Shown: piece by piece, positions 1-64,000 of the stretch
How the letters are laid out: every line of letters starts with the position of its first letter
How positions within the stretch are numbered: the first letter of the stretch is position 1
DNA from: Squalus acanthias
Lineage: Eukaryota
Length of the DNA stretch: 64,000 nucleotides
NCBI GenBank assembly: GCA_030390025.1
Contig: CM059432.1
Coordinates: 74,340,001 to 74,404,000, forward strand
Direction of reading: 5' to 3'
Notes under the pieces: model-generated
The model's input: only the letters and a program-made list of their open reading frames with translations
Told to the model about the DNA's origin: nothing
The model's database searches: none
Made by a program: the position numbers and the translations under genes

Positions 1-3000
1 CCAATTCTGTATCCATGCTGCCACTGTCCCTTTTATTTCATGGGCTTCAACTTTGCTGGCAAGCCTATTATATGGCACTCTATCAAACGCCTTTTGGAAG
101 TCCATGTACATCACATCAACCACATTGCCCTCATCAACCCTCTCTGTTACTTTATCAAAAAAATCAATCAAGTTAGTTAAACACGATTTGCCTTTAACAA
201 ATCTGTGCTGGCTTTCCTTAATTAATCCACACTTATCCAAGTGACTGTTAATTTTGTCCCGGATTATCGATTCTAAAAGCTTTCCCATTACCGCGGTTAA
301 ACTGACTGGCCAGTAGTTGCTGGGTTTATCCTTACACCATTTTTTGAACAAGGGTGTAACATTTGTAATTTTTCAGTCCTCTGGCACCACCCCCGTATCT
401 AAGGAGGATTGCAAATTATGGCTAGTACCTCGACTATTTCTTCTTTCACTTCCCTCAGCATCTATGGATGCATCCCATCCGGTTCTGGTGACTTATCTAC
501 TTTAAGTACAGGCAGCCTTTCTAGTACCTCCTCTATCAATTTTTATCCCATCCAGTATCTCAACTACCTCCTCTTTCACTATGACTTTGGCAGCATCTTC
601 TTGGTAAAGACAGATACAAAGTACTCAGTGCCTCAGCCATGCCCTCTGCCTCCATGCACAGGACTCCTTGTTGGTCCCTAATTGGCCCCACCCTCCTCTT
701 ACTACCCGTTTACTAGTTATATGCCTATAGAAGACTTTTGGATTCCCTTTATTTTAGCTGCCAATCTATTCTCATATTCTTTCTTTGCCCCTCTTATTTC
801 CTTTTTCACTTCCCCTCTGAACTTTCTATATTCAGCCTGGTTCTCACTTGTATTCTCAACCTGACATCTGTCATACGCCTCCTTTTTCTGCTTCATCTTG
901 ACTATCTCTTTCATCATCCAAGGAACTCTGGCTTTAGTTGCCCTACCCTTCCCCCTCGTGGGAATGTACCTCGACTGTACCCGAACCATTTCCTCTTTAA
1001 AGGCAGCCCATTGTTCGATTACAGTTTTGCCTGCCAATCTTTGATTCCAATTTACCCGGGCCAGATCCATTCTCAACCCACTGAAATTGGCCTTCCTCCA
1101 ATTAAGTATTTTTACTCTAGATTGCTCCTTGTCCTTTTCCATAGCTAATCTAAACCTTATGATATTATAATCACTGTTCCCTAAATGTTCCCCTACCGAC
1201 ACTTACTCCACTTGACCCACCTCATTCCCCAGAACCAGATCCAGTAATGCCTCCTTCCTCGCTGGGCCGGAAATTTACTGATCAAGAAAGTTCTCTTGAG
1301 CACACTTCAGAAATTCTTCCTGCTCTCTGCCCTTTTCATTATTACTATTCCAGTCTATGTTAGGATAGTTGAAGTCCCCCATTAATCACTGCTCTATAGT
1401 TCTTGCACCTCGCTGTAATTTCCCTGGAAATTTGCTCCTCTATATCCTTCCCACTAGTTGGTGGCCTATAGAATACACCTAGTAGTGTAATGGCACCTCT
1501 TGTTTCTGAACTCTAACCAAATAGATTCTGTCCTTGACCCCTCCAGGACATCCTCTCTCTCCAGCACTGTAATATTCTCAATCAATACTGCCATCCCACC
1601 TCCTTTCTTTCCTTCCCTATCTTTGCTGAACACCTTTATATCCAGGAATATTTAGTACCCAATCCTGCCCTTTTTTGAGCCAGGTCTCTATTATCGCCAC
1701 GGCATCATATTCCCACATGGCTATTTGCACCTGCAGCTCACCAATCTTATTTACCACGCTTTGTGCGTTTACACACATGCACTGTAAACCTATCTTAGAC
1801 CTTCTTGTATTCTCTCTTAGTCTGACCCCACTTAATACCTTACTATTTCTTACTCTAGTGCTATCTGTCTCTCCCAATCCTTTGTGCAGTTTGTTTCTCC
1901 TTTCTAATGCTACATCCTGGTGCCCATTCCCCTGCCAGATTAGTTTAAACCCTCCCCAACTGCACTAGCAATCCCCCCTGCGAGAATATTGGTCCCAGCT
2001 CTGTTGAGGTGCAGCCTGTCCGGCCTGTACAGGTCCCACCTCCCCCAGAACCGGTCCCAATGTCCCAGGAACCTAAAGCCCTCCCTCCTGCATCATCTCT
2101 CCAGCCACGCATTCATCTGCTCTATCCTCCTATTTTTATACTCAACAGCTCGTGGCACCAGGAGTAATTCAGAGAATACTACCTTTGAGGTTCTGCTTTT
2201 TAATCTCTTTCCTAGCTCCCTAAAATCTGCCTGCAGGATCTCATCCCTCTTTCTACCTATGCCGTTGATACCGATATGGACCACGACCTCTGGCTGTTCA
2301 CCCTGCACCCCCCTCCCCTCCCCTCAGAATGTTCTGCAGCTGCTCAGTGACATCCTTGACCCTGGCACCAGGGAGGCAACATACTATCCTGGAATCACGT
2401 CTGCGGCCGCAGAAACGCCTGTCTGTTCCACTAACTATTAAATCCCCTATCACTATTGCTTTCCCGATCATCTCTCTTTCCCCCTCCCCCCCCCCACCCC
2501 CCCTGTACAGCTGAGCCCTGAGCCACCCGTGGTGCCGTGGGCTTGGCTCTGGCTGTACTCCCCAGAGGTACCATCGCCCTTACCACTGGTTAGAGAGTGA
2601 GATGCACTCGGGGGACTCCTGCACGGTGCTCCTTGTCTGTCTGGTGGTCACCCATTCCCTTTCTGCCTGTACACTCTTGAGCTGCTGTGTGCCCACCTCT
2701 TGAAACGTGCTGTCCGCGTAGCTCTCAGTCTCACTGATGCACCGCAGTGACACCAGCTGCTGCTCAAGCTCTGAAACCCGGAGCTCGAGCTCCTCCAGCT
2801 GATGACACTTCCTGCACATGTGGTTGTTCAGGACACGGGAAGCATCCTGAAGTTCCCACATGGCACAAGATGTGAATTCCAAGGGACTGAGGTGCCCTGC
2901 CATGCCTCTATTTAATAGACTATTAACTAACTTATGGAAATAAACTCAAGACTTAAAAAAAAGTCACCAGCTACTCGCCAATCAGCTCGTTCCCTTGTGC

Positions 3001-3130
3001 TGACGCCACTTTAGTTTTTTTTTACCTCGCTCCCTGACGCGCACGCGCTCCCTCCGGGCTCTAGGCTCTCGGGCCTACCTTTATCTCTGGCCGCTCATCT
3101 CACTCTCCCGCAGGTCCGCTCTCGGGTCTA
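1..3130 (-). mobile_element. CR1 LINE, 5' portion (5' UTR, ORF1 with Zn-finger/coiled-coil and SGNH-esterase, ORF2 endonuclease and start of RT); degenerate; runs off the window
   Basis: ORF1 pieces SCAMWE..MCRKC..LELRVSELE (2580-2903), IVIGDL..CCLPGARVKD (GDS changed to GDL) and VVVHIG (2093-2460); endonuclease CVNAQS/IETWL (1617-1877); RT-region homology at 1-500; multiple frameshifts. Confidence 0.92.
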
Positions 3131-4274
3131 TTAACTTAGAGTCCTTGGGTTCTGTGGCTCCAGTCCTCCTTTTCAGTTAGACGTCTCAACCGCCTTCCTG
3201 CTCTCACCAAATTCTTCCACTCTGCTTGTGATCCATTGCGATTGTGTTCACCCAGCTCTGTCTCCAAGCTCTGTGCTCAAGCTCTCTAATAGTTCATTAA
3301 ATCTCATCCTTTCCAATGCATATCTTTTTGTGCTGTGTATCAGAACTGAGCATGAAGAGTTGACTGAGCAGTGCATCGCAAACCCTTTGCATAGCATTTG
3401 TAGAAATACGTTCTGCTATTCTGGCTGTATCTCCCAACATTGTAATTGCCATTTTAATTGTTTTGTCACAATATCTGGACATTGACAGTGACCCGACTAC
3501 TATCACTCCCTGGTTACTTTGAGTCTCACTATACTGATTCAGTTTCATGCATTAAATGCTTAATACATCTTTCAACATGCTTGCAATAATTTACACTTTA
3601 GTTATGCAATTGGGGAACAATTAAATTTAAAACATGTCACTACTGCTCTCCCGATTTAACTGTCAGCAAATTCGATAAGTTTACAAATGGGCGAAGTAAT
3701 GTATGTAGATTAGAAACTTGGGTCAAAGCATTGACTCCTGTGGGACTATGCCCAACACCTCATGAGTACTCTAATGAATTGTCTTTGCTTTTTAACCAGC
3801 TTTTTTTCCACTGGATTCTTGTGGGTTTTAGTTAATTTTTTCATGCAGGTTTCAGTTTTTTTTTCATGTGGAATCCTCATGAGTCCCACTATCTCTAACC
3901 TCCTCGAAGAAGTCATGGGTCAGTCATGCAGGATCGTCCTCTAAATCTATCCTGGCTGTTAAATAATTGCTATCCAGGTACTCCTCAGCCTACCCTTGGG
4001 TGTGCCACCAATGCCTCATTCTGATGTTTATATAGCACAAAATACTCTCTCCAGACACACCCAAGTTTGAATGAGCAAAATCTATAATTGTATTGGGTAT
4101 TTTTTTTAGTCCAAGTGCATATATTACGCTTTACTGAAATACTAATGAGGAAAACCCTGATTTCAGTGCAGCTGCACAAAAATGTCAGTGCACTTAAGTA
4201 AATGTTTACTGAAACCCTGGTGACAACGCTCTTCCAAGTGTGTGTGTTTCAACGATTGTATCTTTGCCTTCCAG

Positions 4275-4493
4275 GATCGTGTAATGATTAATCGTTTGGA
4301 CAACATATGCGAAGCACTGATCAAGGGAAAGTGGCCTATAAATAGGCGTCAGCCATTTGATTTTCATGGTATAATCAACTATACACCCACGTCCGTGGAA
4401 AGCCCTCTGCCAAGGAGGAGTTTCACTGAACTCTCCATGGTAGGTCAAGGGAGCTTCAGTGAAGATATAGCTGGTTCTCCTCAGGTGTCAAGG
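4275..4493 (+). CDS. CHD7: CHD7 coding exon ([14 protein letters not shown]...SPQVSR), first of six exons in the window
   Basis: Acceptor ttccag|GAT at 4275, donor AGG|gtaggt at 4494; 219 bp, phase 0. The peptide matches the remembered CHD7 C-terminal region ([21 protein letters not shown]). Confidence 0.95.
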
Positions 4494-5333
4494 GTAGGTG
4501 TTTAATATTCCTGCTACACAGTGTAGAATATGTTTGCAATAAGTGAAGAGGAGCAAGTCTCGGGTGATGTAGGGCAGAGAAATTAAGTTGTATCCTATTT
4601 TTACAGTGATAAATTCGTACACTTCAGTGGTTTACTTTTACCTTTTTTGTTTGGTAGTGGAGGGGGAGGAATGGCAAAATTGAATGTCGAACCCTGGAGC
4701 ATGAACTTCTGGTTGCGAGTATTCAGTCACTTAATCAGATAGATAGATAGTTGTGCTGTTGTGGTTTATTAATATAGTAAATATTTTTGGTAGTGCTGTA
4801 GCCTCCATCTAATTCATGACCTGGGAAGGTATGATGCAAATATTTGATGCCAGAAGTAAGGGGGGAATGTCTGCTCCCCAGTACCACATCTCTCTCCTTG
4901 CTGAGCACAAAATTCATAATTTTCAGAAATGGAAAAAAATTGTTATTGGGATCTTTGTAAACTAAAGGATATCTTTAATTGCGTTGCTGTTGAACAACAC
5001 AGGCATCTGTGTTCCATTCCCAGTAGTTGTGCATATTCATGTATGCACAAAGTACAGAATGTACATTTAGTAAATTTCCATGAAGTTAACAGTATAAAGC
5101 CTTGGCTTTTTCAGTAATGTCTTAAAGTTGTATGCTTTAATTTTCAGAATTTACGTGAAATTCTAGCAACACTTCTATACCAAGCATTATATTGCAGCAT
5201 TTTTTAAATGTTTTCATGTTTACTTGAATTTCCATAAATACTAGACAATCTCTCATGGTGCTGCGCACGAGTCAAAACCAAGTGCAGTCTTTAGGTTAAG
5301 AGAGGTTAGAGAGCAGGAATAATTGGACTAGGG

Positions 5334-5435
5334 CATGTAGATGTAATTCAGTCCCCATTTTAAAGTCATGTAGATGTAATTCAGTCCCCATTTTAAAGTC
5401 ATGTAGATGTAATTCAGTCCCCATTTTAAAGTCAT
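5334..5435. repeat. Tandem repeat, three perfect copies of a 33-bp unit CATGTAGATGTAATTCAGTCCCCATTTTAAAGT
   Basis: Copies at 5334, 5367 and 5400, plus a trailing CAT. Confidence 0.97.
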
Positions 5436-6181
5436 TTATTTCCATATTCATTAATAGCAACGGTTATGGTAATTGTGAAGTCAAGAAGTAGAGTTGGTTG
5501 GAATATAGGAGTTTCTCTGCACAGATGGCTGAAGACCTAGGAGACACAAAACTAAGATGTTACAGCGCCACCAATGGTGGGAGGATGTAATAACCATAAG
5601 TTTACATAGACAGTTACCATTATAAATGTAGACATAGGAATTTATAATAAAGGTTGTCACGTGTGTGACAAAAACATGGCAAAAAGTAGTAAGGCTTTGT
5701 AGACAGGAGGCGCAAACTGGTGTAAGATTTTTACTATACTATAGATGGTTGGCAATTGTGTGAGTACGGCTTTATTGGGGCTAATGTCACTCATTTCATT
5801 GGACTCCTATATTTAAATTAACATGGTGGTTTTCTTCAATGAAGGACAGTGATAATTTCATTGAGAATCCCAACTTAATGGTTCAGTTGGACCTTTTAGA
5901 AAGATTCCGTTGTGCGCTATTTAGAATGCTAACTAGATTCCGTTACTTGCACAAGCAATCTAGCATCAAGACTTTTTGCTTGCATTCACTTTTTCGTATA
6001 TGTGAAAAGAAGAGATTTGTTGCAGCAAGTTTTGTTTCAAGCTTCAATATTTTCTTTACGAACCATTGAAATTTACTTATGTAACAAATTAGAAGGATCT
6101 TGCAGTTTCAAAGTGGTAAATACAAATTTGTACTGAATGGAACTAGTTTTGCATTTAGTATCTAAAATCTATTTTTTGCAG

Positions 6182-6628
6182 GATGATGCATTGAACCTGT
6201 CAGTTCCAAGGCAACGTAGGAGACGACGAAAGAAGATTGAAATAGAAGCCGAGCGAGCTGCGAGGAGAAGAAACCTGATGGAGATGGTAGCTCAGCTTCG
6301 TGAGTCCCAGGCAGCCTCAGATAGTGGACAGGAGAGAGCTGTGGACTTATCAAAAGCCTCCAGAGAGGCAAAAAGTTCTACCTCAGTCAGTAACACTTCT
6401 GTTAATCCCAAGTATGTTTTGCCGAACGCCTCTGTGCCAGTATCTGATGCCTATAAAGCCCACATAGAAATGCTGCAAGCAGGCCTTTCACGAACACCAA
6501 CTGGACTTATGATAAATGGTTCACTAGTTGATGGGGAAATGCCAATAAAAAGGAGAAGAGGAAGAAGGAAAAATGTTGAGGGACTTGATCTCCTATTTAT
6601 GAATAACAAACGGACATCATTAAGTGCT
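6182..6628 (+). CDS. CHD7: CHD7 coding exon ([24 protein letters not shown]...KRTSLSA)
   Basis: Acceptor tttgcag|GAT, donor GCT|gtaagt; 447 bp, phase 0; basic [17 protein letters not shown] motif typical of CHD7. Confidence 0.96.
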
Positions 6629-7484
6629 GTAAGTAACATTTTAAAGGGACAATGTTCTTGGATTGCTTCAAAAATTCCTTTTGTTTATAATTTCTCTGCC
6701 ACTCCCCCACCTTGAGTGAAATTGCTTCTCAGCAGTAAATGTGGTTATCCTTTTTTGCTTTAGTATGTTGCTAGGACCTAAACAGGATTTTCACCCAGTA
6801 TTGTAAATTTTGTAATGGCAAGAATTAAAGGGATGTACACACAAAAATGCCTTTGGAATGTTGCTCTTCAAAAGAGCACTTGTTTGGCAACTTGGGGAGG
6901 ACAAGGTTAACTGGCAGAATCAATCTCACTCTATGTAATGTAGCTCCTATTGGCAGATCAGAGCAGCATCAACAGTAGTTGTGATGTTCATGTCAGTCTC
7001 CCAACCTTGCAGCTGAAAGGGAAGTGATAGAGAAAATATTCACTTTCATACTGTACCATTCTCCTTTGTCACTTATTTATTTTTTGCATTGATATTCTCA
7101 CTTCGTGCCAATTACATAACAACACTTATATCATACTTAATGGTAACGTTACACAAACCAGAAACTTTAGCATTACTTGCAGCCCACCAACCAGAGTGCT
7201 AAATGCATAGTAAGATCTTTTCCAAATCCTAATGCTCTTGTGTTCAGTAAAATTGGACTGCTTTAATAAAACGGATCCTAAATATGAGAAGAACATTTTA
7301 CATTTTCTGTGCAAGTGTAACTATATTCTGGTTTAGAGTTATGTTTTGAGTAGTGTTGCTTGGCCAGATTGAGGAAATTATCACTTGATTTGTGATCTGA
7401 GTCTAGATTATTGGACAATAACGGCACGTGATTACCAGTCCTTAATGATGCTAGCTTGGCCAGGATCATTTTTACGAATATATT

Positions 7485-8228
7485 GGCCCAAAAATTAGTG
7501 CCGCTACGCGAGAGTACGCACTGCGTACTCTCGCGTATTCTGTCTCCAATTGCCGGTTTTCTGCATGCACTGTGCATGCGCTGAAAACCGGCACTTGGTG
7601 AATGGAAAAGGGGGCGGGTCCTAGGTGAACCACGTGCGCGCTACAGGCTGCGCGCACGCTGTGCACTTAGTGGTTTCAACGCGCAGGTAAGTACGGAAGA
7701 TTCTACACATAAAAAAAGGAGGAGTAAGACCCACTTTTAACAAGGTAAGTAGTGAATTAAGTATTATTTTGAATTTTTTTTAACAGGTATATCTTTTTTA
7801 GAGACTTTAAAGACAGGTAAGTTTATTTTTATAACTTTTTAAAAGATTTTAAATTTTTTCAAAAATTTAATTTTTTATTTAAAATGGTTAATTTATTTAA
7901 CTATACTTATTTTATTAATGTGATGGTTTTTTTAAAAAATTTAATTGAGGTTTAGCGGTTCTTTTGGGGGGCTATAGTATTCATAACTTTCACAGCACTT
8001 ATGTGAAAGTTATGAATGGAAGATGGTGTGCTGCCATTGGCTCTAGCTGAGTCACGTGATCCCACAGCTCGCACGAATTAACTACGCCGGTGGGATACGC
8101 AAGCCCAGCACAGCAGCTGTCCAGAACATCAAGTTCGTGCGAGCTGGAACTGAAAAAGCCAACGCGGAGTGAGAGATCGCGGGGAAGCCTTACCCTCGCA
8201 CGAAGGCTTCCTCACGAATTTTTGGGCC
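7485..8228. mobile_element. MITE, probably PIF/Harbinger-type, in a CHD7 intron
   Basis: Terminal inverted repeats GGCCCAAAAATTAGTG / CACGAATTTTTGGGCC; 3-bp flanks ATT/AAT; CpG-rich ends with several internal palindromes and an AT-rich core. Confidence 0.85.
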
Positions 8229-8315
8229 AATGTAATTCAGTCTCCACCAACAAACTGGATAATTTTCTATTTTAACAGGGTTAAAAAAAAAATGTACAAA
8301 CTTATTTTTCAATAG

Positions 8316-9790
8316 TGCCTCAGTTTAAGGTCTCATCTAAAGACAACACCTCTGACAATGCAGTACTACCTCAGTCCTGCACTGAAGTGTGATCCGAGAT
8401 CATAGAACCATAGAATGGTTACAACACGGAAGGAGGCCCGTCGAGCCCGTGCCAGCTCTCTGCAAGAGCACCTCAGCTAGTCCCACTCCCCTGCCCTTTC
8501 CCCGTAGCCCTGCAAATGTTTTTCTTTCAGGTACTTATCCAACTCCCTTTTGAAAGCCGTGATTGAATCTGCCTCCACCACCCTTTCAGGCAGTGCATTC
8601 CAGATCCTAACCAATCGCTGAGTAAAAAAAAGTTTTTTCTTATGTCGCCTTTGGTTCTTTTGCCAATCACCTTAAATCTGTGTCCTCTGGTTCTCGACCC
8701 TTCTGCCAATGGGAACAGTTTCTCTCTATCTACTCTGTCCAGACCCCTCATGATTTTGAACACCTCTATCAAATCTCCTCTCAATCTTCTCTGCTCCAAG
8801 GAGAATAACCCCAGCATCTCCAGTCTATCCACATAACTGAAGTCCCTCATCCCTGGAATCATTCTCGTAAATCTTTTCTGCACCCTCTCTAAGGCCTTCA
8901 CATCCTTCCTAAAGTGTGGTGCCCAGAATTGGACACAATACTCCAGTTGAGGCCGAACCAGTGTTTTATACAGGTTCATCATAATTTCCACGCTTTTGTA
9001 CTCTATACCTCTATTTATGAAGCCCAGGATCCCGTAAGCTTTTTTAACGGCTTTCTCAACCTGCCCTGCCACCTTCAACGATTTGTGCACATATACCCCC
9101 AGGTCTCTGTTCATGCACCCCCTTTAGAATTGTACCCTTTAGTTTATATTTCCCCTCATTCTTTCTATCAAAATGTATCACTTCACACTTTGCTGCATTA
9201 AATTTCATCTGCCACGTTTCCGCCCATTCCTCCAGCCTGTCTATGTCCTCTTGAAGTCTACCACTATCCTCCTCACTGTTCAGTATACTTCCAAGTTTTG
9301 TGTCCTCTGCAAATTTTGAAATTGTGCCCTGTACACCCAAGTCCAAGTCATTAATATATATCAAGAAAGCAGTGGTCCTAGTACCGACCCCTGAGGAACC
9401 CCACTGTATATCTTCCTCCAGTCCGAAAAACAACCATTCACCACTACTCTCTCTTTCCTGTCACTTAGCCAATTGCGTATCCATGCTGCCACTGTCCCTT
9501 TTATTCTATGGACTTCAACTTTGCTGGCAAGCCTATTATGTGGCACTTTGCTGAATGCCTTTTGGAATTCCATGTACACCATGTCAACCGCATTGCCCTC
9601 ATCAACCCTCTCTGTTACCTCATCAAAAAACTCGATCAAGTTGGTTAAACACGATTTGCCTTTAACAAATCCGTGCTAGCTTTCCTTAATTATGTGCTGA
9701 AGTTTGTAGTGGGGCTTGAACTCGGCGAGAGTGTATTTGTCATGAAGAATTTTGTGCCATGATACCGTGACTCACCACTCAGCTGTATAG
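8316..9790 (-). mobile_element. DeuSINE fragment (about 8316-8400 and 9691-9790) split by a CR1 insertion
   Basis: Both pieces match adjacent parts of the intact SINE at 47844-48313 (gcactgaagtgt... / tatgtgct..gcttgaac). Confidence 0.75.
8401..9690 (-). mobile_element. 5'-truncated CR1 LINE (RT C-terminal half plus 3' tail)
   Basis: QGSVLGP, YINDLD, KFAEDTKLG and [13 protein letters not shown] in shifted frames; (TTCTATG)-type tail at 8401-8418. Confidence 0.95.
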
Positions 9791-10764
9791 AATATATTCT
9801 CGCCTATTTTGACTAAAGGTTGCATCAGGAAGACTGAATACATGAGATATAGAACGCAAGAATAAAAGTCCAAATACCTCCAATAATAAGTTAAGTAGAG
9901 TGTTTTGACACTTATTCCGAATGCACAGATCTTGCCTTTTGTAGGAAATCTCCCTATCTTGTTTGCACCTGAAAGTACATTGAAGAGTGTTTAATAAATA
10001 GGACTTACTCGCTCAAAGGAAAGCATGTTGCATGGCAGTTGCCTGTATCTGCTAAGGCTCTTGGAGATGCATTCCATTGCATGCTTATCCTCAGAAAATG
10101 GATTAAGCACCTAACAGCTCACATTAAGGTTTACTGGGCTAGTCAATAGGCTAGTACCAGACCATGGATGTTAGACAACTCATAAGCTTCCAACATTAGC
10201 ATCACTGCCTGTCTTGGTAATGTAAGCATCATGATGGCTAGTTAATCAAAGTCAGCTATTCACTTGGAGATGGTAGTAATAACTCATGCAAGCAACGAAC
10301 TACTTTTATAATTGTGCGAGACTGATGACTGTAGTGTACCCAGTTGGGTGTCAGCATTGGCATCGGGGTCATAATTGACTAAAGCCAAAGGCTGCACTCT
10401 TCAGAGTAATACCAATGCTACAATGTTATCAATTGAAGACCGAGACCAGTTATAGCTCTATTGGGATCAAATCTCGAGAACCCTATGGTTGAGGAGATTA
10501 ATGCTATAGAACTTATTTTGAATTCTAGATGCCTTCTCCTTCGACTACAAAGTTGGAGTATGAGTTTGCTCTGACAGCAAATCTTTGGAAGACTGCTCCC
10601 AATTAGATGGCTTTAGGCAGTTGTCATGAGAATGTGCCATTAGAAAAGATCCATGATATTTGATGCAAATCTTAAAACCAAGAGTTAGTGCAGGCAAGAA
10701 CAAACCAACCAAAATTGAAGCAGACCTCAGTAAGCTGAGGGGCTGTAGTGGCATCGGGGTGTGC

Positions 10765-10970
10765 TGTTGCTGGAAAGGCCGGCATTTATTGCCCATCCTT
10801 AGTTGCCCTGAGAAGGTGTTGATGGGCCTTCTTCACAACTGAGTTCCTTGCTAGGTGACTTCAGAGTGCAGTTAAGCGTCAAGCACTTTGTTGTGGGACT
10901 AGAGTCACATGTAGCCCAGACCAGGTAAGGAAAGCAAGTTTCCTTCCCCAAAGGACATTAGTGAACCAGT
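10765..10970 (-). mobile_element. Short non-autonomous LINE derivative (5' head joined to 3' tail of the second LINE family)
   Basis: About 10835-10970 matches the reverse complement of the head at 59007-59140; about 10765-10835 matches the tail at 54420-54490. Confidence 0.75.
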
Positions 10971-11319
10971 TGTTGGGTTTTAGGACAATTCAACCTGCAT
11001 ACAGAGAACTGATGTAATGAAACTTGAACTCTTCAATCTACTGAGCAACATACAAGACTGTTGTCAATTAAGAGAAAGAAAATTGAGGCTTCATCTGGAA
11101 TAAAGTTGTGGATGAAGGTCACGAGGTGTACAGTGCAGAATTTGTAAAATACCTTTGACTTCCCTTGTGAAGATGAAAAATTTGTACGTGGAAACATAAG
11201 AATGAAAATATTTTATTTGCTTAAATGTCTGCCTGGGTTTTCATATACAAAGTCCCCTAATGGTGTAGACAAGCAATTATCTGTTTGCAGTATTAGTAAT
11301 GATGCATTTCTACATGCAG

Positions 11320-11544
11320 GATGATGCAGAAGTGACCAAAGCTTTTGAGGAGAGCACACAGACAGCATCACAACCAAGAAACATTCCATCCCCTGGTCAA
11401 TTGGACCCAGAGGCACACATCCCTGTTATTAACTTAGAAGATGGGACCAGACTGGTAGGAGAAGAAGCCCCCAAAAATAAAGATTTGGTGGAATGGCTGA
11501 AAGTTCATCCAGCTTATACTGTGGACATGCCTAGTTATGTACCA
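11320..11544 (+). CDS. CHD7: CHD7 coding exon with first BRK domain ([37 protein letters not shown])
   Basis: Acceptor atgcag|GAT, donor CCA|gtaagt; 225 bp, phase 0; BRK motif. Confidence 0.96.
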
Positions 11545-11928
11545 GTAAGTACAGCAATACAGATATTTACTAAGAACACTATCTGCTTACCATAAAAAAT
11601 TGGTGTACGATTGCACTAGCAACTATTTTTATACCAAATGACAAACACCCCAAGTTTCCAGATTATAACTAGGCTTTCCAGTTTTTGCTATTTTGAACTA
11701 TATTTTATGCTGATTTTGTTTTTGTGACTGCTATTTACAGTAAGGGGAAAGTACATTTTGTTTTTTGAAGAATAAAATTTAACAAAAATGTTAACTTTCA
11801 TCTCAGAAGCTCATTCCAAACATGGTGTAAATCTATACAGTAATTGTGTGTCTCCATTAATCTGAAGAAAGCTCCGAAATAATCGAAATCAAATTTTGTT
11901 TAAACTTTTGTTCCCGTGTTTTATTTGA

Positions 11929-14900
11929 TTTGCTAAAGCAGTTCGGGAGGATTTAAACTAATATGGCAGGGGAATGGGAACCTATGTAGCGAAACAGGGG
12001 GAAGTAATATGCAGTCAGAAACAAATGTTAGAAGGGTGAGAAACAATAGGGGAAGGCCGAGTAAACAAAGGCAAGAAACACAAAGGGCCATACTAAATCA
12101 TAAGTCTAAAAGGACAAAGGATGTTAATAAAACAAGCCTAAAGGCTCTGTGTCTTAATGCAAGGAGTATCCGTAATAAGGTGGATGAATTGACTGTGCAA
12201 ATAGATGTTAACGGATACGATGTGATTGGGATTACAGAGACGTGGCTCCAGAACAATCAAGGCTGGGAACTGAACATCCAAGGGTATTCAACATTTAGAA
12301 AGGATAGAATAAAAGGAAAAGGGGGTGGGGTAGCATTGCTGGTTAAAGAGGAGATTAATGCAATAGCTAGGAAGGACATCAGCTTGGAGGATGTGGAATC
12401 AATATGGGTTGAGCTGCAGAACACCAAAGGGCAGAAAACGTTAGTGGGAGTTGTGTACAGACCTCCAAACAGCAGTAGTGAGGTGGGGGAGGGTATGAAA
12501 CAGGAAATCAGAGGTGCATGCAAAAAAGGCACGGCAGTTATCATGGGTGACTTTAATATGCATATAGATTGGGCTACTCAAACTGGAAGCAATACGGCGG
12601 AGGAGGATTTCCTGGAGTGTTTAAGGGATGGTTTCCTAAACCAATATGTTGAGGAACCAACTCGAGGGGAGGCCATCCTGGACTGGGTGTTGTGTAATGA
12701 GGAAGGACTAATCAGCAGTCTTGTGGTACGAGGCCCCCTGGGGAAGAGTGACCATAGTATGGTGGAGTTCTACATTAGGATGGAGAAGGAAACAGTTAAG
12801 TCAGAGACCATGGTCCAGAACTTAAATAAGGGCAACTTTGAGAGTATGAGGCGTGAATTGGTGAGGTTAAATTGGCAAGCGATATTTAAGGGGCTATCAG
12901 TGGAAGGGCAATGGCAGACATTTAGAGATCGCATGGATGAACTACAACAATTGTACATCCCGGTCTGGCGTAAAAATGAAAAAGGGAAGCTGGCTCAACC
13001 ATGGCTAACAAGGGAAATCAGGGATAGTATTAAAACCAAGGAAGTTGCATACAAATTGGCCAGAAGTAGCAGCAAACCCGGGGACTGGGAGAACTTCAAA
13101 ACTCAGCAGAGGAGGACGAAGGGTTTGATTAGGGCAGGGAAAATAAAATATGAAAGGAAGCTTGCAGAGAACATTAAAATGGACTGCAAAAGCTTCTATA
13201 AATATGTAAAAAGAAAGAGGTTAGTAAAAACAAACTTAGGTCCCCTGCAGTCGGAAACAGGGGAAGTCGTAATGGGGAACAAGGAAATGGCAGATCAATT
13301 GAACAAGTACTTTGGTTCGGTGTTTACTGTGGAGGACACACACAACCTGCCGGAAATAAAAGGGGTCAGAGGATCTGGTAAGAGGGAGGAGCTGAGGGAA
13401 ATCCTTATTAGACGGGAAAAGGTATTGGGAAAATTGATGGGACTGAAGGCTGAAAAATCCCCGGGGCCTGATGGTCTGCATCCCAGAGTACTTAAGGAGG
13501 TGGCCTTGGAAATAGTGGATGCATTGACGATAATTTTCCAACATTCCTTAGACTCTGGATCAGTTCCGATGGAGTGGAGGGTGGCCAATGTAACCCCTCT
13601 TTTTAAAAAAGGAGGGAGGGAGAAAGCAGGGAATTATAGACCGGTCAGCCTGACATCGGTCGTGGGTAAAATGATGGAAGCAATTATTAAAGATGTCATA
13701 ACAGACCATTTGGAAAGTGGCAACATGATAGGTCCAAGTCAGCATGGATTTGTGAAAGGGAAATCATGCTTGACAAATCTTCTGGAATTTTTTGAGGATG
13801 TTTCCAATAGGGTGGACAGGGGGGAACCAGTAGATGTGGTGTATTTGGACTTTCAGAAGGCCTTCGACAAGGTCCCACACAAGAGATTGGTGAGCAAAGT
13901 TAAAGCACATGGGATTGGGGGTAATGTGTTGACGTGGATTGAGAACTGGTTGGCACACAGGAAACAAAGAGTAGGAGTAAATGGGTACTTTTCAGAATGG
14001 CAGGCAGTGACCAGCGGGGTACCGCAGGGTTCGGTGCTGGGACCCCAGCTGTTTACATTATATATTAATGATTTGGACGAAGGGATTAAATGTAATATCT
14101 CCAAATTTGCGGATGACACTAAATTGGGAGGCAGTGTGAACAATGAGGAGGATGCTAGGAGGCTACAGAGTGACTTGGACAGGTTGGGTGAATGGGCAAA
14201 TGTATGGCAGATGAAGTACAATGTGGATAAATGTGAGGTTATCCACTTTGGTGGTAAAAATAGAGAGGCGGACTATTACCTGAATGGTGGCAGATTAGGG
14301 AAAGGGGAGGTGCAACGAGACCTGGGCGACATCGTACATCAGTCACTGAAGGTGGGAATGCAAGTGCAGCAGGCAGTCAAGAAAGCAAACGGAATGATGG
14401 CCTTCATAGTAAGGGGATTTGAGTACAGGAGTAGGGAGGTGATGCTGCAGTTGTACAGGGCCTTGGTGAGGCCACACCTGGAGTATTGTGCGCAGTTTTG
14501 GTCTCCTAACTTAAGGAAGGACATTCTTGCTATTGAGGGAGTGCAGCGAAGGTTCACTAGATTGATTCCTGGGATGGCCGGACTGACATATCAAGAAAGA
14601 TTGGGTCAACTGAACTTGTATCCTCTGGAGTTCAGAAGAATGAGGGGGGATCTTATAGAGACATTTAAAATCCTGACTGGTTTAGACAAATTAGATGCGG
14701 GCAGAATGTTCCCAATGGTAGGGAAAACTAGAACCAGGGGTCACAGTCTAAGGATTAAGGGGAAGCCATTTAGGACTGAGCTGAGGAGGAACTTCTTCAC
14801 CCAGAGAGTGGTGAATCTATGGAATTCTCTTCCACAGAAGGTTGTTGAGGCCAGTTCGCTAAATATATTCAAAAGGGAGTTAGATATAACACTCACAACT

Positions 14901-15045
14901 AGGGGGATCAAGGGGTATGGCGAGAAAGCAGGAATGGGGTACTGAGGTAGCATGTTCAGCCATGAACTCATTGAATGGCGGTGCAGGCTCGAAGGACCGA
15001 ATGGTCTACTCCTGTACCTATTTTCTATGTTTCTATGTTTTTATG
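11929..15045 (+). mobile_element. Young CR1 LINE truncated at the end of ORF1, with intact ORF2, in sense orientation in a CHD7 intron
   Basis: ORF1 end FAKAVREDLN* (stop 11959-11961), uninterrupted ORF2, CR1 3' hairpin and (TTTCTATG)n tail at 15021-15045. Confidence 0.97.
12009..14945 (+). CDS. CR1 ORF2: APE-type endonuclease plus reverse transcriptase, 978 aa
   Basis: Endonuclease motifs LNARS, ITETW, VYRPP, GDFN, LDWV, SDH; RT motifs YRPVSL, DFQKAFDKV, GVPQGSVLGP, FADD; no stop or frameshift. Confidence 0.96.
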   Translation: MQSETNVRRVRNNRGRPSKQRQETQRAILNHKSKRTKDVNKTSLKALCLNARSIRNKVDELTVQIDVNGYDVIGITETWLQNNQGWELNIQGYSTFRKDRIKGKGGGVALLVKEEINAIARKDISLEDVESIWVELQNTKGQKTLVGVVYRPPNSSSEVGEGMKQEIRGACKKGTAVIMGDFNMHIDWATQTGSNTAEEDFLECLRDGFLNQYVEEPTRGEAILDWVLCNEEGLISSLVVRGPLGKSDHSMVEFYIRMEKETVKSETMVQNLNKGNFESMRRELVRLNWQAIFKGLSVEGQWQTFRDRMDELQQLYIPVWRKNEKGKLAQPWLTREIRDSIKTKEVAYKLARSSSKPGDWENFKTQQRRTKGLIRAGKIKYERKLAENIKMDCKSFYKYVKRKRLVKTNLGPLQSETGEVVMGNKEMADQLNKYFGSVFTVEDTHNLPEIKGVRGSGKREELREILIRREKVLGKLMGLKAEKSPGPDGLHPRVLKEVALEIVDALTIIFQHSLDSGSVPMEWRVANVTPLFKKGGREKAGNYRPVSLTSVVGKMMEAIIKDVITDHLESGNMIGPSQHGFVKGKSCLTNLLEFFEDVSNRVDRGEPVDVVYLDFQKAFDKVPHKRLVSKVKAHGIGGNVLTWIENWLAHRKQRVGVNGYFSEWQAVTSGVPQGSVLGPQLFTLYINDLDEGIKCNISKFADDTKLGGSVNNEEDARRLQSDLDRLGEWANVWQMKYNVDKCEVIHFGGKNREADYYLNGGRLGKGEVQRDLGDIVHQSLKVGMQVQQAVKKANGMMAFIVRGFEYRSREVMLQLYRALVRPHLEYCAQFWSPNLRKDILAIEGVQRRFTRLIPGMAGLTYQERLGQLNLYPLEFRRMRGDLIETFKILTGLDKLDAGRMFPMVGKTRTRGHSLRIKGKPFRTELRRNFFTQRVVNLWNSLPQKVVEASSLNIFKRELDITLTTRGIKGYGEKAGMGY

Positions 15046-15559
15046 CAGGCTTAAGACAGAGTCAGTCATTTTCAAGCTTTTATTTCTGGGACATCCCATG
15101 CAAATATTAAGCATCCCTGAGAACTCCCATCCAAACTTTCAAAAGATGGTGTAAACTACCCACAGGAAAGCTATGCTATACTTTTAGAAAATATTTATTA
15201 CTGTAAAACAAACAACATGCTAGTAAGTTAACAATTATAGGAAAAAAGAGTAGAGAGTATAGAATTTGGGACAATCTGCTCACAGTGCACAGTATGACCA
15301 GTTGTAATCAAAAATCTGATGACCTTGCAGACACCTAGGATCTAGTTTGGAGAACCTATGGTGTAACCAGAAAGTCAAATCCTGACTAACATGAAGGTGG
15401 GAAACTCACTACTTTTTGGTTGAGGGCCACTGTTCCAAACAGTAGTTTACTTGAGAGTTGCTCTCAGAAACTCACCATAAGGTTTATATTTAATAGCAAA
15501 TGTGGCTTATATATGTAAATAGTGAAGAGATCCAAAAGCTTTAAATCATGAACCCAGTT

Positions 15560-15620
15560 TGTAAAGTGCTTTGGGGTGGCCTGAGGTCGTGAAAGGCGCT
15601 ATATAAATGCAAGTCTTTTT
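15560..15620 (+). mobile_element. DeuSINE/L2-type 3' tail fragment
   Basis: gtaaagtgctttggg...gtgaaaggcgctatataaatgcaagtc, the same as the 3' end of the SINE at 47844. Confidence 0.7.
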
Positions 15621-15761
15621 ATTTAGCACTACAATGTGTGAGCATTTAAAAACAAAGAGAGCAACCCCTCCAAAGCAAGACTGATTGCTGCACTTTTTTA
15701 TTCCACTCACCCCACCCCAAACACACCTATAGTAGCAGAGAAATATGTCTGCAGTTTAGTT

Positions 15762-16512
15762 CCATATACGAACAATGACTGACTGACTGGCAAAGACCAT
15801 CTGGTCCATCCAGCCTGTCCCACACAATTGTGATACCTTGTGTATCACAAAATATGCACTCTCCACCCCACCCAAAACCAGGTGATCTCCTGGGAGAGGC
15901 GAAAAACCAAATAAAAACCCAGGCCAATTTGTGGGGGGGGGGTGGAATCTGGGAAATTCCTCTCCGACCCATCAAGGTGATCAAAACTAGTCCAGGAGAT
16001 CACTCTGGCCCTGAATTCTCTGCAGTACCTACCTTTAGTAAGAGGTGATCTCCTCCCCAGCCAGAAACAGGTTCAGCTCTCGTTTGAAGGAATTCAGCGA
16101 ATCAGCATCCACCGCACAAGACGGCAGCCTGTTCCAGAGGTCCACTATTCTCTGAGAAGAGAACCACCTCCTGTCGTCTAACCTAGATCTGGGCTTGTAT
16201 AACTTAAAATTGTGACCCCGAATCCTCTTTAATCTATTTAATTGGAACAAACTGTCAACTGGAACATAATATATTCCCTTCATTATCTTATAAACCTCAA
16301 TCAGATCACCCTCAGTCTCCGCTTCTCTCGAGTGTAGAGTCCCAACTCTTTTAGCCTATCTTGATAACTAAGATGCTTTATACTGGGAATTGGTCTAGTG
16401 GCCCTCCTCTGCACCCTTTCCAAAGCCTCAATATCACCCACCATGTGAGGAGACCAAAACTGGACACAGTATTCCAAGTGATGCCTGACTAAGGTCTTGT
16501 ACAAGGACAAAA
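15762..16512 (-). mobile_element. CR1 LINE 3' fragment (divergent subfamily)
   Basis: [26 protein letters not shown] and WNRLP; distinct 3' UTR. Confidence 0.9.
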
Positions 16513-17692
16513 TATAAGATGTAGCATTCTCTGTTACAAGCCTTGCATCAGGTGTTTAAATAAAATTCCACTGTTCTCATACTAGACATGCTGTGACAGT
16601 TCACTAAGCTACTGTTTACCTACAGTCTGCTAACAATGCAAACACTGAAGCATTCCACTGATTTGAAATTATGCTGAGTTTTCAAGTTTGCCACATTTTT
16701 CATTCACTAGAGCTGTAATTTCCTGGGCAGTTTAATTTGATCCTAAGATTTTGCATTCATCTGTAGCACAGAAGCCATTTGTATATATGACAAGTAATAA
16801 TTAGCTAACGCAGCCAATTAATGTTGATGGCTTCCATTTAATGAGTTGAAGCTGTTTTCCATTCAGACCTCTGTGATTCATCTAGCTGCTAACATGGCCA
16901 TTTACCAAATTAAATTCGCCATACTCTCCAATTATGTATCTGGAGATGGTTCAGTGGGACAAAAAAATCATTTAATGCAATCCTACTATCCAGTTTCTTC
17001 AGTCCTGCTCTGAAGACTTGGAGTTTGCAATCTTTGCTTATCCCCACCCAGCTCCTCCACCTCTGTACGTTGGAGATCACTTTATACCTTTCTGTATTAT
17101 GTAGTGCAAATTCTTGTACAATATTCTGCACCTTCTCTCACTCTTCTTCCACTGGATCCATTGTGCTTTTCATCTTAAAAATTAATTTGACTGCATCACC
17201 AATCTCAACTAGACGAGCATCAGGACTGCGATTGGGAGCAGGGGTACAGTTGAAAACATAGGACTGCACAGCAGAGAATCAGGAGTGTTGTAGTTGGGAC
17301 ATGGGCCATATAATTAGTATCCTGTCTTAATGTGTAGATTTGTGGAAATTGTTCATTTGCAACAAAGTGCAAAAGCATGATTTTTTTTCACCTTCCCAGA
17401 GCCATTAAGGGTTATATTTTTATGAAATGTCTAATTCTGTGTTTGATTGAGTAAATAGTGATTCACCAGAACAGAACTTCCACTGAAATGCATTGCTTAT
17501 GACTTTCTCATCAAATAAATATATGGAATAGAGCACTTGCAAAAACCTGCTCTTTGTATATTTCTAAGATGATATTTATAGAAATTCTAACCATATAAAT
17601 TTATTTTCACAGGACTGTGAATAGTTTGTTTAAATGTGCATGATCCCAAATGAGACATGAATGAACTTGTTTGACTTTTTTCCCTTTCACAG

Positions 17693-17833
17693 AAGAGTGG
17701 AGAGGTGCTGTTGACCCCATTTCAAAAACCTAAACAGAAAAGGCATCGCTGTAGAAATCCTAACAAACTGGATGTTAACACTTTGACAGGAGATGAAAGA
17801 GTGCCTGTTGTTAATAAAAGAAATGGGAAAAAG
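17693..17833 (+). CDS. CHD7: CHD7 coding exon, start of second BRK domain ([47 protein letters not shown])
   Basis: Polypyrimidine tract plus cacag|AAG, donor AAG|gtatgg; 141 bp, phase 0. Confidence 0.96.
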
Positions 17834-18059
17834 GTATGGTTATGTAAAGAGAGAACTGGTAATCTGATTGGCAAGAACTCAAGTCACTTTAGCCAATTTA
17901 TGCTTTGTGTCAACACTGAAATCAACTTCCCTTTCACACTACATTGAAGTTTCAAGATAATTAGCACAGCTAGCAGAACAGTGCAAAAGCTGATGTGCTA
18001 ATATCTGTTTTAAGCCAGCCATATATACAGTAGCAGATAAGTTTTTATTAACTAAACTT

Positions 18060-18449
18060 CCCAAAGTGCTTTGCATCCAATGAATTACTTTTGAAGTGCA
18101 GTGACTATTGTGTGTGTAAACATGACACACTTTGTGCATAGCAAGATCCCACAAACGCCAAATGGGATCGATGACCAGTTACTCCATTTTTGGTAGTGTT
18201 GGTTGATGAGAAATGTTGGCAGGATATCGGGAGGGCTCCCTGCTCTTCTTTGAATAGTGCCATCAGATTGTTTTCATCCACCTGAACAGCCAAACAGGAC
18301 ATTAAGTTAGCATTGAATCGAAAAGACAGCACTTGTGACAATGCAGCATACTCTCAGTACTGCATTAATGCTTAAGTCCTGGAATAGAGCTTGAACAGGT
18401 GACCTTTTGACTCCGGGGTGAAAGTCCTACTAACTGAGCCCAGCTGACA
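18060..18449 (-). mobile_element. DeuSINE (SacSINE1-like), degenerate
   Basis: Colinear with 47844-48313, including the tRNA-derived head. Confidence 0.85.
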
Positions 18450-19355
18450 GGGTATTCCTAATTTTTGTATATTCGATTTTGTCAATTGTTTTAGCAGGTG
18501 TAAATTTTAAATAAATTGAAACCAGTAGGTTTAAACAACGTGGGAATAAATAGTAAACATAACATTTATAAGCCAAACCTACTGTGGGATATGAATTTTC
18601 TTGTTTTTGTGGACATTTTGTAATATTTATAATGGAAAGTAGTCTGTTCCCTGTCTGCATTTCTCTGGATATTTCATTGTAATCTTTTTAAAAATTTTAG
18701 TTTAAGATTTAACTTGCTTAAGTGTACAGTTGACCAGCTGATTAACTTTGTATAAAAATGCTATTTTGGTCATTTATATATCTTTAACATCTGTGGTCTG
18801 AAACCTATTGAACAGCATGGCGATCATTATTTTGATGGGGTGTACAAGTGAATTCTTTCTAAATTGCCTTGTGTAAGTAAAAAACTCAAGAAAATGTGTC
18901 TTGTAATCCTGTTTTAAACTGAAAATCTAAAGATGCTGAACAAGCATTTTTTAATCTTGGTTTTTATAATTCAATTTTTTTGGGGGGGGATTCATTTCTG
19001 CATTCTGAAAATCCACTTGATGGAGCTGTTGGAGATTATTGTGCATATGTCTCCCTATTAAGTTTTTTCCATAATCAACAACCTCATTTCTTTATCTGTG
19101 TAGAGATGATCACTGTAGTTTTGGAACATGGTAACTTGTATTAAGGCCTTTACATATTTCCAGTGGCAATTAGTTATGGTTTTTCTTACAATGGTTTGGA
19201 AGCACTGCATTTTCTTAGTAAACTCCCCAAAGGGAAGCATTTTTCAATGAAGTAAGATATATAAGGAATATGTATATTCAACATTTAGGTAATAAATCAC
19301 AAAGCAAAGTTATACACTACCCAAGGCATTAATACTTTTTTTTCAAATGTGTTAG

Positions 19356-19460
19356 ATGGGTGGTGCCATGGCCCCACCAATGAAAGACCTGCCCAGATGG
19401 CTTGAAGAAAATCCTGAGTTTGCTGTTGCACCTGATTGGGCTGATGTTGTCAAGCAGTCT
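19356..19460 (+). CDS. CHD7: CHD7 coding exon, end of second BRK domain ([35 protein letters not shown]); not in the ORF track
   Basis: Read directly: gttag|ATG at 19356, TCT|gtaagt at 19461; 105 bp, phase 0. Confidence 0.96.
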
Positions 19461-20341
19461 GTAAGTGTGGCTATTCTTGTCATGAGTCAGTCTTAACAAA
19501 ATAAGATGAATGTATTTGAGAATCTGTATAGAATAAGGCAGAACACTCAGGCTATGTAAAATGTAGTGTCTTTCGACTTTGGGAATGGAGGTTTGTTTCA
19601 GTGTACATTCAGCAAAGATTAATTATTTAGTGGGTAACTCAGTTTGTATGCCAGATCAATTAAAGTTATATCAAGTGACTGCACTTTGCTTTTGTGAACT
19701 AAATTGTAGCACACCACAATTGATTTGGTTACAAGTGCCAAAAACTCACTTTAAAATGCCAATCTCAGTTAGATTGCATTATGTAAAACAATGTCAAGAT
19801 TAGTTTATGTTTGGTAGTGTGATTTTGAATTGCAAAGTCCACAATATGGTTCATAAATTCTGGCATAGACATTTTTCCATTTGCACGAGTTATTATAATA
19901 CTTGATGGATATTTTTGGATTTTAGGTTTTCTCTACACCACTCACACTTACATGAACTCTTATTTTCACTTGTGCTGTTAATGGTGTTTGTTGATCGACC
20001 CAATATATGTTAAATTATGTTGGAAAGGGACATTAGTTGGTTTTCCCTAATGGTTTGACTGTGATTGGCTTCCCCCAAGTGTTTGGCTGAGTTGAGTGTT
20101 GGTGGAATTTGGATTTGAAGTAATCCAGTACCCTTTTGTAGTTACTGCAGACCAAAGTGTTTGTTTTTTGATGCACACAATCTTGGCATTATAATAATTG
20201 TACAGCTGTGTCTTTAAAGTTGTGAGTTATATTCATGCAAAATCTAAATTTGCTTTTGAAGCTATAAATTAATAACGAAGAGCCCTTGCTGATTGTGCAC
20301 TTTAGGATTCATTACAATGACACTGCTGTTGCCTTTTTCAG

Positions 20342-21259
20342 GGTTTTCTACCAGAGTCCATGTTTGACCGTGTTCTCACTGGGCCAGTTGTTAGAGAGGA
20401 GGGAGCAAGTAGGAGAGGGAGAAGGCCTAAAAGTGAGATTGCCAAAGCTGCTGCGGCTGCTGCTGCTGCTTCAGCCTCAGGAATAAACCCACTACTGATG
20501 AACAGTCTTTTTGCTGGAATGGATCTAGCAAGCCTGCAGAATTTACAGAACCTGCAAAGTCTTCAGTTAGCTGGATTGATGGGTTTCCCATCAGGCCTTG
20601 CTACAGCTCCCACAGGAGGAGATGCAAAAAACCCTGCTTCTTTACTACCACTGATGCTTCCAAGCATGGCAGGGCTGCCCAATATGTTTGGACTTGGAGG
20701 CTTGTTAAGCAACCCCTTGACTGCTACAGCTAGTACTTCTTCAGCAACATCGGGTCCAAGTGAAACAGAAAGTGGCATTTCATCTAAGACAGAAAATGAT
20801 AAAGAAAATGATAAAGAAAATGAAGATAAGGAAATAAACAGTGCTGAATCTGCAGTTGATTCTAATAATGCAAGTTCAAGCTCTTTCACAACTGCTGCAA
20901 CCACTGGACTATCCAACAACCCTCTTGCTTTCAACCCATTCTTGCTTTCCACTATGGCTCCTGGATTATTCTACCCATCTATGTTTCTTCCTCCTGGACT
21001 GGGAATGACCTTGTCTGGTTTTCCTCATACTACACTGGCTGGACTGCAGAGCACAATGAGCTCAAGTGATGATAAAGAGGATAAGACAGATGGCAAAACT
21101 GAGGACAACAGTTTCATTGAAGGAGAAGCCAATTCAGATGACAGTGATCCTGTGGGAAGCCCCAGTAAACCAGCAGATTCTTCCCTTGTGGAAGATGAAT
21201 TGGCACAGGCGACAGGGTTGGACTCAGTTGAGGGAGAAGAAGAGGAAGATGAGGATTAA
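20342..21259 (+). CDS. CHD7: CHD7 terminal coding exon ([15 protein letters not shown]...EEEEDED*)
   Basis: Acceptor tttttcag|GGT at 20342, in frame with ORF 20360..21259; poly-Ala, [14 protein letters not shown] and [20 protein letters not shown] motifs; TAA at 21257-21259. Confidence 0.97.
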
Positions 21260-22145
21260 TTACATTTCCAGTTACTTAAGTGTTTTAAAACTCTTCAAGT
21301 TGTAGTCCTACTGTTTACATATTCATTAAATGTCCACACATAGTTTTTTAAGCTATCTCTGTAACATAGTGTAGCAAAGTTCCAAGTCATGTTATGCAGA
21401 TGTCGAAGATGTCTTGGTCATAAGTATTATGCAGTGCATTATTTATTATCCTAGAAGCGATATCAAGTTCAAAATTGTGTCTGAATTTAAGGAATGAAGT
21501 TAAAACAAATGCTCTGCTTTTCGTTTTTCACCAATGGTAATTTGTGATACGCAGCAAACTTCAATCATGGCATGTGATTGTTAGTGACCGAAGCAGTTTC
21601 TGCTCATAAAGGAATAATGAAGATGTATATTTAACATTGCTGTGAAGAGCACAGATGGACAAAAGTCATTGTAGAACATATCATGCCTATAGATTTGACT
21701 GTATATAGAGTCCACACTGACAATCCCCACGATAGTGTGAAGGTCTCACTCCAGAGGCACAGCAATAACTTGGCAGCTGTTGAATGTTTTTTTTAAAAAA
21801 ATCTGGACAATAAAACACCTAAAGGGTGACCATAATTTCTGACTTAAACTACAGTTGATTTGCATTGTCTCATGATTTTTTTTCTTGTAATGCACTGTTA
21901 TAAACAAAATTCAGGTACATTTCTCTAAAGAAAGGACTTTGTTACTTTAGCCACAAAGCTAAACAGCATTACCTCAGTTCTACTAGCATTGAAGTTTACA
22001 AACATGACTTTGTAAATGTATGTTTTCTTTGTTGTGATGTTTTTTAAAAAATTTTGAAAACTGCTATCATGTAAGATAAGATGTAAATTGCTGCCAACTG
22101 TAGTAACGATGCTTTTAATAAAAGTGACCCATGATATGCAGTGAC
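21260..22145 (+). other. CHD7: CHD7 3' UTR (end approximate)
   Basis: Repeat-free AT-rich sequence after the stop, ending near AATAAA at 22117. Confidence 0.65.
22117..22122 (+). terminator. Probable CHD7 polyadenylation signal AATAAA (alternatives at 21809 and 22568)
   Basis: AATAAA in the context gcttttAATAAAagtgaccc, about 860 bp after the stop. Confidence 0.6.
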
Positions 22146-23363
22146 ATGTACTGTAGAACAAGCAAAAGTCTAGAGAAACCAAATTATGATTGGTATTCAC
22201 TAGTTACATTGCTTAGTAGCAATAGAAACACATACCATATTCTGGCTCCTGGAAAGTTTTTTTTGGTTTTATTGGTGAAGTAAATGTTTACAAATGGACA
22301 ATACATGTACTTAAAATACAAAGAAATTTAGCTTTATTATTAAACCAATTCAGTATTAGGCATCCTGGTTTCATTATGTTCTGTTCTACTCTCTTCACCT
22401 GTTAAAAATGCTGATGGTATACTGCACAGCATTATCATAACCATTATGTTTGTAGAAGCAAAAGTCATGATCCGTCAGGTTAAACTGCCTTTCTCACTCA
22501 GCAGGCAGCACATTGTGTAGCCCGAAGCACCAAATATGGTGTAAGCTGTGGATGAGCCTAGGGCTGTAATAAAAACTGAGTGGGGTGGGGGGAATCCCCA
22601 CTCCATTATGTTGCAATGCTATCCTTTTACCACTGTTGCATGGCAGCGGCAGGTGGAATTAATCAATTCAGATAATGAAAAATTCTGTTATCAGAGTGAT
22701 TTTAAATTTGGTTAGCTTTAGTCCAATTTCCAACAGATAGAACCCAAAACATACAATAACCTGCTTGAAGAACCACCTTTGAAATTGTAATGCAGTATTT
22801 CTTGTGTGATGTGAGTTACAAGTTTTTCGCAATCAGTGAATAATAAATCCAGTATTGCAGCTTTCAAAAGGAGTTGTTATGTTTGGGAGTGTGAAATTGT
22901 TTGGGATTTTGACTCCTGGAAATCTGTCCCTTGTATACAGATGTTAAACATTTCTTGCTAAATCTGAGTTGTTTGACCATACATTAAACTATATACCCAG
23001 TACAATTTATTCAAGTCTTTTATGTGTTCACCAGTAGTCAGCAGAGTTATATGCATGAGACATATCTGTGTTACACTTTTATCTCGCTTCACATTGCCAT
23101 CTAATGCTTCTCTATATTAAAAAAAACTATTGCTTCTTTGGTAAATATGCTAAAACCTTAAAAGGGGAGTAAATTCCAGCAATAATGGATTTATTCATTT
23201 TAGTATATTCACTTTCATTTTTCAGTTGCTGTCAATGCTTCTCCTGTTTCTTACTTCTCCAGTCACTTGGACTTTGAGATTTTTCCTTCTAAGAAATTAG
23301 GATCTCATTCATAAAGCAGTACTCTGGCATAAAGTTAAAACATGGTGAGCAGGAGGGGTAAGT

Positions 23364-24632
23364 ACATAAGAATTACGAGCATGAGTCGGCCATACGGCCC
23401 TTTTGAACCTCAACTCCAATTTCTCGCCCGATCCCCACATCCCTTGATTCCCCTAGAGTCCAAAAATCTATCTATCTCAGCCATGAATATACTCAAAGAC
23501 TCAGCATTCACAGCCCTTTGGGGTAGAGAATTCCAAAGATTCACAACCCTCTGAGTAAAGAAATTCCTCCTTATCTCAATTTTAAATGTCAGACCCCTTA
23601 TCCTGAGACTATGCCCCCTAGTTCTAGACACTCCAGCCAGGGGAAACAACCTCTGAGAATCTTATATGTTTCAATGAGATCACCTCTCATTCTTCTAAAC
23701 TTGAGAGTATAGGCCCAATCTGCTCAATTTCTCCTCGTAGGACAATGCTCTCATCTCAGGGATCAATCCAGTGAACCTTCGTTGCACTGCCTTTAAGGCA
23801 TGTATGTCCTTTCTCAGATAAGGAGACTAAAACTGTGCACAGTCTTCCAGTTGTGGTCTCACCAAAGCCCTGTACAATTGTAGTAAGACTTCCTTACTCT
23901 TGTACTCCAACCCCCTTGCAATAAAGGCTAACATGCTAATTGCTTGCTGTACCTGCATACTAACTTTCCGTGTTTCCTGTACGAGGACACCTAAATCTCT
24001 CAACACCAACATTTAATAGTTTCTCACCATTTAAAAATATTCTGCTTTTCTATTCTTCCTACTAAAGTGAATAACCTCACATTATACTGTATCTACCACC
24101 TTCTTGCCCACTCACTTAACCTGTCTATATCCTTTTGCAGGCTCTTTGTGTCTTCCTCACGGCTTACTTTCCCGCCTAGCTTTGTATGATCAGTAAACTT
24201 GGATACATTGCATTTGGTCCCTTCATCTAAATCATTAATATAGACTGTAAATAGCTGAGGCCCAAGCACTGATCCTTGCGGCACCCCACTAGTTACAGCC
24301 TGCCAACCGCAAAATAACTCATTTATCCCTGCTCTTTGTTTTTTGTCCGTTAACCAATCCTCTATCCATGCTAATATATTTCTCCCAACCCCATGAGCCC
24401 TTACCTTGCATAGCAACCTTTTCGAATGTCTTTTGGAAGTCCAAATATACTACATCCACTGGTTCCCCTTTATCTACCCTGCTAGTTCCATCCTCAAAAA
24501 ACTCTAATAAATTTGTTACGCACAATTTCCCTTTCATAAAACCATGTTGACTGCCTAATCATATTAGGATTTTCTAAGTGCCCTGTTACCACTGCCTTAA
24601 TAATGGATTCCAGCATTTTCCTGAAGACTGAT
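23364..24632 (-). mobile_element. CR1 LINE 3' part, degenerate
   Basis: VYLDFQK, GVPQGSVLGP and FFTQRVVNLWNSLP in broken frames. Confidence 0.93.
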
Positions 24633-25464
24633 GTCAAGTAGATAGAGAAATATTAGATGGTTCAACCTTGAAACTGATAAATATAGCTCTGAATGGAGGC
24701 CACTCTGAAGAATTTCTCTTTTAGGTACTATGGGGCAGGTACAGTTTCTAACTAGTTCTTCATTTTCTCTATATAAATAGCCTGTTGTCCCAAATGGAAA
24801 AACTACCAAGACACTGGTCCCTTAAGAATTTTGTGTTATACAGGAGCCATGCAACTCTACTGTATTTTTCTCCTGGTATCGCCATTAAGTTTAGCACACT
24901 AGGGAAGTGTTACTATGTTGCTTTTCAGAACTTGCAATTTTGAACATTCTGCAAATCATCGCTACCAACTTTGTTTCTTTTTGCTACTTTGTCAATTCAT
25001 TTAAGACCTTCAAGACCACTTCTGTGATTATCCTCAACTCTGGCTGATGCTGAGACCCAGCTTCCAGTAACATGCTGTTGGTGCTTTTAACCTTCTGGAT
25101 TGAATAATCTGAGCCACGCTATAGCTTGTCATTATCACTACTTTGGTCAGTAATAGTTGCAATATTAACCCAGTATCAATGCATGTGATTTGTTCCCCTA
25201 CTGGTTTTGTGGGTAAATGCACTGCATCTTGTAGAACTAAACCAAATAGATTTTGCTGGATTAGCTGATCTGTGCCACATGCCCTTAGACTACGAAGGAG
25301 CAATGTCAGCTAAGGTATCTGCTCCTGATTACTATCTGTGACCCCCTGCTGGAAAGTGTGTGGATGTCAGGCGAGGATGAAATCAGGCTTAGCTCTGCCG
25401 ACACTCCCTATCTAGGTTCATGCATAAAGAATGGCTACTTGGTCAAGGCAATCCTCGTGCAGTA

Positions 25465-26375
25465 GAACATAGGAACAATAGGCCATTCAGCCCCTCGAGC
25501 CTGGTCTGTCATTCAGTTGGATTGTGGCTGATCTGTACCTCAACTTTATCTAACTGACTTTGCTTCATATCCCTTGATAAAAAATATATTGATCTCAGTC
25601 TTGAAAATATCAATTGACACAGCCTTTTAGGGGAGAGAGGTCCAGATTTTCATTTCATTTGAATGAAAAAAGGCTTTCTGATTTCTCTCCTAAATGGTCA
25701 AGCTCTATGCCCCCTTGTTCTGGATAGTTTCCCCAGAAAGAAACTTCTTTCTTTTACAGAAATGAGATGGTTGTTGCATTGGAGAATGCAACGGCCATCT
25801 GTCATCTCCAACACGGAGGTCCGAGACACTCCGCATACACGCCGACTGAAGCCTGAAGAAACAAAGGTAAGTACAGTTTTACTACCACTTTGCACTTACC
25901 TCAGATACTCACCTCTCCATTCTTGCACCCGTCACTTACTTTCACAGCACACTTTTGCACCCCGACCCCCGCAGACCCAGTATTCGCCTCGCTGACCTGG
26001 TGGGTTTCGGAGACTTCGGGAAGCCAGCAATTGTGAGGGCAAAAAGGGGATAATCCTATTTTCTGCCTGTTAACTACCTGTTAACAGGCAGTTAATAGGC
26101 TATAATCCCTTCCCGCCTCCAAGGAGATGGGACCCGGCGTGGGACGGCTACCTGCCTCCTGGGAAGATAGCATGGAGGCGGGTTGGGCACCCGCCCCCAA
26201 ATTCTACCATTTTCCTGGCAGTCCCACCTCCATACCCGCCTCCATAGAGGGCTGGCAAAATCGCCCCCTCTATCTACCCTATCAAATTTCTCTATTTTAA
26301 GGACCTTCTAAATTCAAGGGAATACAAACCAAGTTTATGTAACCTGTCCTCAATTTAGCCCTTTAAACAATGGTA
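25465..26375 (-). mobile_element. Old CR1 3' fragment interrupted by a Harbinger-type MITE
   Basis: CR1 tail at 25465-25750 resumes at 26269 (tctatctaccctatcaaat). Confidence 0.75.
25753..26268 (-). mobile_element. Partial Harbinger-type MITE (one TIR, AAAATCGCCCCC)
   Basis: Its reverse complement is colinear with the left part of the 59770-60613 MITE, including the palindrome ttaactgcctgttaacaggtagttaacaggcag. Confidence 0.8.
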
Positions 26376-26689
26376 ATTTTGTAAAAAATGGGGAGGAAAG
26401 GCTGGCAAAATCATGTAAATTTTGTCACAGGAGCTGGCTATACGTTCCTGGCAAAATATAAATTCTCAAAGGATTACATAGAATCTAGGAGCAGGAGTAG
26501 GCCATTCGGCCCGTCGAGCCTGCTCCACCATTCAATACGATCATGGCTGATCATTCAAAATCCAGTACCCTGTCCCTGCTTTAATCCCCACAGTACACAT
26601 ATCCCACCCTACCCCCGTAACCCCACGTATTTAATTCCCCCTAACATATCCCATCCTATCCCCATAACCCCACATATTTAATCCCCCCC

Positions 26690-26746
26690 TAACACTAAGG
26701 GTCAATTTATCATAGCCAAATCAACCTAACCCGCACATTTTTGGAG
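26690..26746 (-). mobile_element. Possible HE1/V-SINE fragment
   Basis: cactaagggtcaatttatcatagccaaatcaacctaacccgcacatttttgga resembles the remembered elasmobranch HE1 core; short. Confidence 0.5.
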
Positions 26747-29700
26747 CTAGACAATTGCAGCAGAGGGCAAGTGCCAGCAGAACTAAGCCTGAAACTGCTC
26801 TCTTTCATGAGCACTTTCCAGCAGGGTTTATAGCACAGCAACCAGGAGTTAACTGAAATTTGCTATATATCTGCAGAAACTACTATTGAGAGATAACAAT
26901 ATTGGTCTAATTGTGCTTAGAAGTGTTAAAAATAAAAGTATATCTGAACTGATTTGTTTGAATCCTATGTCAAAAAATATATCTTTATCACTGCTCTTAG
27001 TATCTAGTATCAGAAGTATTTTTGAAAGGAGATATCCACTTGTCACTATTGAGGGATCCTGCCACTTTCAGACTAGAGGTTAGAAACATTTCCCTCCCCA
27101 AACACTCAATAGGACAAAAGCCACAGGGTTTCCTGGTCTTGAAAAATTGTGTTCTGGGGAGAAACTACAATAACAACTTGTATTTATGTAGCGGCTTTAA
27201 TGTAGTAAAAAGTCCCACGGCACTTCACAGAGTGTTATAAGACAAAAACTGTTGACACTAGGACTTTTTACCCTTGAAAAGAGGTGATCGAGAGCAGACC
27301 TTCTACAAGTAGGCAACGTATTAAACAGAATAAGTGACATAAATCAGGAGCACAATTTCAAGGCAGGCCAAGGTACTAAAATTAGTGAAAAAGCAATTAA
27401 GGAAGAATTACTTGGCACTAAAAGTGATCAACACAAAATGGCTTTTTAAGTAGCAGATTGGAGGTGAAAACCTTGGATTTATTCAGAGCCAGGTGAATGA
27501 GATGGTGGAATGCAAGCTTTTTAATTCTGGGTGGGTGAATTAAAGTGGGACAAATCCCTCACTGTATTGACCGTGCACAGTAGAAGTTTCCCAGCAGAAT
27601 CAATTGAGGAATATAAGGGTTGCCCTGCTGCTGGGACCATGAAAGTGATCAATGAAAGTACCTATGACCAGGATTGAATAATAAAGGAGTAGAGGCTGAC
27701 AGTCTGCAGTTTATTCAATTAGCTTTGGAATTTGGGAGGAATTTTGAAGAATATCCTTTCAAAACATCTTAGAGCAGATTGTGGAAGGAATAGATTTGGT
27801 GATTTGGCATTTTTGTTTTGTTCATGAACATTTAAAATACAGAAAGGAGATCTTGAAATATGAAATAGGATCACGGAAAAGAATATATTTAGAATTTGAG
27901 CTGGTTTATTAAACCTATGATCAAATAGAGAATTGAGCAATGGTTAATGGAATAATTTGCATGGATAGGTCTAAATCACCAGTTCGGTCACGTGCTGCAT
28001 CAACTCACATGGTCAGGGTGAAAGCATCAATCTTCAGCTGTCGTTCTTGCCTTATAATCGCATAGTCAACTACTATTGGAACACCACCTCCGTGCCATGC
28101 AGCTGAACTATATAATCACAGTATTGTATGGCATCAGAGACAGAGATTAGTGTTCTTTTATGGGAGCTTCTGACGCTGCAGCTAATGCACCAGCAGTCAG
28201 TGCAGCACTGATCATTATTTTTGAAGACGACAGCTGTACAAAACTTGGAATTGATCTTTGACTTTTCTCGGAAAAGCTGAATCTCTTGGTTCATGGCTAT
28301 TTCTTGTACTCTTGCTACTTATGTGGACGTCTACTAAATAGTTTGTGGGACACTGGTTCATTTTCCCTTGATCTGGCCAGAGGTCATAAATTCTAGAGTA
28401 CGCATGGTCATAGAAGAGAGGCGCATTTCATTGGTCTGATTCTTTGAGAGGTTACTCTATATACTTTATGGTCAAAGTGAATTATCCATTCTTCATTTGT
28501 TCAACATTCATTCACACTTAAATAGGAATTGCTATCATATATTGGGAAAATTGCTAAAAAAAATACTTTGAGGAAAAATAGATCTATGTTCTATAATTCT
28601 TTGAAAGTTGATTTGCAGTATTTGAAAAGTATAGGTGAAGTTTTACATTTGCTTAAGCATTGATGCTGTTGTCCTCTTCTCATATTTCATAGCACTTCAG
28701 TAATTACATGCTGCCTTTCAGCCAGTTTGGCTCTGGGTGATAAACTGCAGTTTTAACATGTGTTGAATGCCACTGATCCTTTCCAGTAACCAATACCCAA
28801 CAGGTGCTTACACTGCCTTCTGCCATAACATAAAATGTGTGAAGTCAGCTCCAACCTTACCATAAGGCTCGATGTGATCCATTTGCTGAAAGGCTACGTT
28901 AGCAAGAATCTTGCAACATGAGTTCCTCTTGCTGCGGAAAGATTTTGGATTTTGGACTTTGGACTGCACAGGGTTGACATCGCTAGTAGGATAGTTTCAG
29001 GAACGAGGCATTGGCCGAGCAGTGGTGCAAGCAAATTTTAGTGATTAAGAAGTAGGTGTCTGAATCATCTGCCTAATTTCTAACCTTAGTTACAAGCCTA
29101 TTCAACTTATGGGTTCTGCACTTCCCAACACAAATATCTAGAGCAAGGTGACAGATGCTGCAGTACTTTGATCACTTCAGTTGCCTTGTGCGCATCAGTG
29201 GATTTCATCCTTATCAAACCCTTCAAAATCCTTAATACAAGATAAAAAGTAATGTTTTAACTAAAGAACCAAACACCCTCCCCAAGACACTGGACATCCT
29301 TTACATACCCTCTATTACAAAGATTGGCTTATGACATACAACATCTTTCTTAAAATGGTCACCATAGTGTCTAGCTGTTATGCTGGCCTATAGGGCAGTG
29401 ATATGAGTATTCATGAAATGTGATTGTGCTGTGTTATTTAAAGTAGTTACCACAGCAGAGCTAAGCATATATGAACTCCAATGGTTTTCCCCATGAGCAA
29501 CAAATAGAATTTTCCCCTTTTCAATAGATGAGGAAGAGATGGAGCAGTTCCCCCTTCAGAGGCACTGATAAATGCAAGAAATTGGACCCAGCATCCCTAT
29601 GTCCCTGGCTTTCTTCACATTAATGAATATAATATATGCAATGTGTTTCAGCTATGAATCCAGATCCCAAAATATTCTAATAGATTCAATTATAGCTCTA

Positions 29701-30344
29701 GCAGATTTATCAGCAGACTGGACATTCATGATTTCAACATCTTCCTGCATGGCATTAATGATGTATGGGCAAACCTGAATCAGGCAGCATCATGGCTACT
29801 AAGCCTGATAATTGCCATGGGAACTCTGGTGCTTAAGAATCCTTTGTTTGCACAGCCTGTTGTTGACTTTTTCCACTTGTGTTCCTTGTGAAAGAATCAA
29901 AAGTATTTCAATATAAATATGGAAAGAAATTGTATAATGTGCAGGGCACTCTAAATATAGCTGGTGTTTTACTAAGATCGCTGGGTGAAATTTATACAAG
30001 CTATCCAGATTAACATTATTACCATGCAATCACCCAAGGGTGAAGTTGATCAATGATGCAGGCTGCCCAGCAGGAGACCAGGATGAAGAAGTACCCTGCC
30101 CCTTGCTCCATTTCTGCTCCACAGTAGTGACTCAAAGTGTCTGCCACCAATTGATCTGCCAGAAATTCAATGAGGGATTGTATCCAATCGTTTTTTTAGG
30201 CAGTGAGACTTTTTCTTGTTAGATACCTGTGTAATATCAGGAAACTGTCAGAAAAGGCTCAGGATTGGCTATTTTGTTGTCCGCCATTAAATTGCTGTCA
30301 ACACTCACTTGCAGACTCCCACATGGAGAATAGTGACTTGAGCC

Positions 30345-31943
30345 GATTATAAACATAGTGGGAGAGGAAGTATTAAGGGGTTTAGCATCTTTGAAAGTAG
30401 ATATATCACCAGGCCTGGATGAAATGTATCCCAGGCTGTTAAGAGAAGCAAGGGAGGAAATAGCAGAGGCTCTGACCATTTTCCAATCCTCTCTGGTTAC
30501 AGGTGTGGTGCTGGAGGACTGCTAACGTTGTACCGTTGTTTAAAAAGGGAGAAAGCGATAGACTGAGTAATTACAGGCCAGTCAGCCTAACCTCGGTGGT
30601 GAGCAAATTGTTGGAAAAAGTTCTGAGGGACAGTATTAATCATCATTTAGAAAGGCACGGATTAATCAAGGACAGTCAGCATAGATTTGTTAAGGGAAGG
30701 TTGTGTCTGATTAACTTGATTGAATTTTTTGAGGTGGTAACAAGGAGGGTTGATAAGGGCAGTGCGTTTGATGTAGTCTACAGGGATTTCAGCAAGGCCT
30801 TTGACAAGGTCCTACATGGCAGACTGGTCAGAAAAGTAAAAGCCCATGGAATCCAAGGGAAAGTGGCAAGTTGAATCCAAAATTGGCTTAGTGGCAGGAA
30901 GCAAAGGGTAATGGTCGACAGATGTTTTTGTGGGGTTTCCAGTGGGGTTCCGCAGGGCTCAGTACTAGGTCCCTTGCTTTTTCTGGTATACCTCAACGAT
31001 TTAGACTTCAATGTAGGGGGCATGATTAAGAAGCTTGCAGATGATACAAAAAATGGCCGTATGGTTGATAGTGAGGAAGAAAGCTGTAGACTGCAGGAAG
31101 ATATCAATGGACTGGTCAAGTGGGCAGAAAAGTGGCAAATGGAAATCAATCCGGAGAAGTGTGAGGTAATGCATTTGGGGAGGGCGAACACATCAAGGGA
31201 ATGCACAATAGATGGTAGGATACTGAGAAGTGTAGAGGAATAGAGAAACCTTGGAGTGTGTGTTCACAGATCCCTGAAGGTAACAGGACAGGTAGATAAG
31301 GCGGTTAAGAAGGCATACGGGATGCTTTCCTTTATTAGCTGAGGCATAGAATATAAGAACAGGGAGGTTATGCTTGAACTGTATAAAACACTAGTTAGGC
31401 CACAGCTAGAGTACTGCGTACAGTTCTGGTCACCACATTACAGGAAAGATGCGATTGCACTAGAGAGGGTATAAAGGAGATTTACGAGGATGCTGCCAGG
31501 ACTGGAGAATTTTAGCTGTGAGGAAAGATTGGATAGGCTGGGGTTGTTTTCTTTGGATCAGAGGAGGCTGAGGGGAGACTTGATTGAGGTGTATAAAATT
31601 ATGAGGGGCCTAGATAGAGTGGATAGGAAGGACCTATTTCCCCTAGCAAAGAGGTCAATAACCAGATTTAAAGTAATTGGTAGAAGGATTAGAGGGGAGT
31701 TGAGGAGAACTTTTTTCACCCAGAGGGTCGTGGGGGTCTGGAACTCTGCCTGAAAGGGTGGTAGAGGCAGAAACCCTCATCACATTTAAAAAGTACTTGG
31801 ATATGCACTTGAAGTGTTGTAACCTACAGGGCTACGGACCAAGAGCTGGAAAGTGGCATTAGGCTGGATAGCTCTTTTTTGGCCGGCACAGACATGATGG
31901 GTTGAATGGCCTCCTTTTGTGCCGTAAATGTTTTGATTCTATG
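30345..31943 (+). mobile_element. 5'-truncated CR1 LINE, degenerate
   Basis: NYRPVSLTS, DFSKAFDKV, GVPQGSVLGP, LADDTK; several in-frame stops; tail ending gattctatga. Confidence 0.94.
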
Positions 31944-33373
31944 AACCGTTGGTGCCTTCAGGAGAGGAAGGGAGAAAAATTGGAGGAAGAACGTATATAC
32001 TTCTTGTTTATCTATATTAGGCCTGTCAACCGATTTTTTTTTTTAAATTGCAATTCATCTCACAATTAAAAATGTTAATCTCAGTTAATTATATTTTTAT
32101 TTACCTATCTAATTGATACCATTCTCGCTGGCATTGCTAAGTATTTACGTACCAGCTTTACGATTATTGTTTCTGGCTACCATATTGGTTATATTGGGGT
32201 ATGTTTTGGCTTGTGTGCCAATATGTCAGCCTCTTTACTGGTAGCAGGAGTTGATTTGTCTGTCGGGACGAGGGTTGATTATAAGCTGGATAAATGAGTA
32301 CAAGGAGCATCGGTGACTATACATATTAGAATTGACAGCATAATACAAAGACAGTCAGAGATACTCAAAAATCTCTTAGCTGAAAATGTTCAAGTCATTG
32401 CCAGCCTTTGTTAAAGGTGATAGTTCCTGAGTGGACTGACTGGATGGCATCCTGCTCAACCCTGAACTCTGCTTCCAATTGGCTCAGACTTTCTTGTTCC
32501 CGATCTCGCACTGCCGCTTTGCCTGCAGTGCCTCAACTGGGAGGAGGGTGTAATTACAGTGTGACAAGTTGAGATGGGCAGTTTCAGTTATAAATGTGGA
32601 CATAGGAATTCAGAATGGAAAGAGTTAATAGGAAATGTGTGCAGCAGTAAAATCTATATACATAGCTGAAAGCCAGTTCATTGGCTGTACTGCCCAGGTC
32701 ATTTTCCTTTAACTAAATGAATTGAACACCTACAGTGCAGTATAGGCTGAAAAAAGTAATCGGTTTTACTGATCTCATAACACATTTTGAATAACTTCCA
32801 TAAGTGGTCATTTATGCAGTGGTTTGCTGATCTGCCCATGCATATTTGTTCTAGATAAAAGTCACCTCAGACCTCTAAGGCTTCAGGGAGACCATCCCAG
32901 GGAAGCAGCAGTCCAAGAGGGACCAGCTTCCAGCAAGCTTTCTCTTGCAGTAGCAAGAAGAGGCAGGCTCATATCTAAATCTCCTTCATGTGTAGGAATT
33001 GAAGGAGGCCTTAAGGAAGCAGGCTCAATGCCACTCTTTGGAGAGATAGTGGCATTTGTGCCACTCCTTGCAGCCCACTGGTGCTGGGCACAGGCTCTGA
33101 GGAGCTACTAGTCAATGTCAGTACAAACCAAATACTCCCAACCAGGTTTTGTAAGCCCTGTGTAAGTGTCCTTTTACCATGATTGGGCTTGTTAAGCCCG
33201 CCCAGCGCATTTGCCGGCCAATTGAAGGAAGCGGGTCTGATGACGTCATTTGATGACGCATCATCAGCTGGTTTCCTTAAAGGGACCATGCACAAATTGA
33301 TTTTGACAGTTGTGCTGTCAGTGTTCAAAGCATTGAGGTGCTGCAAACACTGACAAACACTGCACAGAGGTGC

Positions 33374-33592
33374 ATGGCTGCACCCAAGCTCTCCCATGAC
33401 TCCCTTCATATGCTTATGGAGGGAGTCACAGCATGCAGGGAGGTTCTCTTCCCTTCCAATGGGCGGAAGAGACCTCCCCAGGAGACCAACGCAGCCTGGC
33501 TGCACATTACACAGGAGGACACAAGCAGGGATATCGTCAGGAGGACCAGGCTGCAGTGGCACAAACCTTTCAATGATCTCAGTAGATCACGA
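33374..33592 (+). pseudogene. Harbinger Myb/SANT-like DNA-binding protein remnant
   Basis: APKLSHDSLHMLMEGV..REVLF..AWLHI....RT..QWHKPFNDL fits the trihelix Myb/SANT pattern of Harbinger accessory proteins (NAIF1/MSANTD-like). Confidence 0.8.
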
Positions 33593-33740
33593 AACGTTTC
33601 TGCAAAGCCACACGCAACCTCATCTTGCTGTGCCACTCATCACATCCCCATCACTCTGCCTTTCCTACCCTACTCCTGCACATCCTTACTCACACCAACT
33701 TACCTTGCACCTCCAGCCATCCCTCTCTATCTACATTATC

Positions 33741-34700
33741 AAGGCAGTGTCCTAGGCCCAACCATCAGCTACTTCATCAATGACCTTCCCTCCAACATAA
33801 GATCAGAAATGGGGATGTTCGCTGATCACTGCACAATGTTCAGCGCCATTCACAACTCCTCAGATAATGAAGCAGTCCATGCCCGCATGCAACAAGACCT
33901 GGACGACATTCAGGCTTGGGCTGATAAGTGGCAGGTAACATTCGCGCCACAGAAGTGCCAAGCAATGACTATCTCCAACAAGCGAGAGTCTAATCACCTC
34001 CCCTTGACATTCAACGGGATTACCATCGGCGAATCCCCCACCATCAACATCCTGGGGGTCACCATTGACCAGAAACTTAACTGGACCAGCCACATAAATA
34101 CTGTGGCAACAAGAGCAAGTCAGAGGCTAGGTATTCTGCGACAAATGTCTCACCTCCTGACTCCCCAAAGACTTTCCAGCATCTACAAGGCACAAGTCAG
34201 GGGTGTGATGGAATACTCTCCACTTGCCTGAATGAGTGCAGCTCTAACAACACTCAAGAAGCTCGACATTATCCAGGACAAAACAGCCCGCTTGATTGGC
34301 ACCCCATCCACCACCTTAAACATTCACTCCCTCCACCACCGGCGTACCGTGGCTGCAGTGTGTCCCATCTACAAGATGCACTGCAGCACCTCCCAAACCC
34401 GTGACCTCTTCCACCTAGAAGGACAAGGGCAGCAGGCGCATGGGAACACCACCACCTCCAAGTTCCTCTCCAAGTCACACACCACTCTGACTTGGAAGTA
34501 TATCGCTGATCCTTCATCATCACTGGATCAAAATCCTGGAACTCCCTCCCTGACAGCACTGTGGGAGTACCTTCACCAGACGGACTGCAGCGGTTCAAGA
34601 AGGTGGCTCACCACCACCTTCTCGAAGGCAATTAGGGGTGGGAAATAAATGCTGGCTTTGCCAGTGACGCCCACATCCCATAAACGAATTTTAAAAAAAC
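33741..34700 (+). mobile_element. Second CR1-group LINE family, 3' fragment
   Basis: QGSVLGP..FINDL..FADH, LGVTIDQKLNWTSHI, IYKAQVR; A-rich tail. Confidence 0.9.
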
Positions 34701-35891
34701 GTCTCCATCTCACTCGCCACCCCTCACACTCACCCTCATCCTAGTGCAATCATACCAACTAACAACACACAAGAGTAGGCACTTGGATGTTTTATGCAAT
34801 GTTCATGTGAAGTTTCTGTTAATGTGCTGTCAAACATTGAAACCTTTATTTTCAACACTTTGCATTCTTGGACAGATTTGTGCACACCTTTGGAAGTGGC
34901 TTAGTGAGTTGCAGTGAATGGTGAGACATAACGGTATCCCCCCGCAATGGTGATGAGTGTGAAAGGAATGGCTTGGGCATTGTAGGGATGCTTTATGGTG
35001 TTGGTGTGTGGTGGTGCCAACCTGGTGCATCATGTGGCAGCCAGGGTGTACAGTGTCAAGTGAAGTAAATCTGGCCATGGTGAGGCCATCTCTGGTCTTC
35101 TGGGCAGCAATGTGGTCGGGTGCTGATGCCTGTGTCCTGTGCAGCTTCAGTTGATTGCGGAGAAGGTTGGTGTTGTTGTTGGTGCTGCTGGTGTGCCTGG
35201 TGCTGCTGGTGTTGGGGCTGATCGTGGTGGGATTCTGAAGACCAAGGTGAGATAGTTTCAAGGGCACTGATGCTGATGGCAGGTGAACTTGAGATGACAG
35301 AAGTGATCTGTCAATGGTGAGAGAGGTTGTTTCAATGAGGTTACACTGGATAGAGAGTTTACTCCAAACACTTGCAACCTGCATTAAGCTCAATCTGTCT
35401 TCCAAATTCAGTAAGCAACAGTGTCTGAGCTTGGAAAGTGAACAACTGTGAGATGGGAGCTTTTATAGCACATTTTCAGCTGTCAAGTAATGAGATGATT
35501 CCATGGTCATACAACTCCCGACCTCCTTACCTGATGTGATCCCCGAGCAGCGTGGACCACCTCATAAAATGTAAAGGTGAGCTCAAAATACTTCTTAATG
35601 AACTGTTAACAAGGTCATAATGACCTGAATTGCCGCCCCCACCGCTGTGTGTCAGGTCTGTTCAGCCCTGACAGACCCGACATCTGGGAAAGGTCCCAAC
35701 CTGCAGTCAAAAAATTTTTTTCCCACCCGACCCGCCACCGAACACGTCCGCTGACCCCCCTGAAAAATTCCCCCCTAAGAATCTGGGAGCCCTTTCAGCT
35801 GCTGCCTGTCCCCAGAGCTACTGCTGTTTTAGCCGTTCTGGTAGAAAAGTGATACTGCCATTTAACTGGCTGCAGCTTTTTAAAGGTTGCA

Positions 35892-36485
35892 CTTCTTCTT
35901 TCGTATGGTGGTAGCAAAGCAAATCAAATGTCAATATCTAAGTCAGATATCCAGGCCAAAGCTTCTGGTGTAACAGTGTGGATATCTTGTAGGCTGCCTG
36001 TGAATTTCCTCTGAGGGCAGTGCTCAATGATGTGCTCCAGGGTCTGATTAGGAGCTCCACAGTCGCATGATGGGGATGCTTTAATCTTCCATTTATGGAG
36101 AAGGTGGCAGCATCTACCATGACCAGTTCTGAGGCGGTTGATGGTTGTCCACTGTTTGCGAGAAAGGTTTGATCCTTCAAGTTGTACTGTGGGGTCCTCT
36201 ATAAGGAATCCATTCCGTATGTCATAGTTCGTCCAAGCATTTCGCCATCAGTCATCAAGGCTGAGTTGAGATCGCTGAAGGGCTTCGGCGACGGTCCAAA
36301 ATGGCCTTCTAGATTTGAGACGGGTTAGTGGTAGGTTGTTCAAGTCAGCCTGGATCAGCATGTTTTTGCTGGTGTAGCGGTTGTATTCTTGGAGACTGCA
36401 TATTCGCGGCATAGGTGTGGTGGTGCAATGTTTGCAAGCACGGGCAGCCAAGGTGTTGGTGTCGATAAAAGCGCATCGGTGATAA
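35892..36485 (-). mobile_element. Vingi/Ingi-like (I-group) LINE 3' fragment
   Basis: Manual translation gives STPTPWLPVLANIAPP, LKSRRPF and WTTINRLRTGHGRC..CDCG..QTLEHIIEHCP (CCHC knuckle); stop at 35924; tail ccatacgaaagaagaag. Confidence 0.8.
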
Positions 36486-36699
36486 TTCTCATAGTAGAAT
36501 TCAACTGGACTAGAACTCAGGTTGCACTAGAACTGTATCTCCCTCCCTCCCAGTGGTAGTAAGCCTATCAGGAGTAGTATTAACACTCCAAACTTACCAT
36601 GCATAGCAAATTAGGGTCCCTCGAGGAAATTGTAGCAGGTTCACATTGGATTCACATTGGCAAGTGTAATTCTCACTCAGCTGCTAATCCGCCAATGGA

Positions 36700-38950
36700 A
36701 GGGACATCCTAGTATTTTGAGCATCATGTCTACTAAGACTCTTCGATTTCTTCCAAATTTATCCGTAGCAATTTTTACATAATTCATGAGTATTTGTGTC
36801 ATCCATTTTTCTTTCCTATTTGCAGGGCCTTACACTTGTCCACATTAAATACCATCTACCAGTATTCTGCACACTTGCATATTTTGTCCAAATTTTGTAA
36901 TTTCTCAGCTACCTCCTCTGATTCCAGTGCCCATTCTAGTTCGACCATTTTTTATTGGGTTTCTGACTCTGTCATTGAAGATAATTAGAAATGATAATGG
37001 TCCCAACACCGATCCCTGGGGCACCCATCAGTATTTCTCTCCACCTGGAAATAAGTCCTCTAACAAGTATCTGTTGTTTTCTATCCTTCAGCCAGTTTCT
37101 TATCCATATCCAAGGTTTACCTTGAATCCCTACAGTTTTGAACTTAATTAACAGACTTTTGTGTGGAACTTTGTCAAATGCCTTTTGAAACTCTAGGTGC
37201 AATTCATTGTGGGGATTACCATAGTCCACTTGGGATTTCACTTCTCAAATAAGTCAAGGATGTTTGTTCGGCAGAATCTTTCTATTCTGAATCCATACTG
37301 ATTGCTGTCTATTAGGTTATTATTGTACAGATAATCCACAAGGTTACTCCTGATAGTCAATTCCATTATTTTACACGGGGTTGAATTAAAACTAATAGGT
37401 CTGTAGATGCCTGTGTCTGTTTTGCCCCCATTTTTGAATATGGGGACCACATTAGCTTGTTTCTCAATCTACTGGTGTTTCCCCAGTGTCCCGTGACTTC
37501 CTAATAATGACTGCCAATACCTCACAGATATCCTTGCTAGTCTTGCAGCACTCTGGGATAAATATCATCTATCCTTGGAGATTTATTGGTTTTGAACCTT
37601 TTACCTTGTCTTGGACTTCCATCTTGTTTATATTGGTCATTAGGTTTGCCTATGCTTTCCCTTTTTGAGGAGGGCACATTGCTGATGTCTTCCCTTGTGA
37701 ATACTTGCAGGAAATAATCATTCAGAATGTTACTGTCTTGTGCTTATCCTCTGTTTCTTTACTGGTTCTCGCCTCTTTAACTGCCCTCTTACTGTTGAAG
37801 TACTGAAATAATTTTTTGCTGGTATGTTTTGTGCCTGCAGCTATGCTTTTCTCCTCTGTTCATCCTTTGAACATATTTCTGCATGCTCATATTCTCATCC
37901 CAGTGAGCCCCAACTCTTTTCTCCCTACAGGATTTGTAAAGGTAATTTTCTTCCTTATTTCTCTTTTTATTGGGGCCACACTTATTTAGTCTGAGCTTTT
38001 CAGTCTAGGTGTGTACTTATACTGCATGCTCAAACTTATGCATTTAAAAATATTCCATTGTCCTCTACTGAAGTGTTGTTGAACAACCTCCCCAATCAAT
38101 TTATTTAAATTGTTCCTTCATTTCTTTGAATTTAGCCCTTTAAAAGTTTTATACCTGGCTTCTGGTCTTTGTTATTTTTAAATCCCAGATTATGTTGAAC
38201 TTAATTATTTTGTGGTCCCTGTCACCAAGAACTGCCACAACTTCCATTTTCTGTATGCTACAAATACCAGGTCAAGATGGGCACTATCCTTTGTGTTTTC
38301 CTGACACACTGGATCATAACTTTGACTCTAACCCACTTGGACTTTTCTAGTTTATAATTGGTTGATTCAAGTCATCTATTAACATAACTTTTCTGTTCTC
38401 ACATACCTTTCCTACATTTTCTTAGAGCAAACTGTCTTCCTTCTGCTGACCTGGTGGATTTTAGCATACCCCTTGTGTTTGCTAGGATTTTTTTGTATTG
38501 GGGACATCTAATCAGAGGTTTTCATTGTGCCGCTTTCTAGCTCCTGCTGGATCAACATCATTACTTCCCAGGTGTCCCTGACATTTAAGGGCACACCACC
38601 TTTATTCTTTCTTTCTATCTTTTCGGAACACTCTGAATGTTCGATTCAATATTATCCTCTGGATTTAGCCACATTTCTGATATGCCTACTATATCATAAT
38701 TCTCTACTGCCACAATAGCCTCCAGTAGCAGAATCATATTTCTGATGTTTCTAGCATTCGTGTATGTACATTTTAATGTAGATTTACTTCCTTTTATGCC
38801 CCCTAGTGCCGGCCTTTTCCTGCTCTCTGGTTCTTATATGTCTCTCTGAGTTACTTTGTCCATACCCTCCTGTTGCATACCTTGTAACTTATGACTCGTC
38901 TCATCTGGGATCTTGTTTCCTTCCCCATTGCAACACCTATTGAGTTTAAT
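36700..38950 (-). mobile_element. Ancient, heavily decayed CR1-like LINE
   Basis: EFQKAFDKVPH, YRPIS and QYGFR fragments; endonuclease-like remnants near 38200-38780. Confidence 0.75.
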
Positions 38951-41900
38951 TGATTCTTAGACAACATTAGTGTATTTATTTAAACTCGGGCTCGAAGGCA
39001 AAGGAAATGTCTTCAGAAGCAATGACAGAGATCAGTTTTAAATTCACAGGGCATTAGGCCTGTTATATTTCTGTATGAACAAGGCCTAATACAGAAATAT
39101 TTTTGGATATGATTCAGATTAAAGCCTCACACCCATTAAAAGACAAACGTGTCAATTAGAGCAACTGGTGAAGCAGGACTCCTAACAGACATAGAGGCCA
39201 ATATTGCGAGCCGAGTGCGGTGCTACTGGCATGGGTGCTGTGCAGGTACTATATGCGCCTGCATATAAATGAGCTGATCTTACCAGACAGAGTAAGGTCC
39301 GGCCAGTTGCATAATTTACTGGTGCTCTGGTCAAGTGTCCGATGAATCAGTGGGTGTGCCAGCTGCATTGTCGGGCACCAGCAGTCAGTGAAGGGCTGCT
39401 GACTGCCCATTGTGTTTCAGGAGCATGGGTGCTAAAGGTGGGCAAAAGATAAGGGTAGCGGTTTAAAAAAATCTTTAAGGCAGCTTCCCATTCAGTGCTG
39501 GTTCCATTCTGGGACAAGTGTCGCAATTAAATAGAACTCGAGGTTTAATGAGCCTAGTGCACAACTGGCTCCCAGCCCCGCTGCATTCTTAGCATTCGGC
39601 CACTTTGAGGGTGTTGTAGACCTCAGGCTTCCATGCTTGATTTTCTATGAAGCAGGTGCCCCCCCATTGCACTATGAAACCTATACGTTTAAGCTGAAAC
39701 TGAGAAATTTGATATTAATTGGCTGTAATATCCTTTCATTTATATCATAAGAAGGCAAGTAACAAGAAAAGGAAATGATACCCATCAAGCTAACCTACCT
39801 GCTAAACATTTCCAAAATGTTATGTTTTTATTTTTAGACTTAGGTCTGCCGCCTGAACACTGACACATTAATTTACTTTAGTAGTTTAGATCAGCATCAA
39901 CATACAATGTAACAGCACACAGTATTGGATTGAGTGTCTATGTTGCAATCTGTGCCGGTTACCAAAGGCAAATCTTAGTCAACAGGCAATGCTTTCATTG
40001 TATCAGTTCCTTTCATTCATCACCTGTAAAGGTTTACCTTTGGATGAACATTGTATTTGTTACTGAAATATTCAGTTTCAGACAGCAGAGTACCAGTTCA
40101 AGGTAGTGGTCTATTGTGCTGTGGTCAGTGATCCCGGGCAGTCTTTGCGTTGGTCTTCAATTGAAAGAAGGAATGCAATGATAAGACTTTTTACATTCCA
40201 GGTTGCATGTGGCCCAAGGTTTTTACTAATGTAATACATTTAATATATGCACATTGCCTTGACAGTTTTGGTTTTCTAATCTGATGTCTTTCTTTTGGAA
40301 AGAAACTAAAACATTTTATAGTTACAAGAGAAAAACAGTTACTACATATTAAATGCATAGTATTGACTTTCAATTTAGGTGTAAATATGCAGAAGAAAAG
40401 CATTTGTATGCCAGGGAGGAGAGAGGGTGTGTAAAGCTAAATAGCATTCTGTCAGTAAATATCTTGTATTGTATGAAATTGATAAAATTCAGTGTTTGCT
40501 CATTTAGGCAAAAATAACATTTTAAAAGGTCAGTTCAAATGACCAGCTCACAGTGTATGATAAACCTTTTAAACAGCCTTGTAGGGCAGGTATTGGTTAA
40601 CCTGTGCTAGACATTCAATCCCAAGTATCATCTGCTACTGCTAATGTAACAAAATAGATTGATGTCATTGCATGTTTGAGCTCTCTTTAAACAGAAAATA
40701 AAGGGACTGATTTTCCTGACCTTAACCCCCAGGGAATGCCCATTTCCCAGGCACAAAAGTCAGGAAAAAAGGGATGCGTTTGGCTGGGTCTCCATCCAGG
40801 TGCCTGCCCAGAATATATAAAATAATTGGATTCTGGGATCTCCAACAGGATCAGAGTCTTCCCTAAGTGGGAGGATGGAAGTTCTGCTCTACCCACCTCC
40901 CCCCATCTGCTCCCCAAGGTCCCCCTAGGAATTTCAGTGCTGTGGTATTTAATAGTGCTGGTGTAAGGGAGCTGAAGCTTACCTGCACTAGGGTTGGTCC
41001 TAGATTTTGGTAGCACTGTGGTAGAGCTTTTGGGGTTTGGCAGCATGGGAGAAGTTCCTTTGGTCTGGCATCAATGTGGAGGGAGAACCTAGGGTTTGGT
41101 AGAACGTACAGTGGAATGTGGAGTTTGGGTCAATCATGGACTCCTAGTGGATTACTGGTGCCTGTCAGTGGTGAGGGGGGTGGGGGTTGGGGGGGTGGGG
41201 GGCATAGGCCTGACAGCACTGGTTTGTAATGCTGCAAGAGATCTCTGCAAACATTACATTTGCTGTTTTGTGATTGGTTCCTGGAAGGATATGTCTCTCT
41301 CTCTCCTCACACACTTTCTTTCTCTGTCTCACACATGTCAGTAATTAGAATATTTACATTTTCTAACTAGGAAAAAACCACAGGTTATAATCAGGTAATA
41401 ATTCGAGCCTTTTTGCTTTCAAAATTCAACTCAGTGTAGTGGAGGAGCCCTTGAAAGCTAAGGTAAGTCAATTTAGTATACACTCTATAATATTAATTGT
41501 AGTTGGTTATCATTGATTGAGAAATAACTATCTTAAAAAAGGTAAATAAAAAAAGATGTAATTAAGTAGTAATTGGAGAAAATAATTAATTAATGATTTG
41601 AAATCAAGCTAAATCCATTTACTATTTGTAATCTAGACCTCTAGTGATTCTATTAGTTCTAGAAATAAAGTGTTGTGAACTAATAAATAAATAAACAAAT
41701 AAAGACAAGAAATATAGGCAGTGTGTTGGGACTGTAGTATGTGGAAGTTTGTGGACAGCGAGACTGTCCCAGATTGTCACAGCTACAGGAAATGTCTCTA
41801 CCTTAAGTCACTCCAGCTCAGAGTCATTGAGCTGGAGTGCGAGTCAGACACACTCTGACACATAAGGGAGGGGGAATTTCTGGATAGTTTACTCCAGAAT

Positions 41901-42853
41901 ACAGTCACACCTCAGAGGAAAGCACAGGTACAAGAAGGGGAGAGTGTGACTATCATTCAGCAGTGTAGGGAGAACCAAAGAGAGGTAGAAAAGGAGGTCC
42001 TGCAGACACTGGTCCTGTACAACAGGTATGATGTACTTGATACCTATGAGGATAAGGAGAAAGACTGTGGGGATGACAGCTATTAGGAGCTAAATTAAAA
42101 GGCAGGACCTAGAGTGTAATAATCTTGAGCCACGTGCAAATTGGCATGGGACAAATAGATTAGGAAAGTTAACATGTGGCTAAAGGATTGGTGTGGGAAA
42201 TAAGGGTTGCACTTTATGGGACACTGGCACCAGTACTGGGACAGGAAGGAGCTGTACCGCTGGGATGGGTTTCACCTGAACTGGGCTGGGACCAAGGTCC
42301 TAGCTGAAAGGATAAATAGGTCTGTAGAAAGGGTTTTAAACCAATAAGAGGGCTCAGACAGAAATAAAAATAGCCTAAAGACTAAAAGAAGGGATGAGAC
42401 CAATGTCCAGGTTATCAATAGAGTTAAAGGTAATGTAAATACTTCAGAAAAAAATATAGGAAATAATTTTTAAAAACTGATCCAAATGCAACAGAAGTGA
42501 TAAAGAAACAAGGAATGTGATAAGTTAAAATGTACATTAAAAACATCAGGGCATAGGGGTAGGACATGGTCTATTGCCAAATTAAAAGTTCTATACAGTA
42601 ATGCATGTAGCATAGGAATTAAAACAAGTGAATTAGAAGTGCAAATTCAGCTAAAAGGGTATGATGTAGTGGCCATCACTGAAACCTGGCTTTAAGCTGG
42701 GCATGACTGGGAGATAAATATTCCTGGTTATAAGGTCTTTAGAAAGGAGAGAGGAATTTGAAAATGTGGAGGAGTAGCAATGTTGATAAGGGACACTATT
42801 ACAGTATTAGAAAGAGGGGATATCAGTAAAGGTGAGGAGGCAGTGAACACTAC

Positions 42854-43246
42854 GGGCTGAATTTTCATTGACCCGTGGAGGCGGGTTTGGAGGCGTGTGG
42901 GGGGGTTAAAATTGCGAAAACTGGCGGGCGGGCACAAGTCTGCCTCCACGCAATTTTCATTAAATTGTGTCTGCTGGTCCCGACTCCGTCCCGCCTTTAA
43001 GAGGCGGGATAGGCTGTTAAGGCCCTTAAGAAGCACTAAATTGGCTCTATAATGCCATTTTGAAAGGCCTTTGTGATTTTAACCCTTGTTCTACGTGAAG
43101 CATGCCTGTTCTGAACCACGAATGTGAAACCTGGCGGTAACACATTTCGAAAGCTGATTATCAGCTGCAGGTCCACTATTACAATGGAGAAGTAGTAGTA
43201 GGAAAAATATCTGGGAGCAGACCTAGGGCGGCGGCGGCGGCGGCTG

Positions 43247-43278
<32 letters not shown>

Positions 43279-43546
43279 ATCTGGGAGCAGACTTTTGCAT
43301 CCAGGTCCTCTCACAGCAAAGGCCAGGCAGTCTTTCAAGACCTTGAATGCAGCAGCAATGATGACATCATCAGAGGCGACTTTCAGACTGAAACCACTAA
43401 TTGGTTCATGGGTTCCCACATGCTGGAACTCAATTGCCCAATTAGGTGAAAATTGCATCAATCTCCCACATCCATTTGCAGTCGGGTGGATAACACGAAA
43501 AGTGGATAACACGACCCCAACCCGCCCCAGTATCAAAATCCAGCCC
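42854..43546. mobile_element. Harbinger-type MITE inside CR1 ORF2
   Basis: TIRs GGGCTGAATTTT / AAAATCCAGCCC; TSD TAC/TAT; internal (GGC)n and (CT)n runs. Confidence 0.88.
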
Positions 43547-45687
43547 TATGAATACAATTGAGGAATAGAAAAGGATGCAAGACTTTGGTAGGAGTTGTTT
43601 ATCGACCTCCAGTTAGCCATGATAAAGTAGCGGGATACATAAATGTGGAGATCAGAGAAGCTTGCTGCAAAAGTGAGTAGATATAATGGAAGACTTTAAT
43701 TTTCACATAGGCTGGGAGAAGCAGAACAGTTTTCTGGAACAATATGTTCTTGAACCAACAAGTCAATAATCTAATGGTAAGGAAACACCTAGCTAATATT
43801 GACCTTAATATGATAGAATTCGATATTAGGTTTGAGAGGGAGATGGGTGAATCACAAACCAAGGTTTTAAATTTAGGTAAGCCTGACTTTGGAGGGATGA
43901 GGTAGAAATTGACCACAGTAGATTGGGGCAGAACTACTAATGGATAAAACTACGGATGAACAGTGGGTGGTGTTCAAAGGAGTATGTGGTAGAATACAAG
44001 ACCTGTATATACCCCAAAAGGGCAAGAGCTCTACTTGTGTAATTAAACAACCTCGGTCAACAAGGGAAGTGAGAGATAGTATACAACTAAAAGGAAGAGC
44101 TTATACAAAGGCAAAGAACAGTAGAGATCCTGCGGACTGGGAGAGATATAAAAGACAGCAATGGGATACAAGGAAACTGGTAAGAGCTGCAAAAGGGAAT
44201 ACGAGAAAAAGCCTGCGAGGTATATCAAGGACAACGCTAAAGGTTTTTTATAAATATATTAAGAGAAAGAGGGTGGCTAAGAGTGATGTGGGCCCCTTAA
44301 TGACAGACGCAGGTGATATTATAATTGGAAATCAGAAAATGGCAGACTTACTAAATAGTTACTTTGTTTTGGTCTTCATAGTAGAGGATGAGGATAAAAC
44401 AGCAGAGATACAAGGAACAATAAAAATAAATCAAGGGGACAAACTAACTAGATACAATATAAGTAAAAAAAGTGGTGATGGAGAAAATAATGAGACTGAA
44501 GATTGACAAATCTCCAGGACCCGATGGTTTCCACCCCAGGGTATTCAAAGAAGCAGGTGAGGAAATTGTTGATGCTTTAGTCATGATCTTCCGAAACTCT
44601 CTCGATTTATGAATTGTCCCCTTGGATTGGAAAATTGCCAGTGTCACTCCACTATTTAAGAAGGGTAAGAGAGATAAACTAGGAATTTATAGGCCTATTA
44701 GTCTAACGTCAGTTGCGGGGCAATTACTCAAATCTGTTATTAGGGTTAACTCAGAGCGACTGAGCATTTGGACAAATATGAGCTGATCAGAGAGAGCCAG
44801 CATGGATTTGTAAAGGGTAAGTTATGCTTAATAAACCTAGTTGAATTATTTGAGGAGGTAACTAACATGGGAGATAAAGGAGTGTCTATGGATATTATTT
44901 ATATGGACTTTCAGATGACATTTGACAAGATTCCACATAAGAGATTGTTAACAAAAATGAGAGCGCATGGAATAGGAGGCAACCTATTGGCTTGGGTAGA
45001 GAATTGGTTAGGAAATAGGAGACAGAGTGTAAAGATAATAGATATGTACTCAAATTGGCAGGATGTGACTAGTGGTGTCTCCCAAGGATCTGCACTGGGG
45101 CCATAGCTTTTTACTGTATTTATAAATGACTTGGATAAAGGAACAGAGAGCCATATATCTAAGTTTGCTGTCAACACTTAGTTAGGGGGCACAGTAAATA
45201 CTGTAGATGGGATCAGAAAGTTGCAAAGGGACATTGATAGATTAAGTGAGTGAGCTTAACTCTGGCAGATGGATTTCAATGTGAGAAAGTGTGAGGTCAT
45301 CCACTTTAGACCCAAGAAAGACAGACTAGAGTATTTTCTAAATGGCGAGAAGCTGAGAATTCTGGATGAGCAGAGAAATTTAGGGGTCTAAGTACAGAAA
45401 TCAGTAAAAGCTGGTGAACAGGTACAAAAAATAATGAAAAAGGCTAATGGAATGTTGGCCATTATCTCAAGAGGGCTGGAATACAAAGAGGTGGAAGTTA
45501 TGTTACAGCTGTACAGAGCTCTGGTTAGACCCCATCTGGAGTACGGAGTTCAGTTCTGGGCACCGCACCTCAGGAAGGATATATTGGCCTTGGACGGGGT
45601 GTGGTGCAGATTCACCAGAATGATACCGGGGCTAAAGGGGTTAAATTATGAGGACAGGTTGCATAGACTAGGCTTGTATTCCCTGAT

Positions 45688-46234
45688 CCTACGTAAACTT
45701 GAGGTCATCCAAAACTCCTACATAAACTTGAAGTCATCCAAAACTCGGCTGCCCATGTCCTAATTCACACCAAGTCCCGTTCACCCATCACCCCTGTGCT
45801 TGCTGACCTCCATTGGCTCCCGGTTAAGCAACGCCTCGATTTCAAAATTCCCATCCTTGTTTTCAAATCCCTCCATGGCCTCGCCCCTCCCTATCTTCGT
45901 AATCTCCTTCAGCCCCACAACCCCCTGAGATATCTGTGCTCCTCTAATTCTGCCCTCTTGAGCATCCCTGATTATAATCGCTCAACCATTGGTGGCCGTG
46001 CCTTCTGTTGCCTCGGCCCTAAGCTCTGGAATTCCCTGCCTAAACCTCTCCACCTCTCTTTCCTCCTTTAAGATACTCCTTAAAACCTACCTCTTTGACC
46101 AAACCTGCCCTAATATCTCCTTATGTGGCTCGGTGTCAAATCTTGTTTGATAATGCTCCTGTGAAGCGCCTTGGGACGTTTTACTGCGTTAAAGGTACGA
46201 TATAAATACAAGTTGTTGTTGTTGTTGTTGTTGA
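45688..46234 (+). mobile_element. L2-type LINE 3' fragment inserted in CR1
   Basis: LADLHWLPVKQRLDFK and GPKLWNSLP; (TTG)n tail; TGAT at both junctions; short tandem duplication at the 5' junction. Confidence 0.88.
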
Positions 46235-47399
46235 TTATAGAAGAATAAAGAGCAATATAATTGAAGTGTTTAAGATGATTAAAGGATTTGATAGGGTAGG
46301 TAGAGAGAAACCATTTCCTCTGGTGGTAGAGACCAGCACAAGGGGGCATAACCTTAAAGTTAGAGCGAGGTCGTTCAGGGATGATGTCAGAAAACACTGC
46401 TTCACACAAAAGGTAGTGTAAATCTGGAACTCTTTCCCCAAAAAGCTGTCGAGGCTAAGTCAATTGAAAATTTCAAAACTGAGTTTGATAGATTTTTTTT
46501 AGGTAAGGATATTAAGGGTTATGGAACCAAGGCGGATTGAGATACGGATCAGCCATTGAATGGTGGAACAGGTTCGAGGGGCTGAATGGCCTACTTTTTG
46601 AAAAAAAGAACTCAAATTAGGATGAGAATAAACATTCTCTCACCTTAATATGCTTTCTGAAGTTTATACTTATAATTTAAACATCAAGTAAAGCTATAAA
46701 ACATGTTTAATTAATATAGTCCATCATGCTTTTCCTCTCTCTCTTGTACACACACACCTGTTTCAAAAACACCAATTTAAAATTTTACTTGAATATAGCT
46801 TTGGAAATTTGTCCTCTAGCTTTCTTTGCAAATTATTTCTGTCATTTGACTAGCTAAATGCCACTGGATATATCCTGGGAAATTATGTAGACTTCACATG
46901 CTCAGACTGTAGGCCACCACTTTGGACAAAAGTATCAAGTGCAAGCTCAGGCTTTTGGGAGAGGATGAAGCCTTCAAAACTTAACAATGGAATGAAAAGA
47001 TAATTCAATAGATAAATTTAATCAAGTTAGTCTGAAATATGTCATTTTTAAATTTTGTTTAAAATCATATTTCAAAGGTTAAAAATTTTGGTTGCTGAGA
47101 GAATAGTGGATGATTTAAAAAAAAAATCATTTTCAGTAACTTGATTATTTCATCAATAAACCATCAGGGTGAAATGTTTACATATGGTTTTCCCATGAAA
47201 AAATGTTTACATACTGAATTCCATTATAAATGTTTACAGACAAAGTTTCCATGATAAATGTTGACATAAGAAGGATTACAGGAACTAATGTCTGTGGACA
47301 TGAAGTGCACCTCATATGCAGGATTTTTAATAATATACTAGGCGATCTCCTGTGACATTAAACAAAGGGAGTCAGTACAATCATCCACAATAAAGGCAT

Positions 47400-47565
47400 G
47401 GCTCTCCTCTTGCCTTTCCTCCTTAAAGAGCCTCCTTAAAACCCATCTCTGACGAAGCTTTAGGTTGCCCCTCCTAATCTCTTTCTTTGGCTCCGCATCC
47501 ATTTTTTACTTATGCCACAGGACGTTTGTCTACATTAAAGGTGCTATATAAATGCAAGTTGTTGT
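47400..47565 (+). mobile_element. L2-type 3' tail fragment
   Basis: Similar to 46060-46215 (ctccttaaaacc..., gctatataaatgcaagttgttg). Confidence 0.65.
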
Positions 47566-47843
47566 CATTTATTTGTCCACATTTCGATATTTCACATTAA
47601 ATTATATATTTCTTTTTGAGGCTGAAAATGCAGCCCAGGTGCAAAGGCGCCACAACTGCTGCTCCTTGGGTGCTGCCTGTAACATATATTGCTGAGCTTG
47701 TCCTATAAAGGTCCTAAATGGCTATTGGTTATACTTAAAGGGGAACCTGTTCCAAATTGGAAAAATGGCAGAAGCAATGCACAAAGGCAAAACAGTACCT
47801 TTCCAAGACTTTTTAAAACTGAAGCATCCTTCATTTAAGAGTA

Positions 47844-48313
47844 AAAGAAAGAAAGACTTACATTTATATAGCACCTTTCACGACCACCGGACGTCTCAAA
47901 GCGCTTTACAGCCAATGAAGTACTTCTTGGAGTATAGTCACTGTTGTAATGTGGGAAACGCAGCAGCCAATTTGCACACAGCAAGCTCCCACAAACAGCA
48001 ATGTGATAATGACCAGACAAACTGTTTTTGTGCTGTTGATTGAGAGATAAATATTGGCCAGGACACCGGGGATAACTCCCCTGCTCTTCTTCAAAATAGT
48101 GCCATAGGATCATTTACATCCACCTGGGAGAGCAGACGGGGCCTCGGTTTAACGTCTCATCCAAAAGACGGCACCTCCAGCAGTGCAGCACTCCCTCAGC
48201 ACTGCACTGGAGTGTCAGCCTAGCTTTATGTGCTCAAGCCCCTGGAGTGGGACTTGAACCCACAACTTTCTAACTCAGAGGCAAGTGTGCTACCCACTGA
48301 GTCACAGCTGACA
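47844..48313 (-). mobile_element. Full-length tRNA-derived DeuSINE (SacSINE1-like)
   Basis: Minus strand shows A box TGACTCAGTGG, B box GGTTCAAGTCC, Deu-domain-like GAGGTGCCGTCTTTTGGATGAGACG..CCCCGGTGTCCTGGCCAA, and an L2-like tail ending (CTTT)n. Confidence 0.88.
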
Positions 48314-48692
48314 CGCACTGTCAGAGCATGCTGGATGGAGGTGAGAGATAATTAATGCTTTCTTACCTGGGCTACACAAGGTTGCTAAAGTAAATGGCTC
48401 AAGCTTTTTGTAATTTAACAATATTATCTGACAAGGCATCTTAATGACACTTCAGTGTAAGCAGCTGTTCATCTACTGACTTGCCATGTTCGACCAGTGC
48501 ACAGCATTGGTGGCAACACAATGTGTTTGCCTTGTGGTCCATAAAATGTGACAAGTAACAAACACCGAGCATGCAGCTCACTCAAGGTACCTGCATGCTG
48601 CATGTTCACCTGCTGGTCTGAGCAGCCACCTTATGTCAGTGTGTGAACATTCAGCCTGCAGACACGCATCTTCTCTCATATTCTTTTTTTCC

Positions 48693-49645
48693 CAACCATC
48701 ATCAGCTGCTTCATCAATGATCTGCCCGCCATAGTTAGGTCAGAAGTGGGGATGTTCGCTGATGATTGCACAGTGTTCAGTCCCATTCGCAACTCCTCAG
48801 ATAATGAAGCAGTCCATGCCCGCATGCAACAAGACCTGGATGATATTCAGGCTTGGGCTGATAAGTGGCAAGTAACATTCGCACACACAAGTACCAGGCA
48901 ATGACCATCTCCAACAAGAGAGAGTCTAACCACCGCCCCTTGACATTCATCGTCAAATCCCCCACCATCAACATCCTGGAGGTCACCATTGACCAGAAAC
49001 TTAACTGGACCAGCCACATAAATATTGTGGCTACAAGAGCAGGTCAGAGGCTGGGTATTCTGCAGTGAGTGACTCACCTCCTGATTCCCCAAAGCCTTTC
49101 CACCATATACAAGGCACAAGTCAGGAGTGTGTTGGAATACTCTACACTTGCCTGGATGAGTGCAGCTCCAACAACACTCAAGAAGCTCAACACCATCCAG
49201 GACAAAGCAGCCCGTTTAATTGGCACCCCATCCAGCACCTTAAACATTCACTCCCTCCACTACCGGCGTACCATGGCTGCAGTGTGTACCATCTACAAGA
49301 TGCACAGCAGCAACTTGCCAAGACTTCTTCGACAGCACCTCCCAAACCCGCGACCTCTACCACCTAGAAGGACAAGGGCAGTAGGCACACGGGAACGCCA
49401 TCACCTCCAAGTTCCCCTCCAAGTCACACACCATCCTGACTTAGAAGTATATCGCCGATCCTTCATCGTCGATGGGTCAAAATCCTGGAACTCCCTCCCT
49501 AACAGCACCGTGGGAGTACCTTCATCACACGACTGCAGCGGATCAAGAAGGCGGCTCACCAGCACCTTCTCAAGGGCAACTAGGGATAGGCAATAAATGC
49601 TGGCCTTGCCAGAGACACTCACATCCCATGTATGAATAAAAAAAA
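48693..49645 (+). mobile_element. Second CR1-group LINE family, 3' fragment
   Basis: Colinear with 33741-34700; FADD retained; stops and frameshifts. Confidence 0.9.
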
Positions 49646-49949
49646 TGTCCTTTTTCTTGCTGCTTACAGGGGGAGGTTGCAAACAACCAGCAACAACGAA
49701 AGCAGACAGGAGTAGGGTCACCTAAGCTGTGGCTCTTGACCCACTTTTGAAGAGATGCTCCTGGGAATTCTGGACATGGAGGAAATGGAGGGAGTGAGGA
49801 GAGGGAGATCGGGGGTCTCCCCTAGCTCATATCATTCTTTGCTTTAAATTCTTTATCTCTTTATTCGCTCCCTCACACAAAGTCATACATAGCACCAGTG
49901 AAAGAAAGAACTTACATTTATATAGTGCCTTTCATAATATAATGTGATC

Positions 49950-52340
49950 ATAATATGAAAGAATTTTATATTGAGGTTGAGAGTGATTTAGTTAAGTCCA
50001 AAAAAGAGTCTTAAATTTGAACAAAGCAAACTACGTAGGTATGAGGGGCGAGTTGGCTAAGGTAGATTGGAAAACTAGATTAAAAGATATGACAGTAGAT
50101 AAGCAATGGCAAACATTTAAAGAAATAATTCATAATTCGCAACAAATATGCATTCCCTAAGGAATAAAAACCCCACTGGAAAAGTGGTCCAACCACGGCT
50201 AATAAGAGAAGTTAAAGATCATATTCGATTAAAGGAGGTGGCTTATAATGTTACCAAAAAGAATAGTAAGCCTGAGGATTGGGAGCATTTTAGAATTTCG
50301 CAAAGGAGGAAAAGAAATTGTTAAAGAGAGAGAAAATAGAATATGAGAGTAAACTAGCAAGAAAAATAAAAACAGATTGTAAAAGCTTCTATAGGTATGT
50401 AAAAAGAAAGAGATTAGTGAAAATAAATGTGGGTCCCTTACAGGCAGAGACAGGAAAAATTATATTGGGGAATAAGGAAATGGCAAAGACATTAAACAAA
50501 TACTTTGAGCTGGATTTTATCAACCTTGGCGGGTCCGTGGCGGGCGCCGTCCGTGGCGGGTCCCGGCCTCGCTGTCAAAAAAAAACATTTTCCCACCCGA
50601 CCTGCCACCGATCACGCCCGCTGACCCCCTGTAAAATTCCCCCCTTTGTAACTGTTTTCACGGAAGAAGACACAAAAAACATTCCGGAAATAGTGGGGAA
50701 TCAATGGTCTAGCGAGAATGAGGAACTTAAAGAAATTAGTATTAGTAAAGAAATAGTACTGGAGAAATTAGTGGGACTAAAAGTTAACAAATCCCCTGGA
50801 CCTGATGGCTTACATGCTAGGATTTTGAAAGAGGTGGCTATCGAGATAGTGGATGCATTGGTTTTGAAGAAAGGAGGGAGAGGGAAAACAAGGAACTACA
50901 GACCAGTTAGCCTGACATCAGGGGAAATGTTAGAATCTATTATTAGGGACGTGGTAACAGGGCACTTAGAAAATCATAATATGATTGGACAGAGTCAACA
51001 TGGTTTTATGAAAGGGAAATCGTGTTTGAAAAATCTGTTAAGAGTTTTTTGAGGTTGCAATCAGCAGGGTAGATAAGGGGGAACCAGTGGATTTGGTTTA
51101 TTTGGATTTTCAGAAAACATTCGATAAGGTGCCACCCAAGAGGTTATTACACAAAATTAGGGTTCATGGGATTCAGGGAAATATATTAGCATGGATTGAG
51201 GATTGGTTACCAGACAGAAAACAGAGAGTAGGAATAAACGGGTCATTTTTGGGTTGGCAGTCTGTAAATAGTGGGGTACTGCAAGGATCAGTGCTTGGGC
51301 CTTAACTATTTACAATCTATATCAATGACTTAGATGAAGGGACCGAGTGCAATGTATCCATGTTTGCTGATGATACAAAGATAAGTTGGAAGGTAAGTTG
51401 TAAGTTGTGAAGAGGACACAAATAGGCTGCAAAGGGATATAGACAGATAAAGTGAGTGGGCAAGAACATGACAGATGGAATATAATGTGGCAAAATGTGA
51501 AGTTATCCACTTTTGTTGGAAAAATAGAAAAGCAGAATATTTTTCAAATGGTGAGAGATTGGGAAATGTTAGTATTCAGAGGGACCTGGGTGTCCTTGTA
51601 CACGAATCACAGAAAGTTAACATGCCAGCACAACAAGCAATTAGGAAAGCAAATGGTATGTTGGCCTTTATTACAAAAGGATTTGAGTGTAAGAGTAAAG
51701 AAGTCTTACTGCCATTATATAGGGCTTTGGTGAGACCACACTGTGTACAGTTTTGGTTTCCTTACCTAAGGAAGAATATACTTGCCTTAGAGGGAGTGCA
51801 ACAAGGGTTCACTAGACTGATTCCTGGGATGGGGGGATTGTCCTATGAGGAGAGATTGAGTAGACTAGGCTTATATTCCCTGGATTTTAGAAGAATGAGA
51901 GGTGATCTCATTGAAACATATAAAATTATTTAGGGGCTTGACAGGGTAGATGCTGGGAGGAAGTTTCCCTGGCTGGAGAGTCTAGAACTAGGGGGAATAG
52001 CCTCAGAATAAGGGGTCGGCCATTTAAGTCTGAGATGAGGAGGAATTTCTTCACTCAGAGGGTGGTGAATCTTTGGAATTCTCTATCCCAGAGGGATGTG
52101 GAGGCTCAGTCGTTGAGTATATTCAAGACAGAGATTGATAGATTTTTGGATTTTTAAGAAAAATTCATTTATGGGATGTGGGCGTTGTTGGCAAGGCCAG
52201 CATTTATTGCCCATCCCTAATATTAAGGGAATCAAGGGATATAGGGATAGTGCAGGAAGGTGGAGTTGAGTTAGAAGATTATCCATGAGCTTATTGAATG
52301 GCGGAGCAAGGCTCGAAAGACAGAATGGTCTACTCCTGCT
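49950..52340 (+). mobile_element. Degenerate CR1 ORF2, inserted into a DeuSINE tail (about 49899-49937 and 52341-52430)
   Basis: KSFYRYVKRKR, KSPGPDG, QGSVLGP; (TTCTTATG) tail; flanks match consecutive parts of the SINE; short insert of the second LINE family's tail at about 52152-52220. Confidence 0.92.
50507..50644. mobile_element. 138-bp Harbinger-type MITE
   Basis: Imperfect TIRs GAGCTGGATTTT / AAAATTCCCCCC; exact TSD TTT. Confidence 0.88.
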
Positions 52341-54099
52341 CTTATTTCTTATGTTCTTATAACCTCAGGACATCCCAAAGCACTTTACAGCCAATTAAGT
52401 ACCTTTGAAGTGTAGTCACTGTTGTAATGTTGTACTGTAGCATTGCGACATTGAAACATACACTAATATGTCTTGTCTTGTAAATATCTGTTTGAAGGGG
52501 TGTCTCCTGCTGCTGCATTTTAAACTATGCTCATCTTCTGTTCGTCTAGGTACTCAAGAGGAGACGATGCCAGAGTGCAATGACCAGCCTCAACCAAACA
52601 TCTTAAAGCCTCCAGTGTCACCCAGTCATACAGTGGCAAGTATAGCACAGTTATATGTCCTTCACAGGAGTCAGTTAGTGAGTTACAGGAGAACACAATT
52701 AGCAAAGCACCGAGCATGATGGAGGAAAAACAAGTGTAGGCGGAATTGGAACAGATGTAATCTGATGGCTGGAGTGTCAGCTCAAGACCCCCAGTAGCTG
52801 CTGCATGCAGGGATATGGAGTTCATGAGGCCTGTTTGCAGATGTAGTTTCATAACTCAGCATCAGCATTTCATGGACTCTTTGAGAGTGTACCAAGTAAC
52901 CTGTGCAATTTGGGGGCCTCTGTGGAGGAGTTCATAAACTGCATCTGTGTACCACCTGACAGAGCTGTAGACCACCATGAAGGACGCATTCACTCCAGAC
53001 CGCACTGCAGCAGAGCCATCCTTGGCCAAAGCATAGCTTTTATCATGAATGCTTTGAATACCAGCTCCAATCTAAATTAGTCTGTCTTATCTAGGTTTAC
53101 CATGTTGGGGAATTAGACTGAGACAGTCATAATGCGGAGCTATAGCTGCCTGTTCCCACACAGATGGGAATGGCAGAAGCTAGCACAGATGGTGGTGATG
53201 TCTCTCAGGACAATGTCACATCCGTGATACCCATCTGCTCCACTCAAATGACTGTAAATGTGTCACACAGGCAGCCACCACATCAATACCCATGGCACCT
53301 ACAGTTGCACGGTTATCTACTGGCCCAGAATTAAGCAGGTATTGGACCACCTCCATCCTTAGAGGCAGCCATCCACTGCACGTATTTGCATACGTGCAGA
53401 TGACTGTTGCGCATTGGATGTTTCAGGCCTTAACTAAATGTGTCCTCTATTACAGTCTATTGTCCAACCCTTGCTGAGTAATTAATTCACTGTGCAGACA
53501 AGTCCTTTGGGGGTGATTTCCCCCCTGGATACTTTAGGTGCTAAAAAGCTTCCAAGGTGGCCAAAATGAGGTCTTAAGCTGAAACACCGGTTTAGCCTGC
53601 GTTTCACGCAAACCGCTATCTTGATAAAGGAGTTGAAGCACATGCTAGGAACGGCTGGTCGGAGGATCGTTAAGGGACTGATTGCCACTTAAATTGCCTG
53701 CTAGTGCTGATTAAGGAGGCTGCATGGCATTTTGGTGGATAGGGCTTGACCTAACGCCCTCTCCTAGCATCGACCAACTGATTGGGAGTAAACAAGTCGT
53801 TGCAGAGGATTTCAAGCGCTACTTAAATGTATATCACCTTATCTGTTCACTTGCTGCTGGAGGTTTGAAGAGGACTTTTGAAACACATCAGGAGACTTTC
53901 TGGGACACTTTGTCAAGACTTCACCAACACTTTATCTACATTTGTTCTGGAAACTCTCTGAGGACTTCGCCTAAAAAGAGTAAGTGCTGTGCTACTCCAC
54001 CTTATTGGACACCTTATAGGAGTCACCAGGGGAAAGGGAGTGCTTGGTCATGGGCATCTTACTAGTGGTTCCCCTTGATCTGCAGGAGGAATGGGAGGA

Positions 54100-54255
54100 G
54101 GACATGAGGCCAGGCAGAGCAGCACGAGCTGCTGCTGGTGAGAGGGCCAGGTGAACTCCATTCCCCCTGCAGGTATAGGACATCCCTCCTCCTCTGGATC
54201 TCCTTCACCAGGACCTCCACTGCCGTGTCCTAGAACCTGCATGCCCTCTCACCTG
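54100..54255 (-). pseudogene. Second, divergent Harbinger Myb/SANT-like remnant
   Basis: Manual translation ERACRF*DTAVEVLVKEIQRRRDVLY. Confidence 0.6.
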
Positions 54256-54387
54256 AAATGTCCCGCTGTGTGTCAGCCAGCGCACTCCACACCTTCAATG
54301 GAAGTAGGTGAGTGGAGCCCACATATACTGCGCCACAAAAATTGCGTCTAATCAGCGCTTGAGTACTAAACCTCCAGGAAAGTTGAA

Positions 54388-55033
54388 TTTTTTTTTATTC
54401 ATTCACAGGTTGTGGGCTTCGCTGGCAAGGCCAGCATTTATTGCCCATCCCTAATTGCCCTCGAGAAGGTGGTGGTGAGCCGCCTTCTTGAACCGCTGCA
54501 GTCCATGTGGTGAAGGTAATCCCACAGTGCTGTTAGGGAAGGAGTTCCAGGATTTTGACCCAGTGACAATGAAGGAACAGCGATATGTTTCCAAGTCAGG
54601 ATGGTGTGTGACTTGGAGGGGAACTTGGAGGTGGTGGTGTTCCCATGCACCTGCTGCCCTTGTCCTTCTAGGTGGTAGAGGTCGTGGATTTGGGAGGTGC
54701 TGTCGAAGACGCCTTGGCGAGTTGCTGCAGTGCATCTTGTAGATGGTACACACTGCAGCCACGGTATGCCGGTGGTAGAGGGAGTGAATGTTTAAGGTGG
54801 TGGATGGGGCGCCAATCAAGTGGGCTGCTTTGTCCTGGATGGTGTCGAGCTTCTTACGTGTTGTTGGAGCTGCACTCATCCAGGCAAGTGGAGAGTATTC
54901 CATCACACTCCTGACTTGTGCCTTGTAGATGGTGGAAAGGCTTTGGGGAGTCGGGAGGTGAGACACTCGCCGCAGAATACCCAGCCTCTGACCTGCTCTT
55001 GTTGCCACAGTATTTATGTGGCTGGTCCAGTTA
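54388..55033 (-). mobile_element. Second CR1-group LINE family, 3' fragment
   Basis: ORF 54451..55008 with IYKAQVRSVMEYSPLAW; colinear with 49010-49645. Confidence 0.92.
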
Positions 55034-55169
55034 AGAGTCAGTTAATTATGGTAATCAGCAATTAGGACCAAAATTGCTTGCTAAAACCAGACTTTCAAAC
55101 ATCATGTCTTATTAGCGCTGCATGCATTTAGTGCCTGTTTTCACCATTTCACCAAAATAACTCCCTTTG

Positions 55170-55560
55170 TCTCTTGGTAAGGGTCATCTTCTATCTCTGG
55201 TTTCTGCTGCCTGCCGTCTCCTGCTTGCTTCATGGCAAGGCCCCTTTGCAGTGCAAATTTGCGTAGGACGCAGCAGGCAGCGATAATTTTGGATACCTGG
55301 ACAGTTCTCTGCTGTTGCATCCTCCTGATCCATCCAGGCAGCTGAACTTTTGCTTCAGGAAGTGAATATATGGGCTGGCTCTCAGACCTGGAAGTGTTTC
55401 TGGTGTGCATTATCATATGCAGTGTCTTGTCGCTGTGTGCCTCAGTGGATAAGCAGCCCTTAATGGTTATCCATTCCGTCTTCCTGACCCTTGAAATATT
55501 GGTGGTATTGAAGGGAGTGACATAGAGGATAGGGTCCATATGGCAACATGCGTGCTATCT
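55170..55560 (-). pseudogene. PIF/Harbinger (HARBI1-like) DDE transposase C-terminal remnant
   Basis: Shifted frames give SIPPIFQG, AYDNAH, FLKQKFSCLDGSGG and VSKIIAACCVLRKFALQRG, matching the LKxRFRCLD..GG and IIxACCVLHN motifs. Confidence 0.8.
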
Positions 55561-56329
55561 TGCATGCCTCCTCTGATCCTTCTCTACCTTATACAAATAC
55601 GGGTCATGATGTGGAGATGCTGGCGTTGGACTGGGGTGGACAAAAATGAGAATGCGACTTCTCATTTTTATACAAATACAGACAGATGTCCAATAGGATA
55701 CCTATATAAAACACAAAATGAAATGCCCCTGTGGAAACACGTGGAGCTAGCAGATACAGTGAGCTTTAAGATGTTGATAGCAAATTCCTATGTGACAAAA
55801 GAGAAAATAGAAAAACAGCTGAACAGCAATGAAGCATTAAAATAGGTGGAAGAATATGCAGCAGATACTGGCAAGTCCAAAGGAATGAGGTTACTTTAAC
55901 AGCAAAGACCCAATCAACACTGACACATCTGGAGCCCTGTTCAAATGCTCCAGCCACTTTATGGGGTGTAGTCCTAATCTATATATATATTTTGGGGCCT
56001 TAATGATCCTAGCACACAACATGGGATGCATTACGATGTGCATACATCAGACACACAGCAGGCCTCAGTGCCCCATAATGCTAGGCACCTACCTAACAAA
56101 AATCTATCTACCAAACATCTACCAACTAGCTTTAGCTTGTATACTTTGATCTAGTGGTATGATATTTTCTGCTTTCAAAGGTAATGGGAGAATGTGGCGG
56201 TTATCCTACATGCTCCTCCAGTAAACGGTGTGAAAGCGATAGCTTTATCAGTCTGTCCTTGTCTGGTTCCATTCTGAATGCACACAGCACATCCCCAACA
56301 ATGGCTTCTCTTCCTGCCCCTGCACATTC

Positions 56330-59000
56330 ACCCGTGGAGTCCCCTAAGGACTATTTTAACCCTTTCCTTTTCCTCTCTACATGTAGCCCCTTGGTGGCAT
56401 CATCTCCAGGCTTCCATAGTTATGCTGATGACAGCCAGCTCTACCTCTCCACTTCTTTGACTCAACAATGATTTCCATACGGTCAGACTGCCTGTCCAAC
56501 ATCCAGTCATGGATGAGTCACAACTTCCTCCAACTGAACATTGTTCAACCACTGTCATAAGTTCTGCTGCCGTACCACTACCTCTGTTCCCTTGATCAGC
56601 CACTTTCTAGGCTGACCCAGACCACACAAAAGCTTGGCATTCTGTTGAACTCAAAGCTCAGCTTCAAAGATATCTTATCGATCACCAAGACTGCTTATTT
56701 CCACCTTCAAAACACTGCCCACTTCCGCCCTACCTCAGCTCCTCTCTTACTAAAATCCTTATCCATGCTTTAGTCACCTCTCGGCGCGATTACTTTAGTG
56801 CCCTTCTTGTTGGCCTCCCATCATCCAAAATGCAGCTGCCAATAACTGTCTCACACTATCCCTCTCCCCTGTCTCACCCATCCCTCTCCCCTGTCTCACA
56901 CTATCCCTCTCCCCTGTCTCACCCATCCCTCTCCCCTGTCTCACACTATCCCTCTCCCCTGTCTCACACTATCCCTCTCCCCTGTCTCACACTATCCCTC
57001 TCCTCTGTCTCACACTATCCCTCTCCCCTGTCTCACACTATCCCTCTCCCCTGTCTCACACTATCCCTCTCCCCTGTCTCACACTATCCCTCTCCCCTGT
57101 CTCACACTATCCCTCTCCCCTGTCTCACACTATCCCTCTCCCCTGTCTCACCCATCCCTCTCCCCTGTCTCACACTATCCCTCTCCCCTGTCTCACACTA
57201 TCCCTCTCCCCTGTCTCACCCATCCCTCTCCCCTGTCTCACACTATCCCTCTCCCCTGACTCACACTATCCCTCTCCCCTGTCTCACACTATCCCTCTCC
57301 CCTGTCTCACACTATCCCTCTCCCCTGTCTCACACTATCCCTCTCCCCTGTCTCACACTATCCCTCTCCCCGTCTCACACTATCCCTCTCCCCTGACTCA
57401 CCCATCCCTCTCCCCTGTCTCACACTATCCCTCTCCCCTGTCTCACCCATCCCCCTCCCCTGTCTCACACTATCCCTCTCCCCTGTCTCACACTATCCCT
57501 CTCCCCTGTCTCACCCATCCCTCTCCCCTGTCTCACACTATCCCTCTCCCCTGTCTCACACTATCCCTCTCCCCTGACTCACCCATCCCTCTCCCCTGTC
57601 TCACACTATCCCTCTCCCCTGTCTCACCCATCCCTCTCCCCTGTCTCACCCATCCCTCTCCCCTGTCTCGCACTATCCCTCTCCCCTGTCTCACACTATC
57701 CCTCTCCCCTGTCTCACACTATCCCTCTCCCCTGTCTCACACTATCCCTCTCCCCTGTCTCACACTATCCCTCTCCCCTGTCTCACACTATCCCTCTCCC
57801 CTGACTCACCCATCCCTCTCCCCTGTCTCACACTATCCCTCTCCCCTGTCTCACCCATCCCTCTCCCCTGTCTCACCCATCCCTCTCCCCTGTCTCGCAC
57901 TATCCCTCTCCCCTGTCTCACACTATCCCTCTCCCCTGTCTCACACTATCCCTCTCCCCTGTCTCGCACTATCCCTCTCCCCTGTCTCACACTATCCCTC
58001 TCCCCTGTCTCACACTATCCCTCTCCCCTGTCTCACACTATCCCTCTCCCCTGTCTCACACTATCCCTCTCCCCTGTCTCACACTATCCCTCTCCCCTGA
58101 CTCACCCATCCCTCTCCCCTGTCTCACACTATCCCTCTCCCCTGTCTCACCCATCCCTCTCCCCTGTCTCACCCATCCCTCTCCCCTGTCTCACACTATC
58201 CCTCTCCCCTGTCTCACACTATCCCTCTCCCCTGTCTCACACTATCCCTCTCCCCTGTCTCACCCATCCCTCTCCCCTGTCTCACACTATCCCTCTCCCC
58301 GTCTCACACTATCCCTCTCCCCTGTCTCACACTATCCCTCCCCCCTGTCTCTCATTATCCCTCCCCCCTGTCTCGCCCATCCCTCTCCCCTCTCTCACAC
58401 TATCCCTCTCCCCTGTCTCACACTATCCCTCTCCCCTGTCTCACCCATCCCTCTCCCCTGTCTCACACTATCCCTCTCCCCGTCTCACACTATCCCTCTC
58501 CCCTGTCTCACACTATCCCTCCCCCCTGTCTCTCATTATCCCTCCCCCCTGTCTCGCCCATCCCTCTCCCCTCTCTCACACTATCCCTCTCCCCTGTCTC
58601 ACACTATCCCTCTCCCCTGTCTCATACTATCCCTCTCCCCTGTCTCACACTATCCCTCTCCCCTGTCTCATACTATCCCTCTCCCCTGTCTCGCACTATC
58701 CCTCTCCCCTGTCTCACCCATCCCTCTCCCCTGTCTCACACTATCCGTCTCCCCTGTCTCATACTATCCCTCTCCCCTGTCTCACACTATCCCTCTCCCC
58801 TGTCTCACACTATCCCTCTCCCCTGTCTCACTGACTAACAATGGTTCCCAGTCCTGCAGTGTAGTAAATTTAACATTTTGAACTTTGCCTTTAAATCCCT
58901 CCATGGTCTCATCCAATCTATAACGTCCTCCAGCCTCATAACCCCTTCCTCTAAATCTTTCCCAGAACTGTGCCTTTTGTACATCCTCCATCCCTTTGCC
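56330..59000 (+). mobile_element. Old L2-type LINE remnant containing a minisatellite
   Basis: FHSYADDSQLYLS at 56411; IHALVTSR.DY at 56761; continues after the array with a WFP motif and ttaaatccctccatgg. Confidence 0.8.
56846..58831. repeat. Minisatellite, about 2 kb, with a 23-bp unit CTGTCTCACACTATCCCTCTCCC and a 22-bp variant CTGTCTCACCCATCCCTCTCCC
   Basis: Roughly 85-90 near-identical tandem units with no unique spacers. Confidence 0.98.
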
Positions 59001-59006
59001 CCACAT

Positions 59007-59766
59007 TAGTTCACTAATGTCCTTTAGGGAAGGAAATCTGCCGTCCTTACCTGGTCTGGCCTATATGTGACTCCAGATCCACAGCAATGTGGTTGACTCT
59101 TAACTGCCCCTCTGAAATGGCCTAGCAAGTCACTCAGTTGTAACAAACCGCTACAAAAAACAATAATAATAAAACCGGACGGACCACTTGTCATCGACCT
59201 AGTCACCGGATTCAGATATGACAAAGGCACACTCAGCCAGTCGACCCTGCAAAGTCCTCTTCACTAACATCTGGGGACTTGTGCCAAAGTTGGGAGAGCT
59301 GTCCCACAGGCTAGTCAAGGAGCAGCCTGACCTAGCCATACTCACATAATCATACCTTTCAGCCAGCGTCCCAGACTCCTCCATCACCATCCCTAGGTAC
59401 GTCCTGTGCCACCGGCAAGACAGACCCACCAGAGGTAGCGGCACAGTGGTATACAGTCAGGAGGAAGTGGCCCTGGGAATCCTCAACATTGACTCCAGAC
59501 CCCATGAAGTCTCATGGCATCAGGTCAAGCATGGGCAAGGAAACCTCCTGCTGATTATCACCTACCGCCCTCCCTTAGCTGATGAATTAATACTCCTCCA
59601 TGTTGAACACCACTTGGAAGAAGCACTGAGGGTAGCAAGGGCACAGAATGTATTCTGGGTGGAGGACTTCAATGTCTATCACCAAGAGTGGCTCGGTAGC
59701 ATCACTACTGACCAACCTGGCCGAGTCCTGAAGGACAAAGCTGCCAGACTGGGCCTGCAGCAGGTC
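59007..59766 (+). mobile_element. Second LINE family, 5' end (UTR plus endonuclease N-terminus), interrupted by nested insertions
   Basis: TNIWGL..KLGEL, RQDRPTRG, TYRPP, EDFNVYHQEWLGS. Confidence 0.85.
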
Positions 59767-59769
59767 ATA

Positions 59770-60613
59770 GAGCTCGATTTTCCAAGCCCCGTGGAGGCGG
59801 GTTTGGAGGCGGGAGTGGTGGGAAAATTGCAGATTCAGGAGGCACGCACCCATCCCGCCCCCAACCCGCCTCCATGCCAATGTCCCAGGAGGCGGGTATC
59901 CGACCTGTGCTGGGAGCCGCCTCCCCGAGGCGGGAAGGGGATTAGTGCCAATTAACTGCCTGTTAACAGGTAGTTAACAGGCAGTTTTTTGGCTAATCCC
60001 TATTTTTAGCCCTGAAGTGTGGGTTGCCCGACGGCTCCAAACCACACCAAGTTAGCGAGCTGGACCGTTGGTCTGCAGGGCTTGGAGGGGTCGAGATGTC
60101 CGGTGTACAGGTGAGTGATGGGTGCATGAGTGCAGAGGTAAGTGTGTTTGGTGTGTGTAAAGTGTTTTAATAAGTTTTACTTACCTTTACTTTCTCCTCC
60201 AGGCTTCCTCTCTTCAGTTCTCGGGAGTCCCTCAGCTCATCGGCACAGAAAGCAGAATGGCCGCTGAACTGTCAAAAGCTGCAGCCTCTGCTTTCTGGTC
60301 TGGAGAGCTCTCTAACTGAGTCTGAGTAGAAGGACTCAAGTTAGAAGACAGATTGTCAGTGTTTGACAGCTTCACAGAGCTGTCAAACGCTGATATTTCA
60401 TCTGTCAAAAACTCTTGACAGATGAAATGTCAACCGCTGACGTCACCTGTATCCAGGTGTCCCTTAATTGGCCTGCTGAGCCCGCTGGGTGGGCTTAACA
60501 AGGTCAATCAAGGGAAAGTAGCGTGGGTTGGGCACAAATCAATGGAGGCGGGACTACAACCCAAAAAGTGGGAGTCCCGCCTCCATCACGTCCCCATTGA
60601 CAAAATCGAGCCC
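59770..60613. mobile_element. Harbinger-type MITE
   Basis: TIRs GAGCTCGATTTT / AAAATCGAGCCC; exact TSD ATA (59767-59769 and 60614-60616). Confidence 0.9.
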
Positions 60614-60773
60614 ATAGAGTCAAAATTGCACAGAAGGAGGCCATTCGGCCCATCGAGTCCATGCCAGCTCTCTGTAGAGCAATCCAGTCAGTCCCATTCC
60701 CCCGTTCTATCCCTGTAGCCCTGCAAGTTTATTTCCCTCAAGTGTCTATCCAGTCTCCCCTTGAAAACATTGA

Positions 60774-63518
60774 GGCCGTGATTTTGCTGGCGCTCAGAGG
60801 GTGGGTTTGGAGGTGGGTCAGAGGTTAAAGTCGTTTTGATTGACAGCAGGTTCTGAACCCGCTGTCAACCCACCTCCACACAACCTTCCCAAGTGTCGGG
60901 TCCCCAATTTGCGAATGGACCCGACACCTAGCGGCGGGAAACGGAGTAAAGGCAATTAACTGCCTGTTAACAGGTACTTGTGAGCAGTTTTCAGGGTCTT
61001 TTTTGATTTTCCAGCTTCTGGGTCAGTTTTACGACGTCCGGACAACACGCCAGATAAGTGTGGCGTGTTGTGAGTCTGGTCTGATGTTTGTGAAAAGATG
61101 ACAGCTGCAGAAGTGGTGTCAAGGATATCATGTGGCAATCAGTAACTAGTGGTGTTCCACAGGGGTCAGTGCTGGGTCCCCAACTCTTCACAATCTATAT
61201 TAACGATTTGGAGGAAGGGACCAAGTGTAACATATCAAAATTTGCAGATGATACAAAGATGGGAGGGAAAGTAGTGAGTGAGGAGGACATAAAAAACCTG
61301 CAAGGGGACATAGACAGGCTAAGTAAGTGGGCAGAGATTTGGCAGATGGAATACAACACTGGAAAGTGTGAGGTGATGCACTTTGGCAGGAAAAATCCTC
61401 GAGCAATTTATTATCTTAATGGCAAGAAACTGGAGAGTACTGAAGTGCAAAGGGATCTGGGGGTCCTGGTGCACGAAACTCAAAAGGTTAGTATGCAGGT
61501 GCAGCAAGTGATTAAGAAGGCAAATGGAATGTTGGCTTTCATTGCTAGGGGGATAGAATATAAAAATAGGGAGGTATTGCTTCAGTTGTACAAGGTATTG
61601 GTGAGACCGCACCTGGAATACTGCATACAGTTTTGGTGTCCTTACTTAAGGAAAGACATCCTTGCTCTCGAGGCAGTGCAAAAAAGGTTCACTCGGTTAA
61701 TCCCGGGGATGAGGGGGTGGTCATATGAGGAGAGGTTGGGTAGATTGGGACTCTACTCATTGGAGTTCAGAAGAATGAGAGGCGATCTTATTGAAACATA
61801 TAAGATTGTGAAGGGGTTGGATCGGGTGGATGCGGGGAGGATGTTCCCGATGACGGGTGAGACGAGAACTAGGGGACATAGTCTTAGAATAAGGGGCTGC
61901 TCTTTCAAAACTGAGATGAGGAGGAACTACTTCACTCAGAGGGTGGTAGGTCCATGGAATATGCTGCCACAAAAAGCTGTAGAAGCTACAACATTAATTA
62001 AATTTAAAACAGAAATAGACAGTTTCCTAGAAGTAAAGGGCATTAAGGGTTACGGGGAGCGGGCAGGAATTTGGACATGAGTCTAGGTTCGGATCGGTCA
62101 TGGCCCTGTGGGTAGTGGAGCGGGCCCAGGGACTGTGTAGCCTGATTCTGCTCCTATTTCGTGTGTGCAATTCTGTTAGATGCAGGAGATGGTTCTGTGA
62201 TAGATAGTAGATTGGCGGTTAGGATCAGATCAGCCATGATCTTATTGAATGGCGGAGCAGGCTCGAGGGGCCGATTGGCCTACTCCTGCTCCTATTTCTT
62301 ATGTTCTTATGTTCTTATGGTGAGTTTCAGAGCAAAGAAAATGTTGGTTACTGCATTTGTAATACATATACAGATTTCTTTAGCTTACAAGTTTTTAAAT
62401 CCAACTGTATGTCCAGTGCTACCTCATTGGGAGAACCTCTCTCACCAGTGACAGATCACTTCTGTCATCTTACCTGCAGCTGCCATCTATTCCAGCAACA
62501 TCGGAGCCAATGAAACAATCAGACATTGGTCCTCTGAATCCTTCCACAATCATCCCAACACCAACATCACCAACCTCATCACCAACCTTTGCTGCCATCA
62601 CCTGATGCTGCACTGGACACAGGGCATCAGCCCCTGACAAAATTGCTGGCCGGGAGGCCAACGATGGCATCACCATGGTCAGACTTTCTTCACTTGATGC
62701 TGTAAACCCTGGCTGCCACATGATGTGCCAGGTTGACACCATCCCACACCAGCACTGTGAAGCATCCCTTTAATGTCCAAGCCATTCCATGCACACACAT
62801 CACTATAGCGGGGCGGGGGGAGGGGGGGAGTTATGGCTGAACAATCACAGGAACTCAGTAAGACACTTCTCAATGTGTACTCAGATCTGTCCAATAAGGG
62901 GCACTTTTTGAAAAAGAGATTTCACTGTATGACAACACATTACCAGAAACTTCACATGGACATTGACTAAACCTCTCAAGTGCCCACCCTTGTGTGTTGT
63001 TAGTTGGTATGCTTGCAGTAGAATGAGGGTGAGTGTGAGAGGTGGCTAGTGAGATGGGGAAGTGATAAAGTAGATAGAGAGGGTTGGGTGGAGGTGCAAG
63101 GTAAGTTGGTGTCCTGGGGATGTCTTTTCCGCCCTTGGAAGGGAAGAGAACCTCCCTGCGTACTGTGACTCCCTCCATAAGCATATGGAGGGAGTCATTG
63201 GAGAGTCTGGTGCAAGAGTTCACCTTTGTGCAGTGATTGTCAGTGTTTTCAGCACCTCAATGCTGTCAAACACTGAAAAATCAACTGTCAAAATAAAATT
63301 GTGCATGGTCCCTTTAAGGAAACCGGCAGATGACACATCATCAAATGACGTCATCAGACCCGCTTCCTGTTAATTGGCCGGTAAACCCGCAGGGCGGGCT
63401 TAACAAGGCCAATCAAGGGAAAATCACATCTGAAGAGCGGAGGCAGCTGGGGGCGGGATTGGAACCCGGAAACCAGCTGACCCGCCCCAATCCCGACACC
63501 GATGAGAAAATCGTGGCC
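60774..63518 (-). mobile_element. Non-autonomous PIF/Harbinger element with Myb/SANT remnant (about 63110-63223) and a nested CR1
   Basis: TIRs GGCCGTGATTTT / AAAATCGTGGCC; exact TSD TGA; DSLHMLMEGV..REVLFPS; homologous to 33172-35775. Confidence 0.9.
61120..62319 (+). mobile_element. Young 5'-truncated CR1 (open 316-codon RT C-terminus, 61130..62080)
   Basis: GVPQGSVLGP and FADD with no stops; (TTCTTATG)3 tail. Confidence 0.95.
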
Positions 63519-64000
63519 TGAGTATCTCCGCTTCCACGACTTCTGTCGGTAGTGAATTCCAGGTCATCAGCACTCGCTGCGTAAAAAAGTTTTTCCTCAC
63601 ATCCCCCCTGTATCTCTTGCCCAAAACCTTAAATCTGTGTCCCCTAGTCCTTGTACCATCAACTAGTGGGAACAGTTTTTCCCCGTCTAGGCTATTCAAA
63701 CCTGTCATAATCTTGTACACCTCTATCAAATCACCCCTCAACCTCCTTTGCTCTAATGAAAACAAATCCAGCTTCTCCAATCTTTCCTTGTAGCTAAGAT
63801 CCACCATCCCCGGAACCATTCTGGTAAATCTCCTCTGCACCCTCTCAAGGGCCTTCACATCCTTCCTGAAGTGTGATGACCAGAACTGGACACAATACTC
63901 CAGTTGTGGCCTAACCAGCGCTTTATAAAGGTTCAGCATAACTTCTCTACTTTTGTACTCAATACCTCTAATTATGAAGCCCAAGATCCCATATGCTTTG

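Follow-up and report, generated by a model that had tools for sequence, protein, structure and literature searches.

In CR1 retrotransposons of Squalus acanthias, the junction between the first and second open reading frames (ORF1 and ORF2) carries a conserved TTTAAAC heptamer in the phase of a −1 slippery site, with ORF2 open in the −1 frame and devoid of a conserved AUG. On the strength of these features, all of which were read from DNA, the junction is probably a programmed −1 ribosomal frameshift site that gives rise to an ORF1–ORF2 fusion protein. Such a fusion had been proposed in an earlier note on this DNA, and the proposal draws support from silent-site conservation at the heptamer, the −1 phase of ORF2, and the existence of AUG-less subfamilies. 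Specifically, the majority of translating ribosomes would terminate at the UAA following U_UUA_AAC, yielding the 314-aa ORF1 protein; a minority would shift by −1 and continue into an ORF1–linker–endonuclease–reverse transcriptase (RT) fusion of ~1,309 aa. Tandem slippage would place the transframe peptide EDLN-LIWQG at the point of fusion, and slippage in the P site only would instead give EDLK-LIWQG.

The focal element and its junction

The window analyzed here is a 64,000-nucleotide stretch of contig CM059432.1, and the focal junction lies within what we take, from its architecture, to be a CR1-clade LINE (CR1 rather than L2). Several features of that clade were found. ORF2 encodes an APE endonuclease and an RT (Pfam Exo_endo_phos and RVT_1), with PDB profile and fold matches to the L1 and TRAS1 endonucleases, and the 3′ UTR (14946..15045, + strand, end approximate) finishes in short tandem TTTCTATG-type repeats near 15021-15045 without poly(A). 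The SGNH esterase ORF1 of the clade is absent from the truncated focal copy and was found on a family member, L040, whose complete ORF1 spans 314 aa (Lipase_GDSL_2, E 7e-13). The ORF1 profile also matches PDB entry 4c1b, an ‘ORF1-encoded protein’ (E 2e-43), and the best ORF1 homolog is a sawshark protein at 74%. CR1-clade LINEs with an esterase ORF1 share with the present elements a zinc-finger-like N-terminus, an APE–RT ORF2, short 3′ repeats, and frequent 5′ truncation.

The focal copy is itself 5′-truncated. Its identity to the ORF1-bearing family member begins at 11928, and the ORF1 remnant at 11928..11961 (+) consists of the final 10 codons of the ORF1 esterase (SGNH/GDSL) domain and the TAA stop, with 24 bases matching L040 before the similarity ends. 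The sequence of the focal CR1 ORF1/ORF2 junction is as the earlier note had it, but the element around it is incomplete, and with only 10 ORF1 codons left the fusion could not be made by the focal copy itself.

Rereading of the window confirmed that ORF1 ends GAG GAT TTA AAC TAA in the zero frame (11947-11961). The heptamer T TTA AAC (U_UUA_AAC), read directly from the sequence at 11952..11958 (+), has the X XXY YYZ phase and is followed at once by the ORF1 stop TAA at 11959..11961 (+). Likewise, ORF2 was found to occupy the −1 frame and to remain open for 19 codons up to the ATG at 12009..12011 (+). This ATG (codon 20) is the first in-frame ATG of ORF2 in the focal subfamily and is not conserved in other subfamilies. 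Upstream, a −1-frame TAA at 11934..11936 (+), six codons before the heptamer, shuts the ORF2 frame and limits the ORF1/ORF2 overlap. The long −1 frame thus runs from 11937 to 14945 (1002 aa, stop to stop), and the 997 aa counted from the heptamer (11952..14945, +) form an intact ORF2 frame. The first part of this frame is a linker (FKLIWQG..., 11952..12134, +) that connects the heptamer to strand 1 of the endonuclease and that evolves fast with its frame kept. A conserved Asn (LNARS, 12156..12158, +) aligns with Asn at position 14 in L1 endonuclease chains, and it ends strand 1 in a structural model (pLDDT 78) that matches the L1 and TRAS1 endonucleases. The same 1002-aa open frame is present in 20 of the first 30 matches listed for the focal family, and TTTAAAC TAA in 30/30 copies; the family is young, a full-length frame being common among its copies.

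TTTAAAC alone is a common motif, with 20 matches in the window over both strands. Followed by TAA or TAG, it occurs in the window only at 11952 and 1949, both of which are CR1 junctions. The latter belongs to a second CR1 copy, of another subfamily, that reads GGT TTA AAC TAA (1940..1949, −; heptamer 1943-1949); its −1 frame is open into the endonuclease, and its first Met lies two residues before the conserved Asn. A third, decayed copy reads GTT TTA AAC CAA TAA (42335..42347, +; heptamer 42335-42341), such that its ORF1 stop falls one codon later than elsewhere, and its −1 frame is open for only 10 codons. Both copies had been cited in the earlier note as further instances of the phased heptamer. 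The phase is correct in each, but in the third copy CAA precedes the TAA and the −1 frame is broken.

Silent-site conservation at the heptamer

The genome searched (3.7 Gb) contains tens of thousands of ORF1-bearing CR1 candidates. An unbiased sample was drawn from 140 stretches of 10 kb at seven places (1.4 Mb), in which ORF1 ends were located by a profile minus its last 8 columns. Exact TTTAAAC followed by TAA or TAG was observed in 15/18 of the sampled junctions, the three exceptions consisting of a point change, an expanded G-run, and an interrupted copy, and ORF2 was in −1 phase in 11 of the 13 junctions for which the endonuclease was located. Targeted searches of other families, where the queries favour similar copies, returned the exact heptamer in 27/30, 24/30, 26/30, 17/20, and 19/20 cases.

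With respect to synonymous variation, 160 junctions were sorted into 30 groups; 10 mis-anchored or truncated-satellite groups and one filtered group were left out, and the remaining 19 lineages (136 copies) were compared. The terminal Leu of ORF1 is encoded by TTA in 18/19 lineages, the exception being a single old copy, and TTA accounts for 5/120 Leu codons elsewhere. By parsimony, this codon has changed once, versus 6, 3, 8, 8, and 4 times in five further Leu columns that are nearly invariant. The codon ahead of the Leu specifies seven different amino acids, yet its third base is T in 19/19 lineages, with eight amino-acid changes and no third-base change (mean 3.6) on the tree. The question of whether the Leu is always TTA preceded by T is thus answered positively for the T and, with one exception, for the TTA. 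The terminal Asn is AAC in 17/18 lineages, as compared with AAT in 14 and AAC in 5 for another invariant Asn, and AAC-to-AAT at the heptamer is silent in both frames. Taken together, synonymous variation at the heptamer, which the earlier note had named among the observations that would speak against a frameshift, is suppressed relative to other invariant Leu and Asn codons. The TTA carries more weight than the T ahead of it, because 3/54 other ORF1 columns also show no third-base change (one of them with five amino-acid changes) and because the lineages are related. Subject to this caveat from the control columns, the junction displays both the zero-frame X XXY YYZ heptamer and the silent-position conservation that characterize −1 frameshift sites. 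The codon after the heptamer in 20 representatives is TAA in 12, TAG in 6, and a CAA/CAG-type sense codon in 2 (column counts; T at +1 in 18 and C in 2).

It could be argued that no recoding takes place, that constraint on the proteins (Leu-Asn in ORF1 and Phe-Lys-Leu in ORF2) and shared ancestry preserve the letters, and that ORF2 is reached by ordinary reinitiation at an AUG like the one at 12009. Some other ORF1 codons are indeed invariant at silent sites as well, and an AUG is present in the linker of the focal family and of several others. Nonetheless, other invariant Leu codons vary freely, three out-of-frame AUGs (11963, 11974, and 11984) lie ahead of 12009, and the sequence upstream of an AUG needs no open frame. 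In addition, three large subfamilies and L093, an element from a metagenome described below, have no AUG before the endonuclease Asn, so that an AUG start would delete endonuclease strand 1; this contradicts ordinary reinitiation unless these elements are non-autonomous. Overall, we regard an explanation without recoding as very unlikely.

Phase of ORF2 and absence of a conserved start codon

The phase of ORF2 was analyzed in 135 copies with both anchors, by majority call within each subfamily of at least three copies. In 8/9 subfamilies the endonuclease lies in the −1 phase and the −1 frame has no stops, whereas the other frames each contain 2–13 stops. This phase is held across heptamer-to-Asn lengths of 156, 171, 180, 204, 213, and 246 nt. 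Copy by copy, −1 phase was observed in 83/111, with low counts in two old subfamilies (3/11 and 2/6), and the out-of-phase single copies are attributed to decay after insertion. The ninth subfamily comprises three copies with different indels, and its phase is not fixed. A further family has a variable G-run just upstream of the heptamer (offset 0 in 4 and +1 in 4 of 17 measurable copies); nearly all of its length change reflects longer runs, and its ORF1 phase is not fixable. The notion that ORF2 always follows in −1 thus holds for the great part of the multi-copy subfamilies, but not for the three-copy group or the G-run family. Apart from these two groups, the downstream ORF is in the −1 frame, overlaps ORF1, is open from the site, and has no conserved start.

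In terms of initiation codons, two subfamilies (36 and 11 copies) lack any in-frame Met ahead of the endonuclease Asn. The same is true of 20/20 copies of a third subfamily (the query itself being Met-free), one member of which (L344) retains a complete frame of 995 aa and has its first Met 12 residues beyond the Asn. Where a Met is present, it occurs at codon 4, 17, 19, 20, 24, 31, 44, 45, 53, or 58. The three largest regions upstream of a Met are open to an extent that shuffled sequences do not explain (P 0.003, 0.009, and under 0.001). Moreover, the linker shows no amino-acid conservation, and its dN/dS is 0.5–2.4 (approaching or exceeding 1 in the majority of close pairs), as against 0.06–0.27 in the endonuclease. 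From these sequence comparisons, the linker appears to behave like a spacer in which frame matters and sequence does not.

A missing AUG does not by itself prove a frameshift, because the ORF2 of L1 tolerates any sense codon in place of its AUG (PMC1965478). This tolerance of non-AUG sense codons is also a precedent for AUG-independent termination–reinitiation, in which ribosomes would restart in the −1 frame near the ORF1 UAA or UAG and make a separate ORF2 protein, with the conserved letters serving as restart context. The calicivirus version of reinitiation is similarly described as insensitive to start-codon changes (PMC5972666), and in CR1 the stop adjoins the heptamer in 18/20 representatives with the −1 frame open from there. 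Reinitiation does not, however, predict the exact X XXY YYZ heptamer, the T before Leu, or the fixed −1 phase. Beside the stop there is neither a conserved AUG nor a conserved near-cognate codon, and the ORF2 start codon that in termination–reinitiation overlaps the end of ORF1 or lies close to it was not found; wild-type L1 and SART1, on the other hand, keep an AUG (PMC5972666). Three related copies in which CAA replaces the stop nevertheless keep the heptamer, one of them as TTTAAAT. We therefore consider AUG-independent reinitiation unlikely. Programmed −1 frameshifting is the simplest account, given the exact heptamer, the fixed −1 phase, the very short overlap, and the lack of a conserved AUG.

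The overlap is bounded by an upstream −1-frame stop found at a fixed position in 23/24 lineage representatives (TAG in 20, TAA in 2, and TGA in 1). The −1 frame is closed within 1–5 codons upstream of the heptamer with no ATG in the overlap, which confines any shift to the heptamer or just before it. The fixed position of the TAG, six codons upstream in 20/24 representatives, would also suit a spliced or internally started transcript in which an AUG-bearing exon from upstream is connected to the −1 frame, with the conserved TAG as the 3′ splice site. The representatives with TAA or TGA at the candidate acceptor, however, keep a stop and not YAG, a pyrimidine tract is absent before the TAG in the AATAG and ACTAG families, and the preference for AAC over AAT is left unexplained. 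Splicing or internal initiation is accordingly judged highly improbable.

The sequence downstream of the heptamer

U_UUA_AAC is reported to be one of the heptamers on which mammalian ribosomes shift most readily (PMC5009743). With regard to a stimulator of frameshifting, the 90 nt downstream of the focal heptamer fold no better than shuffled sequences when nested structures are considered (MFE −8 kcal/mol, z 0.27), and the remark in the earlier note that no strong pseudoknot is obvious holds as far as such nested folding shows. RNAalifold placed 0 pairs in a consensus of 17 junctions, a local hairpin with z below −2 was seen in 2/20 representatives only, and no Rfam match was found at the junction. 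All three kinds of candidate stimulator were consequently dropped. The 3′ stem-loop 5–9 nt downstream that typifies frameshift sites was thus not found among nested structures, and the empty RNAalifold consensus would also suit the AUG-independent restart considered above. A stem-loop is typical and not universal, however, as protein-stimulated frameshift sites exist (PMC5009743).

The G-rich character of the downstream sequence, also remarked on earlier, proved to be conserved. In the focal copy, a G-rich motif at 11969..11978 (+) extends from +11 to +20 relative to the heptamer and is a candidate stimulator. G is found at each of +11 to +15 in 16–19 of 20 representatives and at +18 in 17/20, with GG at +18/19. 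The motif encodes Gly-x-Gly in the −1 frame, and the conserved G-run may merely reflect this coding. A G-quadruplex appears in the MFE structure of 6/20 representatives. As a pairing partner of the G-run, the 3′ end ranked in the top 1–7% in six copies and was never the consistent best site, and no consistent distant partner emerged. An 8-nt complement ~1,270 nt into the focal ORF2 is not common to other families.

Several systems offer parallels. In PRRSV, a motif 11 nt downstream of the slippery site is bound by nsp1beta–PCBP, and the signal is without structure (PMC5009743). CR1 likewise has a short motif 11 nt 3′ of the site in place of a structure, but the CR1 motif is G-rich and that of PRRSV is C-rich, and the likeness is one of analogy only. 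The −1 site of pea enation mosaic virus depends on a nearby stop (PMC5009743), to which the adjacent stop of CR1 bears a similarly analogical resemblance. G-quadruplexes are reported to promote +1 shifting in human HDAC1 (PMC12809536). By analogy with such cases, we speculate that the adjacent stop and the G-run at +11, either protein-bound or folded into a G-quadruplex, might replace a pseudoknot as the stimulator.

Relation to known translation strategies

The conserved signal is real and would represent a variant of a known recoding mechanism, and frameshifting in LINEs has precedent in TRE5-A and TRE3-A of Dictyostelium, two-ORF LINEs in which a −1 frameshift is described as required for ORF2 (PMC5911963). 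These elements resemble CR1 in their two-ORF layout with ORF2 in the −1 frame but differ in clade and in ORF1; in CR1, a canonical U_UUA_AAC with an adjacent stop is kept across a vertebrate CR1 radiation. The coronavirus IBV, HTLV, and the gag–pol genes of LTR elements share with CR1 a structural ORF followed by a polymerase in −1, and IBV and HTLV use the same heptamer in the same phase (PMC5009743, PMC7297798). In contrast to these viral U_UUA_AAC sites, CR1 has no downstream stem-loop that we could find, its stop abuts the heptamer, and the host of the signal is a non-LTR element.

Mammalian L1 and silkworm SART1 also have bicistronic LINE mRNAs from which ORF2 must be expressed. Both are described as undergoing termination–reinitiation at an AUG, across a 63-nt spacer in L1 and at a UAAUG stop–start in SART1 (PMC5972666, PMC3708506), whereas the CR1 ORFs overlap in −1 and have no conserved AUG. 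The translation of LINE ORF2 is incompletely understood, and reinitiation is the mode described for the animal elements studied (L1 and SART1). The CR1-clade literature consulted reports the two ORFs but gives no mechanism by which ORF2 is translated, the accessible parts of a large frameshifting review do not mention CR1, and no proposal of CR1 frameshifting was found in full-text literature, a search that did not extend to the original CR1 papers or to Repbase/Dfam notes, where an earlier remark is possible.

If −1 frameshifting is indeed used, CR1 ORF2p would exist fused to the esterase ORF1p, and the ORF1p:RT ratio would be set as in retroviruses. Annotations that start ORF2 at an arbitrary internal AUG would need correction, and one more natural frameshift signal without RNA structure would be added to those known. 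CR1 is described as the dominant repeat in birds (PMC11835228).

CR1 junctions and ORF1 proteins outside Squalus acanthias

More tentatively, a vertebrate branch of CR1, represented by sharks and rays and, through protein-level signs, by a bony fish, frogs, and turtles, may have produced its RT as a Gag-Pol-like fusion for hundreds of millions of years. It would have done so through a structure-free U_UUA_AAC shift driven by the adjacent stop and the G-rich motif at +11, possibly with stimulation by a protein or a G-quadruplex.

At the DNA level, the junctions from outside the Squalus acanthias genome comprise one element, L093, from a metagenome record. Its ORF1 is 36% identical to that of the focal family and at most 42% identical to any stored homolog. 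The L093 junction reads CAT TTA AAC TAG. Its −1 frame continues into the endonuclease without a stop and lacks a Met ahead of the Asn; a G-run is present at +11, and an upstream −1 stop occupies the same place as in Squalus acanthias but is of another kind (TGA). The metagenome scan returned 19 loci, and L093 was the only CR1 junction of this kind among the 14 inspected. No CR1 was found in viral contigs, and GTDB contigs yielded seven distant GDSL-like loci at 22–28% identity.

At the protein level, a C-terminal LN is present in 70/133 homologous ORF1 proteins. Homologs ending in x-L-N were named from rays, sharks, Paramormyrops, three frogs (Xenopus, Hyla, and Leptobrachium), and Chrysemys. 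More distant teleost esterases are without the LN end, and a chimaera protein ends in LNY. Across 21 protein clusters, the residue before the Leu was never one whose codons are unable to end in T (0/21), versus 9/21 and 8/21 at the two preceding positions; position −7 likewise scored 0/21 and so matches the position before the Leu. A search for longer fused ORF1–ORF2 proteins gave three gene models, which weigh little either way. Finally, in two gene models of the stingray Hypanus (P0032 and P0094), ORF1 runs straight into FKL..QG and the endonuclease.

Stop codons flanking the heptamer

With respect to the sequence upstream of TTTAAAC, the candidate −1 frameshift heptamer at the end of CR1 ORF1, 23 of the 24 CR1 lineage representatives were found to carry a −1-frame stop exactly 6 codons 5′ of the heptamer (11934–11936 in the focal copy, whose heptamer lies at 11952–11958 on the + strand). 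The codon used is variously TAG, TAA or TGA. Stops at other −1-frame positions were observed in no more than 5 of the 24 representatives, and at +1-frame positions in up to 12. This fixed upstream stop may guard ORF2, which is read in the −1 frame relative to ORF1, against slips further upstream. In terms of the ORF1 codons themselves, three other alignment columns (51, 66 and 68) show an invariant C in the third codon position across the 19 lineages, which may reflect further constraint at the RNA level, or chance.

In three related old copies (window 42342–42347, L079 and L086), the codon next to the heptamer is CAA rather than a stop; these copies are possibly a subfamily in which the stop is shifted by one codon. 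In one CR1 family (L185, L187, L345–L364), the G-run immediately 5′ of the heptamer is unstable, which places ORF1 in frame with ORF2 in some copies; these represent either natural fusions or homopolymer errors. The post-junction G-run is a microsatellite seed within CR1, and its expansion accounts for the long poly-G tracts of old copies L066, L085, L132 and L241.

Related ORF1 proteins and host sequence

P0111–P0119, which are distant ORF1 esterases encoded on ENA contigs and carry no species name, terminate in KVRYLN, a hint at the protein level that the x-L-N ending of ORF1 may reach beyond the vertebrate set. A CR1 ORF1 protein with 58% identity to the focal family (P0008) is deposited as Pseudomonas aeruginosa on a 4-kb contig, most likely through host DNA contamination.

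Two candidate host exons (6137–6715 and 20321–21259, + strand), neither with a Pfam match, resemble the C-terminal region of chromatin remodellers of the CHD7/8/9 type. The focal CR1 would then sit between them, intronic and in sense orientation. A long tandem repeat at about 56600–58900 can be read without stops in several frames, each made up of SHYPSPL/LPCLT-type units.
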